From assembly GCA_002811645.1 (NCBI GenBank), contig PDIP01000026.1, positions 196,367 to 260,366 of the forward strand: DNA of 64,000 nt, written 5' to 3'. Below the pieces are notes generated by a model that saw only the letters and a list, made by a program, of their open reading frames with translations, was not told the DNA's origin and made no database searches. Below, one piece after another: positions 1 to 64,000 of this stretch. The DNA comes from Corallochytrium limacisporum Hawaii (Eukaryota > Protista > Pluriformea). Position numbers and translations under genes: made by a program. Numbering within the stretch: the stretch's first letter is position 1; each line of letters begins with the position of its first letter.

Positions 1-3000
1 CTTTACCTCGACCTTTTCCAGTTTAACAACGGGTTCAAACTCCACATCTGGTTCGTAGTCCTCAGCCTTGTCGTCATCTCCGCCACCCGTAGGAGCCTGC
101 GCTGGTGGACCACCAAACATGGGCGCATTGCTCTTTGCTAACGGAGATGCGTTGGTGTTGGCGAACGGGGAGGCATTGGAGGTGGCGAACGGTGATGCAT
201 TGTCACCCGCAGATTTTGCCAAGCTGGCAAAGGAGAATTCACCACCTTGGTTGGACGAGGCAGCCCCAAATGGGCTGCCAGATGCAGAGGTTTGCCCAAA
301 CATAGATGTTTTAGTTCCAACGGCAGACGGTGTCGCAACTGATGAGCTTACGTGAACAGGCTCTACTAACTCGACAGTTCGGTAACTACTGAGGTCTTGA
401 CCATCTTCTTCATCCAACAGACTGATGTGTGCAGTCTTCGCAGCATCCTCATCCTCGTAACAATAGAAGCAAGCAGGCAGTTGATACTGCTTTACATTTT
501 CTACATGTGTGGGATTGGACGTGTTCAGAGAGCGTTGATACGTAATCTCAAGGTCAGAAGATATTCTCTTGGGAGCCTTATCCACGTCGCTCATGCTCAA
601 CTGACTGGTTGTTAAATTGGGCGCAATTGCACCGGTTCCCGATAGATTGCTCGCTGAGGCCTTGACTGCCTCATCAGCAATTGAATTCAGGCCACCATCG
701 TTTTGGTCCATGATGTTCTTGCGCACCACGGCAGGCACGGTTGACTTTTCTAAGTCCTGTACATCATCTTTGCTAAACACGCATCCTTCCCTCCCAAGAT
801 CTGTCGCACCGGATTCAAGAACAGTTGGTTTGCCGGCCACGCAATCATCGAAGGCCTTCTTGAAGGCTTCGCCATCCTCATCCTTCTTAAATCGTATCAT
901 AAACATCTCATCTTCAGGAGCTCCATCGCTAATGTCTCCCATTGCTACCCATTGCCATCTGGTCTTCTGTCCGTCCACCGAGTTCAGAGACATGCCTGCC
1001 ACAATGCTGTGATTGGCACAAAGTTTGAAGACCTGGTCACGGCGCATAACAAAGCGGGTTTTCTTGGTCATGGGATTCCAGAGAATCTTGGCAGGTCCCA
1101 CGCCACGGTCCTTCCACTGCTTCTCTTCCTTGTCAAGGCGGTACAGTTTAGCACGATCAACCTTGAAGAAAATATCCTCGCCTTCTTCACCTGTTTTGAC
1201 CTCAACTTTGTCGAGCTTCACGACTGGCTCAAATTCGACATCAGGTTCGTAATCGTCTGCTTTGTCGTCATCAACACCACCCTGCTCGCATTCAGCGCTA
1301 GGGACTGAAGACCCACCAAAGATTGGCTTGGGGGATCCAGTCAGGCCACTCAAGCCACCACCAGAGGGGGCAGACCAAGCAGCACCGGATGCTGTGGACT
1401 TGGCCATGTCTGCAAAACTGAACGGCTTGGCGGTACCCGATCCAGCTCCGCCAAAAGAGAATCCCTGTCCCTCAGTCTGCAATGGTTTGCTCTCAGATAA
1501 AGTGGCGGGTGCAGCTTTTGCATCAGTCGCAGTTTCCGAGCTGGACTTCGATGGTGACTGCGATGGCACTGTCTCACCCTTGGCACACTTCTCAAAGGTG
1601 TCTTTGAATATTGTGCCATCCTCCTCGGTCTTGAAGCGGAGCATAAATACTTGTTTCTCTGGCTCGCCATCAGCAATGTCGGCCGTGGTTAGCCATGTCA
1701 TCCTAGAGGGATCGGGGCCCATCTGTGAAACGGACATTCCCGGTGAGATGGCATGGTTCGCACACACCTTAAACACTTGGTCCCGCCGCATTACAAAGCG
1801 TATGCGCTGCGACCTGGGATCTCTAAGAATCTTCGCGGGTCCAATTCCACGTTCTTTCCACTGCTTATCCTCCGCTGCATAGCGGAAAAGTTTCGCCTTC
1901 TCAACCGACCAAAGCACTTCTTCGTCTTCCTCGCCGGTCCTGGTCTCAACCTTGTCAAGTTTAACGACGGGTTCAAACTCGACATCAGGCTCATACTCGA
2001 GTCCGTCGTCGTCATCGCCCTCATCATCACTTTTCTGCACTGGCTGGGCGGGAGGAGGATTGTTCTTGTGTTCCTCGTTCTTCTTGGCTAGCTCAGCAAA
2101 GCTAAAACCGACCTGGCCGGTAGATGCCAATGGGATCTTTCCATTGCTTTTGGTAGCATTCACGGCGGCAAATCCTTGAGAAACGCCTCCACCGAACGAC
2201 ATACCAATTGGCTGCGCTGTTGCTGGGGCTCCTGAAGTCTGTCCAGCAGCCGACCCGAAGGCAAACCCTCCAGACTTTGGTGGTGCCCCAAAGATGCTTC
2301 CGCCTGTCGCGCCTCCACCGAAAAGCTGACCACCTTGGTCATTTTTAGCGCTGAATAGTCCTGTAGATGTAGTCGACTGACCACCGAAGATGGGTTTACT
2401 TGATGGTGAGCCGAACGTGAATCCTCCTGCTCTTGCTCCTGTATCCTCATCGTCGACATCTTCGTCTTCCTCGTCGATCTCATCATCGTCCTCTTCATCC
2501 TCATCTTCTTCGTCGTAGTAGTCGTCGTCCTCGTCTTCGTCACTGTCTGCATAAAAGTCCTTGTCCTCATCTTCCTCCTCGTCATCGTCGATCACAACAT
2601 CGTCACCGAACAGCGGTTTACTGGGTTGCCCGAAGGTGAAAGTGTTCCCAGAAGCTTGGGGCATAGTGAAAGTAGGAGTAGTACCAGCCGCTTGCGGAGG
2701 AATATTGAACATACCAGGCCTCGTCGTGGGAACAGCTGCTGGCTGCTGCTGGTCCGCAGGGCGCACTGGCTGTTGTCCAAATTCGGTAGGCTGACCGGTA
2801 CCTGTCCCGGGCTGCGGAGGTTTCTGTCCCATTGGTGTACCCCCAAAGGAGAAATTACCTGCATTGGCACCGAAGGTAGTTTGTACAGGCTGAGCAGGCT
2901 GGGCTGCGATCTGCGGCGTGGTCTCCGCAGGCGGAGCAGGCTGGGCTTGAGGAACACCAAAAACAGGCTTTGATCCTGGGGTCTGCGACGGGAAATCAAG

Positions 3001-5172
3001 TTTGAGACCTTCTTGGTAGGACCCAGTTTCCTTTGTCGGAGCTGCTACTGCTACGGTGTTCGGAGAAGTCAACCGGCTCGGGCTTGGCGCAGGTGCTGGC
3101 TGCCGTGCGCTCTTGAAGACGCGAAGATCATCGGAAAAGTCGTAGTAATGATCTGGGGACTTGACGCCTTTGACCGAAGCGTCATCCTCCAGAAACTTCA
3201 TGAACGGCTCCACTTCTTCAGCTAATAGACGAGGTCGAATTCGGAGAAGTCGGAGAGCTAAATGCCATCCGAAACGGCGGAACGGCTCGGAGTCTTCCGG
3301 ATCCCCAGCATTTCGCAAACGCCTTGCCCTCTGAATAAAGAATCTGCTCACCCAGATTGAGCTCGGGGAGACTTCAGTGTTATCTGATGTTAGGCATCTG
3401 ATCCGCAAGAGTTCACTCTTGACGATCGCATCTCTCATGGGGATTGCCTGTCCATCAAGGATGTGCTGCTCTACGATACAGGACCAGAATTGTTGCACTC
3501 GAGTCGGCAGAGCCACCGGGTGAACCTCACTTGTCTCCTCCTTGTCACAAATGTCATGCAGGCTTGTCCACAGGAATGCTTCCAGGTCATCAATTGAAAC
3601 ATCGTCTGAGGAAGCCCGATCCAAATAGTTGGAGTGGGATGCGACAGCTGGGAAAATGTACTTAAGCAAACTTCGCGTACGGGGGAGCGCCTTGAGCTTG
3701 GAATAGTGTGTTGCCGCCCACACATGATAACTCAAATCCAGCGGAGTGATACCCATGTTTGCAGAGTCAAACAGGGTCAGGTTCTCAACGAAACCCTTGT
3801 CTGTAACACTCCAAACTTGGTCCTCTGTGTTCTCCAAGCTCTTGCAGATGTCCAGTGCTTTGCACATTGTTGGGTCATCAACGTAAGCCCGGAATTTCTT
3901 CATAGCCTCACCAACAGACAAAGAGTCCCCAGCTGGGGCGGAGACTTGCAGAGCGTACTGGATGCAATAGCTCCGACGTGCATCCTGGAATTCTTCCCAG
4001 GCATAGTCCAAGCTCACACCACTCAACAGCCCCGAATCCACCTTAGCTAAGGACTTCAGGAAAGCAGCTGCTCCCTGAACCACTGTGGAAGTCTTTGTGA
4101 GTACCACTGTGCGAATTGCAACGTGCATGGCCAGACGACATTCGAACTCGACGATGATTGCACTCCACCCGATCACGTCATTCATGCGCTTCAGGATTTC
4201 CACATAGTCATCGATAACAATTTCGAACCCGACTTCCTGCGGTTCGGTCCAGTGATGCACCATCGCTGCGCGATCGATACTGAGCAATGCAACGAGTCCA
4301 ATATTTGACACCGTGGCTTGGTCATAGTCTTTCGCATTCAGGGCACCTTTCAGTAGCCGTGCAGCAACCAGGCACCTCTCCAAGCCACGCCAAGTGGGGT
4401 CAGTCAAGAAGAAAGCACCCTTGCTTTTCAATACGGTTTCAACAAGTTTCTTGAAGTTTTCCCCATGAGAATCATCTGCGGAATGGGAGTCAATGAATTT
4501 CAAAATTGCGGGAGAGTTCACCGTCGCAAGCTCACAATCATTTTCCTCGTCCCATGTGCACCCAAGGATACTAGCGATGGACGCAAACATGGTCGGCGAA
4601 ACGGAATGCTGGTCATGATTTGCCAGAGAAGTCTCCAATCTCTCGAGAGCAGCATTTGCTTCGGGGGAGAGCTTCTTGACAGCCTTTGCCTGGTAAACCA
4701 ACAACTCCACATTCGAGGTGGCTGAATTCCGCTTCTCATCTGTAATTTCACCTGAGGTCAAAATACGATACGCTAACTGCAAGGTCGGCTCAAGGCTTGA
4801 AGACTGTCCCAGATTCAATGCGGTCATTCGCGCCTGCAAAGCGTCTGAAAGATTCCCTAGTTTTAAGTGCAAATCCGCCAAACGGGACATTCCTTCCGCG
4901 TCTTCTTTCAACCTGCAGTAGAGCTCCTGACGTTCAAGCGCAGTGGTAAGGTGGCCCACTTCTTCGTAAAGTCGAGAGAAGATTAACGCATACTTAGCTG
5001 CCTGGGGTCCCGACTTGGCACTTCCAATACTCTTTTCGTACCGCTGAACCTCTTCATAACTACGATAGTGCGGTCTGGACCCAAGCTTTGGTGCAGGTGT
5101 TGCCATTGGCCCGTTCTTTGAAGCCGATGTCGGCAGCCCTTTCCGGCCAATGGGCGTCACCGGGACGCCCAT
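1..5172 (-). CDS. RANBP2: RanBP2/Nup358-like nucleoporin, 3' end beyond the window (>1724 aa)
   Basis: Partly translated by hand from ATG at 5172; the track lists no stop-terminated ORF in this frame, consistent with it being open to position 1. N-terminal TPR-like segment YRSYEEVQRYEKSIGSAKSGPQAAKYALIFSRLYEEVGHLTTA, then an acidic block (~2430-2600) and FG repeats (FSFGG, SIFGA, FAFGS). Two complete Ran-binding domains at ~1585-1995 and ~850-1250 (WKERGIGPAKIL..MRRDQVFKVCANH). IR-like motif at ~454-558. A third RanBD starts at ~60. Confidence 0.88.
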   Translation of the reverse strand, partial: MGVPVTPIGRKGLPTSASKNGPMATPAPKLGSRPHYRSYEEVQRYEKSIGSAKSGPQAAKYALIFSRLYEEVGHLTTALERQELYCRLKEDAEGMSRLADLHLKLGNLSDALQARMTALNLGQSSSLEPTLQLAYRILTSGEITDEKRNSATSNVELLVYQAKAVKKLSPEANAALERLETSLANHDQHSVSPTMFASIASILGCTWDEENDCELATVNSPAILKFIDSHSADDSHGENFKKLVETVLKSKGAFFLTDPTWRGLERCLVAARLLKGALNAKDYDQATVSNIGLVALLSIDRAAMVHHWTEPQEVGFEIVIDDYVEILKRMNDVIGWSAIIVEFECRLAMHVAIRTVVLTKTSTVVQGAAAFLKSLAKVDSGLLSGVSLDYAWEEFQDARRSYCIQYALQVSAPAGDSLSVGEAMKKFRAYVDDPTMCKALDICKSLENTEDQVWSVTDKGFVENLTLFDSANMGITPLDLSYHVWAATHYSKLKALPRTRSLLKYIFPAVASHSNYLDRASSDDVSIDDLEAFLWTSLHDICDKEETSEVHPVALPTRVQQFWSCIVEQHILDGQAIPMRDAIVKSELLRIRCLTSDNTEVSPSSIWVSRFFIQRARRLRNAGDPEDSEPFRRFGWHLALRLLRIRPRLLAEEVEPFMKFLEDDASVKGVKSPDHYYDFSDDLRVFKSARQPAPAPSPSRLTSPNTVAVAAPTKETGSYQEGLKLDFPSQTPGSKPVFGVPQAQPAPPAETTPQIAAQPAQPVQTTFGANAGNFSFGGTPMGQKPPQPGTGTGQPTEFGQQPVRPADQQQPAAVPTTRPGMFNIPPQAAGTTPTFTMPQASGNTFTFGQPSKPLFGDDVVIDDDEEEDEDKDFYADSDEDEDDDYYDEEDEDEEDDDEIDEEDEDVDDEDTGARAGGFTFGSPSSKPIFGGQSTTSTGLFSAKNDQGGQLFGGGATGGSIFGAPPKSGGFAFGSAAGQTSGAPATAQPIGMSFGGGVSQGFAAVNATKSNGKIPLASTGQVGFSFAELAKKNEEHKNNPPPAQPVQKSDDEGDDDDGLEYEPDVEFEPVVKLDKVETRTGEEDEEVLWSVEKAKLFRYAAEDKQWKERGIGPAKILRDPRSQRIRFVMRRDQVFKVCANHAISPGMSVSQMGPDPSRMTWLTTADIADGEPEKQVFMLRFKTEEDGTIFKDTFEKCAKGETVPSQSPSKSSSETATDAKAAPATLSESKPLQTEGQGFSFGGAGSGTAKPFSFADMAKSTASGAAWSAPSGGGLSGLTGSPKPIFGGSSVPSAECEQGGVDDDKADDYEPDVEFEPVVKLDKVEVKTGEEGEDIFFKVDRAKLYRLDKEEKQWKDRGVGPAKILWNPMTKKTRFVMRRDQVFKLCANHSIVAGMSLNSVDGQKTRWQWVAMGDISDGAPEDEMFMIRFKKDEDGEAFKKAFDDCVAGKPTVLESGATDLGREGCVFSKDDVQDLEKSTVPAVVRKNIMDQNDGGLNSIADEAVKASASNLSGTGAIAPNLTTSQLSMSDVDKAPKRISSDLEITYQRSLNTSNPTHVENVKQYQLPACFYCYEDEDAAKTAHISLLDEEDGQDLSSYRTVELVEPVHVSSSVATPSAVGTKTSMFGQTSASGSPFGAASSNQGGEFSFASLAKSAGDNASPFATSNASPFANTNASPLAKSNAPMFGGPPAQAPTGGGDDDKAEDYEPDVEFEPVVKLEKVEVK

Positions 5173-5947
5173 GATGTCTATCTATAATGTATGATTTAAG
5201 TATGAAAAATGGTGTGGCTTACGTGGTCATCCTGATCACGTAAGGAGAGTTGTTGATGTAGATCTGATCTCGCGGTGAGAGTAACGTATACCATACTTAT
5301 CAATTGTCGAAATCTTACTCTGAAGTAGCACACTGAATATCATATGGAGTCACACAAATCGATACATACACGACCAACACTACGCATTCATTCCAATATC
5401 GCCTCCTGGAATCGAACCATAGATGGCCATTTCTCTTGGTGCCCTTGTTTGAATGTATTTGGGACGCACTTGGCCGTGGCTGTGTGCTAAGATTCTAAAC
5501 CCCGTGGCGGTGTGAGGAGGTGGGGTGGGGGGAAGGGGCTCCGTTTGTTCATGTCACTCCACACTCCACTCCCTACAGATAAAGATGTAAGGCACTCCCT
5601 GTGTGGAGATGCCCACTGCAACTCAGCAGCCGAAAGCAAAAAGAAAAATTCACAGTTTGCTCGACGTCCATACATTTTTGACTGCTGATCGGACTGAACA
5701 ACATGGACGTACTGCGTTGCCTCGCCAGGGAAGAAAATGCGCCAAGAAGACAACACCTTCTCCCCTCCCCCCCTCCATCCGGGGAAAAGCCAGCGGGAAA
5801 AGCCAATTCGCATAATTTATATACCGACTACTTTTAACCTGTCAATGTTGAATTGGGGAGCAGGTTGAACGTCAGAGAAGGAAGTCGGGGCCACCTTAAG
5901 GTAAGCGGGTAATCGTTGTATTATGTGCAATGCGGAGCAACAATGAT

Positions 5948-7453
5948 CTATGTAGAAGATAGAACAGCGGTGATCGTCTTCCCGATGAGGTCGGCAGCGC
6001 GGTGGAGCTCTTCATCCTCGTGCTTGACGGAGAGACAAATGCGGATTGTTGGAATGGTGGCGCCCATCTCTTCGCTGGCAATGTAGCGAGAGCGAGAGAT
6101 GAGAATATTGTGTTGGAGGCGTACATCAGTGACAATCTTGTCAATGATGGCCATGTCCTCTCGCTGGTTCATAGCCGATCGGTTCAATGCCAAGTGGATC
6201 ATGGGTACATCGTTGCTACCCAAGACGCGGACTCCAAATATTTTGCTAATGCGGCTACGGAATTCCCTTGCTTTCAAGCGCAATTCACCAAACATTTCGG
6301 GCGTGTCATTCATAATTGCCAGAGCCCGGATGGCAGTGCATGCAAACATGGGAGGTAGGGACGCAGAGAAGATGTATCCACCTCCCGAAAGGCGCTGATG
6401 ATCGATGACATACGAACTACCAGTCGCAAAACCGCCGATGGATCCCAATGAGCTTTCCGTTCCTGCTACAATGCAATCAATCTTCTCAACCGGTACTTTG
6501 AAATGCTCCGTAACACCGCGACCGGTAGCACCCAGGACACCGAAGGAATGGCTTTCCTCGAGAAATATGCGCACTTTATACTTATCCCGGAATTCGACCA
6601 ACTTGGGCAGAGGACAAATCTCACCAGTGCTCGCGTAGACCCCTTCCACAACCAGAAAGCGGCGAGTCTTGCTCGCCTTGCTGCGGTTTCTCTTATCAGC
6701 CTCAGCCTGCCGTTCCAACAGGCGCTCAAGATCCTGCATGTCATTATGTTTGAAAAACTTGACCTTGGCCTTGGATGCAATCAGACCACGCTGAATAGGG
6801 AAAGACACAGCACTGTCAGCAAACACGATGTCCGTACGCTTTGCATAGGCTGGTATCACAGAGGCAATTGTGGAAAAGCCGTACGAATACAAGATTGATT
6901 CCTCGGTGCCAAAAAATTCCGACAATCTCTGTTCAAGATCAAGATGCACATCAATGGTGCCGTAAAAACCACGAGGCCCACAGGACCCCACACCGTATTT
7001 GCGCAGAGTCTCGACAGCAATCTCTTTCAACTCGTCATCCGCGGAGAAGCCTAGATAGTTGTAGGTTGACAGGTTCAGGCACCTTTTTCCGTCGAGCTCG
7101 GCGTAGATATCTGCAGCTCCTTCCAGAACCAAACCTGCCTGATATGCCGGGTGCTCCACAATTTCATTATGCTCTTCCATGGCTAGCGGTTCTGGCTTCC
7201 ATTCTCTGATCAGCTCCTCCTCTTCTTCCCGGGTTAGTCCTGATCCCTTCGGCTTAGGGGGCGAGTATGGCTTGGCAAATAACAGGTAAATGACCAAGAG
7301 AGCAAGTGAAGCTTCGACCATTACGTGAAAGATGGGCTCAGCGAACATTGTGTCCTCAAAGTATACTTTCATGTTGTCCGCTGCAGGAACTACATCAACA
7401 ATTTTGTGAAAGAGTAATTCCGCAGCATCCTGCAGGGACATGCTCTCAGCCAT
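5948..7453 (-). CDS. SPTLC1: Serine palmitoyltransferase subunit 1 (LCB1)
   Basis: N-terminal TM helix, EEEEELIREWKPEPL, KYGVGSCGPRGFYGTIDVHLDLE, HQRLSGGGYIFSASLPP; no PLP lysine, as expected for LCB1. Likely start is ATG 7453 (MAESM); the track start at 7492 is TTG. Confidence 0.95.
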   Translation of the reverse strand: MAESMSLQDAAELLFHKIVDVVPAADNMKVYFEDTMFAEPIFHVMVEASLALLVIYLLFAKPYSPPKPKGSGLTREEEEELIREWKPEPLAMEEHNEIVEHPAYQAGLVLEGAADIYAELDGKRCLNLSTYNYLGFSADDELKEIAVETLRKYGVGSCGPRGFYGTIDVHLDLEQRLSEFFGTEESILYSYGFSTIASVIPAYAKRTDIVFADSAVSFPIQRGLIASKAKVKFFKHNDMQDLERLLERQAEADKRNRSKASKTRRFLVVEGVYASTGEICPLPKLVEFRDKYKVRIFLEESHSFGVLGATGRGVTEHFKVPVEKIDCIVAGTESSLGSIGGFATGSSYVIDHQRLSGGGYIFSASLPPMFACTAIRALAIMNDTPEMFGELRLKAREFRSRISKIFGVRVLGSNDVPMIHLALNRSAMNQREDMAIIDKIVTDVRLQHNILISRSRYIASEEMGATIPTIRICLSVKHEDEELHRAADLIGKTITAVLSST

Positions 7454-7464
7454 TTTCTCATCTA

Positions 7465-7508
7465 CTAAAGACAACAAATAGAACATACTCAAAGGAGAAT
7501 GGACTCAC
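7465..7508 (-). other. Candidate short 5'-UTR intron of SPTLC1
   Basis: Minus strand GTGAGT (7508) ... pyrimidine-rich ttgttgtctttAG (7465; alternative AG at 7462), just upstream of ATG 7453. Confidence 0.45.
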
Positions 7509-8437
7509 CGTTTACTATTCATAGAGTCAGTTTCCTTAGCCCGACATCTCTTATGTTTGGATCCTGTTGTCTTGAGTCCGGTCACCCGGGTTTGGATTGG
7601 AATTGTCACACATTAACGTTATCTACACAGATCTAATTTTGAAATAGGTTGCAAACCTAGAAAGGTTCCCAAGAGTACAAAACTGCTGGTCTACGGTCGA
7701 CCTGCCTCAGCACGCCGCTTCGCTCACTAAAGACGAGAGTGCAGGGCATAGAGAGTACCAGTGATTTCACCCGTAACGAACGAACGGAGCCATAGTTCCA
7801 CTATGGAAAGCGCATACCTCCTGCTTTGGCACATCCTTCTTTGTTTATTGTAATTCACCACACAATTGGGAATTCACGCCCAAAAGAACTGAACAGGTGT
7901 GCGGGCCATATATCGCGGCCACCCACCTACAGACCGGACGGATATGGCTGCTTCAAAAGCGGTACACTGAGTTCTGACCTCAGTGAATCGAGGGGAAGGA
8001 GATATTCTACTTTCTCTTCTTCGGCTTTGCGGTATTGGCTATTGGAACCCGGCCCCCCCTGCCCTGTTCTCACGCCGAAATCAGGGTATAAGTATATACG
8101 GAATATCTTAAAATTGCTTTTGCCGAACCGGGGATCCAGTAGGTGAGGCCGGTGAGGCACAGGTGGTGAAGCCGGGCGATGCACCTGCCTTCAGCGAGCC
8201 GGAAGGTGCAAAAAACAAAACACACCCTCGTCAGTGAAATCGTCCCGTACATTCACTGTCAAAGTGAAGTGAACCATGTGGGGCAGGCCAGTCTCCGGGG
8301 ATTTCCGTTTCTTGTTGGTCGTCAGAATTGGAGTCTCTCGGGAAGGGAGGCTAATGGTACGAGAGCCGAGAGGGTACGGACGGAGTAGTGCTTCGAGCAT
8401 GGCGTTAATTACTCGAAGCCCGATTCTCTCTTTGCGC

Positions 8438-8470
8438 GTGTAATGTGCCCCCCGCGGGGGCACATTACAC
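8438..8470. repeat. Perfect 15-bp inverted repeat with 3-nt loop
   Basis: gtgtaatgtgccccc-cgc-gggggcacattacac, in the divergent SPTLC1/NUP107 intergenic region. Confidence 0.9.
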
Positions 8471-8885
8471 TGAGCTGGGGGGGGGGGGAGATAGCGCGCC
8501 AAAATGGAGACTGAGGAGAGCTGAGTGAAACAAAACAGAGAGAAGCGCTTATCCCAAACCCCCCCCCCCGGGTGTCCTCGAGGGGGTAGTTGCGGCCAGG
8601 GGGAGCCCCTTCCCCCTGGAGGGGGCCTGGAGGGGCCCGGAGACCGTCTTCGAAAAACCATGGGCTGGAAGGCCACCATGACTGGAACGGGGAGGCTTCT
8701 TCTCGATGGTGTACGCTGTGCTGGTATGTAACATTGATATGGTTCATCCCCGAAAGCATGATACGCTCGATTCTGCGTCTATTTAGTGATGTTCAAAGCG
8801 AATTTTGAATGTATTCAGTGAATTATAGACAGATATGTCGTGATCAGGCATCTCTACAAAGCAGTTAGTTCACCTTCACAGTACC

Positions 8886-11387
8886 ATGCCAGCAAGAGCG
8901 ACGGATTCGAAGACGTTCCTGGAGGATTATGTGCTTGAATATGGCAAAAAATCGTTGCAATCAATCGCAACCTCTTACGAAGACTCAACCTTAGACACAG
9001 CATTCACTAGATTCTTGGTTGCTCAATATTCGGGGCGTCTGAGTGAGCAAGACTTGCTCGAACAATACAAACAGAGTGTGGCTACATGTAGCATAGGAAT
9101 TAGCCAACAGTATGACACAGAACGGGCACGTCAACTTCGAGAAGAATGGAAGTGCTGGCTATTGACCACTAAGCTTAGTAACTGCCTGACAGATCTGGTC
9201 AGTCGGATGCTGAGCGACCACCGAGCACGGCTATCGGAGTTCCGGACACAGAGCGGATACATGCAAATCTTCAATGAAGGTGAAATTATTGCTCTCCTGC
9301 GTGAGTTTGATGACAGACTTGCCATCAATGACGCAATCTGTGACTGGCTGGAAGAGATTCAGTCCAGTGCGCTAACAGGAGACCCGAACCGGAATGTGTA
9401 TGCAACACAGACAACATACGTGGGCTGGGAAAGCACGATCGAAGCGGTGACGACAGCGAGGCGTAGTGGACTAGAGGTTCCCACTCTCAGTCTCATTGCT
9501 GACCTAGACCCTGATGCACCCATCCGGGAAGAGGAAGAGCTGACTGCACAAGATGACATGGAGGAGAAAAGACTGTCCCTTGAATTGTATTCCCTGTTGC
9601 GGCAGGGGCGGCTTAGCGACGCTATTAGTCTCTGCACGGTGGTGCGGCAGTTTTGGAAAGCAGCGATCCTCAAGGGCGGTGAGTGCTACTACGATCGCCA
9701 TCTATTGGCTCTTGGAGATGATGTAATCGACGAGTCCGGATTGGAAGAAGCCATGGGCCGCAATTTGGAGAAGAAACGCATTGTTGAAGGGTCATTCCAC
9801 GGGAACATGCACCGCAGCATCTGGAAGAAGCAGATCTGGAGTGCATCAAATCAAAACAAGATAGATCGGTATGAGAAGGCATTGTACGGCGTACTTTCCG
9901 GCAATTTGGAAGCTGTTTTGCCTGTGTGCGACGGGTGGGATGATGCTCTTTGGGCCAACCTCCGTACGACTTCCGTTCGCATGATCGAGGCAGAGTTGAA
10001 TGACAAGGTGATAGCAAACGACTCTAACTTTATGGACACATCGGATACATTCTCAGGTCTTGAGATTGATTTCAACAATCTGTTTAGCCAGCTGAACAAC
10101 CGCTATGAAACCTCTCATTTTGAAGAGATTCAGGAGGCCCTTGTGTTGTGCCATGCCTTTGTGTACCATGCGGCTCAGAATGGATTACGGGACGGGCAAA
10201 CAAAGGCCATGGGCGTAATTGAGGACTTGTTTGATCGGATCACCCGGAATATGGACGGAATTGGCTCAGAACTTGACATTGTCTTTGGGTCTGATCTCAG
10301 CATCGACTTTCTGACTGTTGACCTACTTCGCTTTTATGTACATCTCCTTATCTATCTGCGTCGCAGCGAATGGCTTTCCAGCCCCGAAGCGCGGCGTGTG
10401 CTGTACGGACCGAAAGCGAATGTTGTCCTCTCCCTCTACATCCGTCGTTTGCTTGAAAGCGGCAACCATCACCTAGTGTTCATGTATGTCGCGCTTATGA
10501 CCGATGACGACGTTAAGACAGCACTGATAACGAATTTCCTGAAGGTGGTTGTGACCTGTGATCTGGAGCGCTACGACAGCACCTCAACCTGGGCACCCTT
10601 CTACGAGCTCGGATCCTATGAGCAGTTGGAAATTCCCATGGACCGCAGCATGTACCGGCTAAATCTTGTTCTACAGAACGACATTCACGGAAGCGGAAGT
10701 GCGGTGAGTGAGTTTGATTTTGATCGCGCCATTGAAGCTCTGCACTGGATTGCCTTTACTGGTAGCGACCCATTGCTGCTCGGCATGGGTAACCGTCTGA
10801 TCCGTGTCTGTCTGCTCGCGGATTACAACTTTGAGGCTGCGACGAAGGCACTTGCTAAAGTTCTTGAGCTCCTGGACAGCGACGGCACTGACGCAGGAGG
10901 CACTGACGCAGACAACACTGAGGCCCTCCGTGCAGAGCTTGCATTCTATACCGGGTTGACCGCAGGGTGGAACGAACTCAACGACCTACATATCAAAATT
11001 GCTGACGGCGGCGCCGAGTATGCGGAGTACTTTGAATCAGACCTGGAAGAATTCGAAAAGCACTTCCGTATTCTGTTCCTCTACGATTGGTGTAAGGCAA
11101 TTGCTCCCTTGAAGGTCGAAGCTGATTTGCGGTGTGACGTGGACCGCGCAGATATCTGGCCCCATATAAGCCGCCAATGGCTGCTCCATCTCACATCCTT
11201 GTACCTTAATGTGGCACCGCATAAGAGCGTCAACGGTACGTGGACCGTGCTTGGCATTATAAATGAGAACCCTGTGGATTCGCAGCTCATGGAGCGGTTA
11301 TTTGACATTCAGTCGGAGGCTGAAGTTTTCCTAGGAACAGCCAGTGAACTGCTCATCAACGGCCTTCCCACAGACGACCTGTCGTAA
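8886..11387 (+). CDS. NUP107: Nuclear pore Y-complex protein Nup107/Nup84
   Basis: 833-aa ORF with LIADLDPDAPIRE, LLRQGRLSDAISLC..QFWKAAILKGG, YEKALYGVLSGNL..C..WDDALWA and LRFYVHL, typical of the Nup84/Nup107 family. Confidence 0.88.
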   Translation: MPARATDSKTFLEDYVLEYGKKSLQSIATSYEDSTLDTAFTRFLVAQYSGRLSEQDLLEQYKQSVATCSIGISQQYDTERARQLREEWKCWLLTTKLSNCLTDLVSRMLSDHRARLSEFRTQSGYMQIFNEGEIIALLREFDDRLAINDAICDWLEEIQSSALTGDPNRNVYATQTTYVGWESTIEAVTTARRSGLEVPTLSLIADLDPDAPIREEEELTAQDDMEEKRLSLELYSLLRQGRLSDAISLCTVVRQFWKAAILKGGECYYDRHLLALGDDVIDESGLEEAMGRNLEKKRIVEGSFHGNMHRSIWKKQIWSASNQNKIDRYEKALYGVLSGNLEAVLPVCDGWDDALWANLRTTSVRMIEAELNDKVIANDSNFMDTSDTFSGLEIDFNNLFSQLNNRYETSHFEEIQEALVLCHAFVYHAAQNGLRDGQTKAMGVIEDLFDRITRNMDGIGSELDIVFGSDLSIDFLTVDLLRFYVHLLIYLRRSEWLSSPEARRVLYGPKANVVLSLYIRRLLESGNHHLVFMYVALMTDDDVKTALITNFLKVVVTCDLERYDSTSTWAPFYELGSYEQLEIPMDRSMYRLNLVLQNDIHGSGSAVSEFDFDRAIEALHWIAFTGSDPLLLGMGNRLIRVCLLADYNFEAATKALAKVLELLDSDGTDAGGTDADNTEALRAELAFYTGLTAGWNELNDLHIKIADGGAEYAEYFESDLEEFEKHFRILFLYDWCKAIAPLKVEADLRCDVDRADIWPHISRQWLLHLTSLYLNVAPHKSVNGTWTVLGIINENPVDSQLMERLFDIQSEAEVFLGTASELLINGLPTDDLS

Positions 11388-11467
11388 TTCATGTAAGCCC
11401 CTAATCACAAACAATAGTTCATGTTCAATGTGTATCTTGGCATTGTATTCAAGGCCTTTTAGACGTT

Positions 11468-14400
11468 TTATGCTGCTATAGCACCTCCGCGGTCTCGGTA
11501 TTGCCGTGCAATACTCCTGCCGTGATGGTTGTGTTTTCTTGTCTGCTCCCGATTGCGCAGCCATTCGAGAACGGCTCGATTCATGGCCTGCATGCCATTC
11601 AGGAGGCGTTCCCGTTCGGCGGTGACGGCCAATTTGACTTCCGCTTGCATGCGTTGCTCCATCGCGTTTTCGACGGAACGAATAGTCTCTTGAGAAAGCC
11701 CATTGTTAGCGAGGGCGGATAAATCGACGTTCATTGCCGCGGCCGTCCGCTGCATGGAGTGTGTGACGGTGGCGAGATGAGAGTCCAGCTTGTTCGCCAG
11801 GACACGGGCGATGGAATCCACACCATCTCCGGTGAGGGCACTGGAATCAGGAGGTGATGGTTTCTTCTGTTGTTGTTGCTGTTGCAGTGTCTTACGTTCA
11901 TCTATCGCCTGCTGCATAGCCTGTCGGACCTGACTGTCCACCTCCTGCAGCGTACGTTGGAGGTCCCTGAATGCGTCGGCAGTGGTCGGAATGTGTCGGA
12001 GGACCTCCATGAGCTTGGCACTGTGTTCATCTCGTACGTGTGTTAGGACCTTGAGCTGATGTGCATTCTCACCGCGCAGCCCTCTCACGGATGCCACAGC
12101 CTTGCGTTGGTCCATCAACGACTCCTGTAGCTGCTCCATTGTGGCAAGCATACGCTTCTGTTTTGCTGTCCCTTGTCTGAGTTTGTCATTTGTGCGGCCA
12201 AGCTTGGTGACGGAGTCCCGATACTGATCGGACAGCTCGGAAAGTTCATTGCGGAGCACATGGCAAGTCATGCACGCCTCCTTGTCTTCGAACCTGTCAG
12301 TTACGAGGAGCACTTCATCTGTCTGCGTGCCACGGACATACTGCTGCACACCAATGGTCTGCGTGGCTGCCCAATTTTGCTGATTGTGGCGGCGCTCGGC
12401 CATGTCTTTGGATACTTGTGCAAAAAATGGCGCCCAGTCCTTGTGGCATAGTTGGTGGTGCAGGACGCAACTCTTCTCCAACACCACGTCCTCGGATGAT
12501 CCAATCTGCTCTTGGAACAGGTTGATCAGATCGGCTTGCAAGTTTTGGAACTCCTGGTGCAGGCGCTGACTGTTCTCCACATTCGCGTTGGTAAGCTGCG
12601 CGACGCTTTCATGGATGGCGCCTTCCTGAAGCTGGTGCAGGCGGGCAATTTCCTGCTGGTGAGCCGAACGCAGGTCTTCCAGCTGCTTGATGTGGTTTGC
12701 AGCCATCTGCTTCAATTCGCTCTCTCGCTGCTGCAGCTGCTGGGGCTCCCTTTCTATAGTGCTTTGCTTCTCCACCAGAACATTCTCCAACCGAGCAATC
12801 TCTGCCTTCAGCACAGCCTGCTGCTTTTCGTTTCTACTTTGCAAGACGTCAATCTCTGCCTTGTGTTTCTCAGTGAGACTGTCGGAGCCCTCCTGCTCCT
12901 CTTCTAGCATTTTGCTAATTTTCAGGTACTCCTTTTTCACGTCGGACACTTCAAGGACGGCGCGATGGTACTTCTGTTCCCACTCCCACACACCGCCCTC
13001 ACTGGCCTTTTCGATCAACTCGTCACGGACCTTTTCCAGTTTAGCAATATCCTTCAGCAAGCCATCTGCGTAAGCATCTTTTTCCGTGATGACTCCTCGG
13101 GCCAGATCCAATTCACCCTGAAGATGTGCAAAGGCCTGATGAAGGTCATTAATCTCCTCCTCCATTGCTTTATGTACCTCGGGATCCACGATCATGTCTC
13201 CGGACACCAAAGTTTCGATGTTCTGGTCCACCTTATTGACCACATTGCCGTCAACCTGGCCCACATCAATGCCAACCTGAACTGCCTGACTTTCCTGAAC
13301 AACAGACGGTTTCACAGTCACCGTGTGACTACCTTGCTTAAGATGACGCAGTGCCTCCAGTAGCGCCGATTCCATGCAACAGACATTGATGTCACTGTCT
13401 TGCATGGCAGAAGAGTCTGTATCATTCACATACTTCTGCCAGAGTTCACGAACCGCCTTGCCGTTTGGACACTTGCACGTATTAAGCGCTCGTTGTTGTG
13501 ATAAGAGATCCATTGACTCCCTGAGCAGGCCGCATTCCCGGTATGCCTCGTCCAGATCCTGTTGCATATCGCTAATCATGGTCTGTAGTACCGTGTTTGT
13601 GCGGTTGCTCTCTTGCAAACTATCTCGAAGTTTGTTGAGGGCATCAGGGTCCGCATTTTCGTCGTTGATGATGGAAACCATTGCCTCTGATCCGCGTCCA
13701 TCTAGGATCGCTTGGATGTTCTGTGTATACATCTGATCCTTTGTCTCTAGCATTCGTGATAGGGCTGACACCTTGGCTTCGAGATCGGCACGCTCATTCT
13801 GCCACTTATGGCGAGCGCTGGTGAAATCCGTGCGTAGCGTCTCGACATCGCGTTCGGACCCGTACCGCTTGAGTTCTGCATTTTCCTGCTGTGTTGTTTC
13901 CAGTGCTACAGTGTACTCAACGACCTGTTCCTTTTTCCGTTCCACCTCTACATGCAAACTCTTAATCTGGGCCTCGAGGTCGTCGATCTTTGTCTCGAGA
14001 CGAACCTCATTAGTTTGCGCGTCACTCTCACGAGTCTCAAGTTCGTGGATCCTTTGCGTGGCAACCTCCAATTTCTCCAAGAAATGCCGTACCTGTTCGC
14101 TATGTTCACTCTTGAGTGTGTGCACATCCTGGTTGAGCTTTGCTGATCTCTCCCGCTCAGCTTCTAAGAGTACCCGGAGTTCGCGCGCATCCTCGCTTTC
14201 ATTACTGTACTTGAGGAGTGCGGTGGAAGATGCAAACTCAGGAGGCCGACGTTTGGGACTGGTGTCTGTTTGTACAACAGGTAGAATCCGTGTCGTTTCA
14301 TCAATGTTATCCGCGTCTGATTCCAAATCATCGTCATCGTCATCTTCAAACACCGCGTGGGCGTCATTCAGCAAGATCTCAATTTCCCGCGTCAGCTCCG

Positions 14401-14554
14401 CCCGACGATCCTGATTGTCGACGTCTGATACATCGCTGTTGTTGTCGTACTGAATATTGTCTAGTTTGCTGACGTCGATTTCCTGTGCCCATTCATCGGG
14501 ATCCTGTCCGGCCCGCGTTGATGACGCCACTTCTGCTTGAACGGGGTGAGGCAT
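11468..14554 (-). CDS. CEP152: Long coiled-coil protein, CEP152/Asterless-like centriole duplication factor
   Basis: 1028 aa. N-terminal DNQDRRAELTREIEILLNDAHAVFEDDDDD resembles the Plk4-binding acidic helix of CEP152/Asl. ELRVLLEAERER and EVRLETKIDDLEAQIKSL..VALETTQQENAELKR resemble CEP152 coiled-coil 1. C-terminal EVKLAVTAERERLLNGM resembles the conserved CEP152 C-terminal block. CDS is secure; orthology is moderate. Confidence 0.65.
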   Translation of the reverse strand: MPHPVQAEVASSTRAGQDPDEWAQEIDVSKLDNIQYDNNSDVSDVDNQDRRAELTREIEILLNDAHAVFEDDDDDDLESDADNIDETTRILPVVQTDTSPKRRPPEFASSTALLKYSNESEDARELRVLLEAERERSAKLNQDVHTLKSEHSEQVRHFLEKLEVATQRIHELETRESDAQTNEVRLETKIDDLEAQIKSLHVEVERKKEQVVEYTVALETTQQENAELKRYGSERDVETLRTDFTSARHKWQNERADLEAKVSALSRMLETKDQMYTQNIQAILDGRGSEAMVSIINDENADPDALNKLRDSLQESNRTNTVLQTMISDMQQDLDEAYRECGLLRESMDLLSQQRALNTCKCPNGKAVRELWQKYVNDTDSSAMQDSDINVCCMESALLEALRHLKQGSHTVTVKPSVVQESQAVQVGIDVGQVDGNVVNKVDQNIETLVSGDMIVDPEVHKAMEEEINDLHQAFAHLQGELDLARGVITEKDAYADGLLKDIAKLEKVRDELIEKASEGGVWEWEQKYHRAVLEVSDVKKEYLKISKMLEEEQEGSDSLTEKHKAEIDVLQSRNEKQQAVLKAEIARLENVLVEKQSTIEREPQQLQQRESELKQMAANHIKQLEDLRSAHQQEIARLHQLQEGAIHESVAQLTNANVENSQRLHQEFQNLQADLINLFQEQIGSSEDVVLEKSCVLHHQLCHKDWAPFFAQVSKDMAERRHNQQNWAATQTIGVQQYVRGTQTDEVLLVTDRFEDKEACMTCHVLRNELSELSDQYRDSVTKLGRTNDKLRQGTAKQKRMLATMEQLQESLMDQRKAVASVRGLRGENAHQLKVLTHVRDEHSAKLMEVLRHIPTTADAFRDLQRTLQEVDSQVRQAMQQAIDERKTLQQQQQQKKPSPPDSSALTGDGVDSIARVLANKLDSHLATVTHSMQRTAAAMNVDLSALANNGLSQETIRSVENAMEQRMQAEVKLAVTAERERLLNGMQAMNRAVLEWLRNREQTRKHNHHGRSIARQYRDRGGAIAA

Positions 14555-14785
14555 TCTGTTGTGTTCTTCGGCTTCCCTTGGACCTACCCAAGCTGTTCAG
14601 GTTTTATATACCGTCATGGCACAATATCCCGTGGTGTTCAACATCAAATTAAATACGAAATATAGTAGGAGCTCCATCCGTTCACGTTCTCAAGTACCCA
14701 TCGATGCTCTCCGCGGGCCAAGTTAGTGTCCCAAGTACCACACAAGAACCCGCCCTAGCAGTCGCGCAGGGTTAGGGGGATTTCC

Positions 14786-14810
14786 TATATATATTTTTTC
14801 GCGCGCAAAA
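14786..14810. promoter_or_regulatory. TATA-like tract plus near-palindromic E2F-like site in the CEP152/TIMMDC1 divergent promoter
   Basis: tatatata followed by ttttttcgcgcgcaaaa (contains TTTCGCGC), ~240 bp upstream of the CEP152-like ATG. Confidence 0.4.
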
Positions 14811-15144
14811 GAGAACGCGGAGAAATAGGACCCCTCCCGCCTTTGACTCACGGCACCAATATTAGTTTTTTAAATGCCTCAGCTTTTTAATTAAGTAATC
14901 GGAGAGAACTGCGTGGAGAAACAGCACATACCATCTGTGTGTTGTGTCATGCACGGGGCGGGTGAGGAAGAATCGGCCATCTCCGACATACTGCGGATGC
15001 GATAGTTGGCAGGTTGCTATTTGATGCGTGTGCCTATCTCATCGTGAGTTTTGTAGTGCACATTATTAGGTTAGTGCAAAATTTGAAATAGAATCGAAAC
15101 TAGAACATGATGTGACGGGAAGATCAAGTGAATACCAAATAAAC

Positions 15145-15954
15145 ATGGACGGTCTTTTTTGGGGCCTGCAGATCCCTATAGAGATACACGATGATATAGA
15201 CCTCTACGATAAAGAAGGAAATCATGTTGGTGTCAAACCAGCCCCATTTGGTGCCATATTCGAAGGCATGGGCCGCCGTGTGCATTCCGAAGGGGAGGCT
15301 ATGCAGTACGGTGGACCTCCCGAGGAATTGGCCATCGCCGGCAAGGACGCCCTGAACATTGCAACCTTCGGTGCAGTACTAGGATCACTACAAGGGGCGA
15401 AATTAGGAGATGCGAAATGGATGGCAGAAAACAAGGACACCGTGTTCGCTGGACGACACGAGCCCCGGCGCTTGCGAAACTACGCCGTCATTTTGGGAGG
15501 TGTAAGAATGGGATCGAAATACGGAGGATACTTGGGACTCTTTGGCGGTACGTACAGTCTTGCAGTACAGTTGCTCGAACGACAGCGACGGATAAGGGAT
15601 CCCAGTAATGGCATCATGGCGGGCGCGGTCGCAGGGGCAGTCACCTCGTTGCCGACTTTGTCCCCGCGGGTCACCATTTTGAGCACTCTCCTAGGCGCTG
15701 TGGTCGGTGGCTGTGGCAGCATCCTACAAATTGCTGTGATGCTTGGACGCAAGGAATATACCCCTGAAAGGTATGTTGATCCCATTGAAGAAGTCAGGGA
15801 GAAACGACGTATAAAGAAGGCCATGTTTGAACGAGATATGATGGCAACCGAAGCCGCCATCCTAGATATGCAGCTTGGCATGCTTGACAGTGACGATCTC
15901 CTCAAGGAAACGAAGAAACTTGCGGATGGACAGCAGGCAAAGGCACGTGAGTGA
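15145..15954 (+). CDS. TIMMDC1: Tim17/Tim22/Tim23-family membrane protein, TIMMDC1-like complex I assembly factor
   Basis: Four Gly-rich TM segments; KWMAENKDTVF spacer; RRIRDPSNGIMAGAVAGAV (PRAT-like); charged C-terminal tail. First ATG at 15145. Confidence 0.7.
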   Translation: MDGLFWGLQIPIEIHDDIDLYDKEGNHVGVKPAPFGAIFEGMGRRVHSEGEAMQYGGPPEELAIAGKDALNIATFGAVLGSLQGAKLGDAKWMAENKDTVFAGRHEPRRLRNYAVILGGVRMGSKYGGYLGLFGGTYSLAVQLLERQRRIRDPSNGIMAGAVAGAVTSLPTLSPRVTILSTLLGAVVGGCGSILQIAVMLGRKEYTPERYVDPIEEVREKRRIKKAMFERDMMATEAAILDMQLGMLDSDDLLKETKKLADGQQAKARE

Positions 15955-16377
15955 TACCTCGTTGCCTTGTCTTCTCGAAGGCAGTATATCGAGAACAATC
16001 ACCGGAATCACCAATACATGCTCATCAACCACTTCCCCAATAGGTCATTTCGATACATTTTTGGTCTGGGTGCCGCTGGTTCATATACTACACTCTGATT
16101 GGTCAACTTCCCTCCGGTAGTCAATGTACTGAGTAGGTAACAAATCCAATACTTTAACTACGGGACGCCCTCCCCCTTCGAAGGGACGGGTTAACAGGCC
16201 CCGCAAAGTTCGGGGCGCCCTCTCCATCCCGTTGTTGGCTGCTAAAGGAAAGTTACCATTTCACAATTGAGCCCTAACGGACTCCAATTCAAACTTCCAA
16301 GGGTTCCACGGGTTCTTCAGAGGAACAATCACTGCATATTAAAACCCCAAATCACTCATAAATAATATCATCGCGAG

Positions 16378-16467
16378 GTGAGTACGCAGTGGCGGATTAA
16401 GTTTTGGTTGTAAACAGCGTTGAAACATGTAAAAGGAGGAATGCTTAATCACGGAATTGAAATGCAG
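16378..16467 (+). other. Candidate 90-nt 5'-UTR intron of the PDZ gene
   Basis: AG|GTGAGT at 16378, branch-like CTTAAT at 16444-16449, tgCAG at 16467, ATG at 16477. Confidence 0.55.
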
Positions 16468-16476
16468 TCCGCTTTC

Positions 16477-18216
16477 ATGGCAGAAAGTGCCAGTAGCCGC
16501 TGGGAATCATGGGCCCGGCTTAACAAAGCAGCTACAGCATGGCATGGAGGGTCTATGACTTCCATTCCTGACCACACTGAAATCGACTTCTGTGATGTCT
16601 TTACGTTCAACGTAACGCGGTACATGCGCAAGGCAGGGATAGGCCTTACACTAAAGGGGTCTCGCAAATATGGTGTGCCTCCGTTTGTGCATGCTGTGGA
16701 GGAGGGTTCGCCGTGTCATGATATGAATTTCATGCCTGGTGATCAGATTCTTTCCATCAATGGTCACTCGTGCGCAGCGGCCAGCGTAGAGGAGGTTGCG
16801 GAACTCATACATGAAACTTTCGATGGTCCGGGTGAACTTGTAGTAGAAATTGCAGTAAACACTGCGTTCACAAGTCTGCTGCTTGGAGTACCATACGAAG
16901 TTGCTGCTTCGCAACTGATTCCACGGTTCCAAAGGCCAATGAGGACGCCCAGAGAGGCCTCACAAACGAGCTCCGCAATATCACAAGCAACTCCTCAAAA
17001 CAGTGATCCCAATCTTAACATTCACATGGTGGAATCCACCACGTCCATCTTCGAAAATCTCCAATATTGCGAAGGCGAGCGAGAGGCGAAGGAAACCGAG
17101 AAACCAGATCCTACAAACCCAGGATATAACAGTCCCAGCATCGAAGTAACAGACATTGACTTGGAGACCACGACCGAAGACTACGGACAAGACCTTGCGT
17201 TCGACGATAAGGAGGAAGAGACTCATACTGTGGAAGAGACTCAAACTGTGGAAGAGACTCAAACTGGGGACGAGGCTCAGACTGTCGAAGAGATTCAGGC
17301 TGAGGAAGAGGCTCAGACTGTCGAAGAGATTCAGGCTGAGGAAGAGGCTCAGGCTGTCGAAAAGACTCAGACTGTGGAAGAGACTCAGGCTGTGGAAGAG
17401 GCTCAGACTGTCGATGAGACTCAGGCTGTGGAAGAGGATAAGACTGCGGAAGAGGCTGAGGCTGCACAAGAGGCTGAGGCTGCACAAGAGGCGGAGGCTG
17501 CACAAGAGGCTCAGGCTGTGGATGAGAATCTGGTAGAAGATGTTGCTCAGGTTGATGATGAGACGCAGACTGAGGATGAGGTTCAGACCGAGGATGAGGT
17601 TCAGACTGAGGATGAGGTTCAGACTGAGGTCGAGGCTCAGGTTGCTGAAGAGTCTCAGGCTGCTGAAGAGTCCCAGGCTGCTGATGAGGCTCAGGCTGCT
17701 GATGAGGCTCAGGCTGCTGATGAGGCTAAGGCGGCTGATGAGGCTCAGGCTGCTTATGAGGCTCAGGTTGCGGATGAGGCTCAGGTTCAAGATGAGGAAC
17801 CGACCGAGTTTGATGAGTCTAATGCCGGGGCTGCCACCAAGAATGACGAGAAGGATGCAGGCGAGGCAATGGAAACACCAGCTGACGATCCAAAGCCCCA
17901 ACCGCAAGACACACCCACGGAGCCGGTAGAGGAAGGAACCAACCAAGACCTTTTGATGAAGTTGCAAACCATTTCCAAACGCAATGCCGCTAGATTGGGT
18001 ATTTCTCAGAGCGATGTTGAGAGGGCACGTAAGTATCGCGAATTTCGGCGGCAGCAGAGCTCCAGCTTGGGCAATCTCAGCACCATACCAACACACGAGC
18101 AGCCCATTCGGGACATGACTGCCAAGTATTCGCGTGAAGGACAACCCGAGCGGCTATCCCTAAAAGACAAGGTGATCTTGTACGACTACATCACAAAGGA
18201 TTCTGATGATGCATGA
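16477..18216 (+). CDS. PDZ-domain protein with a long acidic tandem-repeat region
   Basis: GIGLTLKG..PPFVHAVEEGSPC...PGDQILSINGHSC..SVEEVAELI is a PDZ domain. It is followed by E/D/A/Q-rich hexapeptide repeats and a basic C-terminal segment. Start uncertain (16441, 16462 or 16477). Confidence 0.85.
   Translation: MAESASSRWESWARLNKAATAWHGGSMTSIPDHTEIDFCDVFTFNVTRYMRKAGIGLTLKGSRKYGVPPFVHAVEEGSPCHDMNFMPGDQILSINGHSCAAASVEEVAELIHETFDGPGELVVEIAVNTAFTSLLLGVPYEVAASQLIPRFQRPMRTPREASQTSSAISQATPQNSDPNLNIHMVESTTSIFENLQYCEGEREAKETEKPDPTNPGYNSPSIEVTDIDLETTTEDYGQDLAFDDKEEETHTVEETQTVEETQTGDEAQTVEEIQAEEEAQTVEEIQAEEEAQAVEKTQTVEETQAVEEAQTVDETQAVEEDKTAEEAEAAQEAEAAQEAEAAQEAQAVDENLVEDVAQVDDETQTEDEVQTEDEVQTEDEVQTEVEAQVAEESQAAEESQAADEAQAADEAQAADEAKAADEAQAAYEAQVADEAQVQDEEPTEFDESNAGAATKNDEKDAGEAMETPADDPKPQPQDTPTEPVEEGTNQDLLMKLQTISKRNAARLGISQSDVERARKYREFRRQQSSSLGNLSTIPTHEQPIRDMTAKYSREGQPERLSLKDKVILYDYITKDSDDA
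17212..17798 (+). repeat. Coding 18-bp minisatellite (~30 degenerate units, EEAQTV/DEAQAA)
   Basis: Repeating units such as gaagaggctcagactgtc and gatgaggctcaggctgct. Confidence 0.9.
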
Positions 18217-19204
18217 ACCAACCAACCAAAGTACTGAATACACCCTTTACGAAACTTCACATCCTTTAGCTTTGCCACCGTTGAGGAATCTTTCTCTTCG
18301 CAGGGACCGCCCTTCCCATTCTCCGGGGGCCTATTTACAGCCCGCCGGGAAAGCAAGTAGGAGCATCGCTTTTCACTCACCAAGGTGTTTTGAATGTCGC
18401 GTGGAACTTTCGCCCTATAATATTTCGGTTCTGAATGACATCACAATTTCGGAAACCTCACATTTCAGTTTTATGGTGGCGTTCTTTACAAAAATACATG
18501 CTGGATAAACAGGGCCGCCATCCACATCGCCGAAGGTCGTTTCATAACCAACCGGGCCAAAGCAAATTAGTTCAGCGACAGAGGAAAAGTAAAACCCGTT
18601 GTTCTCGCGGGTAACCTGCAAAAGTTGCCAATAATCCTGGTTGGTAGACTGTTGAGCAACGAACCACCACCACGCATTCCTGACCCCGCCCCAGGGCCAT
18701 CTACAAAACTACCGGACATCGTGCAGTTTTGGCTCCTCTTTGCACGCAGCCTCGAATTTTCTAAGAGCTCTTGCAAACACGGCGTGCCAGTATGTATGGA
18801 GTACGCAGGGCTGCGCTGCGTTGCAGGTACAAAAGCGTCTGATGCCACCCCGGGGGGGGGGGTTTTGTAACACATCCCTCCGGTTCTTTTTTTTTTGCGC
18901 GAAAGTTGTCACTTTGTCCCGGGCCCTGTAGAAAGGGGACAGGAGCGGGTGCGGTTGTCTATTTATACTTTTCCGTTTGGACACCATCACATGGGGGCAA
19001 CCAGTCCCCCAAAACCCGAAATATGTACGGCTGGGTCCTGCCCAATTCTGTTTCTTTTGATTTCTTCCCAATACCAACACAGAACGATCCTCATCATCAC
19101 TAATCGCACTTGTCCGTGTGGAACGCATGCGTGTGTCCGGGTGTTCCCAGACGAGCCGAAAGGCTCGTTACACACGCACGCACACACACACACACACCGG
19201 GGGA

Positions 19205-19410
19205 NNNNNNNNNNNNNNNNNNNNNNNNNNNNNNNNNNNNNNNNNNNNNNNNNNNNNNNNNNNNNNNNNNNNNNNNNNNNNNNNNNNNNNNNNNNNNNNN
19301 NNNNNNNNNNNNNNNNNNNNNNNNNNNNNNNNNNNNNNNNNNNNNNNNNNNNNNNNNNNNNNNNNNNNNNNNNNNNNNNNNNNNNNNNNNNNNNNNNNNN
19401 NNNNNNNNNN
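19205..19410. other. Assembly gap
   Basis: N run flanked by (CA)n and poly-G. Confidence 1.
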
Positions 19411-19963
19411 GGGGGGGGGGCGCACCGTCCTGGGCGCCCGGTTTCTTTCGTTTTTCCCTGGTTCTTCGACTGAACTTGGAAAGTCAGAATTTTGAAAGGG
19501 GTAGGGATGGCCTCGCGAGAGGGGGGGGACGGGTTTAAAGCCAAAAGTACGGAAGGGGGAAACACAAGCCCTTCTTTCCCCTTCCTCCTTAGTCTGAGCG
19601 GGAACGCGGAACGGAAAAAGAAATCGATGTACCCGCCATGGTGGACCACGGAGAACGAGAAGGGATTGTATAATGAATGTATACCCAAGAAATTCGCGAG
19701 TAGGTAAACAGACCATAAAACGAAGGGCACCCTTCCCGGGCCCGCCGGAACGAAAACAAAAATCTTTAAAGGTTCTACGTTAACGTGTGATGGGGGCCTA
19801 ATTTTACAAGTGACAGGTGCCGTGGCCATAGGTATTGCTCTCATACTGATGTGCGTGCTATAACTAGTTCATACTGGGTATACTGTCATTAATACCCACA
19901 CATATGTTCCACGTGCGATAGGTAAAAAGGGTGGCCCCCCCAAGAATTGGCGTCCAGCAGACA

Positions 19964-20035
19964 AGAGAGAGAGCGAGAGGGAGAGAGAGAGCCGAGAAGA
20001 GGGAGAGAACGAGAGAGAGAGAGAGAGGGAGAGAG
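19964..20035. repeat. Imperfect (GA)n microsatellite
   Basis: gagagagagcgagagggagagagaga... Confidence 0.9.
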
Positions 20036-22151
20036 TAGCCTTTGCGGAAACGAAAGTGAGTGCCCACACAGCGGAAACCATTGTTCCTTTCTGCGGTAGC
20101 GAGCGGGGTCCAACGTGGCGGTCCGCAGAAAACACCACCCAACCCTAACCGTCAACGCCCCCACCTGCATCCCCCCTCCCCACCCCCCCCCTTTTTTTCC
20201 ACCCGCGGGGGAATGTTCCCGGGGCAGGGGAGAAATGGCAGGGGACCGACCGCCGGGCCAAGAACACCGAAAAAAAAAAATAACCACCTACCACCCAAAA
20301 TGGAAAGAAACTAAAAGAAAAAAAAGGAAAGGAACAAAAGTAAAAGGGAGAAGGATATAAGAACAAACGAACCCCTTAAGAGCGAATGTAAGCAACATTC
20401 CAGTACACCGCTGCGGGTGTTGGGGTTTTTGGGGCCAAGACAGTGGGAAGCGAACGAGGAGAATGACTTTTGGGGGGGGGGGAGAGAGAGAGAGAGAGAG
20501 AATGGGAGAGATGAGATGAAAACCAAAGATGCCCCACGGACACACACTCACACACACACACACAAAACACAAAGTAGAATTTAAAAAAAAAAGCAAATTA
20601 CAAAACAAAACAAAAAAGATACAAAAAAAAAAAGAGAAATGAGACGCTGCTTCTGTGACTATGGGCCCGCTGGTCCCTGAGTTGCCCGGGTGTGGTTAGT
20701 CGGTCTACCCCGCGCAATCCGAAAAGGAAGGCCAAGACCAAAACGTCTGGCGGGTGGCAATACCTGGCCGTGTGCGGTGTGGTCGGACGGGGCTCGTGAT
20801 CTGTATACTTAATGTACTGCAATGTTTTGTTAAGAGTTATTCATCACCGGTGCCCTGACGCCGGAGTGTCGACGTGCCTGCAGCTCTGCACTGTGGGCTT
20901 GTCATTGGAGAGCGGTGGTATAGTTTTTCTATCGACACATCATTCGTTCATGAGAAACAATAGTGAGCCGGTGCTGATATTGTGTGACATGGCACACTGG
21001 CCGTTCAGCGATGGTGTGCAGAGAGAGAGAGAGAGGGGGGGGAGAGAATCCTGCCTGGTGCGTTTCCCCCTTTTTTATTGTTGGCTTGGGGCCGGGGGGT
21101 TGGTGATCTCTGCGTCCCGCCTGTCCCGTCCGTGACACTCGTGTGACACATGTCAATCCCAACCGAGGAGCTAGCTTTGGTGTGTAACATTTTCAACATC
21201 GACCGACCCCACTTGGCCCACACCACCGTCGACACTCTCCCCTCCACCCGGCCCCCCCCCTCCCCGAGAGGGTCCCGTGAGCACACAGGCACTGTGTGCA
21301 GTTAAAAAGAAAAGGAATGAAACGCAAAAGCGTACCCAAACCCCCCCTCCCCCAAGGACATAGGGTCACAGGAGAAGCATAGAGGAAACGAAGGATTTTT
21401 TTTTCTTTTTTTTTTCCCTTTCTTCCTTCTCTTTTCTTCTGTGTTCCCGGGAAAATCTTTGGGGGGGGGGGGGGTTTCAAGGGAGAAGGAGATCGTGCCA
21501 GCGGAGGGACACCCCCCCCCCACCCCGAGGAGGGGGGTCACCGATTTTGCAATTCTTCCCGGTTTCTCCTATGGTTTCACTATAAGAAGTCCAAACTCAT
21601 CTGGGCCTCTTTTTGGCCCGCCCCTCCCTCCCACCGCAGAAATGGAAACACTCCGAAACGGACCGATGGCGTGGAAGGGGAACGATGGACGAAAGTGGAA
21701 GTGTTTGCATCGATGGCTGTCAGCTCGGTATGCAGTGTCCGTCGTAAGCAGGCCTCAACAAATTGCTTGTAAATATTTACCCGTCATCAGTCTGCTTCTA
21801 GCCGAAGATTGGCTTTCTGTTTGTTTGGTATGACGCTGTAGTTTTTGTGGAACTGTGGCAAGGCTTTATGCGTCCTCAATACGTAGAAGAAATCTGGCAC
21901 TCTAAACAACAGGAGCTTCAATATCTTTGTAATCAAGTTCAAGAAATTATCAAATCAATAGGGTATTCAGAGAACTTTTTCCATACGCGGGCCTGTGTAC
22001 TTTTCATTTGGGCCTCTTTTCCAACTCGGGCCTCTATTTTCTGTGACTTGACGGCCTGAAAGTGGCAGCTACAGGGAACACGTAGAGATCTCTGGGCAAC
22101 AGATCATAGACCAATCACCGTGACATAGTATTCCAAACGAAACAGAAAACC

Positions 22152-23123
22152 ATGGCTCCCAGGAACAGCCGTAAGCGTAAGGCTGACTCGGATCCTCCCA
22201 GTGAGCTCTCTAATAGCAGTGATCCGGAGAAGACTTTCCTAACGCACGTGGACGAGGACCAGGACCTGGCTGCCACCGCTGCTAACGTCGGACCGGCACC
22301 GTACACAAGGGAAATGGAAACCTACGACATCGCAGGCGACAAAGGTAAGGGCCGCCCCGGTTACGACTTTCCAGCCCGTGTCTATGCCGACGGCATTTTT
22401 GATCTGTTTCACGCTGGCCACGCACGCATGCTCATGCAGGCCAAGATGCTCCTGCCAAAGGTCCATCTGGTGGTCGGTGTCTGCAGCGATGAGGTCACGC
22501 ATAAGTTCAAGGGTCACACTGTCAACAACGAATTCGAGCGCTATGAGTCAGTTCGTCACTGCCGCTACGTCGACGAGGTGCTCACAGACGCGCCCTGGGT
22601 GCCTACTCTTGATTTCATGGATAGTCACGGCCTACACTTTATTGCGCATGACGATATTCCTTACAACTCTGCCGGGTCTGATGATGTGTACGCCGAAGCG
22701 AAGAAGGTAGGCCGCTTCCTTGCCACCCAACGCACCGAGGGTGTCTCAACATCCGACATTATCACGCGTATTGTCAAAGACTACAACCGCTACGTGCGCC
22801 GCAACCTGTCCCGGGGCTACAGCCGACAGGAATTGAACGTGAGTTTCACGCGGGAGAAGCGCATAAAGCTCGAACACTCAATCGATGAACTGAAGAAGAC
22901 CATGGAGGGACGCCTGCATAATCTTCTGAAACCATTCGGTGAGGACTTTCTGAACCGCTTCAGTGTGTCAAAGACCATCCAGGACACGATGAACACGGTG
23001 CAGCGGGCTCTGTCGCCACCCTCGTCGCCAGTGAGCGACCGTTCACCGGATGTCTCACCGGATCGGGCCACTCCTGAAAGTAACGGCAAAGGCCGCGGCT
23101 CAACAGCGAGGACATCGGTGTAA
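22152..23123 (+). CDS. PCYT1: Choline-phosphate cytidylyltransferase (CCT)
   Basis: [23 protein letters not shown] (HXGH motif), [33 protein letters not shown], amphipathic M domain, SP-rich tail, N-terminal RKRK NLS. Confidence 0.96.
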
Positions 23124-23441
23124 AGTGCTCCGCAAAGCCGGAATCGAAAGCAGGATATTGCCGGTACGGAGCGAGTGAAGGAAACTATCAGACACACAGA
23201 GAGAACTAGTAGTAGCCGGAAACAAGAACTTTTAGCACACAACGGCTTTAACCAAATACGCAAATACGCAGCAGTGCCATAAAATACATTTTTTTCGTCA
23301 CATTTTCCAAAACAGAGAACATCGCGTTCAAAAGACCAGAAGCGAGCAGGTAATCGTTCTTTTGACATACACTAAGATCGCGGTGATTTGTTTATTTTGT
23401 GGATTCTGCGACACATCATTTGACTCACAGAGGGATTCATT

Positions 23442-26210
23442 TCAGAATTGCATGTGGCTCATGCTCTCACGAATGTAAGGCAGGACATCTCGTGGCTTAG
23501 CCTTACCGATCACATTGATTCCCATGCCGCTGACCTTAACCTCCAAGAGTGCCACGATGCGATTGGTAAAGGTGACCGTGCAGAAGAGGGAGGTCTCTCC
23601 GCCCGTGTCCCGTTTCGTGGTAATCATGATGTTGTTGGCCTCAAGCACAGCCGCCACGTGATCTGGTGATGATCCCCCGCTCAGCTGGAAGGTCAACATG
23701 TCAGAATCCGGTGATGCCCCCCACATCTCAAGCCACTGCTGCTCGGGCAGAGCTGGCTGTTCGGTGAAGAAGACATGGATGGGAACTTGGCACTGGAAAT
23801 ATATGACCCCAGTGTTGTTCTTTACTGCAACCTGTAGATTGTTAAGAGGATCCATCTTCTGTACGGGACCAGTAGTTGCCATTGGCAGCACGATGCGCTC
23901 ACTTGCGTTCGGCACGAGATTGCCAACTTCCATAGGGCCGGCGCCCACGAGACCAAAGGAGCTCTTGTTAAATTGAATTCCAAACCCATTCATAGGTGCC
24001 ATTGTGTTGTTGAAGAGGTTCATATTCATGAGGACCTGTCCACTGCGACGCTCGAAAGAGGCATCAATACTAAGGCCCTTGCCCTGCTGCGGGTTCAGGA
24101 CGTTGACCATGGGCACACTCAGAGGTTGTGGCTGACCAACCCCACCCATGCCACCATAGCCCCCAGCACCGGCCGCCCCGCCCATACCGAGCATGTCAAA
24201 GTCATCGAGGCCACCGCCTACGCCGCCAACACCGCCGGTGGGTTGTGCAGGTCCTGAGCTGAAGCCACCGTCCAGATTGAGGTCAAGCAAATCACCAATG
24301 AGGTCGTTGCCGCCTCCCTGGTTGGAAATTACACGAGGTTCCTGGCCCTGGGCGGCGCGGGCTTCGGCAGCTCGATCGTAGATCTCCGGCCGTTCTTCCT
24401 CATCGCCTTCCTGGGACATCGAGCGCTGCATTGGGGCAGCACGGCCACGCACGCCGGCTCGTCCACCAATGAATGTATGGGGAGGCTTATGGTAGACAGA
24501 GGCAAGGGACCCAATGTGGCCAATGAGCTCATCGAGCAAGTTCGGCTCCAGAGAGTCACCCTCATCGCTGATAAGCGGCTTCTCGGCCAGTACAACGGCC
24601 TGGGCAGCTTGAGGATCAGCGGACAACAGACGCCAATAAATGTAACCACGATCACGCAAGTCTGGATTATCAGATTCTTGGGTGGCCAGGGTGAGCACAC
24701 GTTGAACAAGCTCCTGTGTCTCTTGGGGCTTGTTGAGGAAGAGTTTCACTGTGGAGGTCAGCAGTTGCAACTGCACCTGGGCATTTTCATCGGCAAAGTT
24801 TTCGAGGAAACTCTCCAGCAACTCGTCGGCATTGTCGATGCGGGCGCTGTACTCACCAATGATCCAGATCATGGCGGCCTTGGCCTCGGGCTCGTCCAGG
24901 CTCTCCAAATTCTCGCACAGCAGAGCAATGATGGATTCGTAGCGGTTAGGGTAGCGCCGGAAAATGTCCTTAATGACAACGATAGCCTCCTGTACGACAT
25001 AATTTACCCGGGTTTGGATCAAATCCAGTAGCGTGTCGATGCATTGCTGGGCAGCACTCTCGATCTTGATGGCGCAGCGACCAATGCTGCGCACGCTGCG
25101 ACGCACAAAATCGACATCGACCTCAGTGGCGTATTCCTTGAGCTCAGCCAGGACCTGTGTAATGTTTTCTTCGTCCACTAGCTTCAAGATGATGTTGAGC
25201 TTCTCGAGCTTGACGTAGATGGGATCATTGTACTTGACAAAGAAGACCTTGATGTCCTTATTCAGAATGTTAGGCATCTTCTGGACCACTAAGTTGATAT
25301 TGCGCAGTGCAACATACTGGACCTCAGGTTCAGAAGAGACTAGGGTGACCAGCGGGGGCGCCAGTTTTTTGGAAGTGTACTCGATGAACATGCGGTCATG
25401 TACCATCCCGATGTACTTCATGATAACCTTGACTGCACTAAGCACAACAGCCCCGTTGGCGTGCTGCAGACGCGGAGACACACGTTCAATGATACTTTGT
25501 GCCTCCTGTTCGCTGCCCGGCTGGTACTCGCTGAGAGCGTCCAGAATGAAAATCTGACCCCACTCGGTGCACTCGTTCAGGGCTGTCAGTAGCTTGTTCA
25601 GAGTCGCCTTGTTGATCTCAAAGACATTTTGCTGGCTTGTTTCGGCAATTTCAGCTAGAGCAGCGACTGCGTTGGCGACCACCATATGGTTAGAGTCGGA
25701 CAGCAAATCCTTCAGCATATCGAGGAAACCCTGATCCTCTACCAATGCTCCATTGATATCGTAGAGCTTTGCGACGCAGACAGCAGCAGTCTTGCGAACA
25801 TATGGATCCGGGTCATTTAAACACTTCCGGAGAGGCTCACACAGATATTCTGTAATCTTGTCGACGCGAATGCAACCCATTGTTCGGACAGCAAGGGCGC
25901 GAATCAGAGGATTCGGATCCATGCAATCCTTCACGAAACTGTTAACGGCAAGAATGGCCAGGTCAGGCTGTGATTTGGCGTAGTTCATCAGGTACAAGTA
26001 GACCAACTTCTTCAATTCGAGATTGTCGGTCTGCATGCAGTTGATAACATCGGGGAACAAAGCAGACACATCCTTGCCTACAGTCATAGAAGCGATCACC
26101 TTCTTGACCGCCTCTTTCTTGCGTTCCCTCTTATCAGAGTTGAGTTCAGCTTTCAACTCATAGATCTCACCCTTCTTGGTGGTCGAAAAGTATTTCGAAC
26201 CGTCCGACAT
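23442..26210 (-). CDS. AP1B1: AP-1/AP-2 adaptor complex beta subunit
   Basis: MSDGSKYFSTTKKGEIYELKAELNS, KLVYLYLMNYAKSQPDLAILAVN, DNPDLRDRGYIYWRLL; hinge clathrin box LLDLN; appendage domain. Confidence 0.97.
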   Translation of the reverse strand: MSDGSKYFSTTKKGEIYELKAELNSDKRERKKEAVKKVIASMTVGKDVSALFPDVINCMQTDNLELKKLVYLYLMNYAKSQPDLAILAVNSFVKDCMDPNPLIRALAVRTMGCIRVDKITEYLCEPLRKCLNDPDPYVRKTAAVCVAKLYDINGALVEDQGFLDMLKDLLSDSNHMVVANAVAALAEIAETSQQNVFEINKATLNKLLTALNECTEWGQIFILDALSEYQPGSEQEAQSIIERVSPRLQHANGAVVLSAVKVIMKYIGMVHDRMFIEYTSKKLAPPLVTLVSSEPEVQYVALRNINLVVQKMPNILNKDIKVFFVKYNDPIYVKLEKLNIILKLVDEENITQVLAELKEYATEVDVDFVRRSVRSIGRCAIKIESAAQQCIDTLLDLIQTRVNYVVQEAIVVIKDIFRRYPNRYESIIALLCENLESLDEPEAKAAMIWIIGEYSARIDNADELLESFLENFADENAQVQLQLLTSTVKLFLNKPQETQELVQRVLTLATQESDNPDLRDRGYIYWRLLSADPQAAQAVVLAEKPLISDEGDSLEPNLLDELIGHIGSLASVYHKPPHTFIGGRAGVRGRAAPMQRSMSQEGDEEERPEIYDRAAEARAAQGQEPRVISNQGGGNDLIGDLLDLNLDGGFSSGPAQPTGGVGGVGGGLDDFDMLGMGGAAGAGGYGGMGGVGQPQPLSVPMVNVLNPQQGKGLSIDASFERRSGQVLMNMNLFNNTMAPMNGFGIQFNKSSFGLVGAGPMEVGNLVPNASERIVLPMATTGPVQKMDPLNNLQVAVKNNTGVIYFQCQVPIHVFFTEQPALPEQQWLEMWGASPDSDMLTFQLSGGSSPDHVAAVLEANNIMITTKRDTGGETSLFCTVTFTNRIVALLEVKVSGMGINVIGKAKPRDVLPYIRESMSHMQF

Positions 26211-27127
26211 GTTGACTGATCTACCTGTACACTAGACCCTCGTACAGTCCAAGTAAATCCGGAAACGACACTTCAGTCGAACACAGAGGCAACGGTGTGA
26301 ATTGGGAATAGCTCGGACACTGAGACTCTTATACCATGACTTGTTTATCACGTCCATAGAAAATTTCTATCTAAAAGTGGGTCTCAAACTGAATGATATG
26401 GTTGATCCTGCTCCCTGCCAACCGCCGAAAGCCACTCCGATGCCAAAGATACATCATCGCCGAGGAACGGCCGCAAGCTGCGCCCAAAGGGAGAGCAAAC
26501 GGTTCGTCCTACGAGCCAGACTCCACCCCGCTCGGACACGGCAGTTAGTACTGACACTATGGCCTTGCCGAAAGAGAAAACAACACTCAGCCAGGTAGTC
26601 GCTTAGGGCACGACACGGAAGTGAGTTTCCGAGCGCGGGCAGGCAGAGAGTGGGAGAAAGGCGCGGGGTTGACGGGGAGAGGTCCTTGTCTACGGTACCG
26701 AAACTATCAGAGGCGGGCCGGACGTAAAGAAAAACAGTCGAGGTCGCGGCCTTGGCTTTGGTCCCCCCCTCCCGGCCCCTAGCCTACAAGCTGGACAGCG
26801 AGCCAAAACATTGTGGTTGTAATTATATATACTGATATTTATGAAATTGAATAATATGTAGGCCAATAATGGATTATTTATGTACGGTAAATGCTAATAA
26901 CCAAGAGTAGTGAATGTATCGAAGGAAGCAGTCCTAGTCTTGGTGGAAATCGGCGGAGCTCGGCATCCAAGAGACGAGCGAACCTCGACAGTCCGGACGC
27001 AGAGCCTGGTTCAGGGGAGATTTCGACATGAAAGGTAGAAGAAGGTATTCAGCATCCATACTAGACACCTATAAACTACAGTCCCTCTTACAACGAAATT
27101 CTCATCAAACAGCATTCTAAGACAAAA

Positions 27128-27406
27128 ATGTCAGTTATTTTGTACATGTCTTCCGTTTCCGGAAGTATGGCTGTAAAGAAACAGACACAGTCCATCAGTA
27201 CCCTATTGGAAGCACATAAGATTCCATACACCATGGTAGATGTGTCCCTATCAGAGAACGAAGATAAGAAGATTCACATGACGGACATTAGCGGGAAGCG
27301 CACTCTGCCCCAGGTGCATGTAGGAGATGAGTACATTGGCGGTTGGGAAGAGATTGAGATGGCCAATGAGGACGGCCGCTTGCGCCACCTTCTTCGTTCT
27401 ACATGA
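27128..27406 (+). CDS. SH3BGRL: SH3BGR-like glutaredoxin-fold protein
   Basis: VILYMSSVSGSMAVKKQTQ..LLEAHKIPY..VDVS, TLPQVHVGDEYIGGWEE; no CXXC motif. Confidence 0.88.
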   Translation: MSVILYMSSVSGSMAVKKQTQSISTLLEAHKIPYTMVDVSLSENEDKKIHMTDISGKRTLPQVHVGDEYIGGWEEIEMANEDGRLRHLLRST

Positions 27407-27460
27407 AGTAACAAACGGATTTCTTTATGAATGAATATATGGGTTGTTATGTATTGACTA

Positions 27461-28297
27461 TCACTCGTGACGATTCAGACCAATAATGTAGAACTCTGAG
27501 CTTTCTTTATGCGTTGCCTTCGGCCGGCAGTCCTGTACAGTTTCGAAATAGTTGCTCACCAAAGTGCGAAACTCCTTGTCATGCTTACCATGGAGTAATT
27601 TGGTCACAAAGTGGCCGCCCGGCTCCAAATTCTCCACAGCAAACAGCAAGGCACTGGATGCAAGCTCAATAATGCGGTCGTGGTCAACGTGATTTTGACC
27701 ACATGCCTTGGCCGCCATATCACTTGACACCAGGGACGGTCTGCGCCCAATGGGAACGGCATTCATGATCTTAGGCCATTGAGCCGTCTCCAGTACATCA
27801 GTTTCGTCTACTGATATCACTCCCGGCAAATATTCAATGGATTCCAGGTCCACAGCCACTACCAACGGGTCCTCGTCATCACCAAGTAATAAGATATCTT
27901 CTTCATCCCCGTCGTACACCTTGGAGACAAAGTACTGGCACCAGCCGCCAGGAAAGGCTCCAAGATCAATTACTACGTCGCCTGTCTTAAGTAAATTAAA
28001 CCGACGATCCAACTCCTCGATTTTGAAATATGACCGACTACGGAGGCCCTTCCGCCTGGCCTCCATAACAAATGGGTCTGTTAGTGACCGCTGTAGCCAC
28101 TCTGTGGAGCTTTTACTGTCGCCCAAAAGCTCAGCTGCTTCTCTTCGTGAATACCTCCCTTTGATTCTCTCCCCCTGAGGTTTATTCTTGCGGGATCTGA
28201 AGCCACGCACACGACGCATGCTCATAGATCGGGTCTGGCAAAGCAGTCCCATCCCTGCTCTGCTAGCCATTGCCCGCTGTGCGGCCCAACCCAACAT
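27461..28297 (-). CDS. MRM2: Mitochondrial rRNA 2'-O-methyltransferase (RrmJ/FtsJ family)
   Basis: Arg-rich presequence; WLQRSLTDPFV, RSRSYFKIEELD, VIDLGAFPGGW, SDMA, FVTK, SSEFY (K-D-K-E tetrad). First ATG at 28297. Confidence 0.9.
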   Translation of the reverse strand: MLGWAAQRAMASRAGMGLLCQTRSMSMRRVRGFRSRKNKPQGERIKGRYSRREAAELLGDSKSSTEWLQRSLTDPFVMEARRKGLRSRSYFKIEELDRRFNLLKTGDVVIDLGAFPGGWCQYFVSKVYDGDEEDILLLGDDEDPLVVAVDLESIEYLPGVISVDETDVLETAQWPKIMNAVPIGRRPSLVSSDMAAKACGQNHVDHDRIIELASSALLFAVENLEPGGHFVTKLLHGKHDKEFRTLVSNYFETVQDCRPKATHKESSEFYIIGLNRHE

Positions 28298-28938
28298 TAT
28301 ACGGTTACGAAACAAAAGACATCATTCCTTTACTTTCTTTGCGATCAAATAGTTTTATCATCCAAGAGAGTACTCTGCTAATGTGCCGGCATGCATTGAT
28401 ACTCAATCTCTTGTACCTGGGTCCCTTCAACCAAATGCCACCTGTCCTGATCAAGGCGGGGTCCCACGGGCGAAGACTGGCCCACTGTGTGCAGGAGAAC
28501 GGTAACTGGATATCGGAGTCTAATTTTCAGAAGAATGCGAGCAGTAAACTCTAGGAGAAGAAAAGCGGGGAATGGGGAGGTTGGGGAGCGAAAACGGGGC
28601 CGCGATAGCAGGGATGGGGGTTTGTGGGCGATTCTCTATCCCACAACACCGGTCTCGCCATCTCCCAGTAGCGCCTCCCTATCTTCGCTGGATTTTCCCT
28701 GTTCTCGTCGCTTGGTGGCTGCTTTATGGTCCGGGACCCAGCCAGCCGGAAGGGTATTGGTCCGGACGAGTTGGAGATGCGTGTCCATTTGGTTTCTCCT
28801 TTCGAGGCGCCTATTAGAGACTCCATATTGAGGTTAATGCATTACAACCCTTTTGATCTATCTGCAAAACAGAAGTCGTGTTGGAGAGATTGTAGCGCCT
28901 TATAATGCGCTAGAGAGGTCCGTGAATTTATTGAAAGG

Positions 28939-29316
28939 ATGATTTCGAGTGTACTCAAGGAGCATTCCCGGCGTCAAGACGAGCAAAAAGCACTTATTGA
29001 CGAGAAAAAAGCAGCTGTGGGCGAGAAGATCGATCAATACACGCAAGTGGTCACTGCTGACGCATCTCGGATTATTTCGCGGGTCCATTTTCAGCAGAAG
29101 GCAATAGAGGACTCCTGTAAGACTTTACACGCTCTCACGGATAAACAGCAGAAGGCATCGCAGAAGTGGTTGGGGGCTCTGAAGGATTTTCACCAATGCT
29201 TGAAGGAGCTTGGTGACGTAGAGACGTGGACACTGAGCATTGAGAGAGATTTGGCGGTGGTGACAGAATCTCTTGAGAAAATAGCAGAACAGAAGGCTGC
29301 GGGACCCTCGGCATAG
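28939..29316 (+). CDS. BLOC1S1: BLOC-1/BORC subunit 1 (GCN5L1)
   Basis: MISSVLKEH start, QKAIED, W...KDFHQCLKELGDVETWTLSIERDLAVVTESLE family signature; 125 aa. Confidence 0.92.
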   Translation: MISSVLKEHSRRQDEQKALIDEKKAAVGEKIDQYTQVVTADASRIISRVHFQQKAIEDSCKTLHALTDKQQKASQKWLGALKDFHQCLKELGDVETWTLSIERDLAVVTESLEKIAEQKAAGPSA

Positions 29317-29329
29317 ACCAAGTGTAAAT

Positions 29330-31834
29330 ATGGAAGAGAATTTGAATCTGCGACGTCGTTTCAGTGATGGACCTGGACCGGGACCATCCACAACGACCCG
29401 TGGAAGCTCTCGCGGGAGAACCACTAGCAAGAGTAATGCGGAAGCAACGCAACCGAAAAGTGCGGAGAGCATAGGGAATATGCTGAGCAAGGCAGGTCCC
29501 GCGGCGCCAATTCAGCTTTTTGCGAACTGGGAAATTGACACGGCCTCGCCAGCATCAGTTCCTAGGACACTAATAGTTCGGATTACGAATATCATGCTTG
29601 ACGCCGCGGAGGCAGAGAGTGGAGTGGTTTTGGCCGTCGGCCTGCTCGGTGGTCGACGAACCCTGCGAAGTAATGAGTTACGGTTTGAAAGGGCTGAGAA
29701 GCATAAAGCCGATGTCACGTTCACAATCAACTATACCCACATGAAGGACTTCAATCAGAACATATTTGAAGTGAAGCTGCAGAGAAGAAAGCACTACAAG
29801 AAACGAAAGATATTCGGCTTTCGGACCATTGTTGCGTACGTACTGGACGTGAACCGAGTACTCCAATCGCCTATGGAGCATAAGGAAGTAACACTTGTCG
29901 CAAGGGAACCTGGCAGTGGACAGAAGCGCATGTCGCGAGATATGACTGACAGAAAGACCCAGAAGAGTGCTGACAAAGCTGATCTTGTCATATCGGCCAT
30001 GACCGTACGCCAAGACAAACCTATCTTCAAGGATCAGATTGCAAAATCACCGACACTTACCTGGCAAGAACCGGAAGAAACACAAGACATGTCTCAAACG
30101 GATGACAGTCTTAGTGATGTTGGCGACGCCGAAATTATGCCCGAATTGAAGTTAGACGGGGGTACAAGAGCTCCACGGGAACGAAGTGTTTCCGTACCTG
30201 CTGTTCGCAAAGGTAAGGGAACATCTCCGGGAGCAGCAGCGGCCGCTCTAAGAAACCCAATCAACACGTTTCTCAAGAGTTTCAAGAAGGAAGAGGAGCC
30301 GGAAAGTGATAGCTTGCATCGGGACTCAATGATTGAGGAAGACGGTTTGGAAGAGTTTGATGATCTAGATGAGGCGCCCATCCCGGAGCACTCCATCGAA
30401 GGATCATATGTTAGTACTTCAGAGGATGAGACAACTACTACTACAGAACGTGGCGAGACCACGAGTGGTTCTGCCCGCTTTAAGCCATTTTTTGCTAACC
30501 AGGACGGTTTCTATGACCCGAACTTGGACAGCAGGCATAAACAGCACCCGATGCAGACGCCAGACGTGACCGTAACACGCACACCATCGACTCAAGCGCG
30601 ATTTGGCAGCTCACGATCGCTGACTGACATAACAGAGCAACAGGGAGTGTCCAATGCCCTTCGTTGTGTGAAGCAGGTCTTCGTAACACAACCGAAGCAA
30701 CCATATTTCATTCTCTTTGATACTTCTGACAAGTTCGGTGGCAAGACACACAAGGCCTTTAAGACCGCTCATGCATCTGGAAACAGTGTAGTTGCACCTG
30801 AAACACATTGTATTCCAGTTTCTTCGCCCGAGGAGCTAAAGACATTGCTGGACAACTGCATTTATGGCTTGGTGGGTGAAATTGGAACGGATGTTCGCAG
30901 CATGCGAATCATGCTGGTTGGGGGGCCAATGATGCTTCACTTGGTAGTTTGCTTGTTCACGGCTGTGATGCAAGTTGTACCGCAGTCTGCGTGGAGTAAG
31001 CTGCGGTTCTATCCAGTGATCTATGGTGATGAGTATGAATCCGTATCCGTACAACTGGGTACTATTGACCTCACCTACCGATCCTATTTCTCCCCTGAGA
31101 GACTTTCCAGCTGGTTCGGAGAAGACACAAACCTGGACTCCAATGAAATCGTAGAAGGGCTGATGCGCTACTTGACAGAAGCTCAGGAAGTTCTGCGTTG
31201 GCCAATTGCTGAAGCTGTAGTTACATCAACAAATTCATTCAAAGACGTCGCCTCTGCCCGACTACTGGGCAATGAGGGCAAGATGCAATGCCCTATCCCG
31301 TTCGTCGGCCACCTGACAGTGGAGGGCATGAGGGTGAAGCCATCTTCAAAGAGGGATGTTGCTACACTGGATAGTATCGATATGTCGGTTGATTATTGGG
31401 CGCCCAAAAAGAAAAAGGGTTTGGCCGAAGCTAAAGCTGATGAAAGAAGCCTGCGGGGCACTGCAGAGGATCGGCAGCAAACGAGAGGTAATTTCTTGTA
31501 CTTCAAGGTATATCGGTGCTTTGAGGATGCCAAGTCGATGGTCGCACCCACAGGCACATTTTGCTTCACGAGTACTGTAAAGGGAAGTGATATCAGAAGC
31601 ACGGTGAAGAATCGTATCAATAAGATGCTGAACGAGAACTTCGTGAAGCAGGGTGGAGGCAGTACACTGTCCGGCTATGGTAGTAAGATGATTATTTCTC
31701 CAACGTCGAAGGCCGATGTGCTGGCCATTAACATCGATGGCTGTACCTATCGTGCGATCCGGTTTTGCCAGCTAGGCGCTTCTTGGCCCACGGGCGTAGA
31801 CAAGTTCCCGGTCGCGACCTGGATCGATCCGTAA
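29330..31834 (+). CDS. PACS: Phosphofurin acidic cluster sorting protein (PACS1/2-like)
   Basis: PIQLFANWEID..PASVPR, RRTLRSNE, FTINYTH, LQRRKHYKKRKIFGFRT in the furin-binding region; internal acidic cluster; C-terminal IDGCTY..IRFCQLGASWPTGVDKFPV. Alternative start at 29480. Confidence 0.88.
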   Translation: MEENLNLRRRFSDGPGPGPSTTTRGSSRGRTTSKSNAEATQPKSAESIGNMLSKAGPAAPIQLFANWEIDTASPASVPRTLIVRITNIMLDAAEAESGVVLAVGLLGGRRTLRSNELRFERAEKHKADVTFTINYTHMKDFNQNIFEVKLQRRKHYKKRKIFGFRTIVAYVLDVNRVLQSPMEHKEVTLVAREPGSGQKRMSRDMTDRKTQKSADKADLVISAMTVRQDKPIFKDQIAKSPTLTWQEPEETQDMSQTDDSLSDVGDAEIMPELKLDGGTRAPRERSVSVPAVRKGKGTSPGAAAAALRNPINTFLKSFKKEEEPESDSLHRDSMIEEDGLEEFDDLDEAPIPEHSIEGSYVSTSEDETTTTTERGETTSGSARFKPFFANQDGFYDPNLDSRHKQHPMQTPDVTVTRTPSTQARFGSSRSLTDITEQQGVSNALRCVKQVFVTQPKQPYFILFDTSDKFGGKTHKAFKTAHASGNSVVAPETHCIPVSSPEELKTLLDNCIYGLVGEIGTDVRSMRIMLVGGPMMLHLVVCLFTAVMQVVPQSAWSKLRFYPVIYGDEYESVSVQLGTIDLTYRSYFSPERLSSWFGEDTNLDSNEIVEGLMRYLTEAQEVLRWPIAEAVVTSTNSFKDVASARLLGNEGKMQCPIPFVGHLTVEGMRVKPSSKRDVATLDSIDMSVDYWAPKKKKGLAEAKADERSLRGTAEDRQQTRGNFLYFKVYRCFEDAKSMVAPTGTFCFTSTVKGSDIRSTVKNRINKMLNENFVKQGGGSTLSGYGSKMIISPTSKADVLAINIDGCTYRAIRFCQLGASWPTGVDKFPVATWIDP

Positions 31835-32234
31835 GTAGGTCCCTTGGTTGATCAACTCGATAAATAACATATCTAGTGTATTCGTTGTACCACTATATAT
31901 ATATATCTGTGTGGTTGAGGGGCCCAGAGACGCAACGCCGCAGTCTCCCCACGCTCTCCCCTCCGAGGGGTTCAGCGGAGTGGACTTGAGGACATATGAG
32001 ATACACCACCACAGCGCATTGATTACATTTACCTATTGCGAATATTGAGGTAGGCGATTTGTCTCGGTTTATGGGTTCTCCAAGTAGTAAATGGCGCGGA
32101 ACTTGGGCGTGTGTGGCGACACAGGAGGAGGTGGGTCTCACATTTATCTCGGACGGGGCTCAGGAGCGCCTAGCGAATGATATGCAGCGCTACTTCAAGT
32201 TCGATGTGGTGCCAATAATATGCCAATTCAGAAC

Positions 32235-32282
32235 ACCAGTTTGATACCAGTTTGAATTGACATACGATAATACCAGTTTGAA
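32235..32282 (+). repeat. Three copies of ACCAGTTTGA in the HELQ promoter
   Basis: Exact 10-mers at 32235, 32246 and 32272; the last two extend to TTTGAA. Confidence 0.8.
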
Positions 32283-32377
32283 GAAATGACACGACAGTAC
32301 ATTTATAGGCTGCCGGGAGATCTGGAAAAGCAATCGTGAAAATGGCCTCATACCGGTAAATGCTATGGATCTAGATC

Positions 32378-35300
32378 ATGGGATCCAAGGACAATTTTAG
32401 TCAACAGCTAAAGTGTTCGGACAGCATTGCGGGTGAATTACTTGTGGGAAATAGCCCGACCGCAGACATGGGTCGGAGCGTCAGTAGGCAGACGAGTAGT
32501 ATGTCAAGAAGCGGGAATTCACCACCAGGAGTTGAGGATCCGCCCCACATCCCCCGTTTTGTTGAAATCGCCTCCCATTTGGGAGCCTCAAAGACAAACA
32601 TCCCAAATAATGGTAAGAACACTGTCCTCAATGACGATGACAACATTATCGAAATCGTTGGGAGATCCAACAGCCCCACTGCGATGAATCCTGAACCGGT
32701 CATCGATCTTGTATCAGAGGGTCCAACAGTTGGCAGAAAACGCAGTTTGACCCCGTCAGTGTCGCCTGTCAGGGACAAGTCGCAAAGGAGAGGGTTCAAA
32801 GCTCTGCAGGGTTCCGCACGAACTCTAGAGGCAGCTGCGGAAGAACCATTTGACCTGCACCAAAACGTGGTGGTTTCACATCAGTCCGTTGACACCGGAA
32901 ACAGCGAATTCAGCTTTCCAAATGCAACTCAGTTGGCTGTACCGGTCTCCACGGATCTATGGGAAACCATAGGCTTCACTCCAAATTTCAAGGCCCGGAT
33001 CTTGAGAGTTTTGGGATTTCGATCACTACACACTTGGCAAGAAAGCGCGTTGCGGATCGCAGTCCATGGGCCGCAGAAGAACTTCCTATACACCGCGTAT
33101 ACCGCTGGCGGCAAGACTGCAGTGGCTTTGCTCCTTGTTCTTCGAGATATGCTTGTCACGCATAAAGACCACCAGAGTGGTAATGTTGTTATGATGTTTC
33201 CTTTAAAAACTCTGGTCACAAACAAGGTTGAAGAATGCGAAGATCTTGGCAATGAGTTTGGTTTCGAAGTGGAGGTTTACTATGGTAGTTTTGGGAACCA
33301 TCCCGTTCGCATTCGGAAGAGAAGAAAAACTCTGTGGCTCTGTACCTTTGAGAAGGGATATCGCGTGGTACAGGAATTAATCTCTGAGCATCGCAAGGGT
33401 AACAGGCACGCACAGATCACGACACTGGTAGTTGATGAAGTACATAACATGGCAAAGGAGAAGGGGTCCGACAGATCCCGCAACCTCGAGCTGTTCCTGA
33501 CTCGCATGCTGTGCTTGCGTGAGCCGAAAATTGCTCTCATTGGAATCAGTGCCACTCTCAGTAACGTACACCAGATGTCACGTTGGTTGCAGGCTGCCTA
33601 CTACACAGCCGACGGGGAAAGCCCAAACTTGGACGAGCATGTTGTTTACGATGGCATTATCTATGTGAAGCGACGCAAAGATCAGGAAGCGCAGCAAACA
33701 AATGTGTATAAGCGGCTTCGTTCCGTGAGGGTGAAGCTTCCAGGCTCACCTGTCACTGGTCGAAATGCGGGCAGAGCGAAACTGAAAGCTGGCGTGATGG
33801 GTCTTCTGAGTGAGAAGTCCACACAACACAGCAATACTCTAGTGTTCCTACCAAGCAAGAAGGAAGTGTATACATGGGCTACAGAAGCGGCTTTGCCGGA
33901 AAGACACATTGAGTGGGCATCCAGTTCCAGGCCAGCGTCCCAATCATCTTCAAGTCCGCCAGTGAGCCTGTCCGAACGACGCTTGTGGCTCACCACTGAA
34001 CTTAGCTCGGTCAGTCACAAGCACGCCGTGCTCAAGCATATGGCTAATTTACAGGACTTGATAATGAAGGGTATCGGAATCCACCACGGCGATATGGTTG
34101 AGGAGGAGCGACACCTCATTGAGAATGCGTACCAAGACGGCATCATTGGTCTCCTATTCTGCACTACCACTCTTGCTGAAGGAATTAACCTGCCGGTTGA
34201 TCGTGTAATGATCTGTCCGGCATACTACACCAATCTTACAATGTTTGAGTATGTACAAATGAAGGGCCGTGCAGGACGACGTGTTGATGGGGACCCAGGC
34301 AGCAGCTACCTTTTCGTGGAGGAGGAGGTCAACAAAGGTTTGGGCAAGGATAACAGCAGGATTCAACTCGCTGACAATAGCCTGACATGGTCCTTCCTCG
34401 CCCAGCAGTGTGTGTTGCGTAGCGAGTTTACGGATGAGCAAGGCATGGATCAGCTCAAACGGGGATTGCTTGACGTGCTCATGGAACACGAGCCGTGCAA
34501 CCGGCGTGTGCTGAATGAATTTAGTGAGCGATTGTTTCTGTCCTTCATCAATCGCCAAAATAAGTCGACTCAGGTATGCAAATCTGCCCTCTGTGAACTG
34601 CTAGACGATGAGACCCTGGTGACCTACAACTGTACGGATGACACCTACACACTGACGACATTGGCCAGGGCAGCAACTGTGTCTGGAATCAGCATCAACC
34701 GCGCGCACACTTTGCGGTCGGAACTGATAAGCTTCAGTTCGGACTTTACATTTCTTTCACCTATCCCACGAATATTCCTGCTCTTGAACCCTGAGCACAT
34801 CAACGACCAACGATTTGACACCGAGAAGATCCGCGACCGAGTGATCCGCAAGCTGCGCCACCGGCTCAGGCAGCCCCACCAGTATTCTAAGGATGCCATG
34901 ATACGCTGCGCAAAGCATTCGGGAATTAGTTCGCTGGAATGCTTTGTGGAGCGACTGGAGTCTGGACCACCGAAGGACAAACTCTTTCTGAGACGTCTGT
35001 ACCTCACACTGTTTGTTGAGGCCGTGCTGTTGGCCAAGAATGAGTTCATTGCCACTGCTCGCGAATACTTCCCGGCTTGGGGAAATCGTGCATTCGGTAT
35101 TTACGAGGAGCTGGCCGCGGAAGCTCAAATGATGGCCCGCTTCAGCAAAGAACTTGGACTAGACATTGGCATCCTCCTGGAAGCCAAGGCCCGTGAAATT
35201 AAGCTCGGCAGCGGCACTCTCGCAGAGCTCATGCAACTTCCGGGGCTAAGCTTTGGACGGGCGACCCTGATCCAGGCCTCTGGTATAAATTCGATTCGGG

Positions 35301-35497
35301 AGGTCTCCGAACTGTGCAGCGATCGGCTCATGTCCGTGCTTAATCGGAAAATCAAGCGCAAGGATGCGGAGAAAATCATTGAGGCTGCCAAACGCCGGCG
35401 CAGGCGGGATCTGCAAGACATCCTCGAGGACAATGGGTACAATTCCTTGCCGGCAGGACTCTTGGATAGTGGAAAAATAGATGTCAGACGATATTAA
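32378..35497 (+). CDS. HELQ: Ski2-like SF2 DNA helicase HELQ/Mus301
   Basis: TAGGKT, DEVH, SAT, HHGD, TTTLAEGINLP, QMKGRAGR; C-terminal HhH LMQLPGLSFGRA; no polymerase domain, so not POLQ. Confidence 0.85.
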   Translation: MGSKDNFSQQLKCSDSIAGELLVGNSPTADMGRSVSRQTSSMSRSGNSPPGVEDPPHIPRFVEIASHLGASKTNIPNNGKNTVLNDDDNIIEIVGRSNSPTAMNPEPVIDLVSEGPTVGRKRSLTPSVSPVRDKSQRRGFKALQGSARTLEAAAEEPFDLHQNVVVSHQSVDTGNSEFSFPNATQLAVPVSTDLWETIGFTPNFKARILRVLGFRSLHTWQESALRIAVHGPQKNFLYTAYTAGGKTAVALLLVLRDMLVTHKDHQSGNVVMMFPLKTLVTNKVEECEDLGNEFGFEVEVYYGSFGNHPVRIRKRRKTLWLCTFEKGYRVVQELISEHRKGNRHAQITTLVVDEVHNMAKEKGSDRSRNLELFLTRMLCLREPKIALIGISATLSNVHQMSRWLQAAYYTADGESPNLDEHVVYDGIIYVKRRKDQEAQQTNVYKRLRSVRVKLPGSPVTGRNAGRAKLKAGVMGLLSEKSTQHSNTLVFLPSKKEVYTWATEAALPERHIEWASSSRPASQSSSSPPVSLSERRLWLTTELSSVSHKHAVLKHMANLQDLIMKGIGIHHGDMVEEERHLIENAYQDGIIGLLFCTTTLAEGINLPVDRVMICPAYYTNLTMFEYVQMKGRAGRRVDGDPGSSYLFVEEEVNKGLGKDNSRIQLADNSLTWSFLAQQCVLRSEFTDEQGMDQLKRGLLDVLMEHEPCNRRVLNEFSERLFLSFINRQNKSTQVCKSALCELLDDETLVTYNCTDDTYTLTTLARAATVSGISINRAHTLRSELISFSSDFTFLSPIPRIFLLLNPEHINDQRFDTEKIRDRVIRKLRHRLRQPHQYSKDAMIRCAKHSGISSLECFVERLESGPPKDKLFLRRLYLTLFVEAVLLAKNEFIATAREYFPAWGNRAFGIYEELAAEAQMMARFSKELGLDIGILLEAKAREIKLGSGTLAELMQLPGLSFGRATLIQASGINSIREVSELCSDRLMSVLNRKIKRKDAEKIIEAAKRRRRRDLQDILEDNGYNSLPAGLLDSGKIDVRRY

Positions 35498-35571
35498 TAC
35501 TGACCCCTTTCAATGTGATAATATTCTGCCTTTGTATGAGTTGATTTTGTGCGTGGTGCTGACAGTCCCAT

Positions 35572-37047
35572 TCACCTCCAAGTGCCAATTGGCATTTGTT
35601 CGATGAGTGTCTCAATAACTCTGTTCTGCAGAGTGGCATCCTCTGTGTTTGCATGGTAACCGACTTTCGCATGCATCAGCACCGGTGCCAATGCTTTGGC
35701 CAAGTTGCGCGGTGTCATTTTGTTGACAGCGTTCTTCTCGCTGAGCCGGTGCAGATGCAACATTAGCACGTTCAAAGTGATTCGATTTTCACGAGGCAGG
35801 CGGTTGATGAGCTGATACATTGGTCCCACCCGTGCGACTGGGTTCTCGATTCGTGCGACATTCAGGAAGTCCTTGTAGAGTACATGACTTAAGAGCGGCT
35901 CCGGCAGCTCTCGCAAGTAGCGTTTGAGCGTGCCTGTGACAACATGAATATCCACTTGGCTCAGGTCAGGAATCTCCCTCGCGAAGCGCAGCAACAGACG
36001 ATCAATTTGTCCGGCTGGCGCGGAAGCACGATACAGTCCCTCTGTGCGGAGTCCTCGTCGCTCAACTTCCCGAATACACGTCTCAACCACATCCGGCAGC
36101 CCTTGGTCACCCAATAGGTCCGAGTCTCGCCGCGCGAATCGGGAACCATGATAGCCTGCGTTGAATGAGGAACTCGGTGTTGCTTTAATGCTCTCTAGTC
36201 CGCTATTGGGATAATTGAGCGAATTGTTTAGACCCAGGCCGCCAGGGGTCATCAGATGGGCCTGATTCATCATCGCGGACTGTGGCGCCTGCTGCTGCTG
36301 CGGAACCATGGAAGATTGAAAGGACTGAGGATAGCCCTTGCCCATGCCAGTGTTCGAATTGCGACCAACCCCGCCACCCATGATCGGTCCCGAATCGACG
36401 ATGTCGTCCCCAGTGCCAAGGTCGCCCATACCCGCCAATGTGTCCGCTCCAACAAATTGTCGAATGGCTGCCATTTGTTTGTCAAAACGCGCCAGTCTGG
36501 TCTCTGCTTCCCGGCTACGGGTCCTTTCTTGCTCCAGAGCGCTCTGCAGGGATCGAATCTCTGCTTTGAGACTGTTCACTTCCGCACCGGCGCGGGCATC
36601 CTGCTGGATCCGGGTCTGCAGTTCAAGCATTAGTCGCTGTTCGTTACGCTGTACAGTGCCCAATTCGTTCTTTGTCATTTCAAGATCAGCCTTCAGGACT
36701 TCGACACGGTCACGCAGTTCCCGCGCTTCTTCCAGTTCGCGAATATCCGCTCTCTGTTTGTTGACAAGTTGGCGGTATGTACGCTTTAGATCCTCAAACC
36801 CCAGAAGGATGTCACTGTAGCCACTGCTACTGGCACGCATAGTGGGATCCATCATCCCACTGGTACCCGCGTCGTAGTCTGTCGCCGGCATTTTATTGTC
36901 CGTGAATCGCTTCTTTAGCTTATCGATCTCTTCCACTGTTCACGGCTTGCTTATTACTCATGTTAAGTTGATGATGTGATCCACATTTGCGAGAAAATAT
37001 ATACATCTGTTTGTGGTCTTTGCCATACAATAACTCATTCGCAACAT
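35572..37047 (-). CDS. RACGAP1: Coiled-coil plus RhoGAP protein, RACGAP1/Cyk-4-like (proposed exons 37047-37029 and 36935-35572)
   Basis: RhoGAP domain CIREVERRGLRTEGLYRAS (Arg finger), DIHVVTGTLKRYLRELPEPLL, NKMTPRNLA. N-terminal coiled coil FEDLKRTY...ERTRSREAETRLARFDKQMAAIRQFV resembles that of Cyk-4. If unspliced, the start is ATG 36891. Confidence 0.7.
36936..37028 (-). other. Candidate 93-nt phase-1 intron
   Basis: GTATGG at 37028, CTTAAC at 36967-36962, aaCAG at 36936. Splicing joins MLRMSY in frame to L-EEIDKLKK. Confidence 0.6.
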
Positions 37048-37281
37048 GATGGTGTCTTGAAATAACCGCTTGTGAAAAATGAACGTGACCCACAACCTTG
37101 GCCTACGCAGTCCCGGTTACCGGGCCCCCTCCCTCACCTCAGGCTCCGTAAGCCCGCGGTGTTATTTCAAACTCTCCCCGCCACTCCGCATCACTATTGA
37201 AAATGTACTACCGACCTTTGCCAACCGCGGTCAGGGCCAAAAGGTCTGTAGCTCCTCACCGCCCAACTACACACCCCCAGC

Positions 37282-37341
37282 ACAACCGACCAACCAACCA
37301 ACCAACCAACCAACCAACCAACCCCCCCGGGGGGGGGGGGG
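37282..37341. repeat. (ACCA)n tetranucleotide run followed by C7G13
   Basis: Seen directly. A shorter inverted counterpart lies at 56198-56227. Confidence 0.9.
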
Positions 37342-37915
37342 CAGGGGGGCGTTGAGGGCTTTTCTTTCTTTGCCGCGCCCGATCTTTGTGCCCCGGGGGG
37401 ACTCAGCGAAACCGTTTTCTTCGTAGCAACCAAGAACTAGTCCGTATATAATTTACTTGAACCCCCCACCGGTATTAGCTATATAACGGGCGAATTGGGG
37501 CTTCGTGATTGGTGGAAAATTGGTACCTTCGATCTGGCAGTGGCCAGGGGTACCAGGTAGGGGGGCAGGGGCAGCTGCGGAACGGGTTTCGAGGGGAAGA
37601 CCCTCTTTGTTCTCTCTTTGCTGCGTTTGTTCGACACCGGGAATGCCCTAACGGAAGTACAAGTAAGGCTCCTTCCTACTTCTCTGTGGTACGTCTTCTC
37701 TGGTCGTTTCTTTCATCACTGCAAAAAGAGCGATATGTTCTGTTTCTAGATCTATGTGACCGGCTGTCGCACCGGGTACAAGAGTACGGCCAATCTCTGA
37801 CATATGTCTAGCTGCAACGCATCGTACACAAGTCAGTGATAGTTGTGTGTGACACCAGTAGAAACCGTGTGGAAGGTGTGAGAAGCGTTATAAAGAATAG
37901 GGAAATCCATTGAAA

Positions 37916-38971
37916 ATGTCAGCAGCGACAGAGAACGGTGCCACCGGTGTCGCTATTGACGATTCCGCCTTCGGGGCCGAGGGGTCGTGCAAGATGTGCA
38001 ACATGGAGTTCAAAGAAGACGAGCAGAGGCTGATGGCGTCGGGTCAGTTCTATCACTATTCCTGCTATCGCTGTGTGGAATGTCTGACGGCTTTTGGGGA
38101 GAACTCATACTTTGAGTACGAAGGACATCTGTACTGCGAACGGGACTACCACCTGCTCTACGGACCGCGGTGTCACCGCTGCAAGGAGAACATTACGGGC
38201 CGATCCCTCATTGCAATGGGCGAGTATTGGCATCCTGATCACTTTCAGTGCACAAACTGCGAAACGAGTCTTGCTGGCAAGAATTTCCTCGCCCTCGGTG
38301 ACCGTGCGCTCTGCAAGGAATGCTACAAACAGAAACTGGTGGAGTCGAAGAAGCACGAAATGTGTCAACGGTGCGGAAAGCCGGTGATTGGAAGTGACTT
38401 TCTCATGGTCGGCGGCAAAAAGATGCATCCCCAACATTTCAATTGCAGCACTTGCGGTATTACCCTCAATTCACTGGCCAAGGAACTAGGCGGACGACTT
38501 TACTGCCCAACCGATTTCGAGAAGGCGCAGGTTATGGTCTGCGGTGCTTGTAGGAAACCGATTGTCAGCGCCCGGTGGGTTACAGCTCTTGGCAAGACCT
38601 GGCACGTTGATCACCTGGTGTGTGCGACGTGTGAGGACGTGATTGGGTTGTCCAAATTCTTTGAGTACGGTAACATGGCCTACTGTGAGTACCATTACAA
38701 GGCCAAATTTGCGGATACGTGCTGGCTATCCGGTCAGCCAATCATGTCAGATACTGTAAAGGTAATGGGCAAGAAGTTTGACTCGGACAATTTTATGTGC
38801 TTTGGCTGTCGGATTAGTCTCAACGAACCAGACGTAGGCGTGATTGATGTCGATCGCAGGCCCTACTGCAAAAATTGTTATACAAGTTTCCCTCTGGCCG
38901 TGAAGAAACGCCTGAAGAAGTACACTGAATACGAGAAGTTGGTCGAAAAGGAAAAGGGATCTGTGTACTAA
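37916..38971 (+). CDS. LIMS1: PINCH (five-LIM integrin adhesome adaptor)
   Basis: Five tandem LIM domains; YFEYEGHLYCERDY in LIM1; C-terminal CYTSFPLAVKKRLKK PINCH signature. ATG at 37916. Confidence 0.9.
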   Translation: MSAATENGATGVAIDDSAFGAEGSCKMCNMEFKEDEQRLMASGQFYHYSCYRCVECLTAFGENSYFEYEGHLYCERDYHLLYGPRCHRCKENITGRSLIAMGEYWHPDHFQCTNCETSLAGKNFLALGDRALCKECYKQKLVESKKHEMCQRCGKPVIGSDFLMVGGKKMHPQHFNCSTCGITLNSLAKELGGRLYCPTDFEKAQVMVCGACRKPIVSARWVTALGKTWHVDHLVCATCEDVIGLSKFFEYGNMAYCEYHYKAKFADTCWLSGQPIMSDTVKVMGKKFDSDNFMCFGCRISLNEPDVGVIDVDRRPYCKNCYTSFPLAVKKRLKKYTEYEKLVEKEKGSVY

Positions 38972-39049
38972 GAAATGATCACGTCAACAGTCATTTACAC
39001 TTTACATTACCTCATTGAGTTCTATAAAATCGTGTACATCCAAGTCATT

Positions 39050-39331
39050 TTAGTCAGCCTTGCCAATGTTTAGAGAGCGATCTTCGTACATGCCACTCGC
39101 AGCCAAACGGGTAGGGAACTCACCAGAATTACCGTAGTATTTGTCCGGAAACTCAAGCTTTGTTGGAGAACGGGCACCATAGGATTGAGCAGTGCTTTTC
39201 CAGACGGGATGAGCAGCCCTTTGGGTACCATAGGCTTTAATTTGTTCCGGGTCACGAAAGCGGACAGGAAGTTCTCGCACTGGCTGGATGGTCATGATAA
39301 TTGTGTTTCCTAGTCTTTTCTCTACAATCAT
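39050..39331 (-). CDS. PIERCE1: PIERCE1/2-like axonemal microtubule inner protein
   Basis: LPVRFRDP..AYG...HPVWKSTAQSYGARSPT..EFPDKYYGNSGEF..LAASGMYEDRSLN matches the C9orf116/C15orf65 family. Start at 39331 or 39295. Confidence 0.82.
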   Translation of the reverse strand: MIVEKRLGNTIIMTIQPVRELPVRFRDPEQIKAYGTQRAAHPVWKSTAQSYGARSPTKLEFPDKYYGNSGEFPTRLAASGMYEDRSLNIGKAD

Positions 39332-39903
39332 CCACCATGATCAGCCATATGTGCACTCGTTCTCTTAGGTACGTTTAGGCAAAGTCCTATGTACCCTGTC
39401 TCGAAAACATCAACATTCCTTTGCATGTTAACCTTATTCAAGATTCTATAAGACTGGCGTATGAAAGCACAGAACCTACTGTGCTCTCCCCATCACAAAC
39501 TAACAGATGAAGGTCAATACCCGCACCACCAGTTCTTGTGGCTTTCGTTCTGAGGATCCGAGCGGGCGTGCGCAGTCAAAAAGTGGCAGTCGATCGGGTC
39601 CAGATTTCAGTACAAAAAGTAACGACTGAGTGAGACTCGAAATTGCCCCGGGTGGGTTCCTGCGGTATTGGATCTTTCCCCACCCAAAATCGTGTAAGGA
39701 CGACTCACTCCATGGCAACTGGCCTCCCTTGCCCCGATAGCTAGCCACCTTGTACTTATGTAATACTGTGGGCTTTGCTGAAACATGGTTAACATGTTCT
39801 CTTGTATATTTGATACAACTTTATCGTGCTATGGTACAAAGGCTAAACTAAACATAACTAGAACACCGTGTCCCCAAAAGCCATGTTCTGGGTTTGTGGT
39901 AGT

Positions 39904-41889
39904 CTAAAGGAGGTCGTAGTACTTGTTCGAGACAGGATCGTAGTAGCAGTTGAGCACGGGGTCATAGAGCAGGTCCAGTTCTTCGCCACCATCGTCCTCG
40001 ATTGGACTGTCTGAGTCAAGGCGTGCGATTTGACTCTTCCAGGCACCGCCGCTGTTATAACTGTGCTCTTCGATGACTTGCAGAGGCGCAGGAGTTGTAC
40101 TAGCTCGGTCCTGGTGCTCTGGTGACGGCGATGAGGCCTCACTGCTGCTGCTCTGGCGGCCAGCACCCGGCAGGATCAATGGGGGGCTCATCATCTCATC
40201 GCGTTCCATCTCTTCGTGTCGATCATCGGCAGTAATGTGTGCCTTCGGGCTATTTCGCAGGTAAAGACGAGGATCTTCGTCAAGCTCTCCCAGCTCTCCT
40301 CTATGGACATTTCCGGAGTCGTAATCTTCATTGTGACGCTGTAGTCCTCTTTGTAAGGCATTATGCTTAAGTGTGAGGTTCTGCATGTTCTGCAAGCTCT
40401 GCGGACCATCATTCAACTGTTCAATAGAATCTGTGGCCATTTGCTCTTCACTACCTTTCAGAAATGTAACCTGGGGCTCTGAAGCTGTGTCTGGAGTTAA
40501 CTTACCCTCATACTCTGGAATATTGTGCACCGACACAGGCCGATTCACGAAGTCGACACCACTGGTATGCCAGTCAATGTTACCAGATTCACCTCGAACA
40601 TGCCGAGTTTCTGGGCTGGTGTCCCGCATTCCCCCCTGACCGATTAGATGGGGGCGCGAATCGAAGGTGAAGGCCGCAGTGGCTTCCTGAAAGACTCCCG
40701 TGTTCGAATTTGCAGAATGTGTGTGAGATACCCGACCGGAATTCTGCCGCGAGGAACTGCTCGAACTGTTCCTGGATCTCCGCAACTGCTGAGAGCCTGC
40801 GGAGCTCGAGGGAGACGACTCGTCGTGGTCAGACGACGCAGGCTCTTCGAGCATATCGGACAGTGGCGGGGCAACAGAATTGCGTGAGCCAGAGAAGCTC
40901 CATCGAGGGATGCGGCTACGATTCTCATTTGGGTTGGCGGGCATGCTGTGAAACTTGACCATTTCCGGCCGTCCATTGCCGGCTTGCTCTTCTCTCCTGG
41001 TCTGCGTGCGACAGTACAAACTTGCCCGACCCGAACGACGATTCTTGCGGTCTTCGGAAGGTGGTGCCACAACATTCTGCTTAGCAATCATTGACTCTGA
41101 GGCAGCCCTAGTGCTGATCTTGCCCGATCCCTCCCCGCGTTCCGCCATCATCTTTTCATATGCAGCGCTATGCGTGCCTGTGCTTGTACGGATCATTCGA
41201 GGTGGCTGTTCGGCTTCGAGTCTAATTTTGACGGCTTCGAGGTCAGAAGCACTCTCCTGTCCGGTCACCACGGCGAAACAGATCACATTCGTGACGTTTG
41301 TCACACCAACCGGAAAATGCAAGGCCTTACTGGGCAAATTTCTGCTGTCTGAGACAACGCCCACGTTCGGCATAGACTTTAGGATGAAAACTTTCCTGAC
41401 TTTGCAGGTGGCGCTGAAACTGATAGTGTCCATGGACCGCAACGAAACACTTTTGAATGATCCTAAGACCAGATCATTGACATCCACCAGGCAGTTGACC
41501 CACTTTCCCCGAGTGACCATTCCGAAAGGTAATCTTGCATGCATGGTGGATATTGTTGCCGCCTTCTGATGGCTGAGCAAAAGCACCCATTTTCTTGCGC
41601 CTGCTGAATCCGTTACTGCAATGTCTACGTTGCAGTCCGCGCCCTGGGGTATAAAAATTTGGAAACCTAATATCTCGTGTTGTGTTAAACCCAAGGTTTT
41701 CTTTGGGTCCTTGGGAATGTGAAGCCGCGCATTAGCACCACCCTCAACATTGAAAATGTATCCCTTGGTGCTCTGTTCAAAAACGCGTTTACTTCGCAAG
41801 CCCTGCAGTTTGCAACCCGCCAAGGGATCCTTGCCAGCAGCTGACAGGATCTCGATGAATGGGCTGCCTTGAAATGCGCTGCCGAACAT
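39904..41889 (-). CDS. CFAP20DC: CFAP20 domain-containing protein (C3orf67)
   Basis: MFGSAFQGSPFIEILSAAGKDP N-terminal CFA20 domain, disordered middle, C-terminal LLYDPVLNCYYDPVSNKYYDL motif. Confidence 0.9.
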   Translation of the reverse strand: MFGSAFQGSPFIEILSAAGKDPLAGCKLQGLRSKRVFEQSTKGYIFNVEGGANARLHIPKDPKKTLGLTQHEILGFQIFIPQGADCNVDIAVTDSAGARKWVLLLSHQKAATISTMHARLPFGMVTRGKWVNCLVDVNDLVLGSFKSVSLRSMDTISFSATCKVRKVFILKSMPNVGVVSDSRNLPSKALHFPVGVTNVTNVICFAVVTGQESASDLEAVKIRLEAEQPPRMIRTSTGTHSAAYEKMMAERGEGSGKISTRAASESMIAKQNVVAPPSEDRKNRRSGRASLYCRTQTRREEQAGNGRPEMVKFHSMPANPNENRSRIPRWSFSGSRNSVAPPLSDMLEEPASSDHDESSPSSSAGSQQLRRSRNSSSSSSRQNSGRVSHTHSANSNTGVFQEATAAFTFDSRPHLIGQGGMRDTSPETRHVRGESGNIDWHTSGVDFVNRPVSVHNIPEYEGKLTPDTASEPQVTFLKGSEEQMATDSIEQLNDGPQSLQNMQNLTLKHNALQRGLQRHNEDYDSGNVHRGELGELDEDPRLYLRNSPKAHITADDRHEEMERDEMMSPPLILPGAGRQSSSSEASSPSPEHQDRASTTPAPLQVIEEHSYNSGGAWKSQIARLDSDSPIEDDGGEELDLLYDPVLNCYYDPVSNKYYDLL

Positions 41890-43882
41890 TACCATATAGT
41901 GGGATGCAACCTTATCCTGTGGCGGAATCCATGTCTGCAACGTTCAAAAACACACTTCAAATACTAAAGTATGGTACCGCGGGCGCAGTAGGTGCGCATC
42001 TACATACTACACTAGGTGACAAAGGTCTCAAGAGCTCTGTGTGTTAGAACAGCCAATATTAAATAGTAGTCTTGTTATCTATCTCAACCGCATCATCTTC
42101 GTCATCCACTTTAAAGAACTCTTTTGAAAAGCGGTAGCCGCTGTGACGGGGGTCCAAACACGATTTCTACAGCTCCTTGGCACTATTGCTGTGTAGTCAG
42201 ATTTACATGAAACGGGAGCACGTCCCTGCATTTGGGTGCATTTCAATCGGCCCATTGCCAGTCCTCACAACAGCAGCGCCAAAGTTATGCCCGCGAACAT
42301 CTGGAGTAGCAAAAAAGGTGAACGAGGACCGGGGAGTGGGCGAAGGGCGTTTCGCGACCAGGCTCGTCCTCTGCAAATTTTATCCCATTGACCCAGTATA
42401 AGAAATTTGTGGCTTGGCTGCTTGGATGCGAATCCTTTCATTTCTGTCGTGTGTCATTGCTTTTCCGTTCGGACTCGAAACCCAACCAACCCGACCACCC
42501 CCGCTCCCCCACTTCCTCGTGCTGGGCACCACCGCGATACACACACAACCGCCCGTTTCCTTCCGAAGAAAACTTTAAGCAGTCGGGGCCGGAAAAAAGC
42601 CATCCGCAAAAAGGTCAAAGGGAGCTGGACCCCGGGGTGGGTTGGGGGGAGGAGAGAGGGGAACGTAGGTGGTGAAAATTGATTTTTTGGTGGGAACCCC
42701 CCGAGGGCGGGGGGGAGAGGGGGTGTTGGTGTCTCGTTTCGTCTTTTGCCGTTTGAACCACCACAAGGGAAAATAAAAAGAGAGAGGAGAAAATGGTTTA
42801 TAAAACAAGAGATTCCCTTTCTTGTAACCGTAGCATTATTAAATCGGGGCTAAGGTCTTCTGTTGAGTTGCGTGGCGGAACCCGCGGGCGGCTTCAATTG
42901 CGTTTTTGTACTTGTTACCCAGACGGCCCCCCCCCCCCGGTGGAGGAATCCGTCATGAACAGGGAAATTCCGTCCAGACGGCCACTGCTAGCGGTCTCCC
43001 CCAGATACGTTATCGTCTCAGTAGTGTGCGTGAAATGCGCTGTCGGTGTGTCATTTCTCTAACGGTCCGGACGGTCAGTCAGCCCTTTGGCAAGACCAGC
43101 AACGACGGGCTTCCGTAGTCCATGGATCTTTGTTAGGGCGGGTAAAGTGGCTGACACAATATTTGCCAGCCATCGGTAGTTTCAGTGGAATGCGTTTTGA
43201 GTTACACTACGTTGACCCGGAAGGAACGCAGTTTCTTGTCGTTCCTTCGAGTCCTACCATCCTCCGTTCGGTAGAGCGCCCTCACACTCAGGGCCTGTGT
43301 ACCTTTCCATCCCTTCCCCCGGCAACCAGTGGAATGTCCAACCTGCCAACCTGGAGTAAATGTACAGAGGTTTGTGCACAGAAGGTTTGGCTTGAACGGA
43401 AGGCGCAGCACCGCGAAGGCGGGGTAAGGTGTGAGAGGTCCATGAGAGCGACTGCAAAGGTGTAGCAGAAACTTCGGCCGCTATCTATGGACATCCAGTG
43501 ATGAGGGTGGCTTTCCAGCAGTAAGGAAACTATCACTCTTTCCGCGGATCCACAGAACGGTGCATGTGCGACTAGGAAGGCACAGAGTTCTTTTTTCATC
43601 TCTCCGCGCAGCCACTTATCTAGAATTTCGTCAGCAACTCACACTTACTATCACTTCGTTGGGATGTCTAATGAGCCTGCGGATTAGACAAGCACTGACA
43701 AAAGCGAAACACCGATGCACTAGCATGACCAAAGAGCATGCTGTAGCAACGATAGTGTCCAGAATAATACGTAAGTGACCCTTATCGATCTATCGGGCTT
43801 GCCCGCCATTAACGGCGATGTCACTTTGTATTGATTTTCGCTGTCTTCTTGGAGTGACTAAAACGTGTCCCATAAATCGATT

Positions 43883-43939
43883 AATTCGGGGCCTATATTC
43901 ACCGAGCAACGACAATAACATTAAATTAGGCCCCCAATT
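43883..43939. repeat. ~55-bp element bounded by inverted GGGGCCTA copies
   Basis: aattcGGGGCCTAtatt...aaatTAGGCCCCcaatt. Confidence 0.55.
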
Positions 43940-44209
43940 CCCTCGCAAAAGCCGAGCCGGCCCCTGGCTCATGTGCCCCCACTTTTCCACTGTGCACAAG
44001 TGTTGATGTTGCTTTTGTGTACACAGCGGACAAGTGAGCGTGAGTCGTTTTCATTTCCAGTCTCTACTATTTCACTGTACCTAGCTGACCTCTAAATTTT
44101 GAGGAACCGATCAATACAATGCACATAAGGAACATCGCCCGGGTCTGTACACCAAAACGAGGGAAATGATTAGTTGATAACAGTTACGAGAGTACATGAC
44201 ATCCTAGTC

Positions 44210-47200
44210 ATGGCGTCGCTATATTCCCTTAGCAAGACGGTGATACCGTCAACGACAGTGAACAATGGTACACCATGCTGGATCTTGCCACATGAAAGGA
44301 GGCGAAGCGATTTCGAGACACAAATTGCGCTCGCGAAGCACAACGTCCTGGACATTTTGGACGTCAGAAAAGTTGGGACAGGGGGCGTAAAGCTGAGTTT
44401 ATTTGCACGTTTCACTTTCCCTACAGAAATTTTTAATGTCTATCGGGTCGCACGTCCTTTTCTTCCGAAGGATCAGAACTGTGATGTCCTTTTATTGCAC
44501 ATGCGGGATGACAACTTTGCATGCGTTGAGTATGACCCATCTCGTCACGATTTGCGAAACGTTTCGTTGCACCATTTTGGTTATGCCGCCGTGTATGGGG
44601 GAAGACGGCATTTACAGGGACCCAAATTTATGCGCATGGACCCATTGAACAAAGTTCTGGTCTCCATGCTGGGTAGTCGACGATTGGCCGTGTTTCCTGT
44701 GCTCGATGAAAGCGATGATACATTGACCCAGGCCGAACTGAGCGGGAAGGTGCGCGGACCCGTATTTGGCGCCACCTATTTGTTAAACTTGGATTCGATT
44801 GTTGAAGAGACCGGTGTGATTATGGACATGTGTTTTCTGCATGGTTACACGATCCCAACATTGGCCATTCTGCAAGAAGCCAACACACCTGCGTGGAGTG
44901 GAAAGCTGAACCCGTCGAACGATAGCATGACCATTTCGGTCATTTCATTTGACTTAGCATTACGGAAACATACCGTAATTTGGAGTGTAAAGCGGTTGCC
45001 GTATGATTGTTTGGCAATTGAACCAGTACCGAGACCTTTGGGGGGTTTGTTGCTGTTGTGCAAGAGTGCGTGTGTGTACCTTGACCAGGGAAAGCCCCCA
45101 CTCGGTGTCTTCCTCAATCACACTTGCGCCACCAAGTACCCAGACCTCAATCTCACTGCAAACAAATCAAAACCTTTCCGGCTTGTCGATCCACGGTTGC
45201 ACCGGTTGGATATGGACCGGTATGTCATTGGGACTGCGACTGGTGAGATATTTTCAGTTCGACTGCACGGCGATAGTCGAACATGTCGGGGAATGCAGGT
45301 TCAAAAAGTTGGACAGAGCGTACCATGCACTGAAATGTTCCGCGTTGATGACGATCACGTTTTTATTGTCAGTCAGTCCGGCAACAGCATGCTGGTAAAG
45401 GTGGTGAAACAGTACGGCAGTGGCACCGAGGTCAAAACTGAGGAGCAGAACGGTGAAGAAGATGGACCGTCTGTCAAGAAGCTGAAGTTGGATGATGTTA
45501 AGATCAAAGAAGAAGACGCAGACGGGGACGATGAGGATGAAAGACTCTTCTATGATGATGAAGAGGACAACCGGGGCCGTAGCAATGGAACAGTAGGTGG
45601 CACTGGATCCGAGTTTGTCTACACATTCCAAGTCCAGGACCAGATCCTTAATTTGGGGCCGGTCAAGGGCGTGTCCATCGGTGAGCGCCTGAACATTAGC
45701 CGCAGTTTTATGGACGAGACGAACCCACAGGTTGACTACGTTGCAACCGCCGGAGGTGGCCGTAGTGGTTCACTGCTGGTTGTCAGTATGCACCATATTC
45801 CTCAGGTTGTCACGACCTTCGAGCTGCCCACTTACTACAGTGTCTTCAGTGTTCCGGGAGCGGCGAGTTCGGTCAGTGACGCCTATAGCGGCAACACTGC
45901 GCCCACGTCCCTCATTCCCCATCACACGCATTTACTGCTCAGTAGCAACTCTCGAACAGCTGTTTTGAGCTGTGGTGATGAGTTTACAGAGGTGAACAAC
46001 GTAGGTTTCGTGCAGACGGAGTCCACAATTGGTCTGGTGCAGGTGCACCGGGTCAAGAATTGGGTGGTGCAAATCACAAAAACGCGCTTGGTGCTGATTG
46101 ATGTGCCGGGGAAAAAGAAGCTGAGTGAGACCAATCTGCCGGCTGGAAAGACTCTCCGGAATTATAGCGGTGCTGGCCACCGCGTCCTCCTAGTATGGCA
46201 TGATGGTAGCATAACCTTGGCTGAAGTAAACATCACGGCCAAGGGTAGGAGCAAACCTAAGGTCGGTCTCACCGATGTGGCCTCGAATCTGGCAGACATG
46301 ACAGCTGTGTTCATGTACTTCGACGAAGATGGGTTCCTCGGTGGCTGGCAGGACCGCTTTCATGCCGAAGGAGTGTCAGCGGGAGCGAAAGGAGCTGCCG
46401 GTAAGGCTACCGACAAGGATGGAGCGGCGCCCACAACGCAGGAGGACGACCTGGACGACGAGGATGCCCTGTTGTACGGCGATGACGACGATGATGATGC
46501 CGTACCAGTAGGTGCCAAAGAGGATGAAGAGGATGACAGAACTGTGAAGGATGAAGGCAAAGGTATCGAAGCACATTCCCACCGTGCCACGTATATTTTC
46601 GGTATCACCAAGGACGATCGACTGACTATTGTGTCCCTTCCAGACTTTGAAGTCGTCTATCGGTCCAATTCTATGCAAAACAATGTTAAATGCCTGCGCA
46701 ATCTGAAGATTGGTGCGAAAGCGCTTGACATTCCGGACGCGCATCTCGATGAGGATGCCAAGCTCTCTCCGCCGGTGGAGATCTGTGTGGCCCCCATGGG
46801 CTTCAGGTCTCGTCCCGTCGTGATCGTGTTGCGTGCCTCTGGACAGCTGAATATGTTCGAAGCGATCGATTTCGTCCCTCACTATGTTGACATTCAGGCG
46901 CTTAGGAGTCTGCAGACCGATGTGTCCACCGTTGCCGATGACAACCATGACCGGCCCACAAAGGGAGCTGTCCCCCTGCGGTTCATTTCGGTCGGTTCCG
47001 ACTATCTGCGTCAATTGGATACGTCGGAGGCGGATGATGAGGCACAGAAAGTCTTCTTCAACCCCGAAGAAGAGGACGATGTCATGAAGGCGCAGACAGA
47101 GATGAAGGAAGCCAAGAAATTCAAGGGTGTAAACCTGTTGGTGCCCTTTACCAAACTAGCTGCATCAGACGGCAGCCGCATCCGGGGTGCTTTGGTGCTT

Positions 47201-48712
47201 GGAGAGTATCCGACATGGGTCTTCCTCACGAATAAGAACGGTGCGCAGGTACAGCCGATTGCACTGGAAGCATCCGTGCAATCTTTTGCCCCACTTCACA
47301 ACGTCAATGTGCCTTTCGGCTACTGCTACTTCAATGCTCGCGGGTCGCTGAGGATCTGCCAGATTCGCAGCAACAGTCTCACGCAATTTCCGCTGCCTCT
47401 GCTCAAGGTACCCTTGCGCAGCAATAGCCACGGCCTGGCGTACCATCCGGAATCCAAGACCTACGTCGTCATCACTAGCACGCCACAGAGATGGAAGGAT
47501 GCGCCTCGCATGAACAACGAAGAACGCCTGCGGGAAGTCCGCGAGGAGGAGGAGTTGCCGGAGATGTTCGCATATCCCACAGAAGAAGTCTACACAGTAA
47601 AACTGGTCTCACCTCTGAACTGGACGGTCATTGATGAGCACGAAATGCGGCCCCTAGAGCGAGTGGTGGACGTAAAGGCGGTCAGCCTCAAGTCCCAGAC
47701 CGCTGGAGGTCAGCTTCGTGAATTTGTAGCCGTGTCCACAGTGGGTGCGGCCGGCGAAGCCTGCAGTGCTCGGGGTCGGGTGCTGATTTTCCAGATCATT
47801 GCCGTAAACCCACAGCCAGGTCGTCCCGAAACGAATCACAAGCTTAAATTGCTCTACGACAAGGAGCAACGTGGTCCAGTGACGCAGATCCATGATTGTG
47901 GGGGCCATCTTATGACCAACATCGGCCAGAAGATCATTGTGCAGGAATTCGAGGATAGTGGAGATACGAAGCTCAGCGGACGTGCGTTCGTGGACACACA
48001 GATATACCTGAACAATATCATTGTGCACGGTCAGGTAGCAGCGGTTAGTGACATTTATTGTGGGGTTCGCCTACTACACTACGCACAAGAAGATAAGACC
48101 TTGGCCCTCGCGTCCCGGGACCCCCACCATCGTCTGACCTACCACCTGAATTGGTTCGTGGAGGGCAAGAATCTCGCCATCCTGTCCACCGACGAAGATG
48201 GCAACTGTTACGTACAGACCTACGAGCCGCTGAACACGGAAACGGATTTTGGAAGCTATTTATACCCGCGCATTGCCTTCAACATCGGTGATGCCTACGG
48301 TGCAGGCACGCGCTATCGTTGTAATCCTTCCATAGACCCGAAGACCGGCCAAGTCCGTCTCTCGACCCGCCATGCCAACCTCCTAGGCAGCGTGTCCGGT
48401 TCATTCGCAGTGGTCCTGCCTATCCCGGAAAAGTCTTACCGCCGTCTGAACTTTATGCAAAACAAACTGCGTGATGTCATTGAACCGTTGGCTGGCCTAA
48501 ACTTCAAGGGTGCTCGCCTTTTGAGAAGCAAAGACCGCAGCTTGAGTGGCACCATGGCCAACTACATTGACGGAGATCTGGTCTGGCGTTTCCGCAATCT
48601 CCCAAGCCGCATTCAGTCCAACCTAGCGAAACAATACGGCACCAAAATTGCCACTATCATGGACGAGGATCTCCTGGCCACCCAGAGAGCTTTCCGTCCA
48701 TCTGCGCTGTAA
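44210..48712 (+). CDS. CPSF1: Cleavage and polyadenylation specificity factor subunit 1 (CPSF160)
   Basis: ~1500 aa beta-propeller protein: EYDPSRHDLRNVSLHHF, DMCFLHGYTIPTLAIL, FAPLHNVNVPFG, VNPQPGRPETNHKLKLLYDKEQRGPVT, IDGDLVWRF. ATG at 44210. Confidence 0.95.
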   Translation: MASLYSLSKTVIPSTTVNNGTPCWILPHERRRSDFETQIALAKHNVLDILDVRKVGTGGVKLSLFARFTFPTEIFNVYRVARPFLPKDQNCDVLLLHMRDDNFACVEYDPSRHDLRNVSLHHFGYAAVYGGRRHLQGPKFMRMDPLNKVLVSMLGSRRLAVFPVLDESDDTLTQAELSGKVRGPVFGATYLLNLDSIVEETGVIMDMCFLHGYTIPTLAILQEANTPAWSGKLNPSNDSMTISVISFDLALRKHTVIWSVKRLPYDCLAIEPVPRPLGGLLLLCKSACVYLDQGKPPLGVFLNHTCATKYPDLNLTANKSKPFRLVDPRLHRLDMDRYVIGTATGEIFSVRLHGDSRTCRGMQVQKVGQSVPCTEMFRVDDDHVFIVSQSGNSMLVKVVKQYGSGTEVKTEEQNGEEDGPSVKKLKLDDVKIKEEDADGDDEDERLFYDDEEDNRGRSNGTVGGTGSEFVYTFQVQDQILNLGPVKGVSIGERLNISRSFMDETNPQVDYVATAGGGRSGSLLVVSMHHIPQVVTTFELPTYYSVFSVPGAASSVSDAYSGNTAPTSLIPHHTHLLLSSNSRTAVLSCGDEFTEVNNVGFVQTESTIGLVQVHRVKNWVVQITKTRLVLIDVPGKKKLSETNLPAGKTLRNYSGAGHRVLLVWHDGSITLAEVNITAKGRSKPKVGLTDVASNLADMTAVFMYFDEDGFLGGWQDRFHAEGVSAGAKGAAGKATDKDGAAPTTQEDDLDDEDALLYGDDDDDDAVPVGAKEDEEDDRTVKDEGKGIEAHSHRATYIFGITKDDRLTIVSLPDFEVVYRSNSMQNNVKCLRNLKIGAKALDIPDAHLDEDAKLSPPVEICVAPMGFRSRPVVIVLRASGQLNMFEAIDFVPHYVDIQALRSLQTDVSTVADDNHDRPTKGAVPLRFISVGSDYLRQLDTSEADDEAQKVFFNPEEEDDVMKAQTEMKEAKKFKGVNLLVPFTKLAASDGSRIRGALVLGEYPTWVFLTNKNGAQVQPIALEASVQSFAPLHNVNVPFGYCYFNARGSLRICQIRSNSLTQFPLPLLKVPLRSNSHGLAYHPESKTYVVITSTPQRWKDAPRMNNEERLREVREEEELPEMFAYPTEEVYTVKLVSPLNWTVIDEHEMRPLERVVDVKAVSLKSQTAGGQLREFVAVSTVGAAGEACSARGRVLIFQIIAVNPQPGRPETNHKLKLLYDKEQRGPVTQIHDCGGHLMTNIGQKIIVQEFEDSGDTKLSGRAFVDTQIYLNNIIVHGQVAAVSDIYCGVRLLHYAQEDKTLALASRDPHHRLTYHLNWFVEGKNLAILSTDEDGNCYVQTYEPLNTETDFGSYLYPRIAFNIGDAYGAGTRYRCNPSIDPKTGQVRLSTRHANLLGSVSGSFAVVLPIPEKSYRRLNFMQNKLRDVIEPLAGLNFKGARLLRSKDRSLSGTMANYIDGDLVWRFRNLPSRIQSNLAKQYGTKIATIMDEDLLATQRAFRPSAL

Positions 48713-49059
48713 ATGCGTTCAAACATTTTCGTAGAATAGATTCGAACTAAACTCGACGTCCATATCACTCGCGCCGAGGGTCCCCGTACCCTCCTTCCGT
48801 CCCTACCCACCCGCGATACCTCTCCCTCTCTCTCTCTTCCCTCTCCCTCGTTCTTTCCCGCCAACAGAACCAACCCACCCGCGTGGCGTAATTCGATGAA
48901 TGGTTGGTAGCGCAAGCAAAGACCGGGGCGACGCCCCGCAGTGTATCCACCGCGGGCCTGTGCTTTCTTGTGCGGCGGGTATACGAGCAAAGGTTGCGCT
49001 CTCATTTGCGTTTCTTGGCGCGGTGAACGTATACACACAGCCGAAGTAGCGAGAGAGTG

Positions 49060-49082
49060 TCGCACACACACACGCATGCACG

Positions 49083-49140
<58 letters not shown>

Positions 49141-49293
49141 NNNNNNNNNNNNNNNNNNNNNNNNNNNNNNNNNNNNNNNNNNNNNNNNNNNNNNNNNNNN
49201 NNNNNNNNNNNNNNNNNNNNNNNNNNNNNNNNNNNNNNNNNNNNNNNNNNNNNNNNNNNNNNNNNNNNNNNNNNNNNNNNNNNNNNNNGCACG

Positions 49294-49349
<56 letters not shown>
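49060..49349. repeat. (CA)n microsatellite spanning gap 49141-49288
   Basis: Seen directly. Confidence 0.95.
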
Positions 49350-49354
<5 letters not shown>

Positions 49355-49906
49355 ACAGAGTACGCCGGGGAAAAATGGGGGGCATTACCCAAAAACCCCT
49401 CTCTCGCCGCCGCCCTTGGGCGCGCGCCAATCTCGACCCGGCCCCTTCCTTCAACACACGCGGAACAGGGGCCTTGGGGGGGGGGGGGGGGGGGGAAGGG
49501 ATCCAAAAGGCAATGACGTGACCCGCCCCGTGTATTCACTATGGAAGTGTCCGTTTCAAAACGAAGAAAAAGAAAGAACGAAGAACTGCCAAACGGGCTT
49601 TCCTCCTCCCCCGGCCCCCCCCCGGGGGGGGATGTGACCACAGCGTCTCTCCACTTTTTCATAATAAAACAATGGAATCAGAGCAGAACACTCATAGGTC
49701 CCAACCACAAAATCCCTACTTTTTGTAAAAAATATGGAAACTCCCGTCTGTCTCTAATCTCCTCCATCCTTCCTCCTCCCGGCCGGTTTCCGGCGTTCGA
49801 CGCAGCAGGCCCGCCCCCCGGGAGAGAGAGAGAGAGAGGGAGAGAGTTTTTTCCGGAAGGAAAGAAGGAAAAAGGAAGTAAGGAAAAAAAAATTGGGACA
49901 AAAAAG

Positions 49907-49907
<1 letters not shown>

Positions 49908-49965
<58 letters not shown>
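49908..49965. repeat. (CA)n microsatellite
   Basis: Seen directly. Confidence 0.95.
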
Positions 49966-49966
<1 letters not shown>

Positions 49967-50395
49967 TCTTTCATCACGGACAGGTTGTGTAAACAAATGA
50001 GTAAGAGGGGCATGCGAGTGTGTAGATGTGGCTATGTTTAAGCACCGGTGTACGGGATGCGAAAGAGATGGGAACGACATGCGACCATTGGGGCAGTGAG
50101 CATTGCTGGTGCATTTGACATGATAGCGATGAGGTAGCGGGGCGGGGTTTTGTGCGCTGTGCGTAGCCAAGACATCGCTAATGGTACGAAGGATTTCGTA
50201 TTCATAATACTGGAAGTTTGTGTGTTTGCCATGGATATCCGCGCAGCGCATTGGCACACATCAGCGCTTTTCCTCAAGTTGTGTCCCCAATCTTTTCTGT
50301 GCTGCCGTTTGTGATTCTGTTACTGCCAAGTCGACACATCCGCAACGTCTTTACGGAATGTGGTTCAGCAATCCAAACATTCAATATCAATACCG

Positions 50396-50426
<31 letters not shown>

Positions 50427-50460
50427 CATCATCTTCACCACCACCATCGTCATCTTCATG
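50396..50460. repeat. (ATC)n/(ACC)n trinucleotide tract
   Basis: catcatcatc...caccaccac. Confidence 0.85.
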
Positions 50461-51000
50461 ATCGAGCAAGAGCTTATGATATTGCCTGCCGGCGACATCA
50501 ATCACCCGCGAGCGGTCGAGTGTGCTGACACACAAGAATTTGGATCGCATCGATCGTCAAGGGCTGCTAGCGGTATTGTTGGCACAGCAGTCCGACCCCC
50601 ACCGCTGCCGTTTTCCTCGTACCGCCGCAGGACAACCCTTCATACGGAATACCAAAAGCAATTTGCCATGGCCATTCGTCCTGCCAGTTGATTTCCAGTG
50701 ATGAACATATTTGCAAAACCATTGCCTTTTAGTGGTCCACAACTGTGCCTCTTCACCATTTTCGTTTTCGGTCGTCCGTTCCTTGTGGTTTTCCGGATTC
50801 TTAGCGGGTCATTTGAAGACGCATGGCTTTGGCTTTTGCACAGTGCGCGCGCGGTCTTCTTAAAATGTTTGCTGTTGCTGCCCAAAGGTTGTTGTGTGCC
50901 CAAACAAAATGTCCAGGGTGTGCGATCCGGACGGGTCTGTGGCTGTGTCACGAGCAGAGGGGCTAAAGTTTACGAAGGGCGGACCTCGAGACACCCACCC

Positions 51001-51006
51001 ACACAG

Positions 51007-51038
<32 letters not shown>

Positions 51039-51039
51039 G

Positions 51040-51097
<58 letters not shown>

Positions 51098-51182
51098 NNN
51101 NNNNNNNNNNNNNNNNNNNNNNNNNNNNNNNNNNNNNNNNNNNNNNNNNNNNNNNNNNNNNNNNNNNNNNNNNNNNNNNNNN

Positions 51183-51238
<56 letters not shown>

Positions 51239-51245
51239 CACACAC
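51001..51245. repeat. (CA)n microsatellite spanning gap 51098-51182
   Basis: Seen directly. Confidence 0.95.
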
Positions 51246-52827
51246 GCTCTCACGCTCTCTTCTCTCTTCTCGCGCTTGCTCTCTCGCTTGGACGAAAGTT
51301 GCGGCGGTGGGGAATGTGGCACCGGCACTCGGCCGGCCACAAGCCAAAACGAGAAAACATAAAATGTCCGACGCCCATCCTTCCTTGGGCAACGTCTGCT
51401 GGTTTATTTTCTTTTTGGGCACGGGCCGGAGGTATGTTGCCGGCTTGGAAAATATTTTAGAACCTTTAATACCGGCTGTGCGGCTGGGAGAGAGCCATTT
51501 GGTCACGCGAAGTGGAGACGGGAGGAAGTGTGTTGGATTTTACGAGTTCGGCCAGGAGGGCACGGGCGTGTCAGGCTATACAGCTAAGGCCCAGCTCTGC
51601 CAGGCAAACGGCTTTCTCCTTTAGGGTGTCGACGCGCCGAGTTTAGAGTAATGCCTGGGCTCGTGTTCTGATCCCAAGAACAGAACACTCCCCCCGAATT
51701 GTTGCGTTTGCTTGTCACAGTGCGTAAAACTGTGCAACCAAACCGGAACCGAGAGCCGCAGTGGCACCCGTTCACAAAGACATACAGCTGCGAAGCGGAG
51801 ACAAAGAGGGCAAACGAACGTCCCTATGCGGTCTCTTGAAACTTGTTGCTTGCGATCTTGGTTTGATGGATGCATGGCGAATTGATTAGCTGCACCGATG
51901 GTTTCCCCTCGTTTCGTCCGAATGAACACCCGAGACCGGGCCGAGTGGGCGACTGGGGAATCCTCTTCCGGTAATGTGCGTTGCATCATCAGTATCATAG
52001 TCACCATCACTTTCCCTATTCAAGACAAGGGTACTACCACCCAAGATTTGCTGGATCCTTTGCTACGAATGGCCATGTTCCAACATGTTTGTGACCCCAA
52101 CCCCCCGGGGGCCTCTGTGCAAACCATCCAATCCCAACCGGTCCCATGGCGAACGGACATCTGCCATAGGTCTGAACCGTAGGTATACTCGCAGCCCACT
52201 GTCCGCTGTCCTCTCCTTGGAACTTCCACAGTACGAGATCAGCACTTCCTCACCAGGACCATAAATGAACCGTGATCGCACATTCTCTCTTTGTGACGCT
52301 TTACGCACCACCGACCAGTCAGTGACGTGTATTCAGTTCCCAGTCGGTGGTGACGTGTATTCAGTACTTGGAACCAAAACCTAAAAAAAAAAAAGGGAAG
52401 GGAAAAAGGAAAAAAAAGGAGAGAAAGAATAAATATTCTCTGGGCTCCAAGGGGAATTTGAGTTTTATCGCTAGAGGGCCCCATCTTCCCTGTCGGCAAG
52501 ATGATATCAACATTTTGGCGGCCCTTAAAGGTTATATAGGTCCTATTGTTGCCTCCTGCTCAAGCGACAGTACTAAATATATTACTACTTTTGCACGAAA
52601 GCGGCTAAATCACATGGAATGAACAAAAATCAGAGGGGACCCACGGACCGACCGACTTTGTCGCGGACGGGACACGGCGGGGTGGAAGAAGCGGGCCCGA
52701 TCATTGGCTGGGACCAGGGGCAACATTGTGGACTCAGTACATTTAGTATACAGTGGGGCGGGTGCGAAACGGGGGAGGGGAGGAGGGTGGGGCGTTTCCG
52801 ACTTTGAAAGGGGCCGCTGCGGCCCCC

Positions 52828-53070
52828 NNNNNNNNNNNNNNNNNNNNNNNNNNNNNNNNNNNNNNNNNNNNNNNNNNNNNNNNNNNNNNNNNNNNNNNNN
52901 NNNNNNNNNNNNNNNNNNNNNNNNNNNNNNNNNNNNNNNNNNNNNNNNNNNNNNNNNNNNNNNNNNNNNNNNNNNNNNNNNNNNNNNNNNNNNNNNNNNN
53001 NNNNNNNNNNNNNNNNNNNNNNNNNNNNNNNNNNNNNNNNNNNNNNNNNNNNNNNNNNNNNNNNNNNNNN
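52828..53070. other. Assembly gap
   Basis: N run; left edge abuts the hairpin ggggccgc-t-gcggcccc (52810-52826). Confidence 1.
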
Positions 53071-53510
53071 GGGGGACGCGCGCCCCGCCGGGGGAAGGCG
53101 GGCGGTGAGGGGCAGATGTCCAAGCTTGGAGGGGCACGCTGTTGCTCAAAACCCGAACCCGCCGTTCGGATGGTGCGCACGAACGGGTTTTAGTGGGCCC
53201 CGTAATGTGTGTTTTTATTATTTGGGCATCCTTAGTGAATAGACTCCCTTAAGATGTCCATATGGAGCCCTATATTCTGTTTGCCATGGACATGTGTCGC
53301 TCACTCTGGGGGTGTATGTCTCGCCTTCTCACCAGTACGCACCAACAGGATCTTGATATCACACAGTGGGTTCCATGAACATTCGGAACCGACGATGTTG
53401 ATGAATTGGTTTATGTGCAGAAACAAAATCATAAAACTCTATGTTGGACAAACTTGCTAAAGCAGATCCGAAAACCTGCATCTGGCCCCAAGATGCAAAC
53501 CTCGACCTTT

Positions 53511-54755
53511 TCAACCAAGGATCTTCTGCAGTCCGGAGATCGCGGTGTCCACCTCGGCCAAAGTGTTGTAGTGGAGCATGGAGATGCGCACGATGCCATC
53601 ATCTGGATCCGGCAGATTGATGGCTTCCAGCAGACGACGACCATAGAAATGGCCACTGGAGCATCCGATGCCCTCCTTTGCCAACTCCTCGTAGACCTGC
53701 TTGGCGGTCTTCGAGGTGTCCTTGAGCCTGATGCCGAAGGTACATACTCGACTCTTGCGGTCACTAGCATCTGTTCCCAGCAGGGACAGGTTTGGATGAC
53801 CGTTCACGAAAGGCACGAACTTCTTGCACAGCGCCTCCTCGTACTCCTCAATGATATCGTAAATGGTGCGGCCTTTGGCAGTCATCTGCCAGGCCACGCC
53901 GTGGTGGTCGGCGAGTGCCTTAAAGTACTGAACTACACCACTGAGGCAGGCTACCATGTCGTGCTGTGGTCCGGCAGGGTTGAGCTTGTACAGAGTGTTG
54001 GTTTCGGGGAAGAAGTAATGTGACTGGTTTGGGGCCTTGACCAGGTTCTCCTTCTTGCCGTACAGGCAAGCCATGTGGGGCCCCATGATCTTGTAGAAGG
54101 AGAAACTGTAGAAGTCACAGTCCCATTCCCTGAGCTGTAACTTGCGGTGCGGTGCTCCTGCCACACCATCGACGAAGGTCACAGCACCGACTTCATGAGC
54201 CAATCGTGAGATCTCCTTAATGTCATTCAGTTCACCAGTCAGATTGGAGGCGTGCGGGAAGGCCACAATCTTGGTGTTCTTATTGAGGAGGCTCTTGAGC
54301 TTGTCGATGGAGATGGTGCCCTTGGCATCCACGGGCCAGTCCACGATCTTCACGCCAGGCACCTCTTTCTCCAAACGGCGCCATGCTCCCGAATTGGCCT
54401 CATGGTTGTTCAGGGCTACAATGATCTCGTCGCCCTCCTTGAGCAGGGCTCCGTAGGCACGGGACATGGTGTACGTAGCGATGCTGGTGGATGGCACTAT
54501 GACTAATTCCTCCACATCAACCCCGACCCATTCAGCAACATCGTCACGGCCACCCTGCATCAGGGCCCCGGCTCTGGCACTACCTGGGTAAGCATAGCCG
54601 GGCTGCACCATGGTACCTCCGGACATGTAGTCGACGATGCTGTCAATGACAGTCTGCGGAACATAGGACCCTCCGGCATTTTCCATAAAGGCGTAACCGC
54701 CAGACCAACACTTGGGCGGGAACTGATCCCGTGAAAATTGAACATCAAATGTCAT
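53511..54755 (-). CDS. Class-V aminotransferase / cysteine desulfurase-like PLP enzyme (VC1184-like subfamily)
   Basis: AFMENAGGSY, HEANSGAW, FPHASNLTG, VDGVAGAPH, FSFYKIMGPH (PLP lysine), GHFY, VRISMLHYNT; 414 aa; no targeting peptide. Confidence 0.92.
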   Translation of the reverse strand: MTFDVQFSRDQFPPKCWSGGYAFMENAGGSYVPQTVIDSIVDYMSGGTMVQPGYAYPGSARAGALMQGGRDDVAEWVGVDVEELVIVPSTSIATYTMSRAYGALLKEGDEIIVALNNHEANSGAWRRLEKEVPGVKIVDWPVDAKGTISIDKLKSLLNKNTKIVAFPHASNLTGELNDIKEISRLAHEVGAVTFVDGVAGAPHRKLQLREWDCDFYSFSFYKIMGPHMACLYGKKENLVKAPNQSHYFFPETNTLYKLNPAGPQHDMVACLSGVVQYFKALADHHGVAWQMTAKGRTIYDIIEEYEEALCKKFVPFVNGHPNLSLLGTDASDRKSRVCTFGIRLKDTSKTAKQVYEELAKEGIGCSSGHFYGRRLLEAINLPDPDDGIVRISMLHYNTLAEVDTAISGLQKILG

Positions 54756-56380
54756 CCTTTCCCCTTCGCCTAGTTTGACAGGAGATCAACATTTTGTTTG
54801 AGACACACTTCAGATTCGGCTTGCTGCAGTCTGAAATACCTCAATCACGACTGCTAGGAGGAGGAGGTACCGCACAATTTTGCTTCTCTTCGATGCCGCA
54901 GTGATAGCAATCGCACCCTCATGCGTGGCTCAAGAGACTCATTGTGCCACCGCAACCATGCGTCCGTACCCGAAAACCTAGCACAAAGCGAAAACATTCA
55001 AACCCTTTACACACTCCGCGACGACATGAGATATTAACTGTGCAGAGCATAAAGAGACGGATCAACACGGAGATTCCACTCGACCCCACATCCGGATAAA
55101 CCGGTTACACTGTCGCCACCACCAAGCTTTGCGCACGTTACAGCTGCTGACACCTCATACCCGCGGGGCACCGGGACATGGAGAGATTGCTCGTTCCCCG
55201 TGGCCCAAAAAACCGCCACTCCTCGCACCCAAACGGGACAAAACCCAACCCGACGGTGGCCCCTCCAGCATACCATTCCCCAGTCACTACGTTCCCCCCT
55301 TGAAACTCTTCGACTTCCCGTCCCGCCTCCCAAAAACGCCTCAGACCCACCTCCCCCCGCCCCTTTTCATTTTTTGCCTCACCTCCCCCCCGGGGGGGGG
55401 GCCCTCCCCCTCGCTAATTTCGCACGACCCGGCAAAAGGTGCAAAGGAACGATTTGTTTTTTCTTTTTTACTTTTTTTTTAATCTCTTGTTTTCTTCGTT
55501 ATTTTTTTAATGGCTTTTCTTTTTTTTTTTTTGGTCCAGGAACGCCTCGCACTTTAGGGGAAGTTTCATTTTTCTGTTTTAAATTTCATTTTTTTTATCT
55601 CTTGGGGTTTCACGGCAGGGAGGATTGGTGGTGGGGGTACTGAATTACTCACTACTTGTCCGGAAAACCCTCCTGGGCTCGTCTCCACTCCCACCTCTCC
55701 CCCACCCGTCCCAAGATATGAAAACCACACTCAGCGTGTGGGCCCAGCGGGTGTAGTCACCTCACACACAACAAAAAAAAAGGAAACACACCCACCCAAA
55801 ACAAAACACACATCAACAAACGGGGGCCTAATTTATTCACCCAATAAAAAAGTAAAAATGGACCAAAAAAATAAACACCATAGAGAAAAGGTCTTTCGCA
55901 AAGCCCCCCCCCCCCAGCTCTTTCCCCCGGGGTCCCCTTGGATACACGCCCGGTCAGTATGTACGTCCAGAGAGGTGGTGTTGAAAATACCCGTATTCTG
56001 GCAAGGGCAAGGGTAAGGGAGGGAGGGAAGGGGGGGGGTGTGGGGACGGCCTTCGCGGGGTGCGCGCAGTTGGGTACCAACGTAGTCAGGAAAGGTACTC
56101 AGGACACTTGGGTCTGGGGTTGAGTGAATCACAGGGGAGATCCCGAAGGAAAGGATTTGGTGGGGAGGGGTCCCCGTTAGAAATCACTCTGCGCAGTCCC
56201 CCCCGGGGGTTGGTTGGTTGGGTGGTTCACGAAGTGTTGCGCGGTGTTTGAATTGTTTTTTTTTGGGTGGGCTATGGGGCAAGTTCATTATTTGTTTATG
56301 TAGATGTGGGTGCTTTAGATTTTATGGGAACAGTGCGATGGAAATGTGTCTTTCTGATGGGGGATCTGGATGATCCTTCT

Positions 56381-58093
56381 TTACGGGGCAGCTGGACGGT
56401 CTTGTGCATGGTCCGAGTACACCTGGGTCCGCGCCTCCGGGTGAGCCGGGCTGGTTTCGCGCTGATGGTTGCTGATCTGAAGATATCCGCCGGAGCGGCC
56501 ATGAAGCGGTGCTGTGCTGGGCGTTACGGAGTAGTACCGGGTTTCCTCGGTCTCATTGTTATTGCCGCTCGCGGTCATGGCCGCGGCGTCGGCATAACCG
56601 TAGGTGCTGTCAGTCTGTTCGTAGATGGGCTCGCTGGTGGGTGACATTGCGACCGGAGCAGGCACGTCTGGCAGTTCACGCTGGGCCATCACAGAAGTGT
56701 GACTGCTGTCATTTGGCAGGTCAGAGATCTCGCTCGTCGTGCCTCGGGTTTGCAGCACCGGCGAAGCGCCACCTGAAGAGGAGCTGTTGCCGGTGGATAC
56801 TAGTACGCTGTCACCTCTTGCGCCAGCCGCAGCCGCGCCACCAGCGGCTGTGCCAGCGCTCGTTGTACCAAGCATTCCCTTCGGGTTGGCATAGCCATCT
56901 GTGTCACTGTCCACTATGGGCAACTCACTAGTGGCATTGTTGCGTGCCTTGCGACGGCGATGGTACACAAAGCCTCCCGTTAGAAGGGCCAGTGCAGCCA
57001 CACCGGCAACAATACCCGCAATCATTCCTACATTTGTGCTGCTGCCGCTGTTATCCGGCTGTCCGTTGCCCCCTGTACCGCCGCCTCCGCACGAGGACGT
57101 CACTTCACACTCTTCGCTCTGTTTGGTGGAGGGGCAAGTGCTCGCATCGCCTGAAGTCAGTGTGCGTGTGCGAGTATGCGTTCCAATGCTGTCACATCCA
57201 CCACTGCCTGTGCACGTCGACCACCCACTCCATTCAGAAAATGTACAGTTGGCGCACGGAGAAGTGTTGCAGGTCTGGGATTCGACCCTGGTGGGGCACT
57301 CCTCGCCACCGGTCTTGGGCTCCTGAACGATGGAACGGGTTCGAGTCTGCGTGCCACCCGCACACTCAGCACTGCAGTCACTCCATTCACTCCAGTTGCC
57401 CATTTCACAGTTTGTTGCCACCTCTGGCACCCATTCCCACTCCAGGTAGGTCAGTTCGGTATTCTTACCAACTGTGATCTCTTTACCATCATACTGAAGG
57501 TAGTAATCATTGTTACGTGTCGTCCCCGGAAAGGCTGATGAATAGAGAAACAAATAGTCGTAGTAACTCTGACCATAGGTCCAAGTGGCATAGTCACCTG
57601 TGCAGTCTGAGGTAAAGGATAGAGTAGTGTTGTCTGTCTGGTCCAACGTCAAGCAATACCGATCGACATTATCGTAGAGTGTCTTTGTGCCGACCGGGTA
57701 AAGAAAGAGGACGGCATCACTACCTGAGCAAGGTCCCATGTATGCCATGTTATTTTTGTCCCGAGAAATGCAATAACCATTGCTCGTATGCTTGATATAT
57801 GTGGTGAAATCTGCACCTGTCTGAGAAGAACTCCAATACACACATGTGCCGTTGATGGAGTTGGGGACACTGGTGCTATAAGTATTGTCACACTTCAGAT
57901 TCTGCTCGCATATGGCCACGTCTGCATTACAGTACGAGTCCAGAGTCTGGTAGTCCACGCAGGTGCCCGGAGCGCCATAGATGGGACAGAACTGGCCGTC
58001 ACCACAGTCTGCTTGAGAGTAGCAGTCTGTTCCCAATGCAGCACCTGCCAGGGTGGCCACCACTGCTACTGCGATCACTGGAATAGGCGTCAT
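56381..58093 (-). CDS. Single-pass type I membrane protein: signal peptide, Cys-rich domain, ricin-B-like region, two TSP1 repeats, Tyr-motif tail
   Basis: Hydrophobic N-terminus; WSEWSDCSAECAGGTQTRTR and FSEWSGWSTC..GTHTRTR; TM segment GMIAGIVAGVAALALLTGGFVY followed by HRRRKAR stop-transfer. Confidence 0.9.
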   Translation of the reverse strand: MTPIPVIAVAVVATLAGAALGTDCYSQADCGDGQFCPIYGAPGTCVDYQTLDSYCNADVAICEQNLKCDNTYSTSVPNSINGTCVYWSSSQTGADFTTYIKHTSNGYCISRDKNNMAYMGPCSGSDAVLFLYPVGTKTLYDNVDRYCLTLDQTDNTTLSFTSDCTGDYATWTYGQSYYDYLFLYSSAFPGTTRNNDYYLQYDGKEITVGKNTELTYLEWEWVPEVATNCEMGNWSEWSDCSAECAGGTQTRTRSIVQEPKTGGEECPTRVESQTCNTSPCANCTFSEWSGWSTCTGSGGCDSIGTHTRTRTLTSGDASTCPSTKQSEECEVTSSCGGGGTGGNGQPDNSGSSTNVGMIAGIVAGVAALALLTGGFVYHRRRKARNNATSELPIVDSDTDGYANPKGMLGTTSAGTAAGGAAAAGARGDSVLVSTGNSSSSGGASPVLQTRGTTSEISDLPNDSSHTSVMAQRELPDVPAPVAMSPTSEPIYEQTDSTYGYADAAAMTASGNNNETEETRYYSVTPSTAPLHGRSGGYLQISNHQRETSPAHPEARTQVYSDHAQDRPAAP

Positions 58094-58969
58094 TTATCCT
58101 ATGTATTGACTGCTTGCGATACGATTACTCTAATTCAGTTCATAAATTATTCTTAATTGGTGATGATCGTGGTTGCTCGCTTCCGTATTAGTACGGCAGA
58201 TCTAATGACGGTACAATAAGCATCTCCAGGACCCTTGAGTACCTTTGGATCAGAGATGCTGAATGCATCGGGTATGCGCGGCAATACTTTGACATTCTGT
58301 CTGTGTGAATCCGTATGAAACCAAAAAAACAGCTGCAGTTCCGCTACGTGGGTACCTCGAAACTGTGAACCTATCGTTTGCAACAAGAGCACAGTTCCCC
58401 CTTTCCCCCTTCCCCCTTCCCCTTCCCCTCCACGCCGCGCAATGGAGCGCTGAGCAGCACCTACCCTACTCCTCCAGTGTACCCCTCGGGTAACCATTCA
58501 CTCCAGTTTTTGGTACCCAGTGAACCTCTACCAAATACACTACCGGCCGAGCCGCTCGCGTTATTTTGTATGCGCCGGGGTTGGCCTCCCCCTCTCCTTC
58601 GGCCTCGGGATCTCTGCTCCTGCGCGCAGAGAACAGAGCGAACCCGGGCGGGTTGGGGGTTTTTGTTTTTTTGGCTTTTCTTTCTTGGAGAATTTATAAA
58701 ATAAAAGGAGAAAATGGCAGAGAGAGATGGAGAGAGAGTTTGCAATTGCGTTGCGTTGGGTGTTAGGCCAGCCTTTTTCTACTCTTTTGCTTCCTTCTCG
58801 GTCCATATCTGGACACCCAGCCAGCCAAAGAGAACCAAGAAAAAGCACAGATGGGGATTTGAGAACTGATTCTGTCATTCATTTACTATACGAAAAAAGC
58901 CCTTCTCCAGTTTTCCAGATTCCTTTTTTTTTTGTATTTTGTCTAATGATTTTTCCTTGTGGCCGGCCA

Positions 58970-59180
58970 TTCCCCTCGTCCTCCCCCCCCCCCGGGGGGG
59001 GAGGAGGACNNNNNNNNNNNNNNNNNNNNNNNNNNNNNNNNNNNNNNNNNNNNNNNNNNNNNNNNNNNNNNNNNNNNNNNNNNNNNNNNNNNNNNNNNNN
59101 NNNNNNNNNNNNNNNNNNNNNNNNNNNNNNNNNNNNNNNNNNNNCCCCCCCCCCCCCGGGGGGGGAGGAGGACGAGGGAA
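58970..59180. repeat. GC-rich inverted repeat duplicated across gap 59010-59144
   Basis: ttcccctcgtcct(c)n(g)naggaggac left of the gap and (c)n(g)naggaggacgagggaa right of it. Confidence 0.8.
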
Positions 59181-62100
59181 GGGGGGGGGGGTAAAATCAT
59201 CACAAACGACAAAAGAATCGAACTGGGTAAGGATGACACTGGGGGCAGAGTATGAAAGAAGAACTCATGTGCTTATGCAACAAGCAAAGAAAACCCTCCC
59301 CACCCCACACACACACACCACCTTCCCCTCCCTCCCCCCCTTCTCCTTTATTTCCTGCACCTGTGTCCACCCCCGTATTCATTATTCAGTATTGAATGTA
59401 TTAAAATATACCGGTGCCCTGTCAATGGCACGATTAGATGTTGGTTGCGTCTTGGGGTGATGCGATGGGGTCTCTGTCGCCATTATCAAAATATATGGAA
59501 AACGGGGAAGGAGGGGTTGGGGTTGGGGTTGGGCGCATTCTTTAACAATCAAAAAAAATAAATAAAAAAACAGGAGCAACAGCAAACTCTCTCTCGCTCT
59601 CTGGTTCGCCCCGTTTGCCTCCCCCCCCCCCCCGGGGGGCCGATGGGGTTGTGGTCGGTGCGGAGCCTTCCCAACAAGATCTATACGTGTAGGTAACGAT
59701 TTCAGAATTAACATTCCTTGCCGTCAGTGTATTCTCTTTTTTCTTTCTTTCTCTCTGTCTGTTCTCTCTCCCTTTATATCAGCAGCGCACTGGTCAAGCT
59801 CTTCCCCCGGCCTCCCCGGGGAGCGGTGGTGGCCACTGTCCTGCTTTACGCACCCTTCTCCAGGCCGAAGGGAAAACACCAAAGAAAGAACCCGGGAAGA
59901 AGGGGGGGGAGAGGGGAAGAGCCATTCCTCAACAATGGCAAGCGAAAGAAATAAAAAAGAAGAAAAAGGAAAAGAGACAAGCACGAAGAGCCACAATGAA
60001 AAGCGAAAGCCAATGCCGCTCCTTTGCACACGCGACAGAACGCAAAGCATCTCCCCCGGTACGCGCCCACCACAGAGAGGAGGAACCAATGGGTAGGGCG
60101 TATCATATCATCGCGTTCACATACGGTAAGAACCGTTGTTTTTCTTTCTCTGTCGCACATGCTGGGGATTCGCAATGGGCACGGGCACATGGAGCCACAA
60201 GGATCTTTAGTGCCCACCGTGGATGCGGGGCAGAGGCGCCAGCCAGCGGGGGTGGATGGTGGTGGTGGAAGCAGCTACTGCCTTACTGGGCAACGAACGC
60301 TCTACTTTCGTGCCCTCCCACTTTTTTTGCCTCTCCTACTGTCCTTACATTTACTATGAAATTCAAACACCGGCGACAGCAAATGCAGGAAAGGGGGGGG
60401 GGGAGGAGGAAAAGAGACCCCCTAGGCAGGGGAGGGGTGCTTCCGCCTATGTTTTCTATGTTTTGTTGATTTCGGCGCGGTTGTTCAACAGAGAAAAAGA
60501 AAAAGGCCCCCGGGGACTACCCTACCCCTACGCTTCCCCTCTCCCCCAACGCAGCACGCACACGGGGCAAACACCACGACCACTTTTCATTTCACCCGCT
60601 GCCACTAAGTATTTCCGGGTGAAGGAAGAGAGGGGTTACGAGGGAGAGAGATTTCTCGGTTTATTCGATTTACTGTCTTTGTTTTTTTTTTACTCTAATT
60701 TTTCGGTGCGCGGGCTGTTGAAATAGAAACGAAATAACGCAGGAAGGTTGGGTTGCTCCAAAAAAAACTCCCTTATAGCCCAAAAGGCTTAAGTACCCAG
60801 TCTGGGTGTAGCGCAACAGGAAAAACGGTGTAGGGGGTTAAATAGAAAAGAATACTTTTGTCCCGTCTCTATTAAACGTACTGTCAGGTGGATCGCGGTT
60901 TTTCTTTCTATTTCTCTGCTATTTTGGGTCTACTAAGACTTTTTCGTTTACGCGGAAGTTTCCACGAAAACTAACGCGTACACACCCGCACTCACCAGGG
61001 TCTACCGCGAGAGGGAGAGCCAGGGAGTGGGGGGGGGGGAGGAGGGGAGAGGGAGGGAGAAGAGGAGCACAGAGCGAGAGAATGGAACGAAGACAGGTGC
61101 CAGCTGAATTTTGGCTGTAACTCACTACCCACTGTGGCACACAATAGCCCAGAACATAGTGAACGTGCTGCTGGTTGGTAGAAATTTGGACCGCTTGTTA
61201 TTTTTTTGATTTGGCAGACAAAGCAAAAAACAAAAAATGAAATTACACGGGACACCGAAAGGGGTTTGTTCAGTATTACTTGGCTGGACTACTAAGTGGT
61301 GTCACCAAAAAAGGCAGGGATTACCAGCGCGCACAAGACGCGTCCCCCGCCCCGGGGACGAGCCCGGGGGTAGCCCCCCCCCCCTTGTGTTTTTTTTTTT
61401 GGGTTCCTGGTTTTCGTTTTTTGTAGGATCTTTCATAGTTTTATTATGTAAATGTCCATCGCATCCAGGACAAGCGCCAAGTTTCTCTCTCTGTCTGCGG
61501 TGGAAGAGATTTTTTTCCCCTTGGGTCTGCATTGGTAGAAAAACCAAAAAGCGGGACCCGCGCCGTGTGCTTCCCCGGCAGCCGTTCTGGACCGCACTTG
61601 CCTGCACCGACCAAAAAGCAAATGCTTCTCCGTGTTGTTCATGTGTGCATTCGCCACAAAACAACTGCGGCCGTGTCGCAAGAACTGAACTGTACGCGCA
61701 TCATAAGCTTAGAAATATTTTTGAACTATACAATGCTGCAGAACATGGTAAGAGAATGGACATGCCTTGATGGATGATGCTAGTCACACGTGTGGATCCC
61801 GGGGTTTGAGGGTCGGAGGGTAAGGTTTGGGTAGGTAGCTGGTGCTCAGTTCCCTCTTTTGCTCCATTCCACAGACGATTTTGCCAAAAGGAAAATATAA
61901 ACCTCGAGTCCAGCAAAACCGGACCCGCAAGGACGGTTCCATGCTACCTTCCTCCTGCCAGTACTAGGCAGTAAGTCAGCAAAGCGTAGGGAGCAAAAAA
62001 AAATTCCTGAGAGTGGGCACGCAATGATACTTGCGTTGTGGTGGAATATGCGTCGCGACGCTGCGAGTCCGTAGAGACGGCATCTGCGGGTGTGTTACTT

Positions 62101-64000
62101 CCAAGGTCTGAGTTGGAGAAGCAATTGGTTAGGAAGTAAAGGTGTGCCACACATGACCATCAACATAGAGAGAGACAGATGTGTGTGTGTGTGTGTGTAA
62201 CCGAAGTAGCCAGCTCAGCAAACTACATATTGAACGAAACGGAATGATGGTGACGATCATGGGCTGGTACATCTTTGCCGTAGCCCATGGCGTTTTGACA
62301 GTGAGGGATGTGTCCTGCCCTGCCGTTCCTTGCCAGAAGACCCACCGGACAGTAAAGTACACCGTGCCTTGCTACCGTCAATGACATGCTGGAACCTGCT
62401 CTATTCTTCTTCTTCTTGGGTGTAAGGTGGTTATCTGACCGCAGTGTTGCATGTCTGAGGAGAGGAGTGAGGTGCTCACTGCGGGTGTGATATCAACGCC
62501 TTCCGGAAGCAGAGATCTTCCAACATCTACGAAAATGATCACAGCGCGCCCGTAAGTTTTTCTCTTCCCTGTGGCTACTAACAGCGAATTTTGATACGCA
62601 GATAATGAAGTCCTGTGGAATGCTTGTGCTCTTCTAACTTTTGCTTGTAGCAGCAGCCATTTACTTCTCCATTTCCTAAGAACATGACGGGTTGATATTG
62701 CTGGTTCCTCTGTGTAAATTGATGTCACTCTGCAGCAGATTTTTTTTTTCCTTTCCTGCTCTTTGGTAGAGTTTTCAGTAAAAACGTGGCGGGAGACGAG
62801 GCGAGGGATTATCCTCTTTACGAGGGCGGGGGGACGGGGGGGATCGAATGGAGTGGATGTGGGCCAATATTCGATCTGGCCGGTTTCGGCTGATAACTAT
62901 GACCGGCACAACCACTTCTCGTGTTCATAGTAATTACAGATAGCAGCAGTGGCCACTGGGGGACACAGCAGGTTTTGAAACTTCTTCCTACTTTTTGCTG
63001 TCAAGGAGGGGCTTTGAGTCGACAGCACAGGCAGAGAGTTTGCCGCTCAAAACCCAATGAATCCCGGTAATTACGCGAAATAGATGCCGTGCACGCGATT
63101 ATGCTCTTAGAGACGGCGGGCCGGGGTTCCTAGTAGTATCTCCTCCATCATTTCGCGTTCCTACTGTAGGGGCCCGTACCTCATGGGACTGCATCGACCG
63201 ACCTGCAGGCGCCGGGGGTGTTGTTTGGTCCTGGACATCTTCGTCAGTCCGTCAGCCTCCTTGATCTTTATAACAGTGTGAGGTCCTGGAAGCTAGTGCC
63301 TCCTTGTAGACTGTTATTCCTACAACCCCCGCACGGACCTGCAGAAGTTGTCATCCGCCATCGCACCAGTATTCGCCTTGAACGGTCAAAGTAAAGTCAC
63401 TTTATGGATACTTTACGTACTCACGTGTACCTGAACATGGAATGTCATCTGCAGTTGTGTTTGTCTTATATTCCTAAACCCATCCAAGAGCAGAGACAAG
63501 GACACCACACAGTAGTGTCATGGTACATGCCCATTTCTAATAGACCCGGGCGGCGGGTGCCGCCTTTCCAAGTTGGTTTCGCGCACCCCGGAGCCTGCAA
63601 CCCGACTAGATGCGCACGGCGCTGTTGACATTGCGCAAGTAGCCCAGTCACTCTTGCAAACCACGCTCGTACTGCTGTTGCCCATCATTGATCCCGTCTT
63701 TCCGACAAAGTACAGGCCACATGGTTGGTATAGATCCATCCGAAGACTCAATGGGTTCATGAGAGAATAGGAGGTGATGCATCAGGGATGTGCCATTGAC
63801 CACCGTAGGACGTACTACTTGGGCGTGGCCATATTGAGATTGTTGTAATCGGTACAGATTCTGCAGATGTGAACATATCTTGACATGCACATGCTGGAAC
63901 TGCCAAGGTCTCTATTTTAGGTAATGGGAGTACCGTGGAAAAGCGTTTTAGGATGCCGTCCTATCCTACGGTCACCAAGGTGTACAAGTTCTTCTGATTG

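What the first reader, a model, noticed from the sequence alone, without database searches (positions are those of the whole stretch)
1..5172. Full-architecture RanBP2/Nup358, including a SUMO-E3 IR motif, missed by the ORF track
Seen: one minus-strand frame encodes a Nup358-like TPR N-terminus, FG repeats, at least 3 RanBDs and SDLEITYQRSLNTSNPTHVENVKQYQLPACFYCYE (~454-558). No zinc fingers lie between RanBD1 and RanBD2. Known: the RanBP2 IR1 element (DVLIVYE...LKLPPTFFCY) is its SUMO E3 module, and Nup358 is usually described as metazoan-specific, with a ZnF array between RBD1 and RBD2. Inference: if the host is a unicellular holozoan, the Nup358 filament with SUMO-ligase activity predates animals, here in a ZnF-less, single-IR form.
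Basis: partly seen in the sequence, partly recalled or inferred. Interest (0 to 1): 0.8.

Follow-up and report, generated by a model that had tools for sequence, protein, structure and literature searches.

The report
Pre-animal Nup358 nuclear pore protein
A single-celled relative of animals, Corallochytrium, encodes a giant nuclear-pore filament protein of the Nup358/RanBP2 type, usually called animal-only, with a probable docking site for the SUMO-attaching enzyme; the gene was already listed in a 2024 data table, but I found no description of its animal-like head domain or its SUMO site.

Summary
Window 1-5172 (-) is one stop-free frame of 1724 codons. It continues past a 1332-nt assembly gap to a stop 364 codons further on, about 2530 aa in all.

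The host is Corallochytrium limacisporum, because the frame equals EukProt Clim_evm65s142. The gene is very probably Clim_g2610, which Shah et al. 2024 list as "Nup358/RanBP2". The scan also noted its C-terminal part on the adjacent piece (s1-569213).

- **Head domain.** It is homologous to the Nup358 N-terminal domain (hhalign 95%, E 2.8e-8; all leading PDB hits are Nup358).
- **Architecture.** Head domain, FG repeats, an acidic block and probably five Ran-binding domains. No RanBP2 zinc fingers are visible and there is no cyclophilin.
- **IR-like peptide (window 445-561).** Pfam IR1-M misses it. A profile of animal IR elements finds it as the only six-frame hit in the 24-Mb genome (18.6 bits, E 0.04; 0 of 3000 shuffles).
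- **Support from a relative.** The ichthyosporean Chromosphaera perkinsii homologue has the same head domain and an unambiguous IR element (38 bits, E 5e-14).

Nup358 with an IR element therefore predates animals. SUMO-ligase activity is inferred, not shown. Ubc9 is present, but no RanGAP1 C-terminal domain was found.

The parts
1..5172 (-). First 1724 codons of the Nup358/RanBP2-like gene. The start codon is at 5170-5172. The frame runs off the window's left edge into an assembly gap.
   Evidence: Stop-free translation. An upstream in-frame stop lies 4 codons before the ATG. Residues 1-1722 are identical to EukProt Clim_evm65s142.
3160..5082 (-). N-terminal alpha-solenoid (aa 31-671), homologous to the Nup358 N-terminal domain.
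   Evidence: The nine best PDB phmmer hits are all Nup358, best E 4e-4, colinear in two blocks. hhalign against animal NTDs gives 93%, E 3.5e-7, 577 columns. With ichthyosporeans added it gives 95.2%, E 2.8e-8. The alignment-informed AF2 model has pLDDT 61.5, and its top 25 Foldseek hits are all Nup358 NTD chains; this is partly circular.
2590..3012 (-). FG-repeat region 1 (aa 721-861).
   Evidence: FG/FxFG positions.
2443..2604 (-). 54-residue acidic block (aa 857-910). It opens with a second SIM-like motif, DDVVIDDDEEE, at window 2572-2604.
   Evidence: Read from the translation. The function was not tested.
2023..2436 (-). FG-repeat region 2 (aa 913-1050).
   Evidence: FG positions.
1579..1998 (-). 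RanBD1 with its acidic leader.
   Evidence: Pfam Ran_BP1, 133.5 bits, at G000:C171:197945-198310. The leader is at window 1945-1998.
1273..1467 (-). FG-repeat linker 3. There are no zinc fingers between RanBD1 and RanBD2.
   Evidence: Motif and cysteine scan.
838..1272 (-). RanBD2 with its leader.
   Evidence: Pfam Ran_BP1, 139.7 bits, at G000:C171:197204-197569.
445..561 (-). IR-like element (aa 1538-1576): a SIM-like DLEITY, a short helix-prone stretch, then LPACFYCYEDED.
   Evidence: It is the only six-frame hit in the 24.1-Mb genome to the animal IR profile A4 (18.6 bits, E 0.041, window 445-492). A local search gives 13.6 bits, and 0 of 3000 shuffles exceed 4.3 bits. The whole element aligns to animal IRs with one 3-residue insertion. 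Pfam IR1-M gives no hit.
76..375 (-). FG-repeat linker 4 (aa 1600-1699).
   Evidence: FG positions.
1..75 (-). Leader and first residues of RanBD3, cut by the assembly gap.
   Evidence: Translation. It is almost identical to the RanBD2 leader. Contigs show that the gap hides the rest of RanBD3, a linker of about 155 aa and most of RanBD4.

Best explanation
This is the Corallochytrium limacisporum orthologue of the cytoplasmic-filament nucleoporin Nup358/RanBP2, in a form without zinc fingers or a cyclophilin domain.

Shown:
- One unspliced open frame of about 2530 aa.
- Its order is N-terminal alpha-solenoid homologous to the Nup358 NTD, FG repeats, an acidic block, RanBD1, FG, RanBD2, an IR-like element, FG, RanBD3, a hidden linker, RanBD4, FG, RanBD5, stop.

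Inferred from the animal protein:
- The solenoid anchors the protein on the cytoplasmic outer ring of the pore.
- The FG repeats bind transport receptors.
- The RanBDs capture Ran-GTP on exported complexes so that they are taken apart at the pore.

Inferred with about 45% confidence: the IR-like element docks SUMO through DLEITY and Ubc9 through LPACFYCY. It would then act as a SUMO E3 or as a SUMO-Ubc9 tether at the pore.

The clear Nup358 homologue with an unambiguous IR element in Chromosphaera perkinsii places the family, IR included, before the origin of animals. The RanBP2 zinc-finger array and the cyclophilin domain, seen here only in animal homologues, would then be later additions.
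For: - Frame and extension.
- Host and gene identity: the frame is 100% identical to EukProt Clim_evm65s142. The gene order Nup358-like / aminotransferase / Nup107 fits Clim_g2610-g2612 of Shah et al. 2024.
- NTD homology: PDB phmmer; a profile of animal NTDs, 22.6 bits; hhalign 93% and 95.2%; the named Atlas cluster at or above 0.90 is RanBP2-like; Foldseek on the alignment-informed model.
- RanBDs.
- IR element.
- Ichthyosporean bridge: P0153 (Nk52_evm14s273) and P0024 match the animal-only NTD profile at 88 and 92 bits. P0153 has 5 RanBDs, no zinc fingers and an IR of 38 bits. Pfam IR1-M is P0153's top family at 19.9 bits.
- A Ubc9 orthologue is present, E 3e-75, and there are Rad60-SLD (SUMO/ubiquitin-like) hits.
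- Probable expression: contigs of two RNA-like runs cover the ORF and break just outside it, while DNA contigs run on.
Against: - NTD identity to animal Nup358 is only about 15-23%. Single-sequence searches of 1.8 and 5.8 billion proteins found only the protein itself. The single-sequence AF2 model was useless, with pLDDT 40.
- The oligomerisation element that follows the animal NTD is not aligned.
- The three complete RanBDs form one clade, 100/99. Their number therefore says nothing about one-to-one orthology with animal RanBD1-4.
- The IR is weak: Pfam misses it, only 16 of 41 profile positions align without gaps, the genome-wide E is 0.04, and the nearly invariant Ala of the helix is Val.
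- The IR sits between RanBD2 and RanBD3, whereas the ichthyosporean element is C-terminal.
- No RanGAP1_C domain and no clear RanGAP were found.
- 444 codons are hidden in the gap.
Confidence: 0.8

Rival explanations
1. The protein is a Nup358 orthologue, but the IR-like peptide is not a SUMO E3 or Ubc9 dock. It would be a chance resemblance or a degenerate relic, or it would bind something else such as RanGAP directly (as the fly's 23-residue site does) or an exportin.
For: Pfam IR1-M gives no hit. The vertebrate-only profile gives 7 bits and no genome-wide hit. Only the LPxxFYxYE half aligns without gaps. The SIM-like core LEIT is weakly hydrophobic. No RanGAP1_C was found. Fly Nup358 is reported to lack an E3 domain and to bind RanGAP by another short peptide (PMC9067512).
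Against: It is the single genome-wide hit of the animal IR profile, and it falls inside the one gene where it is expected. No shuffle out of 3000 reaches it. The SIM-like part lies at the right distance but for a 3-residue insertion. A close match, QLPxxFYxYE, is part of an unambiguous IR in C. perkinsii.
Confidence: 0.45
2. It is a convergent multi-RanBD FG nucleoporin, with a generic TPR solenoid fused to a RanBP1-type domain that duplicated locally. On this reading it is not an orthologue of Nup358.
For: The RanBDs form a lineage-specific clade. There are no Pfam TPR or Nup358 hits on the NTD. Sequence identity is low.
Against: The nine best PDB hits are all Nup358, with the first non-Nup358 chain at E 0.8, and there are two colinear blocks in the same register in dozens of species. 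hhalign aligns 444-577 colinear columns starting at residue 3 of the animal protein. The ichthyosporean proteins bridge to animals at 88-92 bits. Generic TPR proteins fall at TM below 0.2 in Foldseek.
Confidence: 0.07
3. It is an assembly or annotation artefact, or a dead gene. The long frame would be a misjoin across repeats, or would not be expressed.
For: A 1332-nt gap interrupts the gene. The EukProt model jumps it and so fuses two different RanBDs.
Against: There are 2088 visible codons without a stop, and the same frame holds on both sides of the gap. Independent runs from three studies hold the stretch. A 554-nt contig present in all four runs explains the gap as one more RanBD repeat. 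Contigs of the RNA-like runs cover the whole visible ORF.
Confidence: 0.03

Closest known systems
Vertebrate Nup358/RanBP2 (human 7MNL and 1Z5S; Xenopus 6LK8 and 7VOP)
   Same: The N-terminal solenoid is homologous over about 450-580 columns. Both have FG repeats between multiple RanBDs, and an IR-type element in a linker flanked by FG repeats and RanBDs.
   Different: The Corallochytrium protein has no RanBP2-type zinc-finger array, no C-terminal cyclophilin and no recognisable oligomerisation element. It probably has five RanBDs rather than four, and they are homogenised among themselves. It has one weak IR-like element between RanBD2 and RanBD3, instead of IR1-M-IR2 between RanBD3 and RanBD4, and it carries a 54-residue acidic block. 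NTD identity is about 20%.
Chromosphaera perkinsii Nk52_evm14s273 (P0153) and the related metagenomic protein P0024
   Same: Both come from unicellular holozoan lineages. Both have a Nup358-type NTD, FG repeats and five RanBDs that cluster within the species, with no zinc fingers and no cyclophilin. The IR core is QLPxxFYxYE.
   Different: The ichthyosporean NTD is much closer to animals (88-92 bits against 22.6). Its IR is complete (38 bits) and lies at the extreme C-terminus, followed by a Cys-rich tail. The Corallochytrium protein ends 10 residues after its last RanBD.
Invertebrate Nup358 (spider P0034, crayfish P0039, tick P0009, jellyfish P0032/P0135)
   Same: The IR elements are of the LPxxF[FY]xYE type rather than the vertebrate LPPTFFC type. 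The crayfish core LPDNFYLYED is the closest to LPACFYCYEDED.
   Different: The arthropod and unnamed invertebrate-type proteins have zinc fingers and a CPGCRGC motif right after the IR (the jellyfish IR copies lack it). Their RanBDs show position-specific orthology.
Drosophila Nup358
   Same: It is a Nup358 said to lack the vertebrate E3 domain, and it has no cyclophilin-dependent functions.
   Different: It is reported to tether RanGAP through a 23-residue peptide not found in vertebrates (PMC9067512). I did not examine the fly sequence here.

Membership tests
Nup358/RanBP2 | N-terminal alpha-solenoid homologous to the Nup358 NTD (TPR plus helical domain, human residues 1-752) | tested here: met
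   The nine best PDB phmmer hits are all Nup358. hhalign gives 93% with E 3.5e-7 and 95.2% with E 2.8e-8. On the alignment-informed model, the top 25 Foldseek hits are Nup358 (partly circular).
Nup358/RanBP2 | Several RanBP1-type Ran-binding domains separated by FG repeats | tested here: met
   Three Pfam Ran_BP1 matches lie over the cut-off in one open frame. There are also a cut leader and a cut end, and contigs imply five domains. The window part holds 18 FG dipeptides.
Nup358/RanBP2 | Oligomerisation element (short coiled coil) after the NTD | tested here: inconclusive
   The profile alignments stop at Corallochytrium residue 537-671 and do not reach the animal element. Nothing comparable was seen in aa 672-720.
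Nup358/RanBP2 | Array of RanBP2-type zinc fingers between RanBD1 and RanBD2 | tested here: not met
   There is no zinc-finger pattern and no Pfam zf-RanBP hit in the 2088 visible residues. The two ichthyosporean proteins also lack it. The 444 hidden codons are probably RanBD repeats plus a linker of about 155 aa.
Nup358/RanBP2 | C-terminal cyclophilin domain | tested here: not met
   The stop lies 10 residues after the last RanBD, and the C-terminal 364 aa give no Pro_isomerase hit.
Nup358/RanBP2 | Location on the cytoplasmic outer ring of the pore, bound to the Y-complex | not testable with these tools
   This needs tagging or imaging in Corallochytrium.
IR1-M SUMO E3 module (PF12185) | Match to the Pfam IR1-M model at its gathering score | tested here: not met
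   There is no hit at E up to 10 on the protein, on the 150-aa segment or on the genome. For comparison, the scores are zebrafish 77.7, crayfish 31.4, jellyfish 25.1, spider 22.3 and C. perkinsii 19.9 bits.
IR1-M SUMO E3 module (PF12185) | End of motif II and the start of the UBC9-wrapping part: the LPxxFF core (assignment to numbered motifs is my reading) | tested here: met
   Profile A4 aligns positions 23-38 to aa 1561-1576. This is the only genome-wide hit, at 18.6 bits and E 0.041. The local score is 13.6 bits, against a shuffle maximum of 4.3.
IR1-M SUMO E3 module (PF12185) | Motif I: a SIM at a fixed distance upstream | tested here: inconclusive
   DLEITY, preceded by SS-D, aligns with the animal D-V-x-I-V-Y only if a 3-residue insertion is allowed. 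HMMER leaves it out of the local alignment.
IR1-M SUMO E3 module (PF12185) | Partners: Ubc9, SUMO, and RanGAP1 with its C-terminal SUMO-acceptor domain | tested here: inconclusive
   Ubc9 is present, E 3e-75, and there are Rad60-SLD (SUMO/ubiquitin-like) hits. RanGAP1_C (PF07834) and a RanGAP orthologue were not found.
IR1-M SUMO E3 module (PF12185) | SUMO E3 activity, or protection of a SUMO-Ubc9 complex | not testable with these tools
   This is a biochemical assay. No complex prediction was available.

The most novel reading that the evidence does not exclude
The whole Nup358 design arose in the holozoan stem, before Ichthyosporea, Corallochytrea and animals split. That design is the pore-anchoring solenoid, the FG repeats, multiple RanBDs and a working SUMO-Ubc9 docking or E3 element. 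The element works in these protists without a RanGAP1 C-terminal domain. If so, 'IR1-M is an animal or chordate invention' and 'Nup358 is metazoan-specific' are both wrong, and the SUMO E3 role came before the RanGAP1 tether.
Probability: 0.4. Interest if true: 0.65.

Novelty: new member of a known kind. Interest (0 to 1): 0.5.

Why it matters
Structural papers on the pore call Nup358 "metazoan-specific" and treat it as the animal device that doubles the cytoplasmic Y-complex ring (PMC6006428; bioRxiv 2021.10.26.465790). Surveys of ubiquitin-like systems date IR1-M to animals or chordates (PMC4327156, PMC11354881).

This work shows a true Nup358 head domain and an IR-type element in two early-branching unicellular holozoan lineages. 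That moves the origin of both to before animals. It also separates them from the zinc fingers and the cyclophilin, which were seen here only in animal homologues.

Corallochytrium can be transfected. Its mitosis and pores have already been imaged, as have those of Chromosphaera. Two questions therefore become testable: whether a pre-animal Nup358 builds a double outer ring, and whether it recruits Ubc9-SUMO.

The finding is incremental. The gene is already in a published presence/absence table, though that table's row is loose, because it also holds an accession (NP_013439.1) in the S. pombe column that I take to be yeast Nup2.

Tried and rejected
1. Pfam on the whole protein and on segments gave only Ran_BP1.
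2. A word-index search with the NTD and full HMMER of the NTD against 1.84 billion representatives both returned only the protein itself.
3. The single-sequence AF2 model of the NTD had pLDDT 40 and was not used.
4. A PDB phmmer search with the IR segment found nothing relevant.
5. The vertebrate-only IR profile gave no genome-wide hit. My first regex required Cys after FF, so it wrongly suggested that invertebrates lack IR. This was corrected by the profile search.
6. The RanGAP1_C hit at C285 is a TAO-type kinase coiled coil.
7. The RanGAP candidates at C201, C132, C143, C192, C96 and C173 are LRRC45-like, CARMIL-like or RI-type LRR proteins.
8. I considered that the gap might hide a fused RanGAP, as in P0018. 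I rejected this because contigs leave only about 466 nt of non-RanBD sequence.
9. hhalign of the NTD against the two ichthyosporeans alone gave only a 61-column local match at 40%.
10. The Atlas feature search gave weak leads only.
11. PMC11166264 (Chen et al. 2021) is not held.

The pieces on either side of the gap were always searched apart and never joined. The joined EukProt model P0001 was used only for comparison.
Full report
**The sequence.** The minus strand of window 1-5172 translates into 1724 codons without a stop. The first codon is ATG at 5170-5172, and an in-frame stop lies four codons upstream. The ORF list does not show the frame because it runs off the window's left edge. The window is G000:C171:196367-260366 in a 24.1-Mb assembly of 286 contigs.

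Directly to the left lies a run of 1332 N (C171:195035-196366). After it the same frame continues for 364 codons. These hold the end of a RanBD, FG repeats, a last RanBD and a stop ten residues later. There is no cyclophilin domain.

**The run of N is an assembly gap.** I read it as a gap rather than anything else, for four reasons:
- The public gene model jumps it.
- The window itself holds five other N runs.
- The neighbouring scan piece begins right after it.
- The contigs of the source DNA runs break at the repeat borders on both sides.

I never joined the two pieces. They were searched apart.

**Host and prior record.** The NTD search returned one protein, EukProt Clim_evm65s142 (P0001), identical over residues 1-1722. 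That model then skips to the last 360 residues, so it fuses the start of one RanBD to the end of another. The host is therefore Corallochytrium limacisporum, a unicellular holozoan, as earlier notes of this scan had suggested.

Upstream of the gene lie an aminotransferase (5948-7492, -) and Nup107 (8886-11387, +). Shah et al. 2024 (PMC11153136, source data) list Clim_g2610 as "Nup358/RanBP2" and Clim_g2612 as Nup107. This gene is therefore very probably Clim_g2610.

That table row is loose. It holds an accession (NP_013439.1) in the S. pombe column that I take, from memory, to be S. cerevisiae Nup2. It also marks presence in a chytrid and two amoebozoans, so it seems to track any RanBD nucleoporin.

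Neumann et al. 2010 (PMC2951903) already ticked Nup358 for Monosiga. Even so, structural papers call Nup358 metazoan-specific, and surveys date IR1-M to animals or chordates.

**The N-terminal domain.** Three direct searches of aa 1-720 gave nothing useful:
- Pfam finds nothing.
- HMMER against 1.84 billion representatives finds only the protein itself.
- A single-sequence AF2 model is useless, with pLDDT 40.

The evidence for homology comes from more sensitive comparisons:
- In the PDB the nine best phmmer hits are all Nup358, best E 4e-4. They share two colinear blocks, Corallochytrium 37-139 with Nup358 3-106 and 463-549 with 417-507. The same register recurs in dozens of vertebrate proteins.
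- A profile of vertebrate and chelicerate NTDs scores 22.6 bits.
- hhalign against 20 NTDs gives 93%, E 3.5e-7, over 577 colinear columns. A set that includes two ichthyosporeans gives 95.2%, E 2.8e-8.
- An AF2 model informed by that alignment reaches pLDDT 61.5. Its first 25 Foldseek hits are Nup358 NTD chains (E 1.6e-10 to 4e-4, TM 0.42-0.50, and 0.65 against 7MNJ). Generic TPR proteins follow at TM below 0.2. This last test is partly circular, because the alignment consisted of Nup358 sequences.

The oligomerisation element behind the animal NTD is not matched.

**The rest of the architecture.** After the NTD come FG repeats and a 54-residue acidic block that opens with a SIM-like DDVVIDDDEEE. 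Then follow more FG repeats, RanBD1, FG, RanBD2, the IR-like linker, FG and the leader of RanBD3. No zinc-finger pattern occurs anywhere in the visible sequence.

Contigs of four public runs were laid across the gap. In all four, a 554-nt contig joins a RanBD end, 466 unknown letters and a RanBD leader. The gap must therefore hide the rest of RanBD3, a linker of about 155 aa and most of RanBD4. By my estimate this is about 1.2 kb, close to the 1332 N, and it gives five RanBDs in all. It leaves no room for a RanGAP domain.

In two runs that look like transcriptomes, contigs of 5250 and 5226 nt run from the repeat border to about 100-120 nt upstream of the ATG. Another contig ends 45 nt past the stop. 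DNA contigs run on across both borders. This suggests an expressed, unspliced mRNA, but contigs cannot prove transcript ends.

In a tree, the three complete RanBDs form one clade (100/99), as do the four of P0024. Arthropod and vertebrate domains instead group by position. The Corallochytrium domains were therefore duplicated or homogenised within the lineage.

**The IR-like element.** Pfam IR1-M does not match the protein, the segment or the genome. A profile of vertebrate IR1 and IR2 gives only 7 bits and no genome-wide hit.

That same profile, however, found IR elements in non-vertebrate Nup358s: the named ones are jellyfish, spider, tick and crayfish, plus several unnamed, presumably invertebrate, proteins from ENA assemblies. 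These have the core LPxxF[FY]xYE instead of LPPTFFC. Pfam confirms several of them when the segments are scanned alone.

I then built a profile of 34 animal elements (A4) and ran it in six frames over the whole 24.1-Mb genome:
- It returns a single hit, window 445-492 (-), at 18.6 bits and E 0.041, inside this gene.
- Locally the protein scores 13.6 bits, and none of 3000 shuffles exceeds 4.3.
- Only the LPACFYCYEDED half aligns without gaps.
- With one 3-residue insertion, MAFFT also aligns DLEITY with the animal SIM.

According to Gareau et al. 2012 (PMC3281653), motif I (the SIM) and motif II are the parts critical for E3 activity.

**The ichthyosporean bridge.** P0024 is a metagenomic protein without zinc fingers that has four modelled RanBDs. 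Its NTD pulled out Nk52_evm14s273 (P0153) at 38% identity. P0153 is the protein that Shah et al. list as the Nup358/RanBP2 of Chromosphaera perkinsii.
- Both proteins match the animal-only NTD profile, at 92 and 88 bits.
- P0153 has five RanBDs and no zinc fingers.
- P0153 carries a full-length IR element at residues 2998-3034. It scores 38 bits, E 5e-14, against the animal-only profile. Pfam IR1-M is its top family at 19.9 bits, under the cut-off.
- The P0024 contig continues in another frame into a fifth RanBD and the start of an IR, cut by the contig's end.

The C. perkinsii core QLPKGFYLYE is very like the Corallochytrium QLPACFYCYE. Nup358 with an IR element therefore exists in a second unicellular holozoan lineage. 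This makes chance a poor explanation for the Corallochytrium peptide. It remains the weakest copy, and it sits in a different linker.

**Partners.** A Ubc9 orthologue is present (E 3e-75 to human UBC9), and so are hits to the Rad60-SLD (SUMO/ubiquitin-like) model. The RanGAP1 C-terminal domain was not found. The single weak hit is a kinase coiled coil.

A search with an animal-type RanGAP domain found only generic LRR proteins. The same query does find fission-yeast Rna1 at 1e-44. I cannot say whether RanGAP is missing from the assembly or very divergent. A vertebrate-style RanGAP1-SUMO-Ubc9 complex is therefore not supported, and a plain Ubc9-SUMO dock or E3 remains possible.

**Verdict.** The protein is an orthologue of Nup358/RanBP2 (confidence about 0.8), in a form that lacks the RanBP2 zinc fingers and the cyclophilin domain. 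Among the proteins examined here, only animal homologues carry zinc fingers, so these parts were probably added in animals. The IR-like element is probably homologous to the animal IR; its function as a SUMO-Ubc9 dock or E3 is inferred (about 0.45).

The presence of the gene was already recorded in a published table. In what I could search, I found no description of three things: the homology of its head domain, the IR elements in unicellular holozoans, and the five-RanBD structure hidden by the gap.

Noticed in passing
L013 (P0018), also P0015 and P0095: These are natural Nup358-RanGAP1 fusions. P0018 is 2592 aa with a Nup358 NTD, four RanBDs and one zinc finger. Between RanBD3 and RanBD4 it has a complete RanGAP1 domain (E 1.7e-115 to PDB 9b62_G). 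The cluster has 21 and 27 members from ENA and JGI assemblies. Its RanBDs group with arthropods. It has no IR element, as if fusion had replaced the SUMO tether.
   Followed up: partly
whole genome G000: The six-frame searches found no RanGAP orthologue and no RanGAP1_C domain, although RanGAP is expected in every eukaryote. The best hits are generic RI-type LRR proteins.
   Followed up: partly
window 5948-7492 (-) and 8886-11387 (+): A class I/II aminotransferase (SPTLC1-like) and Nup107 lie next to the Nup358-like gene. Two nucleoporin genes therefore sit within 4 kb of each other. This order let me tie the gene to Clim_g2610 and Clim_g2612.
   Followed up: partly
P0001 (EukProt Clim_evm65s142), residues 1722/1723: The public gene model treats the assembly gap as an intron. 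It joins the first residues of RanBD3 to the last residues of RanBD4, which gives a chimeric, broken domain and a protein about 450 aa too short.
   Followed up: yes
L012:10951-11934 (contig of P0024): The called gene ends early. Another frame continues with a fifth RanBD and the start of an IR element, cut by the contig's end. The cause is probably a frameshift or a short intron in the metagenomic contig.
   Followed up: partly
P0009, P0012, P0017, P0019, P0020, P0022, P0025, P0028, P0034, P0036, P0039, P0059, P0071, P0078, P0082 (arthropod and unnamed invertebrate-type IR elements); P0153:3035-3047: In the named arthropod proteins and in several unnamed ENA proteins, the IR elements are followed at once by a conserved C-P-G-C-R-G-C motif. 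The C. perkinsii element is followed by C-E-C-C. Vertebrates, the jellyfish copies and Corallochytrium lack this. It may be a small metal-binding knuckle attached to the IR.
   Followed up: no
window 2443-2604 (-): This is a 54-residue run made almost entirely of Asp and Glu inside the FG region. It is headed by a canonical-looking SIM (VVID followed by acidic residues). It may be a second SUMO-binding site.
   Followed up: no
L044 (window 1-2434), run X4: One of the RNA-like runs differs from the assembly at 14 positions in 2.4 kb of this gene, so it probably comes from another strain. None of the differences falls in the IR-like element.
   Followed up: partly
window 11468-14554 (-): This 1028-aa ORF has no Pfam match.
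   Followed up: no
window 19205-19410, 49141-49288, 51098-51182, 52828-53070, 59010-59144: There are five further runs of N (assembly gaps) inside the window.
   Followed up: no
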